Shown here one piece after another: positions 1-64,000 of a DNA stretch of 64,000 nucleotides. Under the pieces are notes generated by a model, which saw only the letters and a list, made by a program, of their open reading frames with translations, was not told the origin of the DNA and made no database searches. Every line of letters starts with the position of its first letter. The first letter of the stretch is position 1. A program made the position numbers and the translations under genes. The DNA lies in assembly GCA_964016885.1 (NCBI GenBank), contig OZ024742.1, positions 116,684,001 through 116,748,000 on the forward strand, read 5' to 3'. The DNA comes from Eledone cirrhosa (lineage: Eukaryota).

Positions 1-867
1 ACAAACCAGAGATTTGAAGTCAGTTTGTGTCAAATCTTTGCAGCTTTTTCCTTTATGGTGAAAACAATTATCTTGTAATAAAATTCAAGTCGATTTTTCA
101 TTCTTTCAATCATCACGCTATTATGTAGTATAGAATAAAACATTATCATTGATCACATTATGCCAATCCTGGCCTAGCAAAAAGCATAAGCTTTAAAATC
201 TCACTCAGATTTACCATTACACTGATAATTTTGCTGTTTAGTAAGTATTGTTAGGACAGAAGTATACTATTAAAAATAAATGATGCCTACAATAAAGTTC
301 TGATTTTTATTAAAGTCCTCTCTTTCTACATATTTTGTTAATGCCATTAACAAGAAACATCTACCTTCTCTTAAAAATATAAGTTATTGTAATTCAGTTA
401 TTTTCAAACATTTTTATCCAGTTTAACCAATGGCAACGTTTTGAAAGTAAATGTACCTCTATCTCTTTTTGCTCAGTTATTTGGGTCTACTTCCCCACAA
501 TAATACAGTAACGGATGAAGGAATAATTTTAAAATATCGTTTTCATTATTATTATTTTCAGTTGAAATAACTGTAATAGCCCCAAACAACATTCTTTTAT
601 TGATATACTGAGTTCTTCCACAATAGTGTTGTTAGATGTCTCCAGATTTTCTGTTTCCTGCTTCAATGAACTAAGATTTTTCTTATTTCAATGTTTCTGG
701 TATTCAGCAATGACACCAAGTACCAATCATCTTGAAAGCTTGACATAGTGGATTTTTGTAAAGCTGATAATTATATTAAAAATACAAGCAATGTTGATGG
801 AGTGAGATGTATTGCATGAATTTCTTTCTCTAGTTTGATGGGAAGATCCATTGAGATGAGATGAAAT

Positions 868-902
868 GATACACACACACAGGCATACACACATACAGGC
901 AT

Positions 903-953
<51 letters not shown>

Positions 954-960
954 CATACAT
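868..960. repeat. (CA)n/(TA)n microsatellite
   Basis: Directly visible dinucleotide runs; they explain the spurious CV/YI-rich ORFs here. Confidence 0.95.
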
Positions 961-3900
961 TCCATAGTGCTGGTACCACAATGAGGTACCCTCAGTACAC
1001 ACTATGGGGTGATTGGCAGTGAGAGGAGCGTCCAGAAGTAGAAGCCATGCCTAAAAGTTTTGAAATGACCCTTTCATCACAATAAACTCTCGAGCCTCAA
1101 AAAGTGCACCCAGTACTCTCTAGAAATGTGTTAGTGATACTAGCTGCATCCAGTCATAGAGATATTGCCAATCAAAGGGTAGAGAGAAGTTTTCAGTAGT
1201 GTCAAAGACATGGCAATCTCACTTCTAGTGGTGTTACAATAAAATGCACCTAGTGTACTCTGTAGTGTGCAGGAACATGTGTGATATGGACACTGGCTAT
1301 CTGAGAGAACTCATTCCAGTTAAAAATTAACTTTCATGGAAAATCTATCATTTTTACATGTTGTTTCCATGCTGGCATAGGTTTAACAAGTGTTTTTGAA
1401 GCAGTATTCTACAGCTGGATGCCCTTTCTGAGGCCAAGCAACCGTGGCTTATTTTTTGAACCCTTCTTCGTTTGGCAATCTGTCAAGCTGCAGAATATAT
1501 TATTTATGCAACACATTAAAAATTGTACTGGTTGTTTAAGCAGGGTCAATATAAAGACAATGTGTGTGTAAAACAAGTGTCTAACAAATTTAGCTCACAA
1601 AACATTGATCGACGTGAGACTATAATACAAGACAATTGACAAAGATGTCACACAGTGAGATGGAACACAAAACTAGATGATAGCAAAGCAAACTTCTTAA
1701 CTACACAGTTATAGCTCACAATATCAAATTATATATACAGCATTTAGTTGTTTACTAGCTAATTAGTGAGCTTCTAAATGGTTTTTAGAGCTTCTATAAA
1801 TAGCAGTTAAATCTCTCCAAAATCTCATTCTGCTCTCTTACAAAAATAAGCAAGTAGTTCTGTATATACTATATCTACAAAACAAGCTGTGATAGTTCCA
1901 GTTTGAATGTATTTCATCTTTTTTCTGATCAAACAAAGCTAACCTCGGACTAAACAGCAACAAAAAGGAATTCTTGTTAATGTGGGTTCAGATTCAAATG
2001 TTTAATGTACTTTTACAGTCATAACTAGACTTTCACTATGTAACATTACTTAATGAATACAATGTATATGATACATTTATGCCATCTATAGGATACATTT
2101 AGCGCGTCTGTTAGACTATTTCTAATGCATTCTGTTTCACTGTTAAACCTTTTTTATATCAAGCCACCTGAAACCTCCCCTGGTTCTGTGATACAAAACT
2201 ATTTTTAAAATAGAACTCTTTTACTATGAAATCAGAGTCCATTTCATGCATATTTCCATCTTTAAGAGTCTTCACCATATTTCATTATATAACATCTGCA
2301 TGCATGAGCACACCATTCTTTATATTAATACATAAAATTATTTCTAATTGTGCTCCCAAATATTCAAACTGATCCTCAAAATGTTCAAAATGTTCCTCCT
2401 GTGGTATGTGTGCTACACATTCCTAATCATTGGTTTAGATGTGTATATTGATCCTTAAACTGGCTTGGATTTATTTCATTGATCTCTCGACTCTTCCCAA
2501 AGTTAAGATGTAAACTTGACCCAGTAGGACTAATTATATAAACCTTCCTCTACTGATTCTGACCTTCCAACACTTATTGTAAATTCTAATATTAAAAATA
2601 TTAATATTCATGATTTGTCTGAAGACTCTTTAACGTCAAATAAGAAGTTCTATAGAGATATATGGTTTAAAAAGTTGTGCTTTTCTTGTGTTAGTGCCAG
2701 GCTGCAAGTTTCAGTGCCAAAATGTAAGTGTTGTATATTATTGCAACCAACACTTTGCATTAGCATAGACATAAATGTATCAATATGTGGAAGACACTGG
2801 GACCTTCAGAACATATAATTAAAAGCCAAGGAATTTGGAAAGTTCTTGGTTTTACACAAAATGTTGCTGTGCTTGATTCAATTATAATAAATACTAATAT
2901 CTTGTACTATAGTTGATGTATGAAAGTAATTTCTATTGAAGTTAACATTTTCATGCAATGTCCTATAAGTATATCATTAACCATGGGCTCCAGCAGAGCT
3001 TAGTGGTCAAGAAAATTGCTTTATAATCATACATGTTCCGGGTTCAATCTCACTTCATGACATCATGTGCAAGTGTCTTTAAATAAACCTTTGATTGACC
3101 AAGCCTGTGAATGAATTTCGGTAGACAGAAACTGTGTGGAAATCCATTAGTCAAGGAGGGAAGGGTAGTGTGAAAGATTTTGTCAGGACCTCTGAAACTA
3201 GTGGGAGAGAAGGAGAGAAGGTATCTTTAAACCAAAGGCTTAGTCTGAATGTTTCTAATAGGGGGAACTGATTAAGTCTACCACCCAAGTAGATTACAGT
3301 GGAGAAACAACTACCACAAGGTATCTTTTCCAATACTCTGACATTTCCACCAGTCCTCTGCTCTGAACTGGCACTTTATTTTATTGACTTCTGAAAGGAT
3401 GAAAGTAAATGGGATTTAAGCTCAGAGGACAAAGAGCTGGAACAACTTCCACAAAGCAGTTTGTCCTTCCCACCTTGTACTTGATAGTCAAACGTCCAGC
3501 ATTTTCACACTGTGTCTCACCAATTCATTATCAACATCATCATTGTTTTTACATTAACATTTCCATGCTGGCATAGGTTGAACGAGACTTTGTGAGGTAA
3601 TGCTTTAGGGCCAGATGCCTTTCCTAACACTAACCATTTAATCATTACTTACACAGGGATATAGTTGACCTGTGATAAACTGAATACATATGATTCTCTC
3701 TGGGAATTACAAATATTTTAATTGAAAAGGCAGATGTATGAAGACATACAGGTTTTAGGTTGGGGTACTGCTTTTATGTTTGTATATTCACAGTTTTGAT
3801 CCTTCGGTTAAGTGATGTAGTGTAATCTTGAGTAAAGTATGTCATTTCACATTACTCTAGTCCACTTTGCTAAAAATGAATACCAGAAATAGCCAAGATT

Positions 3901-4384
3901 TAACCTTGCAAAGATCAGGAAAACTCAGTTGCAGACTTGTATTTTCAGTTCTTTAACCTCACATGAAACTGAGACAAGCCCTGAAAAGGACTTCAAACAT
4001 GTTTATCAGCGATTTACATGATAATTTAACAAATTTTATATATGGTTGATCAAACAGCTAAATAATCATCGTTGAAAGAGATGAAGGATCCGTCATATCA
4101 TTAAACAATATTGAAAGTTGGAAGAAAGTGTTTCAGTATATTTTCTTAATTAGTAATATCGTGCTTTTAATCACAGTTAACCAATTTGTTTCTCTAATCT
4201 CCTATTCATTGACAATATTTAATTCAGTGTGAACTCTATGGAATAGATTTTAATGAATCTACCTGATGTTAATTCACAATATTCATGGAATATACTTTCA
4301 AGATGCTTTTATATTATTAATGGGGAAAATCTATCATGGGTAAATATTTTCTAGTTATTGGCAAATAATATACCAATTATTGCT

Positions 4385-4672
4385 AAGGATAATGATGTAA
4401 ATGACGATGAGAATGGTCATGATGATGACTGTCATGTTGGTAATAGCTATGATGGTGATGGTAATGATAGTGATGGTAGCAATGTGAATGGTGATTGTGA
4501 CAATGAGCATAGTGATGATGATTATGATGGCAATGCTAGTAGTAATGGCAATGATGATGATGATAATGACAATGGTTATGGTGATGATGATGGTGGTAAT
4601 GGTGGTGATGGCAGTAATTATGATGGTGGTGATGGAAATGATGATGATGATAGTAGGGAGATGATGATGATT
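4385..4672. repeat. Degenerate (GAT/GGT)n trinucleotide low-complexity tract
   Basis: Imperfect GAT/GGT/AAT repeats produce the D/N/G-rich ORF 4358-4723. Confidence 0.85.
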
Positions 4673-5595
4673 ATGTTAACAGTGAAAATGAAATTGATAT
4701 GGAAACAACATGCAGGCAACTGACTAATATTAGATAAACAGTTGAGAATCATATTACCTGGTTTCTTGACCTGCTAAAAATAGTAGCAGTAGGTCTAATT
4801 TACTATCTAGTTTAACACTATCAATTGGCTGTTGGGTGATCTTTTTGGAGTTCATTTTGTTGTAAGGATTTGGATAAATCTTCTGGTCTGAGAATATAGG
4901 ATAACTCTGATCTATTTTCTCCCATTTTCCTTCCTGCAAAGCTTGCAGTTCCCAACCAGGGATCTGCCAAGGTAGCATTGATTTTAATAAATGATGTCAT
5001 TTAAAGTGAAAATGTAGAAAACCAGTAGACTAAGACATTATTCTTTTTTGTAATCAACCCAATTTCCTTGAAATCACACCTTATTGGGGTTTTTTTTAAA
5101 TCATCCCACATTAGATAATGTAGTCCAAAATACATTAAGCTTGAAACAAAAAATGATGGAGACCACATCTGGAATGGCTTTGATTGGAAGGCATATTTTA
5201 ATTCAACCTCACTCGCTACCCCCGAGGATAACGGTTTCACCATTCTGCCCACTAGAAGCATGAGGTGGCTTATGCTTAGGATTCTGCATACCAGAGAGCA
5301 TTCACCCACACTGTCTGGGCTTGTATCATTAGGGTAGTGAGTATTTTTCTCATGTCCAGGAAAGAGACAAGACACATACCTATATATACACAGTGAAGAG
5401 ACAAGACACATCATCATCGTTTAACATCTTCCACACTAACATATGCATAGAGTGGAGAGATAATCACATATACAGTGAAGAAGTTGTAGAGACAGAAGTC
5501 TGATGATCCATATCTCTGGTGCAGAAGACAATAAGTTGTAAAGATATATAAATTGATGTGAAGCAAAAACAAGACATTTAACCAGGTATTATTAT

Positions 5596-5778
5596 TGGCA
5601 GTATCAGTAGAGGGTCGGACGCCATGCTTTGACGCAAAGAGTTATGTCCCTTTATGATCTGAGTTCAAATCCCGCCGAGGTTAACTTTGCCTTTCATCCT
5701 TACGGGGTTGATAAAATAAAGTACCAGTAATGTACTGGGTAATTGCTGGCCTTGTGCCAAAAGTAGAAACAATTATTA
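5596..5778 (+). mobile_element. SINE with tRNA-like head, GCCTTTCATCCTT..GGGGTTGATAAAATAAAGTACC core and (ATT)n tail
   Basis: B-box-like GAGTTCAAATCCC. The core recurs at 20958-21140 (-) and 48325-48420 (+), and in degenerate form elsewhere. Confidence 0.8.
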
Positions 5779-7860
5779 CAATAAACAAAATTGGAGATAA
5801 CATTTTTGAAGATAACATATTTGGTTATATAGGTGTGATAATTAGGAAGAAAGAAAGAGAGAATTAAATGAACAAAGGAATGCATATTTATGTATAGATG
5901 GATAAATAGATGTATGTATGTCCACATTATATATATCCATGTGTGTGTTTTTGAATGGATGGTTGAATACATAGATTCTATGATAAAACAATGAAAGTTT
6001 GACACAAATGAAGGGGTAGAAACAACAAAAATAGGTTCAAGACGTCACATTAACAACGTCTAGTCGAGTGAAAACAGGTATTATAAATTAAGTGATTTAT
6101 AATGGAACAAAACAATTTCTTAGGAGAATGCTTGCATGCTGTTAAATGTTCTGACCTTAAATTCAATCTATGTGAATACTGATACAATGTAAGTATCTTT
6201 TCAACTAGTCAAAGGTGCATGATCCTAGACATCAAACAATACTATGCCTACTGGATTCTCTCTAAGACATCAATGTACTTTAATAGAGCAGTTAGAAAAC
6301 ACTTTTGAGGGTTGATACAGGAATATCATTGCTGAGAAATTCATCTTAAGCATATCTCTAGTAACTCCTGTGTAAGACTTCAACATTCCTAGATTACAGT
6401 TTAACATTCAATATCATAGAACCACTTGTTCATCTTAATAAAAAATTACTATTCAACAAATCTTTGAAAATTCTATCAGATGGAAATATTTGCTTATTCA
6501 CACTTTCGTCTTCATTTGATTTTATGTCGCTTCACATATACATGGAGTTAGTTTCATTTCATAGCATATATAAAACATGGCTTTGTTACTAGAATTAATT
6601 AGATAGTGGATTAACAGAATGAGTAGTGTGACAACTAAAATTATTTATAGTAGTTAAAGCATCTTTATGTTCTGATTTCAAATCCTGCTGAAGTCAAATT
6701 TCCCTTTCATTCTTCCAACAATCAATAATTTGTGCACCATAAATCTGTAACGAATCTAAGCAGAGATTTGAAATATTGTTCCCCCAGTTGGCAAAGTAAA
6801 TCATGTGACCACACATGCCAATGTCTGGCCTCATAGATAAGGGATTTTCCTCATACTGTAACCGATATATTAGTTTTTTTTATATGTAAATTATTGTATA
6901 TTAAAGTATATATCATCATGCTCCTGCTGTCTCAATCATTTGAATAATCTCCAACATGAAACTCAGAGTAATCATTCAATAAAAAATACAAACAAGATGT
7001 TCTCTATCATGTCTCTCATGATAGTTCTACCCGATAAAAAAAAGTTTATACTACATTCCTTTTTCCTTTGATTAACTAAATGAAGATTGTGTTGTTTTAG
7101 AATTTTTTTGTGGTGTATATGACAAATTACTATCTGATTCAGTATTCAATTTTGTTTATGTATTTAATCATTTTTTTTCCTTCATATATTTAAATATTTT
7201 AATCAACTTATGGGCACCCATGCATCATAAATAAGAAAGATATCATTTGAATTGAAAGACATTAAACATATCAACCAAAAACTATCATCACTGAATGTAC
7301 AGGAAAGTACATATGAAAAATGTGTTTTGAAAAAAAATTATAGATATAATGAATATTCTCTGAAGCTATAATAGTAGTAGACCTTGTAACATCATTGATT
7401 CTTCAAATGAAATATATTAATTTCTACATTAAAATCTAAGGTGAATAAATATTTATTTCGATTTTATATATTATTATTATTATTATTTTTTTTTTTTTTT
7501 TAGAATTTTCTGTCATGTTTTAATGAAGAACTTATTCTTTCTCAAAAGAGAGTATAAATAAGGCTCTTTTTATACCAACAACCAAAGACCAGCCCTGATT
7601 CTATGTTACAAACCTTTCATTTTAAATCTAAAATATTTAGATGAAAACATTTTAACATAATTTTATGACAGCCCTAAAAATAATAGAATAATCACAATTG
7701 GAATGCATGTGATCATACATATTTGCTTGATGAGGGATAACCTTGGGTAGAGGAAGCACTGTACTTCTTCCTTTGTTTCCCTCAATCATTAGCTTTTGCA
7801 TTTAGAATATATATAAGTCCATCAAATGCGTGTTACTTTGTTGTTCTTTGAATGAAATAC

Positions 7861-7908
7861 ACATCTTCTGATGAGGGCCAAATTAGGTTTGAAAATCGTT
7901 AAAAGGTG
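7861..7908 (+). ncRNA. Degenerate minimal type I hammerhead ribozyme (Penelope-type)
   Basis: acatctt-CTGATGA-gggcc aaatta ggttt-GAAA-atcgtta(a)-aaggtgt. Stem I acatctt/aaggtgt gives 7 bp, stem II is GU-rich, and there is one extra A at the cleavage site. Confidence 0.5.
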
Positions 7909-8101
7909 TTTAACATTTTTTCAATTTTCAGCAAAATTCATATTTCCTGGCATATTTACATGCTTACATATAGAATATGTGTATATTTATATACACATTG
8001 GTGCAGTCTCTGTTACACTGTCTGTATATATACTGATATAATTTTATCATACGCTTCAGCTGCTGGTGCACTTCTTAATATAATATATATATATATATAT
8101 A

Positions 8102-8643
8102 TCATCATCATCACCGTTTTACGTCTGTTCTTCCGTGCTAGCATGGGTTAGATGGGTTGTCCTGTTGTGCACAGTGTCTGGTCAGCTGACCTTGTCTTGT
8201 TTATACGGGAACTTATTCTAGCTTGATTTCTACAGCTGGATGCCCTTCCTAACACCAACTTCATTTACAGTGAGTGCTGGGTGCTTTTTTTCTGTGGCGC
8301 CTACACATCGACTTTACAGTGTGGGCTGGGTGCTTTTTTGCAGTGGGAGGAGGTGGGGGCGTATTGTCTATATGCTTCAGCTTCGGCTTGTACCCGTGGG
8401 GAGTCGGGTCTTCTGTATTACTGCGTGATGCCAGAGGTCATGGTCGTGTGTCATCGCCTTTGAGAGGTGCAATTGTGTAAGGTCGGCTTTTATCACCTCA
8501 TCCCAGGTCTTCTTGGGTCTCCCCACTCTGTGGCTTCCATCCACTTCTAGTGCTCTGCACCATTTTATGCAGCTGTCATCTTTCATATGCATCACATGTC
8601 CATACCAATGCAACCTCCTCTCCTGCACACAGCATTTGATTCC

Positions 8644-8644
<1 letters not shown>
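8102..8644 (-). mobile_element. 5'-truncated RTE-clade LINE (ORF C-terminus, 3' UTR, (ATG)n tail)
   Basis: ORF 8377-8628 reads QERRLHWYGHVMHM..GRPKKTWDEVI. The 3' UTR and tail match the 43031-44880 copy. Flanked by (TA)n. Confidence 0.92.
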
Positions 8645-8675
<31 letters not shown>

Positions 8676-10765
8676 GTTATTTTTATAAATTATTGAAGCA
8701 CTAGGCAATTTGAAATTTTTCAAAATGTAGGAGTTGCAAATGCAGAAAATAACCATATCAGTTGATAACTATAAATAATAGCTTAGAAGATTAGGTTAAG
8801 TGCTCCTAGTGATTGTAAAAGAAAATGGCCATTAGCTGCTACCAAGAATTGAACCATATCTCTCAAATTCCAGCTGAGCTATGATCAGTTATTTTCTGCA
8901 TTTAAGATTCTTATATTTTCATGTAAATAAATAAATAAATATAATATATATGTATATATATAATGACTGAATGAACAGAAAAAAAGAAATAACTTATAGT
9001 ACAAAATTGAGAATGTTAACTTAATGCTCTGGAGAACTAAAGAAATGTTAAATATGTTGTTTTGGGCTATGACATTCTTCATAAAAATGAGAAAGTATTA
9101 AGGAAAAATAAAGGAAAAAGGGTGAGGCAAAACGGTTACATTGTGTTAGGTTCATACAAACAATGCATATACACCCATGCTGAAAAGTTTCGACCTACAC
9201 AAATTCATGCTCAAAGATTTTGTTTACTAAACTAAGTTTTCACAGTCATGGATCAAAGTCAGAACCACATCTGTTTGACAGAAAGTTTCTTTGCCTAGAC
9301 AAACATATGTGCTTTCACTCATTTTATTTAACAGTACAATACTTATCAGCTTTAGTTCTAACACTTAAACACCAAGAAAGTTTGATTGCTGATCTAGATT
9401 ACATTGTATAGATATAGTGGTTTTAATAGATTTCATAATAATACAAAAATATATCAAACTTGAATACAACTTCATATAAAATGTTTAAAATCAATTTGCT
9501 ATATTAGAATTGATATGTATGTGTGTGAGAATATACTTATGTATGTCTATATATATATATAACCAATATATCTGTTAAATAACTGTATATTTGTGAGTTT
9601 CTTTTCTATTTTTCTCCAGGCTCCCATTCTATGTTCTGCCTCTTTTCCCTCTCCTCTCCCTTCTCTCCTTTTTTTAGATAAATATGTCTATTTTACAATG
9701 GTGTTATACAATGGGCCTTGGTTTCATCAATGTGTAAATTCTTTGAAGGGGCAGGGGGTTATTGAGACACAAAAAAATATATATCAAAAACAGTATGTAT
9801 TAGTCTGATCTCACCCCACCATCCACCATCACCACCACATCACCATCACCACCACTTCCCCACCACTCCACCTTCATCACAATTCAGTTTTTCAGTTTTT
9901 GATTGTTTTGTGTTGAATGCTGGAAATCAATATCTAACTAACACAATTTATTCCAATACAAGTAACATGGGGAGAGAGGGGGTGAAGAGAGAGAGACAGG
10001 CACACAGACAGTATATGTATTTTTGCTTCACTGGATCTATTTACTATTGTTCTTCTAGCTGATATTGTTAATGATGATGTTGTTTTCAGCTCCAAGCACC
10101 TGTTCATTCAGAAAATTTCCTAGATTAGTTAGATGTTTTTGTTATGTTTTTATGTTAATTCATTTTTATGTGGTTGTGTTGGTGGTGGTGGTGGTGGGTG
10201 ATAGTGGCATTTGTTTGTCTTATTTGTGTTTTTTGTTGTTGTTTTGGAATAATACATAAAGTTTGCATATGGTAAACTGAACTAAATTGAATCTTATAAA
10301 GTTTATGTATGGTTAAACTAGCTAATATATATATAATTACAATTAGGTATCTCTTTTATAGTTTCCACTCTCTATCAGCCACATTGTCTATCTCTCTTTG
10401 TCTGTCTGTCGCTCTCTATGTCTCTATCACACTCTCACCAACTATCTGATGCATGCGCAAACACACACACACATATACAAACACACACACATTCATTATT
10501 TCACATACACACATATACAAACAAACACAGATACATGTATACAAAAGTTCATTATCTCTTTCTAAAACATATATTATCTTCCGACATCCCCACCTTCATC
10601 CTCTCCTCTTTATATTTCAGAGACTTTCAATAGCTGATTATCAATTCACCTGCAAATAGTGTATCTAGAAATTCAATAACATAGCAACAGTGTATTTTAC
10701 TGAATGAAATTCGGGTGAAAATTGTAGCAAAAGAATGGAGGCATTTGTTTTTGTAATATTTTAAT

Positions 10766-10898
<133 letters not shown>

Positions 10899-12964
10899 TA
10901 TTAGTAGAAAATGGTTGGTGATAGGAAGTGATTGAAAACCTCCCAAACATAGGGATGGGAACACTCATCAGCTGTGTCAAAGACAAGATAATTTCATTAG
11001 TGCTGGTGCAATGATATATTGCACTCAGTAACCAGTGGGAACATATGTGAGATGTGGGCCCCTGGCCTGTCCAAGCAGTGTGTGAAATGCCAGAATATAA
11101 GCATGCACAATGCAGGTTTCTAGTCCAACTGAAACTGAAGTAGCTTCACTTCAGTACCTAGTCATATTGAGATGACTCATCCAAACTTTGGTACTAAGGA
11201 AAAATTAAGTTAATGATGATGATGAAAAGTATGCTATAAATTGTATTAAGAAATGCACACCTTACAGTAAGTTCATGCATTTAAAGGTGTAGAGATATAT
11301 GCATATACATTTTTTCTTTACATGGCCCTACTCAACAACATGATAAATGAATTACAATAAACCTACACTATCCATGTTACATCATATAAAATACAATTAC
11401 TCAGCTACTACAACCAAAATTATTCACCAGAATATTTTACATCTGATCAACAAAACTAAATTACCGAAATTACACCATACAAAATACAAATCCTTAGTTA
11501 TAAATAAACATAGTTTTTAACACATTAAAACAGCATTAAAACCAAATTTATCCACAACTACACAATATCTAATAAATAAAAATCAAAAACTCATAACCAA
11601 GTAATAAATGTAAATCAAAATCAGAAACCGAATCTCTAACACCTCAAATGAGACGATAACATAGTAAAATTAAAATTAGAATGAACCCCCTATAATGGTA
11701 TTAAGAAGATGAAGTTTGTCAGGTGACAATCACCCTTAATTTTTGGTCTCTATCAAGTTGTAGCTCCCAGAAGATTAAGTATCATATATTCTGTAGTGCA
11801 CTAAATACTGAATCATATTAACTACGAATCCAAGAGTTACACAACTATCATACATGATGGTTGTCAACTGTTAGAACCCATATAAAGCTAACCTAATCAA
11901 TCCTTCTATCAAGAAAATATGTTCAAACTACAAATTTACCAAAACATTAACTAAACACATCATAAACCAGCAAAGAAATCAAAATTTAGAATTAACAATT
12001 AAATTTGGAATAAAACAAAATACACCATATTCACAATTATAGATTATTTCCAACACTTGAATCTAGATATCCTTGTCCAAAAACAAACAAAAACTTATAG
12101 TACACCATCCAGCTGAAGAACGTTAAATTCAGAATAAACAAATAAATTAGAATTGGAAGTTAAATGTACAAAATAGAATGTAAAATCAATATTAAATTAA
12201 TACCTGGTTTGGGGCATGTAAGAAACCTTTTATTTTGTGTTAAACACAAAGTAAAATATGATAAAATTAGATATTTTATTATATTCTTCCAAATTCTTGA
12301 TTATTTTCAGAATTATTTCAAATACATGAACAGTGTGTCATCATAAAAGAGTTTATAATGCGTAGGTTTTAAAATGTATTTTAATTTAAATATACACAGG
12401 AAGCTTAGACAGCTAGCCTTTTTGAGCAGATCTGTAACCAAAGGCTTTCTAGCAATTATCATCCTATTTTAATGTGTATGTAGGTTGCAATGTACATTCT
12501 GTACTCTCCTTGTCAAGTATGATTTGACAGAGATTTGGCTGTTATTTGTAGCAGGTCAAGCAACTGTTTAAAGCAGATCTTGGCAAACATTTCAAATTGG
12601 CAACACACTAAAAATATAATTTTTGGTTACACAGTAAGTGTGTTTAGCCAAACATAATCATCAAAATAAATACATAGATGATTAAATTTCATATCATGTC
12701 TCATTAGACATCATTCTATCCAGAGTTGTCAGATCTCAAATATTCATAAAAATATATCAGATTTAACTTAATTGAGCAACACACAGATCATTAACAATAG
12801 AGTAAAATGTTGTAATGCAGCTTAAAAACTTCTGTCGTAGAAACTACCTTGATGGCCCAGCAAATAGGAACCTTTATACTATGGAACCAGAGGTGTTCTT
12901 TGGTAGATTATTATCAATATGATTATTAAGTTATAATCTCGCTATCTAAACTGATGGAGAAGTC

Positions 12965-13280
12965 TTCTTCATCATCATCATCATCACTGTTTAACACCCA
13001 TTTTTCCACGCTGGCATGGGTTAGACAAGTTATCCTGTTGTAAGCAATGCTACGTCAGGTGACTGTCATGCTCATACTGAACCAACTTTGACATGGTTTC
13101 TTCAGTGGGATGCCCTTCCTAGCACCAACCTCATTTACAGTGAGTACTGGGTGCTTTTTGTGTGACACCTATATGACCACTTTACAGTGTGAACACGGTG
13201 CTTTTAGCTATGACTCCAACATGACCACTTTACTGTGTGGGCATGGTGCTTTTTGTCATGTCGCTATCATAACCAGTGTG
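12965..13280 (-). mobile_element. RTE 3' UTR/tail fragment (or RTE-tailed SINE)
   Basis: (CAT)n followed by ttttccacgctggcatgggttagac and ggatgcccttcctagcaccaacc, as in the RTE copies. Confidence 0.75.
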
Positions 13281-14306
13281 GAGTAGAAGCTTCACTGGAT
13301 GTATATTTCAGCTTGTCCTCATTTGAGATGTATGGAAAGTGTTTAAATTAGACAGACTGCATCTCATTTAATCTCACCCAATCTTCTAATCAAACCAGGG
13401 TAACATACTCATGCCAGATGTCTCACCCCACCATCCTTGTTCGTATTTTTGATACAATGCCTTTTTCAAGTACATTAATAAAGTTAGGGGTTTGTCTACA
13501 ATGGTTAAATTGCCCATGCTACTAAAATATTAGACTTGTGGCTATTTCTTCAGGATGTCTCACAGAGTGACCTGCTAATCATAATCTCTGCTGAGTTATA
13601 ATTTTCAATAAATTAGGACAGGCCCTCTTGAAGTGCTGTGTTAGTGGTGTGACTTTTGAAAGTGATGTTAAGAACCATCCATAACATACATGAGTGGATT
13701 CTATCTAATTGATTTTCAAGTGTTTGTGGGAGTGTCTTCTTCAAAATTAAGACAGATTAAATCTATGCTAAAAGGAGAGACCTTCATAAATATCAAATTT
13801 CTGTTCACTATATTTTAGCCCAATATATACTGTCAATAGATTAGTAGAATCATTAGTATTTCAAAAGAAATACTTGAAAGGATTTCTTCCATTTTTTTTT
13901 TTTTTACTCTCTGAGTAAACAACTTTGCCTTTCAATTTTCAGTGTGGGAGGGAGGGGCATTATAATTGACTTTCCCCTATCCCGATATTGCTGGTCTTGT
14001 GCCTAAATTAGAAACAATTATATATCACAACTTTTGTATAGAAGTTCATCAACAAACATTCTGAAAAGCCATCAAACTTTGTATTGTTAATATCTAAATA
14101 GCATAGCCTAACTTTTTATAAAACTGAATAAATGGTGTAAAACCAGTGCAAATCTGATTATTAATTATATTATCTGTTGCAGAATAATTTGATTTGTAGA
14201 ATTATATGGAGAATTATGTTAACAATGGCTAAAATTTGATACCAAAGAGAATACTTAAATAACATGAAACTGTCTGGAAAAGAAGAAATGATTTCATGAT
14301 CGTTAA

Positions 14307-14353
<47 letters not shown>

Positions 14354-28714: not shown

Positions 28715-29420
28715 TTTCATGTCTTTTGCACATGTGGGTTGATGTATAAGGTTTTCTGCAGCTGGATTCTCATCCTATCACCAATCACTTTAAATTATGC
28801 ACTGGATACGTTTATTATGTAGTTCGCCAACCGTGGTGAGGTTGTCACGACTTTAGCACAAATAAAATGTCCTTTTAAACCTTTTTGTCACACGTCTACA
28901 AAGGGGTGCCCTTCATATTTCCAACCACTTTACAGGATGTATGGGATGCATTTTTTATGACAGCACCACTAGAGAGGTTGTTGGTCATTGACTCAACTAA
29001 AGAGCTCTCTCTTCCCCTATGGGTGAGTTTGTGAGGGTAAATATGTCATGGTTTTGGCCAAATGAGGTGGGGTGATAGGATTTGAAAGGGTGATGAGTGG
29101 GAAAGGAGATATGAGGTCAGACTTTGTGTGAGGTACTGGTTGATTCTGGATAGAGTTTGGGAGGGATGGGGTGAGATCCTGGATAGAGTGTGCTTGGGGT
29201 GTGCAGTGATGTTGTGGGGTTCACCTTCATAAAGGTAGTCTTCATTACCTCATCCCATTTATTCCTTGGTCTACCTCTTCCATGGTTCCTTTCTAGTGAC
29301 ATTCCTCTGCCCTTCTTTATACAGCTGTTGTCTTCTGTATACATCACATGTTCATACCAATGCAGTCTTCTCTCCAACTCACTGCATCCAATTCCTCTCA
29401 TGCCAAATTATTCTTTCAGC
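28715..29420 (-). mobile_element. Degenerate RTE LINE 3' fragment
   Basis: ORF 29117-29401 reads ERRLHWYEHVMY..GRGRPRNKWDEV, with RTE-type UTR repeats to its left. Confidence 0.75.
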
Positions 29421-30991
29421 TTCTTGCCCAAGGGTACCCAAATTTTAATTATCCAATTACACACTCTGTTTATATCAATTACCTTGCCCACCCATTTCTC
29501 AACTAACAATATTAACATACTATCCACATAATCACTGCCACCCACTCAGAAGAAATTGTACTATTGTTTCTTGTCTGTGTTGAATCTGACTCCCCGCCCC
29601 CTCTCTTTTCAACATATCAATTCTTGCACACAGCATATTTCCATTCATCTCCACTCTTGAACACACAAACATACATACATAAATCTTGCTGCATGGTATC
29701 TTGGGCAAGTATTTTCTACTATAGGCTTGAGTTGCCTAATTCCTTGTGTGCAAACATATTGATGGTAATTGCAAATGCCTATTGTGTGTGTGTGTGTGCA
29801 CAATTCCATGCTTATGTTTGTATCTTATCTGTAGTTATGGTCTATATCTTAGATGTTCAACAAATAGCAATTGATAAAATATGTACCAGACATGAATACA
29901 TGTCTTGAGGTTGATATGATTGATTAAATAAGGGCAGTGCTCCAGCATGGCTGCAGTTTAATGACTGAAACCAATAAAAGAATAAAAGAATATGCAGATT
30001 TTTATCAGAGGTTATGGATGTATTGTATTGGCCATTTATTTTGAAGAGCCTTTGTCTGTACACTATATCAAATGAAGGCATACATGGACCATATATAATT
30101 TGTTTATGTATAATAACGATACATATATTCTTGTTGGGACTAATTATAAGAGTTATCATATTACATAGACCCCAGTACTTGTTTTAGTACTATATTTCAG
30201 GATTTTTATCTATCATTAGCAATGCTTACTCCAAGATACTGAGGTACAGAAGACTTGAAAATCATAAGATTTTGTAAGCAAACAATTTTTGTTGAATGCT
30301 TATTCACACATAATGTGAGCTTAAATGACATGTATCAATTAGCAATATCACTAACACAGCGTGCTTCAATTTTGTATTCACAATTCAACTTTGTTTATAT
30401 TTTAACACTAATCTGTATAAAAGTTTTCTGAATGTAGTTGAAGCCAGTTGAATATTTTGATAGTCTCCTGATAATAGAAATTATCTTTCTAACTCATATC
30501 GCACAAATCTTTCTTCTTTTTTTGGTATTGATAACCTAATTATCATTTATTCCAGAAGGCAGGTACACTTCCAATTTCTGAAACATGTATATATATCTAC
30601 TGGAATCTAATGATCATTATTCCTCTATATTTAAACAAAAGAATATTTAACAATATCATTGTTATTAAGAAGAAAATATTTTAGCTTATTGATTTACTAC
30701 TATGTAACATTCTACTAGTTTGGTATAACACAAATATGAATTTCTATACATATACATTTATACATAATTGAATATATATATTGTGTTATAAGATGCTAAC
30801 TAACTATATATATATAGTATTAATAATAAATGTGAAGACTAAAATCTGAACATGCTCGATAAGGATAATACATATATTAGTTCAGAAGATCCTGTTAAGG
30901 GTGAAAGCAAAGATTCTCTGCTTAAACTTTAATCTGTTATTTATATATATATATATAGATAGATAGATATATAGATATGTATAGATATATA

Positions 30992-31290
30992 TCATCATTT
31001 CAATTAACGTCCACTTTTCCCTGCTTGCAAGGGTGGGACGGAAACTGATTCTGGGTTGATTTCTACAGCAGGATGCCCTTCCTAACACCAACCTCATTTA
31101 CAGTGAGTGCTGGGTGCTTTTTTGCCGTGGCACCTCCACGACCACTTTGCAGTGGAATGATAGGGACTGGGGTCCCTATCATCTCATTTCTACAGCTGAG
31201 TAAACTGGAGTAATGTGAAATAAAGTGTCTTGCTCAAGGAAACAACACATCACCCGGTCTGAGAATTGAACTCACAACCTTTCGGTTGCA
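30992..31290 (-). mobile_element. tRNA-headed SINE with RTE-derived 3' tail
   Basis: Minus strand: tRNA-like head (GAGTTCAATTCTC), ccttgagcaagacacttt core, then the RTE 3' UTR and (ATG)n tail. Similar copy at 39826-40126. Confidence 0.82.
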
Positions 31291-31299
31291 AGGCCAATG

Positions 31300-31418
<119 letters not shown>

Positions 31419-31441
31419 ATACATATATATATATATATATA

Positions 31442-32377
31442 TCATCATCATCATCATCAACGTTTAACGTCCGTGTTCCACGCTTGCATGGGTTTGGACG
31501 GGGGTATTCCCACTTGAGGCAAGAGTGATTGTCTTGCTCGCATAGGACTGTCTGGCAGGTTTTCTACAGTTGGATGCCCTTCCTAACACCAACCACATTT
31601 ACGGTGTGGGTCTGGGAGGTTTTTACCGTGTTGCCTACATGGCCACATTCAGCGTGGACTGTGTGTTTTTTTGTCGTGACACCTACACGATCTCATTTGT
31701 TTCGGCCTGGATGGTGTGGCACCAACACAACTTTACATAGAAGGGGGCGGTGTGGATGGGGTGGGGGTGGTGGGATGGGGGTGTATTTTGTTAGAGATGC
31801 CTACTGACTGTAGTAGGTTTTACTTTGTATTTAGGTAAGGCGGGTCTTCTCTATTACTGAGTACCGCCAAAGGTCTCGGTCCAGTGACATTGTCTTGGTG
31901 AGGTGTAAGTGTGTGAGGTCGGAGTTTATCAGCTCGTCCCAGGTTTTTCTGGGTCTGCCTATTCCGTGGCTACCGTCTATCTTTATTGCCCTGCACTTTG
32001 TTATACAGCTATCATCCTTCATGCGCATCACGTGACCATACCAACGTAGCCTTCTCTCTCGTAAACAACATCTGATCCCTCTTATTTCTAATTTTTTCCT
32101 TAGTTCGTTTATGCTTTGTCGTTCACGTATATTACTATTACACATCCAGTGGAGCATGCAAGCTTCGTTTCTCTCTAGTCTGCGTATATCCTCTGCACAC
32201 AATGCCCAGGTCTCACTGCCATGCAACATTGCTGTTCGTATGCAGGCATCGTACAGTCTGCTTTTCATTTTTAGGGAGAACCCTTTAGCGGCTAATAGTG
32301 GTATAAGCTCTCTGATCTTTTTCCACCCAGTTCTGACTCTAGCTACTGTACTTTCAGAGCACCCTCCGCCACTGCTG
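31442..32377 (-). mobile_element. 5'-truncated RTE LINE (second subfamily)
   Basis: ORF 31831-32268 reads RLYDACIRTAMLHGSETW..RRLRWYGHVMRM. (CAT)n tail, flanked by long (TA)n. Confidence 0.93.
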
Positions 32378-32393
32378 ATATATATATATATAC

Positions 32394-32460
<67 letters not shown>

Positions 32461-32465
<5 letters not shown>

Positions 32466-32580
32466 AAAAAGAGACGAAATCGAAAATGCAACTGGAGTCT
32501 TATTTTTTTTTTTTTAAATATATATATTTTTTTTAAAATAAGACTCCAGTTGCATTTTCGATTTCATCTCTTTTTCTTTA
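32461..32580. repeat. Inverted repeat with 46-bp arms (32461-32506 / 32535-32580), 1 mismatch
   Basis: Direct reverse-complement match around an AT-only spacer. Confidence 0.92.
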
Positions 32581-32637
32581 TACTTTCACTCGTGTAGGAC
32601 ACCTCGGTTATTTTTCATTTTGTAAAAAAAACCTCAC

Positions 32638-32708
<71 letters not shown>

Positions 32709-32750
32709 TATACATATACACGGGTGTGTATGATTGTGTATAGACGATTT

Positions 32751-33034
32751 TATTAATAAAAGGAATTCCAACTTTGTCTGATTTACTCATTTTATTTACA
32801 ATCCTTTAAAATGTATAATGGTATTAGAATGAAATAGTATGGTAGAATATTAAATGTTAAGTGTTAATTGAACAAGTACTTTCATTCTTTTGCAATCTTG
32901 AGGTTCATATTCTGTGGTGACAGTCAAGTTTGCAATTTTCTACCATACTATTTCATTCTAATACCATTATACATTTTAAAGGATTGTAAATAAAACGAGT
33001 AAATCAGACAAAGTTAGAATTCCTTTTATTAATA
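32751..33034. repeat. Inverted repeat with 97-bp arms (32751-32847 / 32938-33034), 2 mismatches, 90-bp spacer
   Basis: Direct reverse-complement match. Foldback/MITE-like or an inverted retro-insertion. Confidence 0.92.
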
Positions 33035-33047
33035 TATATATATATGT

Positions 33048-33182
33048 ATCATCATCATCATCATCATCATCATTTTACGTCCGCTTTTCCCTGCTTGCAA
33101 GGGTGGGACGGGTCTTATTCAGCACAGCATCTCTCCACTCGTCATGGTCCCTCGTCATCTCCACCGGGAGGGTCATGTTGCC
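33048..33182 (-). mobile_element. Short RTE 3' end (third subfamily, ORF runs into the tail)
   Basis: Minus translation NMTLPVEMTRDHDEWRDAVLNKTRPTLASREKRT*, then (ATG)n. Confidence 0.8.
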
Positions 33183-33184
33183 AA

Positions 33185-33680
33185 TAAGAAACTCACGCAC
33201 CAGTTGCTTTCACTCCAATTTAGTATAAATTAAATTATAAATTTAAAAATTTATAAATTTCCGGTTGGTTGGTTGGTTACACAACCGGATGGGTGTTCAT
33301 ATATTGTCAAAGTTCTTTCGTCAAACATTCTGTGACCTCTTCAGTGACTGGGATTCTTTTCTTTGTTTTCCCATTATGCCAAACTCATGACTTCCAAATA
33401 TCTGATCCACTGAAACTCAGCTCTTTCGGATCACACCAAAATCAACATATTGATTGTGGATTTAGTACGAGTGATGAGAAACGTGTCCCGCATGTGCAAA
33501 CCCAAAGAACGAGAGAGACACATACAACACTTCATCCACCATATGCAGTTCTCTGGTTACAATCAGAGAGATAAAATCAGAGTATATAGAGGAGCCAGAA
33601 CCAAATGGGAAAAATTGGTAAATAATGATACAAGTGGGACACAGGGAACTGGAATAATAGTTAGTTTGAAACTGTAATGC
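33185..33680. mobile_element. Penelope-like element relic: inverted pLTR with HHR (minus) abutting a 5'-truncated RT-thumb ORF fragment (plus)
   Basis: ORF 33450-33677 DLVRVMRNVSR..HFIHHMQFSGYNQRDKIRVY resembles the PLE RT C-terminal R..RN.S...F...M..SGY motif. A minus-strand HHR lies at 33306-33348. Confidence 0.62.
33306..33348 (-). ncRNA. Minimal type I hammerhead ribozyme, slightly degenerate
   Basis: Minus strand: gtca-CTGAAGA-g gtca cagaatgtt tgac-GAAA-gaac tt-tgac. Stem I gtca/tgac, stem II gtca/tgac. Confidence 0.6.
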
Positions 33681-35517
33681 TTCTGCCAATTCATAACCTA
33701 TAAATTGTAACTAGAAAGCCAATAAACACATATACTCATATATATAAAGATATATACTTATCATCACCACTCTTTAACGTCTATTTTCCATGCTTGCATG
33801 GGTTGGATGGGTTGTCACACAATGAGGTCAGACCAGTCAGGTGACCATATCCTGCTTACACATTCACTTTTGGCTTGATTTCTATGGCCCGATGCCTTTC
33901 TCAATGCTAACACTTCACATCATATATTAGAAGCATGATTTCTATGGTTTGATGTCCTTCTTAACACTAACTACTTCACAGCATGTACTGAATAAGTTTT
34001 ATTGGGACTCTGGCAGTGCCATTTTACAGAGTGGAAAGAGTGCTTTTCATTGTGTTGGCAGTGCTACGATCTTACAGAGCGGACTAGGAAGATTATATCA
34101 TAGAACCAGGATTACCTCATTACAAAACTATGATGCTCTGTGTCCTTGGTCTGGCTGGGGGATAACCATGCAAGTCACAGATAACATTGCAAAATTAGCA
34201 AATGATACAAAGACACCATGGTTTTTGGCTGGCAAAATGGACATACAGTTTTGACCTCAACCAACAGTATTACTGGTCCATTTGGGGGTCACAACGTCAA
34301 ACAAGTACACAGCTTTTTGAGAATATGATGAAGGAATGTAACATCTGGAGAGATGCCGGTTTAAGAAGGACCCATCCAACCCATGCCAGCATGGAAAAGT
34401 AGACGTCAAATGATGATGTTGATGTTTATGGCTATTTTATGGAATACAAACATATATAGTTGTGTATATAGATATTTGAAGATGTCTCATGGCTAGAAAT
34501 AGCAGAATCTTCCTCAAACTATACTTTACCAACATAAATAGAGGAAAAAAAAAACACTAGATAATATAATTTCCTCACAACCCCATGGAACAACTGGATG
34601 ATAGCAGCTAGGGGCTTTTGATAATATGCCTGCACTTTGTAAGATAACTTAATGCTAAACAATAAGATCACATAGTGTTAGAGTTTTTTGATGCTTTGTA
34701 GATTATAGAAAATGGAATAATGCTGAGGAAAATTTTTTTTATTTTTTATTTCAATCCATTGAATACCAAAGTTCTGTAACTTATGGATTTTTAATGACTT
34801 AAATATGGTGCTGATACTTTATACGAAACACAAAAACAAGTCTGTTATTATAATTTCACAGAAAACCACCAATTCGCCATGGGTATTTATATTTGATATG
34901 CAAGCGCTAACAATGATAACACAATCTAAATACAAAAGTCATAAAGGAGAAAAGAAATAGAATCCTGCATGATATATATATATATATGAAGATGGAATAA
35001 TAAAGTCTTTTAGAATGAGGTTTTATATGGCATACACTTAACACACAAACGCACTCACAAGTATATGTCATCATCATCATGTACCATCCACTAACATTGG
35101 GTTCGATGGGTCATCTCAGTCTAGGTCAGCACATGAATTTCATTCCTGGCTTTATTTCACATTTCTCCAATCCACACTGCTGTCAAAAAGGAATTGTACC
35201 TGCCTTGTCACATAACCTTTCAAGCTGAATCTCTCTAAGTATTATATTAGACAGATGTCTGTAGAATGTTCATCACTGGTACAATAATTCTATCAGCAGG
35301 TTGTGCCCTTGATCAGACAACTGGAACTCTTGTTGTCAGAAAAAATGGAATTCCAACACCAACACTATAAATGTGTGAATGAATGTGTGTGTGTGTGTGT
35401 ATATATATATAATATAAAACTTGTTTTATATTATATCACACTCTGCTCTGTAAGAACATAAAGTGCTCAACCAGCATACCACCTATGGAAGCATCTTAGC
35501 TACGATTCAGACACACA

Positions 35518-35590
<73 letters not shown>

Positions 35591-36119
35591 GCATATAAGT
35601 ATGCATATATGTGTGTGTATGTGTGGTTGTATATATGTATGTGAAAGTGGATGCACAATAGTGATGGCGATGTTGATACGTACATATATATATTCATGCG
35701 TGTGTAGTCAAGTGAATGTGTAGATCCCAGTGAATACAATACAGTGGAGTATAATTCAATATACAAAACTCACATTTTAAAAACGCTGCCATTTGGCATC
35801 ACAGTGAGCCAAACAGATATCAGCATATCACAAAGCTAAAAACCCAGTTGTATAACTAATAACTGGATGGCATAACCACAACTAAGTGCGCAAAGAATGA
35901 TACTTATTATATATCACATTTTTTTAATATATCTTTACTTTTTTTATTACAATTTCTGATTCCATATCCAACTTTGTAAAACATCTGTTCTAGATGTTTG
36001 TTCCATTGAGGAAATTTTGATGCAAATACACCAGTCATATATTGTGCAACATTGATATGATCATATAGATAGACACTAATAAACACACACTCACATGCAC
36101 ATACACACAGATATATATG

Positions 36120-36151
<32 letters not shown>

Positions 36152-36589
36152 CATATATATGTATATATATATGATGGCTGCCACCTCGTTATCAAGTATG
36201 ACCATTGCACGTAATACCATTAGTAATAATTATTAATTAATTCTACCGTGAAATGCATGTGCATTAAGATATTTTTTAAAGTGAGGAAAGACTGTGCACT
36301 GAGCCTATCCCACTCTCTGTGCGACAGTAGCTATAACTCGAAAAGAAGAAAAGAGCAGCATCATCAGTAACTACTGAGACGCAGGTTTTATATCGGAGTT
36401 ATCCCAGTTTCCTGAGTTGCCTTCTCCTAGAAGAATACCCTGACAAAGGCTATGGGTCCTTCACTCCCAGTGGTTTAACTGCACGATCAGGTGTCCAGCC
36501 CGACTTTTTCTATGTACATGCACCCATGTGTATACACATATAGATATACATACATATTTAAGTGCATATATACATATTTACACACATTT

Positions 36590-36780
36590 GGATGGCTGTT
36601 GACTCTTATGAGTTCTTCCGCCCTTTGTAAGGTTTTGTTTTTTGTCCTGCAGGGTGTCCAAAATCACCCTCCTCACCAAGTAAACTTGTTGGGTTTGTCG
36701 GTTTAGTTGCCAACGAACCGACCATGCAACAAGTTGTACTGGGTTATATGTTATCAGTAGCACTCAAGGGTGACCCGACA
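36590..36780 (-). mobile_element. Interspersed repeat with a diverged copy at ~50200-50380 on the opposite strand
   Basis: Shared taacccagtacaacttgt..catggtcgg..ggtgaggagggt. Family not identified. Confidence 0.6.
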
Positions 36781-37184
36781 TATGTATATATATATATACA
36801 TACATTTGTATATATATATATATGCGTATATATATACATACATATATATATACACACATATGTATATATATACATATGTATATATATAGATGTATATATA
36901 TATACATACATATATGTATATATATATATATATATACATATGTATATATATATGTATATATATATACATACATATGTATATATATGTATATATATTCTTA
37001 CATATATATATATATATATATATTTACATATTTATATATATATACATACATATGTATATACACATATATATATATATATATGTGAATATAGACATAGAAT
37101 ATTCGAAAATATTCTGTATGTTTATAATAAACATTTTGAAGACCTAATCGCTATAGAATAGAATACGTCACGTATTACAATTAG

Positions 37185-37273
37185 ATTCTCGATAAAAGCA
37201 AGGGAAGTAATCTACGCGTTTCATTCTTGTTAGAAATCATCAGGACCACATATCCAGTGCTTTTATCGAGAAT
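37185..37273 (-). ncRNA. Type I hammerhead ribozyme, copy 1
   Basis: Exact reverse complement of 38022-38110. Predicted cleavage between 37213 and 37212. Confidence 0.9.
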
Positions 37274-37494
37274 GACACAGCTAGAGACTTATAGAATACT
37301 TAGCTGTGTACAGGAACTGGTTTGAAAGAACGGTTGCCGGTCCGGCAGAAATTAGAAATTGGAATAAATGCTCTGAAATAGCGATATATATGTGAATATA
37401 GACATAGAATATTCGAAAATATTCTGTATGTTTATAATAAACATTTTGAAGACCTAATCGCTATAGAATAGAATACGTCACGTATTACAATTAG

Positions 37495-37583
37495 ATTCTC
37501 GATAAAAGCAAGGGAAGTAATCTACGCGTTTCATTCTTGTTAGAAATCATCAGGACCACATATCCAGTGCTTTTATCGAGAAT
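37495..37583 (-). ncRNA. Type I hammerhead ribozyme, copy 2
   Basis: Identical to copy 1, offset +310 bp. Confidence 0.9.
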
Positions 37584-37804
37584 GACACAGCTAGAGACTT
37601 ATAGAATACTTAGCTGTGTACAGGAACTGGTTTGAAAGAGCGGTTGCCGGTCCGGCAGAAATTAGAAATTGGAATAAATGCTCTGAAATAGCGATATATA
37701 TGTGAATATAGACATAGAATATTCGAAAATATTCTGTATGTTTATAATAAACATTTTGAAGACCTAATCGCTATAGAATAGAATACGTCACGTATTACAA
37801 TTAG

Positions 37805-37893
37805 ATTCTCGATAAAAGCAAGGGAAGTAATCTACGCGTTTCATTCTTGTTAGAAATCATCAGGACCACATATCCAGTGCTTTTATCGAGAAT
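37805..37893 (-). ncRNA. Type I hammerhead ribozyme, copy 3
   Basis: Identical to copy 1, offset +620 bp. Confidence 0.9.
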
Positions 37894-38021
37894 GACACAG
37901 CTAGAGACTTATAGAATACTTAGCTGTGTACAGGAACTGGTTTGAAAGAGCGGTTGCCGGTCCGGCAGAAATTAGAAATTCCTGTACACAGCTAAGTATT
38001 CTATAAGTCTCTAGCTGTGTC

Positions 38022-38110
38022 ATTCTCGATAAAAGCACTGGATATGTGGTCCTGATGATTTCTAACAAGAATGAAACGCGTAGATTACTTCCCTTGCTTT
38101 TATCGAGAAT
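38022..38110 (+). ncRNA. Type I hammerhead ribozyme, copy 4
   Basis: attctcgataaaagca-ctggatat-gtggtc-CTGATGA-t ttct aaca agaa t-GAAA-cgc GTA|gattac-ttccct-tgcttttatcgagaat. Stem I gtggtc/gattac plus a perfect 16-bp distal stem; palindromic stem III acgcgt. Predicted cleavage after 38082. Confidence 0.92.
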
Positions 38111-38331
38111 CTAATTGTAATACGTGACGTATTCTATTCTATAGCGATTAGGTCTTCAAAATGTTTATTATAAACATACAGAATATTTTCGAATATTCTA
38201 TGTCTATATTCACATATATATCGCTATTTCAGAGCATTTATTCCAATTTCTAATTTCTGCCGGACCGGCAACCGCTCTTTCAAACCAGTTCCTGTACACA
38301 GCTAAGTATTCTATAAGTCTCTAGCTGTGTC

Positions 38332-38420
38332 ATTCTCGATAAAAGCACTGGATATGTGGTCCTGATGATTTCTAACAAGAATGAAACGCGTAGATTACTT
38401 CCCTTGCTTTTATCGAGAAT
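38332..38420 (+). ncRNA. Type I hammerhead ribozyme, copy 5
   Basis: Identical to copy 4. Predicted cleavage after 38392. Confidence 0.92.
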
Positions 38421-38641
38421 CTAATTGTAATACGTGACGTATTCTATTCTATAGCGATTAGGTCTTCAAAATGTTTATTATAAACATACAGAATATTTTC
38501 GAATATTCTATGTCTATATTCACATATATATCGCTATTTCAGAGCATTTATTCCAATTTCTAATTTCTGCCGGACCGGCAACCGCTCTTTCAAACCAGTT
38601 CCTGTACACAGCTAAGTATTCTATAAGTCTCTAGCTGTGTC

Positions 38642-38730
38642 ATTCTCGATAAAAGCACTGGATATGTGGTCCTGATGATTTCTAACAAGAATGAAACGCG
38701 TAGATTACTTCCCTTGCTTTTATCGAGAAT
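38642..38730 (+). ncRNA. Type I hammerhead ribozyme, copy 6
   Basis: Identical to copy 4. Predicted cleavage after 38702. Confidence 0.92.
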
Positions 38731-38861
38731 CTAATTGTAATACGTGACGTATTCTATTCTATAGCGATTAGGTCTTCAAAATGTTTATTATAAACATACA
38801 GAATATTTTCGAATATTCTATGTCTATATTCACATATATATCGCTATTTCAGAGCATTTAT

Positions 38862-38922
<61 letters not shown>

Positions 38923-38998
38923 AGCAAAGAGTTTTGTTGGTAATTCAACAAATATATATATTTATAACTGATTCAAAGCACTCAATATAATACATAGC

Positions 38999-39148
38999 AA
39001 CAATTTCTTTCCATCGCACATATTATTAAACCCTTCAATGTTCAAACCTTAACTTAACATTATTCTTAATACATATTAACAATTTCTTTCCATCGCACAT
39101 ATTATTAAACCCTTCAATATACAAACCTTAATTTAACATTATTCTTAA
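38999..39148. repeat. Tandem duplication, 79-bp period, 2 copies
   Basis: caatttctttccatcgcacatattattaaacccttcaat..aaaccttaa.ttaacattattcttaa occurs at 39001 and 39080. Confidence 0.9.
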
Positions 39149-39479
39149 ATGTTTCTCTTCGTTAATTTTCAAATTCTTTTAATTTATATATTATCTTCCA
39201 ACGGTTTTTTAACCTCTCTCTGTAAAACAATATATTTTTCTCAGTTATAAAAGCTATCTCTCGCTCTCTGTCACCCATCTCTCCTCCTATCTCATCCTTC
39301 CTTATTATACTCCTCCCCCTCCATTCTTTACTCTCATCTCCTCCTCTTTTTCATCCTCTCCACCACCAACCCCTCAATTTTTTTCACAATATCACACATC
39401 AATCTAAAACTACTTTTCATATGTTGATTTAAATCTGCACTATTCACAAGTGTTTTTTAACCTTCATATCATGTCTCCC

Positions 39480-39550
39480 TATTTCATCTGACGAAAACGC
39501 AAATGTCATCGCATGATGATATTTGTTTTTGAAATGTGCATAATAAAATA
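39480..39550 (+). ncRNA. Penelope-type type I hammerhead ribozyme with long stem II
   Basis: tatttcat-CTGACGA-aaacgcaaatgtcatc gcat gatgatatttgttttt-GAAA-tgtgc ATA|ataaaata. Stem II pairs at 15/16 positions, stem I at 7/8. Confidence 0.72.
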
Positions 39551-39662
39551 CATGGAACTCTTTTAACTACAAACTGTAAAGTGCTACTTATCCGATATCT
39601 GCATTGTTGTACTAAAATAAAACTCACCTCCTACATATATATACATATACATATATATATAC

Positions 39663-39707
<45 letters not shown>

Positions 39708-39825
39708 CATATAAATATATATATATATATATATACACATATATATATATACATATATATATATATACATACATATATACATATATACATATATATACAT
39801 ATATACATATATATATACATATATA

Positions 39826-64000: not shown

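Follow-up and report, generated by a model that had tools for sequence, protein, structure and literature searches.

Head-to-head arrays of a young retrozyme-like 310-bp repeat in Eledone cirrhosa have two fixed outer ends

How does a tandem repeat come to stand head-to-head with itself inside a microsatellite? The question is raised by a 64,000-nucleotide stretch of the Eledone cirrhosa genome (assembly GCA_964016885.1, contig OZ024742.1, positions 116,684,001 to 116,748,000, forward strand; hereafter the window), which contains two oppositely oriented arms of a 310-bp repeat whose hammerhead-sense strands are both directed outward (Table 1). The original prediction, made from the letters of the window, described an inversion that becomes one continuous array of about 5.8 units when the right arm is flipped, with both outer ends merging into (TA)n through microhomology. 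The arm coordinates bear out the inversion and its polarity. The array totals 5.8 units, extending beyond the interval in which it was first recognised, and its arms are in register (right-arm end at unit position 164 versus left-arm start at 162, a 3-nt overlap within the microhomologies), so that the flipping description is accurate; the outer ends enter (TA)n over 8 nt on the left and 2 nt on the right, as had been described. The flanks are pure TA, and a target duplication is therefore unreadable at this locus. The Logan unitigs from four runs of the same organism do not span the centre of the array, and A-end/TA junctions occur as loose ends in read-derived contigs. The right flank also contains a 79-bp direct duplication (93%; window 38988-39148).

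Table 1 Features of the head-to-head array in the window. Positions are those of the 64,000-nt window; position 0 of the unit is placed directly after the predicted hammerhead cleavage site.
Feature	Position	Strand	Details
AT-rich microsatellite target, left flank	36780-37081	none	
Left arm	37074-37980	minus	907 bp, 2.93 units of the 310-bp repeat; one substitution, at 37330
Left arm ends		minus	outer: sense 3' end, unit position 138 (site A); central: sense 5' end, position 162
Site A	37074-37083	minus	(AU)4 tract of the RNA, able to pair with the (TA)n target end; putative reverse transcription start
Predicted hammerhead, left arm	37822-37875, 37512-37565, 37202-37255	minus	
Central head-to-head junction	37979-37980	none	2-nt microhomology (TT) common to both arms
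Right arm	37979-38867	plus	889 bp, 2.87 units of the 310-bp repeat; zero substitutions
Right arm ends		plus	central: sense 5' end, position 206; outer: sense 3' end, position 164 (site B)
Predicted type I hammerhead, right arm	38040-38093, 38350-38403, 38660-38713	plus	first copy: cut after 38082
Tail (interval from site A to site B, site B at its end)	38842-38867	plus	terminal on the right arm only
(TA)28 target, right flank	38866-38922	none	

The repeat is tandem and non-coding, with a 310-bp period, 99-100% matches and a regional GC content of 31-33%. All six units of the window have a type I hammerhead core (CUGANGA, GAAA, UH) with its three helices (helix I of 6 bp, helix II of 4 bp and a palindromic helix III, ACGCGT), the motifs being ordered GUGGUC / CUGAUGA / UUCU-AACA-AGAA / GAAA / CGCG / UA / GAUUAC in each unit. 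A short palindromic helix III is described for metazoan hammerheads in the accessible text of PMC4209133. Rfam gave no match in the window repeat at gathering thresholds; the best hit on the unit, HH9 (17.7 bits, E 0.12; gathering score 52), is sub-threshold, so the ribozyme remains a prediction. The 11 core positions are free of the 30 fixed variants, weak by itself with about one expected in 30, and contain 5 of the 133 singletons (4.7 expected); frequent hammerhead variants sit at variable positions or preserve helix pairs. Folded as a circle, the unit reaches -67.4 kcal/mol (z = -4.4 versus 150 shuffles); among the listed runs that contain the unit, none is catalogued as RNA. The 310-bp repeat is a young non-LTR-retrozyme-like element with a predicted hammerhead. 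Four loci (L051, L059, L083, L090) have haplotypes with 1-2 nt insertions just past the predicted cleavage/ligation site, present in every unit of both arms.

Two groups of outer ends recur in the family, site A (unit positions 124-138) and site B (164-171). B-end/TA junctions (position 164 followed by TA) number 1,061 genome-wide, that is at least 1,061 insertions; the junction pattern for ends at 129/138 gives 1,578 rows, a figure that includes double counting. We examined 140 elements: the window, the 20 best BLAST loci and two sets from contig C1, one B-anchored (the first 100 consecutive 164-ends, one of them also among the BLAST loci) and one A-anchored (the first 20 ends at 129/138 without a 164 partner). 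Every two-armed locus examined is head-to-head, and no coding sequence was found between the arms of the loci examined. In the B-anchored set, 92 loci have a second arm that ends at A (91 by script, L163 by eye), 2 have a second arm whose far end is out of range, 4 are single-armed and 2 reach N gaps; two-armed copies thus make up 94 of the 98 readable loci. In the A-anchored set, six loci are single-armed and 14 two-armed; the latter have B as their second end, 13 of them at 166-171 and L094 with a B arm of 11 nt. Single-armed elements amount to 11/140, and both A-only (six) and B-only copies occur. Tabulation of these copies confirmed that TA targets recur: about 90% of the sampled insertions are head-to-head in (TA)n, with a divergence of 0.04%. 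By its insertion anatomy (the 1,061 B-end junctions and the target duplications described below) the family is dispersed, non-autonomous and mobile.

Some copies depart from this simple form. One insertion with an identical centre is present twice, 1.5 kb apart, next to an N gap (L071), which may reflect a local duplication or an assembly error. The longest arms reach 14 kb, 8.5 kb and 5.9 kb (L086-L087, L063, L064) and have recurring variant blocks; judged from these blocks, very long arms are the product of unit-level growth after insertion in some loci. A near-identical unit (a 340-nt contig with 1-2 differences, corresponding to the common 275A haplotype) occurs in runs of four other organisms from four studies (X4, X8, X9, X11) at a depth of 7-128, versus several hundred thousand in the source organism, and the contig closes on itself in three of the four runs; twelve further organisms have 0.24-0.30 of the unit's sequence words in common. 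The unit in the runs of other organisms may come from cross-contamination by a high-copy repeat or from recent horizontal transfer.

The outer ends follow a strict rule. In the 121 two-arm loci with both ends at these sites, the A end lies at 129 in 62, at 138 in 39 and at 117-137 in 20, the last being partly loci whose variant shortens the match; the B end lies at 164 in 103 and at 165-171 in 18. One A is paired with one B in 121/121 loci, A+A and B+B pairs being absent (0 and 0). Coordinates alone gave the same picture along C1:1-170.7 Mb (78 A-ends and 67 B-ends), where 40/40 head-to-head neighbours are A+B. The spacing from A to B is 35 or 26 nt, and the tail is on one side only in all 121. 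A ends are those expected of a TA primer annealed to the (AU)4 tract of the RNA; at B ends 1-3 nt can pair, and the RNA there is predicted to be unpaired. Because sampling was anchored on A or B ends, insertions that end elsewhere are under-represented; one was met (L031, position 208). Left out of the 121 were this locus, the second copy of the duplicated L071 insertion, a sister-family cluster in L181, three two-armed loci whose far end lies beyond the stretch (L048, L162, L208) and 15 loci called single-armed by script, of which L061 and L171 terminate in N gaps and, by eye, L094 and L163 have B arms of 11-19 nt.

Target duplications can be read where the TA tract is interrupted. Both flanks have an interrupted TA run in 10/110 loci, versus 1.6 expected (Fisher p = 2e-9), and 10/10 of these have a common direct repeat of 10-14 nt, microhomology included, versus 17/90 swapped pairs. 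Of seven loci with an interruption in a single flank, two (L102 and L107) match as well and four have it outside the span; L073 is compatible only with a duplication no longer than 9-10 nt. Where the flanks are informative, the target is thus seen to be duplicated over about 10-12 bp. The fixed 3' ends, the target duplication and the dispersed young copies support the original proposal of a retro-insertion into a TA microsatellite by target-primed reverse transcription, with priming at both DNA ends, an RNA template read over several rounds and spread via RNA rather than by unequal crossing-over.

We next consider what the template was. The two arms of a locus have the same haplotype in 86/88 loci with arms of at least 450 bp (shuffles: mean 13, maximum 24), 27 haplotypes being distinguished. 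Fifteen variants, in 14 loci, are fixed in every covered unit of both arms and confined to one locus. With a singleton rate of 3.7e-4 (133 in 357 kb), a one-unit template should yield about 14 private fixed variants of this kind in the 121 loci, and a multimer template as many as about 32 unit-specific variants common to both arms (86 kb covered twice). The latter class was observed in two loci (L044 and L082), versus 80 variants that are arm-specific; two further rows, in L206, represent a haplotype site with one reverted unit. L172 has two haplotypes in identical order in both arms, and L073 and L181 have arm-specific blocks. Since 90% of the arms are longer than one unit and run through hammerhead sites (median arm about 1 kb), the simplest template is a circle that was read over and over. 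The variant distribution points to a template that was probably one RNA molecule, mostly a monomer and probably circular; L172, L044, L082, L073 and L181 may reflect occasional multimers or later conversion.

The features from which a mechanism has to start were counted directly: the two-arm geometry, the fixed A and B ends, the target duplication, the random microhomology centres, the arms running through hammerhead sites and the single haplotype per locus. We consider it likely that an enzyme of a Penelope-like element (PLE) reverse-transcribes one, probably circular, RNA from both DNA ends, starting at two fixed sites. A Penelope-like RT/GIY-YIG enzyme would cut both strands of a (TA)n tract with a stagger of about 10-12 nt, yielding two 3' ends. 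One DNA 3' end would pair with the (AU)4 tract and prime at A, and the other would start at B, about 26-35 nt downstream, with 1-3 bp of pairing. Both polymerases would move in one direction along the RNA, the second stripping off the cDNA made by the first, and each would circle the RNA several times. The two cDNAs, of the same polarity and unable to anneal, would then be fused by microhomology-mediated end joining. A 310-nt monomer circle holds one A and one B, so the A+B rule would be forced. According to the accessible text of PMC11167929, a PLE protein that is a predicted dimer cleaves both strands of AT-rich DNA in vitro and extends them, reverse transcription beginning at two internal RNA sites that bound the tail. 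The two strands did not differ in start site in that assay, which counts against the strict A+B pairing.

The array centres bear on how the arms were joined. The central 5' ends are uniform across the unit (chi-square p = 0.41 and 0.86); a cluster at 153-178, apparent in the first 70 loci, was gone at 120. Microhomology of 1-6 nt is found at 67 centres and of 16 nt at one, 16 are blunt and 37 have insertions, and the mean central overlap is 2.1 nt versus 0.75 for random joins. Several central insertions are copies of nearby unit sequence; polymerase-theta joining leaves insertions copied from nearby sequence. Arm 5' ends are not concentrated at the hammerhead cut (5/240 versus 8.5 expected), and across 120 loci there is no excess of arms that stop at their own start site. 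Two centres have foreign sequence between the arms (272 bp in L096, 54 bp in L183); by eye, the L183 insert looks like a second repeat (present in L150:871-1123) in reverse complement, a likeness that suggests a template switch before joining.

It is against these centres that a fold-back origin has to be set, in which a single priming event at B is followed by fold-back and self-copying of the cDNA, the endonuclease opens the hairpin at A and links it to the opposite flank, and central deletions come later. This is close to the self-priming and endonuclease-resolution ideas in PMC3846280 and PMC8557442, self-priming on antisense RNA being proposed for PLEs in the former. It would give head-to-head arms, the A+B rule and common haplotypes without one RNA serving two enzymes, would account for L172, L044 and L082, and fits the weak correlation of arm lengths (Spearman 0.23, p = 0.012). 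However, near-palindromic centres are not in excess (14/120 within 15 nt, 12 expected), and a later deletion would be required at every locus despite the divergence of 0.04%. The A arm is the longer one in 56/121 loci, by more than one unit in 38, and B arms can be as short as 11-19 nt (L094, L163); the six A-only copies likewise count against it. Moreover, the A ends fit a TA primer on (AU)4, and both PLE sites are reverse transcription starts in vitro. We therefore regard a fold-back origin as unlikely.

Also improbable, in our judgement, is that an asymmetric enzyme dimer acted on two RNA molecules, or on one long uncleaved linear multimer, rather than on a monomer circle. PLE hammerheads cleave poorly and the main in vitro substrate is uncut RNA, which would favour a multimer, as do L172, L044 and L082, in whose two arms unit-specific variants occupy matching unit indices; the arm differences in L073 and L181 would also be explained. 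Two independent RNAs, however, would lead to matching haplotypes in about 13 of the 88 loci instead of the 86 observed. On a multimer a new variant could not become fixed in all units, yet the 15 private fixed variants and 27 haplotypes exist; a multimer would also permit the A+A and B+B pairs that are absent.

A single probable circle with two fixed starts also differs from the twin priming of L1 elements, in which two cDNAs reportedly copy adjacent, non-overlapping parts of one RNA from a variable internal site (an account associated with Ostertag and Kazazian). The geometry of the window had originally been interpreted as a twin-priming 5' inversion, with the in-register junction as its signature. 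L1-type in-register priming on a linear 1.8-kb transcript would match the window, where the register is correct within 3 nt, and L1 insertions are like the 310-bp arrays in that both target ends prime on one RNA, with outward polarity and central microhomology. The signature does not extend to the family: only 5/120 other two-arm loci are in register within 3 nt, versus 5.4 expected (p = 0.63), so in-register inversions recur at chance level. Random joins bring either arm within 3 nt of register in about 4.5%, and there is no excess at 5, 10 or 15 nt among these 120 loci (9 within 5 nt, 8.4 expected; 18 within 10 nt, 15.7 expected). The in-register junction of the window is a matter of chance. 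Both start sites are fixed family-wide, the arms copy overlapping sequence, the centres are uniform, the register is random and poly(A) priming is lacking, all unlike L1, which makes the L1-type reading very unlikely; the geometry is the one already known from PLEs. A later DNA-level inversion of satellite arrays, or an assembly artefact, could be suspected from the window junction not bridged in read-derived contigs and from the long arms that expand after insertion (L086-L087, L063, L064), but is just as implausible when, of the 98 readable consecutive B-anchored loci, 94 have two arms, with a junction unique to the locus, fixed ends and target duplications, flanks are not mirrored and A-end/TA junctions are also present in read-derived contigs.

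The two-ended mechanism leads to the question of the enzyme. The genome contains 10,597 GIY-YIG candidates (PF01541), of which 150 were scored and 50 stretches examined; none of these 50 contained a coding PLE whose pseudo-LTR is homologous to the unit. The unit matches in L112, L141 and L155 are independent insertions of a sister repeat. An open frame of 938 aa (L141:4509-7322, minus strand) has RVT_1 and GIY-YIG matches, with the RT just below the curated cut-off, and a CX4CXXC motif before the nuclease, of the type described for Neptune/Nematis and linked to (TA)n targets. It belongs to a Neptune-like PLE family (also L142, L146, L149, L150, L152) whose copies are about 98% identical, with a hammerhead-like motif (GAAACCGGTA) upstream of the A end and a 63-nt tail; the family is a candidate driver, by its youth only. 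Eight coding copies with RT and GIY-YIG (L146, L150, L152, L157, L122, L158, L130, L160) are head-to-head in (TA)n and, as inverted copies with readable ends, have the tail on exactly one arm, ending in TA; three further coding copies (L156, L147, L159) gave no clear reading and lie outside the eight. The window itself has a hammerhead-like motif (33295-33350, minus strand) nearly identical to one in a PLE locus (L143:8523), probably a PLE pseudo-LTR fragment, and a short frame with a YADD motif (57515-57620, plus strand), likely a decayed non-LTR reverse transcriptase fragment.

The sister repeat has a unit of about 318 bp, some 75% identical to the 310-bp unit, with B at the same offset and 1,345 B-end junctions. 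In 20 stretches, A+B was found in 15 elements and B+B in none, 6 being single or unclear; what looked like a B+B pair in L240 turned out to be two A+B elements side by side. Its copies (L221-L240, L112:2440-2871, L141:1-419) are older, with shorter arms and a partly degenerate hammerhead core.

The mechanism proposed for the 310-bp repeat would also account for the inverted pseudo-LTR with a one-sided tail in coding PLEs. We rate as evenly balanced the broader proposal that PLE enzymes run two reverse transcriptions in tandem on one RNA, one per end of a double-strand cut and from two fixed sites; that on a monomer circle this becomes double rolling-circle reverse transcription, writing a kilobase palindromic 'satellite' in one step, of which about a thousand young loci are the record; and that this supplies the explanation so far lacking for why all PLEs have an inverted pseudo-LTR and a one-sided tail. 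The family is a large and very young record (0.04%) of insertions with one A, one B, a 10-12 bp stagger, one template and a random end-joined centre. It ties retrozyme arrays to PLE enzymes through insertion anatomy rather than phylogeny, and argues that these 'satellite' arrays start out as multimers, reverse-transcribed from a small RNA. It also offers a sharp prediction for the existing in vitro PLE assay, and a two-ended, multi-round RNA-to-DNA writer would be of enzymological interest. In the accessible texts, the origin of the tandem or inverted PLE structure is called undefined (PMC8557442), and the movement of animal retrozymes is a hypothesis (PMC7229834 and the 2026 preprint cited below).

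Metazoan retrozymes, as described in the accessible text of PMC7229834 (Cervera and de la Pena 2020), are dispersed, non-coding tandem units of 170-400 nt with GC below 50% and a type I hammerhead; their circles are hypothetical templates for reverse transcription, with PLEs as candidate enzymes. A 2026 preprint (Li et al., bioRxiv 10.64898/2026.07.22.740005) derives retrozymes from pseudo-LTRs and invokes unequal crossover for local amplification; the words 'inversion' and 'priming' are absent from its accessible text. The 310-bp repeat is like the metazoan non-LTR retrozymes in its non-coding tandem unit, low GC, one predicted type I hammerhead per unit, dispersal and coexistence with PLEs. 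In contrast, those are described as head-to-tail, with mobilisation left open in the accessible descriptions, whereas the 310-bp arrays have two head-to-head arms from the outset, outer ends fixed at A and B, and a duplicated target. No published head-to-head retrozyme arrays or one-of-each start sites were found in the openly accessible literature. The two-armed insertion form of a retrozyme-like repeat is new, and its RNA-based insertion is supported.

PLEs with an inverted pseudo-LTR share with the 310-bp repeat the head-to-head form, the tail at one end and the AT-rich or (TA)n targets (PMC3846280, PMC8557442); in the accessible text of PMC3846280 the inverted pseudo-LTR has a 31-bp tail on one copy and duplications of 8-10 bp, versus 10-12 bp here. 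In both, the reverse transcription starts, putative in the repeat, lie 85-190 nt downstream of a hammerhead with a palindromic helix III (Poseidon-Ac, PMC11167929), and the PLE tail of 30-40 bp compares with 35 or 26 nt in the repeat. Unlike PLEs, the 310-bp repeat has no ORF, its arms are many rounds of one 310-nt unit and its centres are not palindromic. The PLE papers, in their accessible texts, call the tail optional or often at one end (the latter in PMC8557442), whereas in the 310-bp repeat the exclusive pairing of one A with one B, and with it the one-sided tail, was counted in 121/121 loci.
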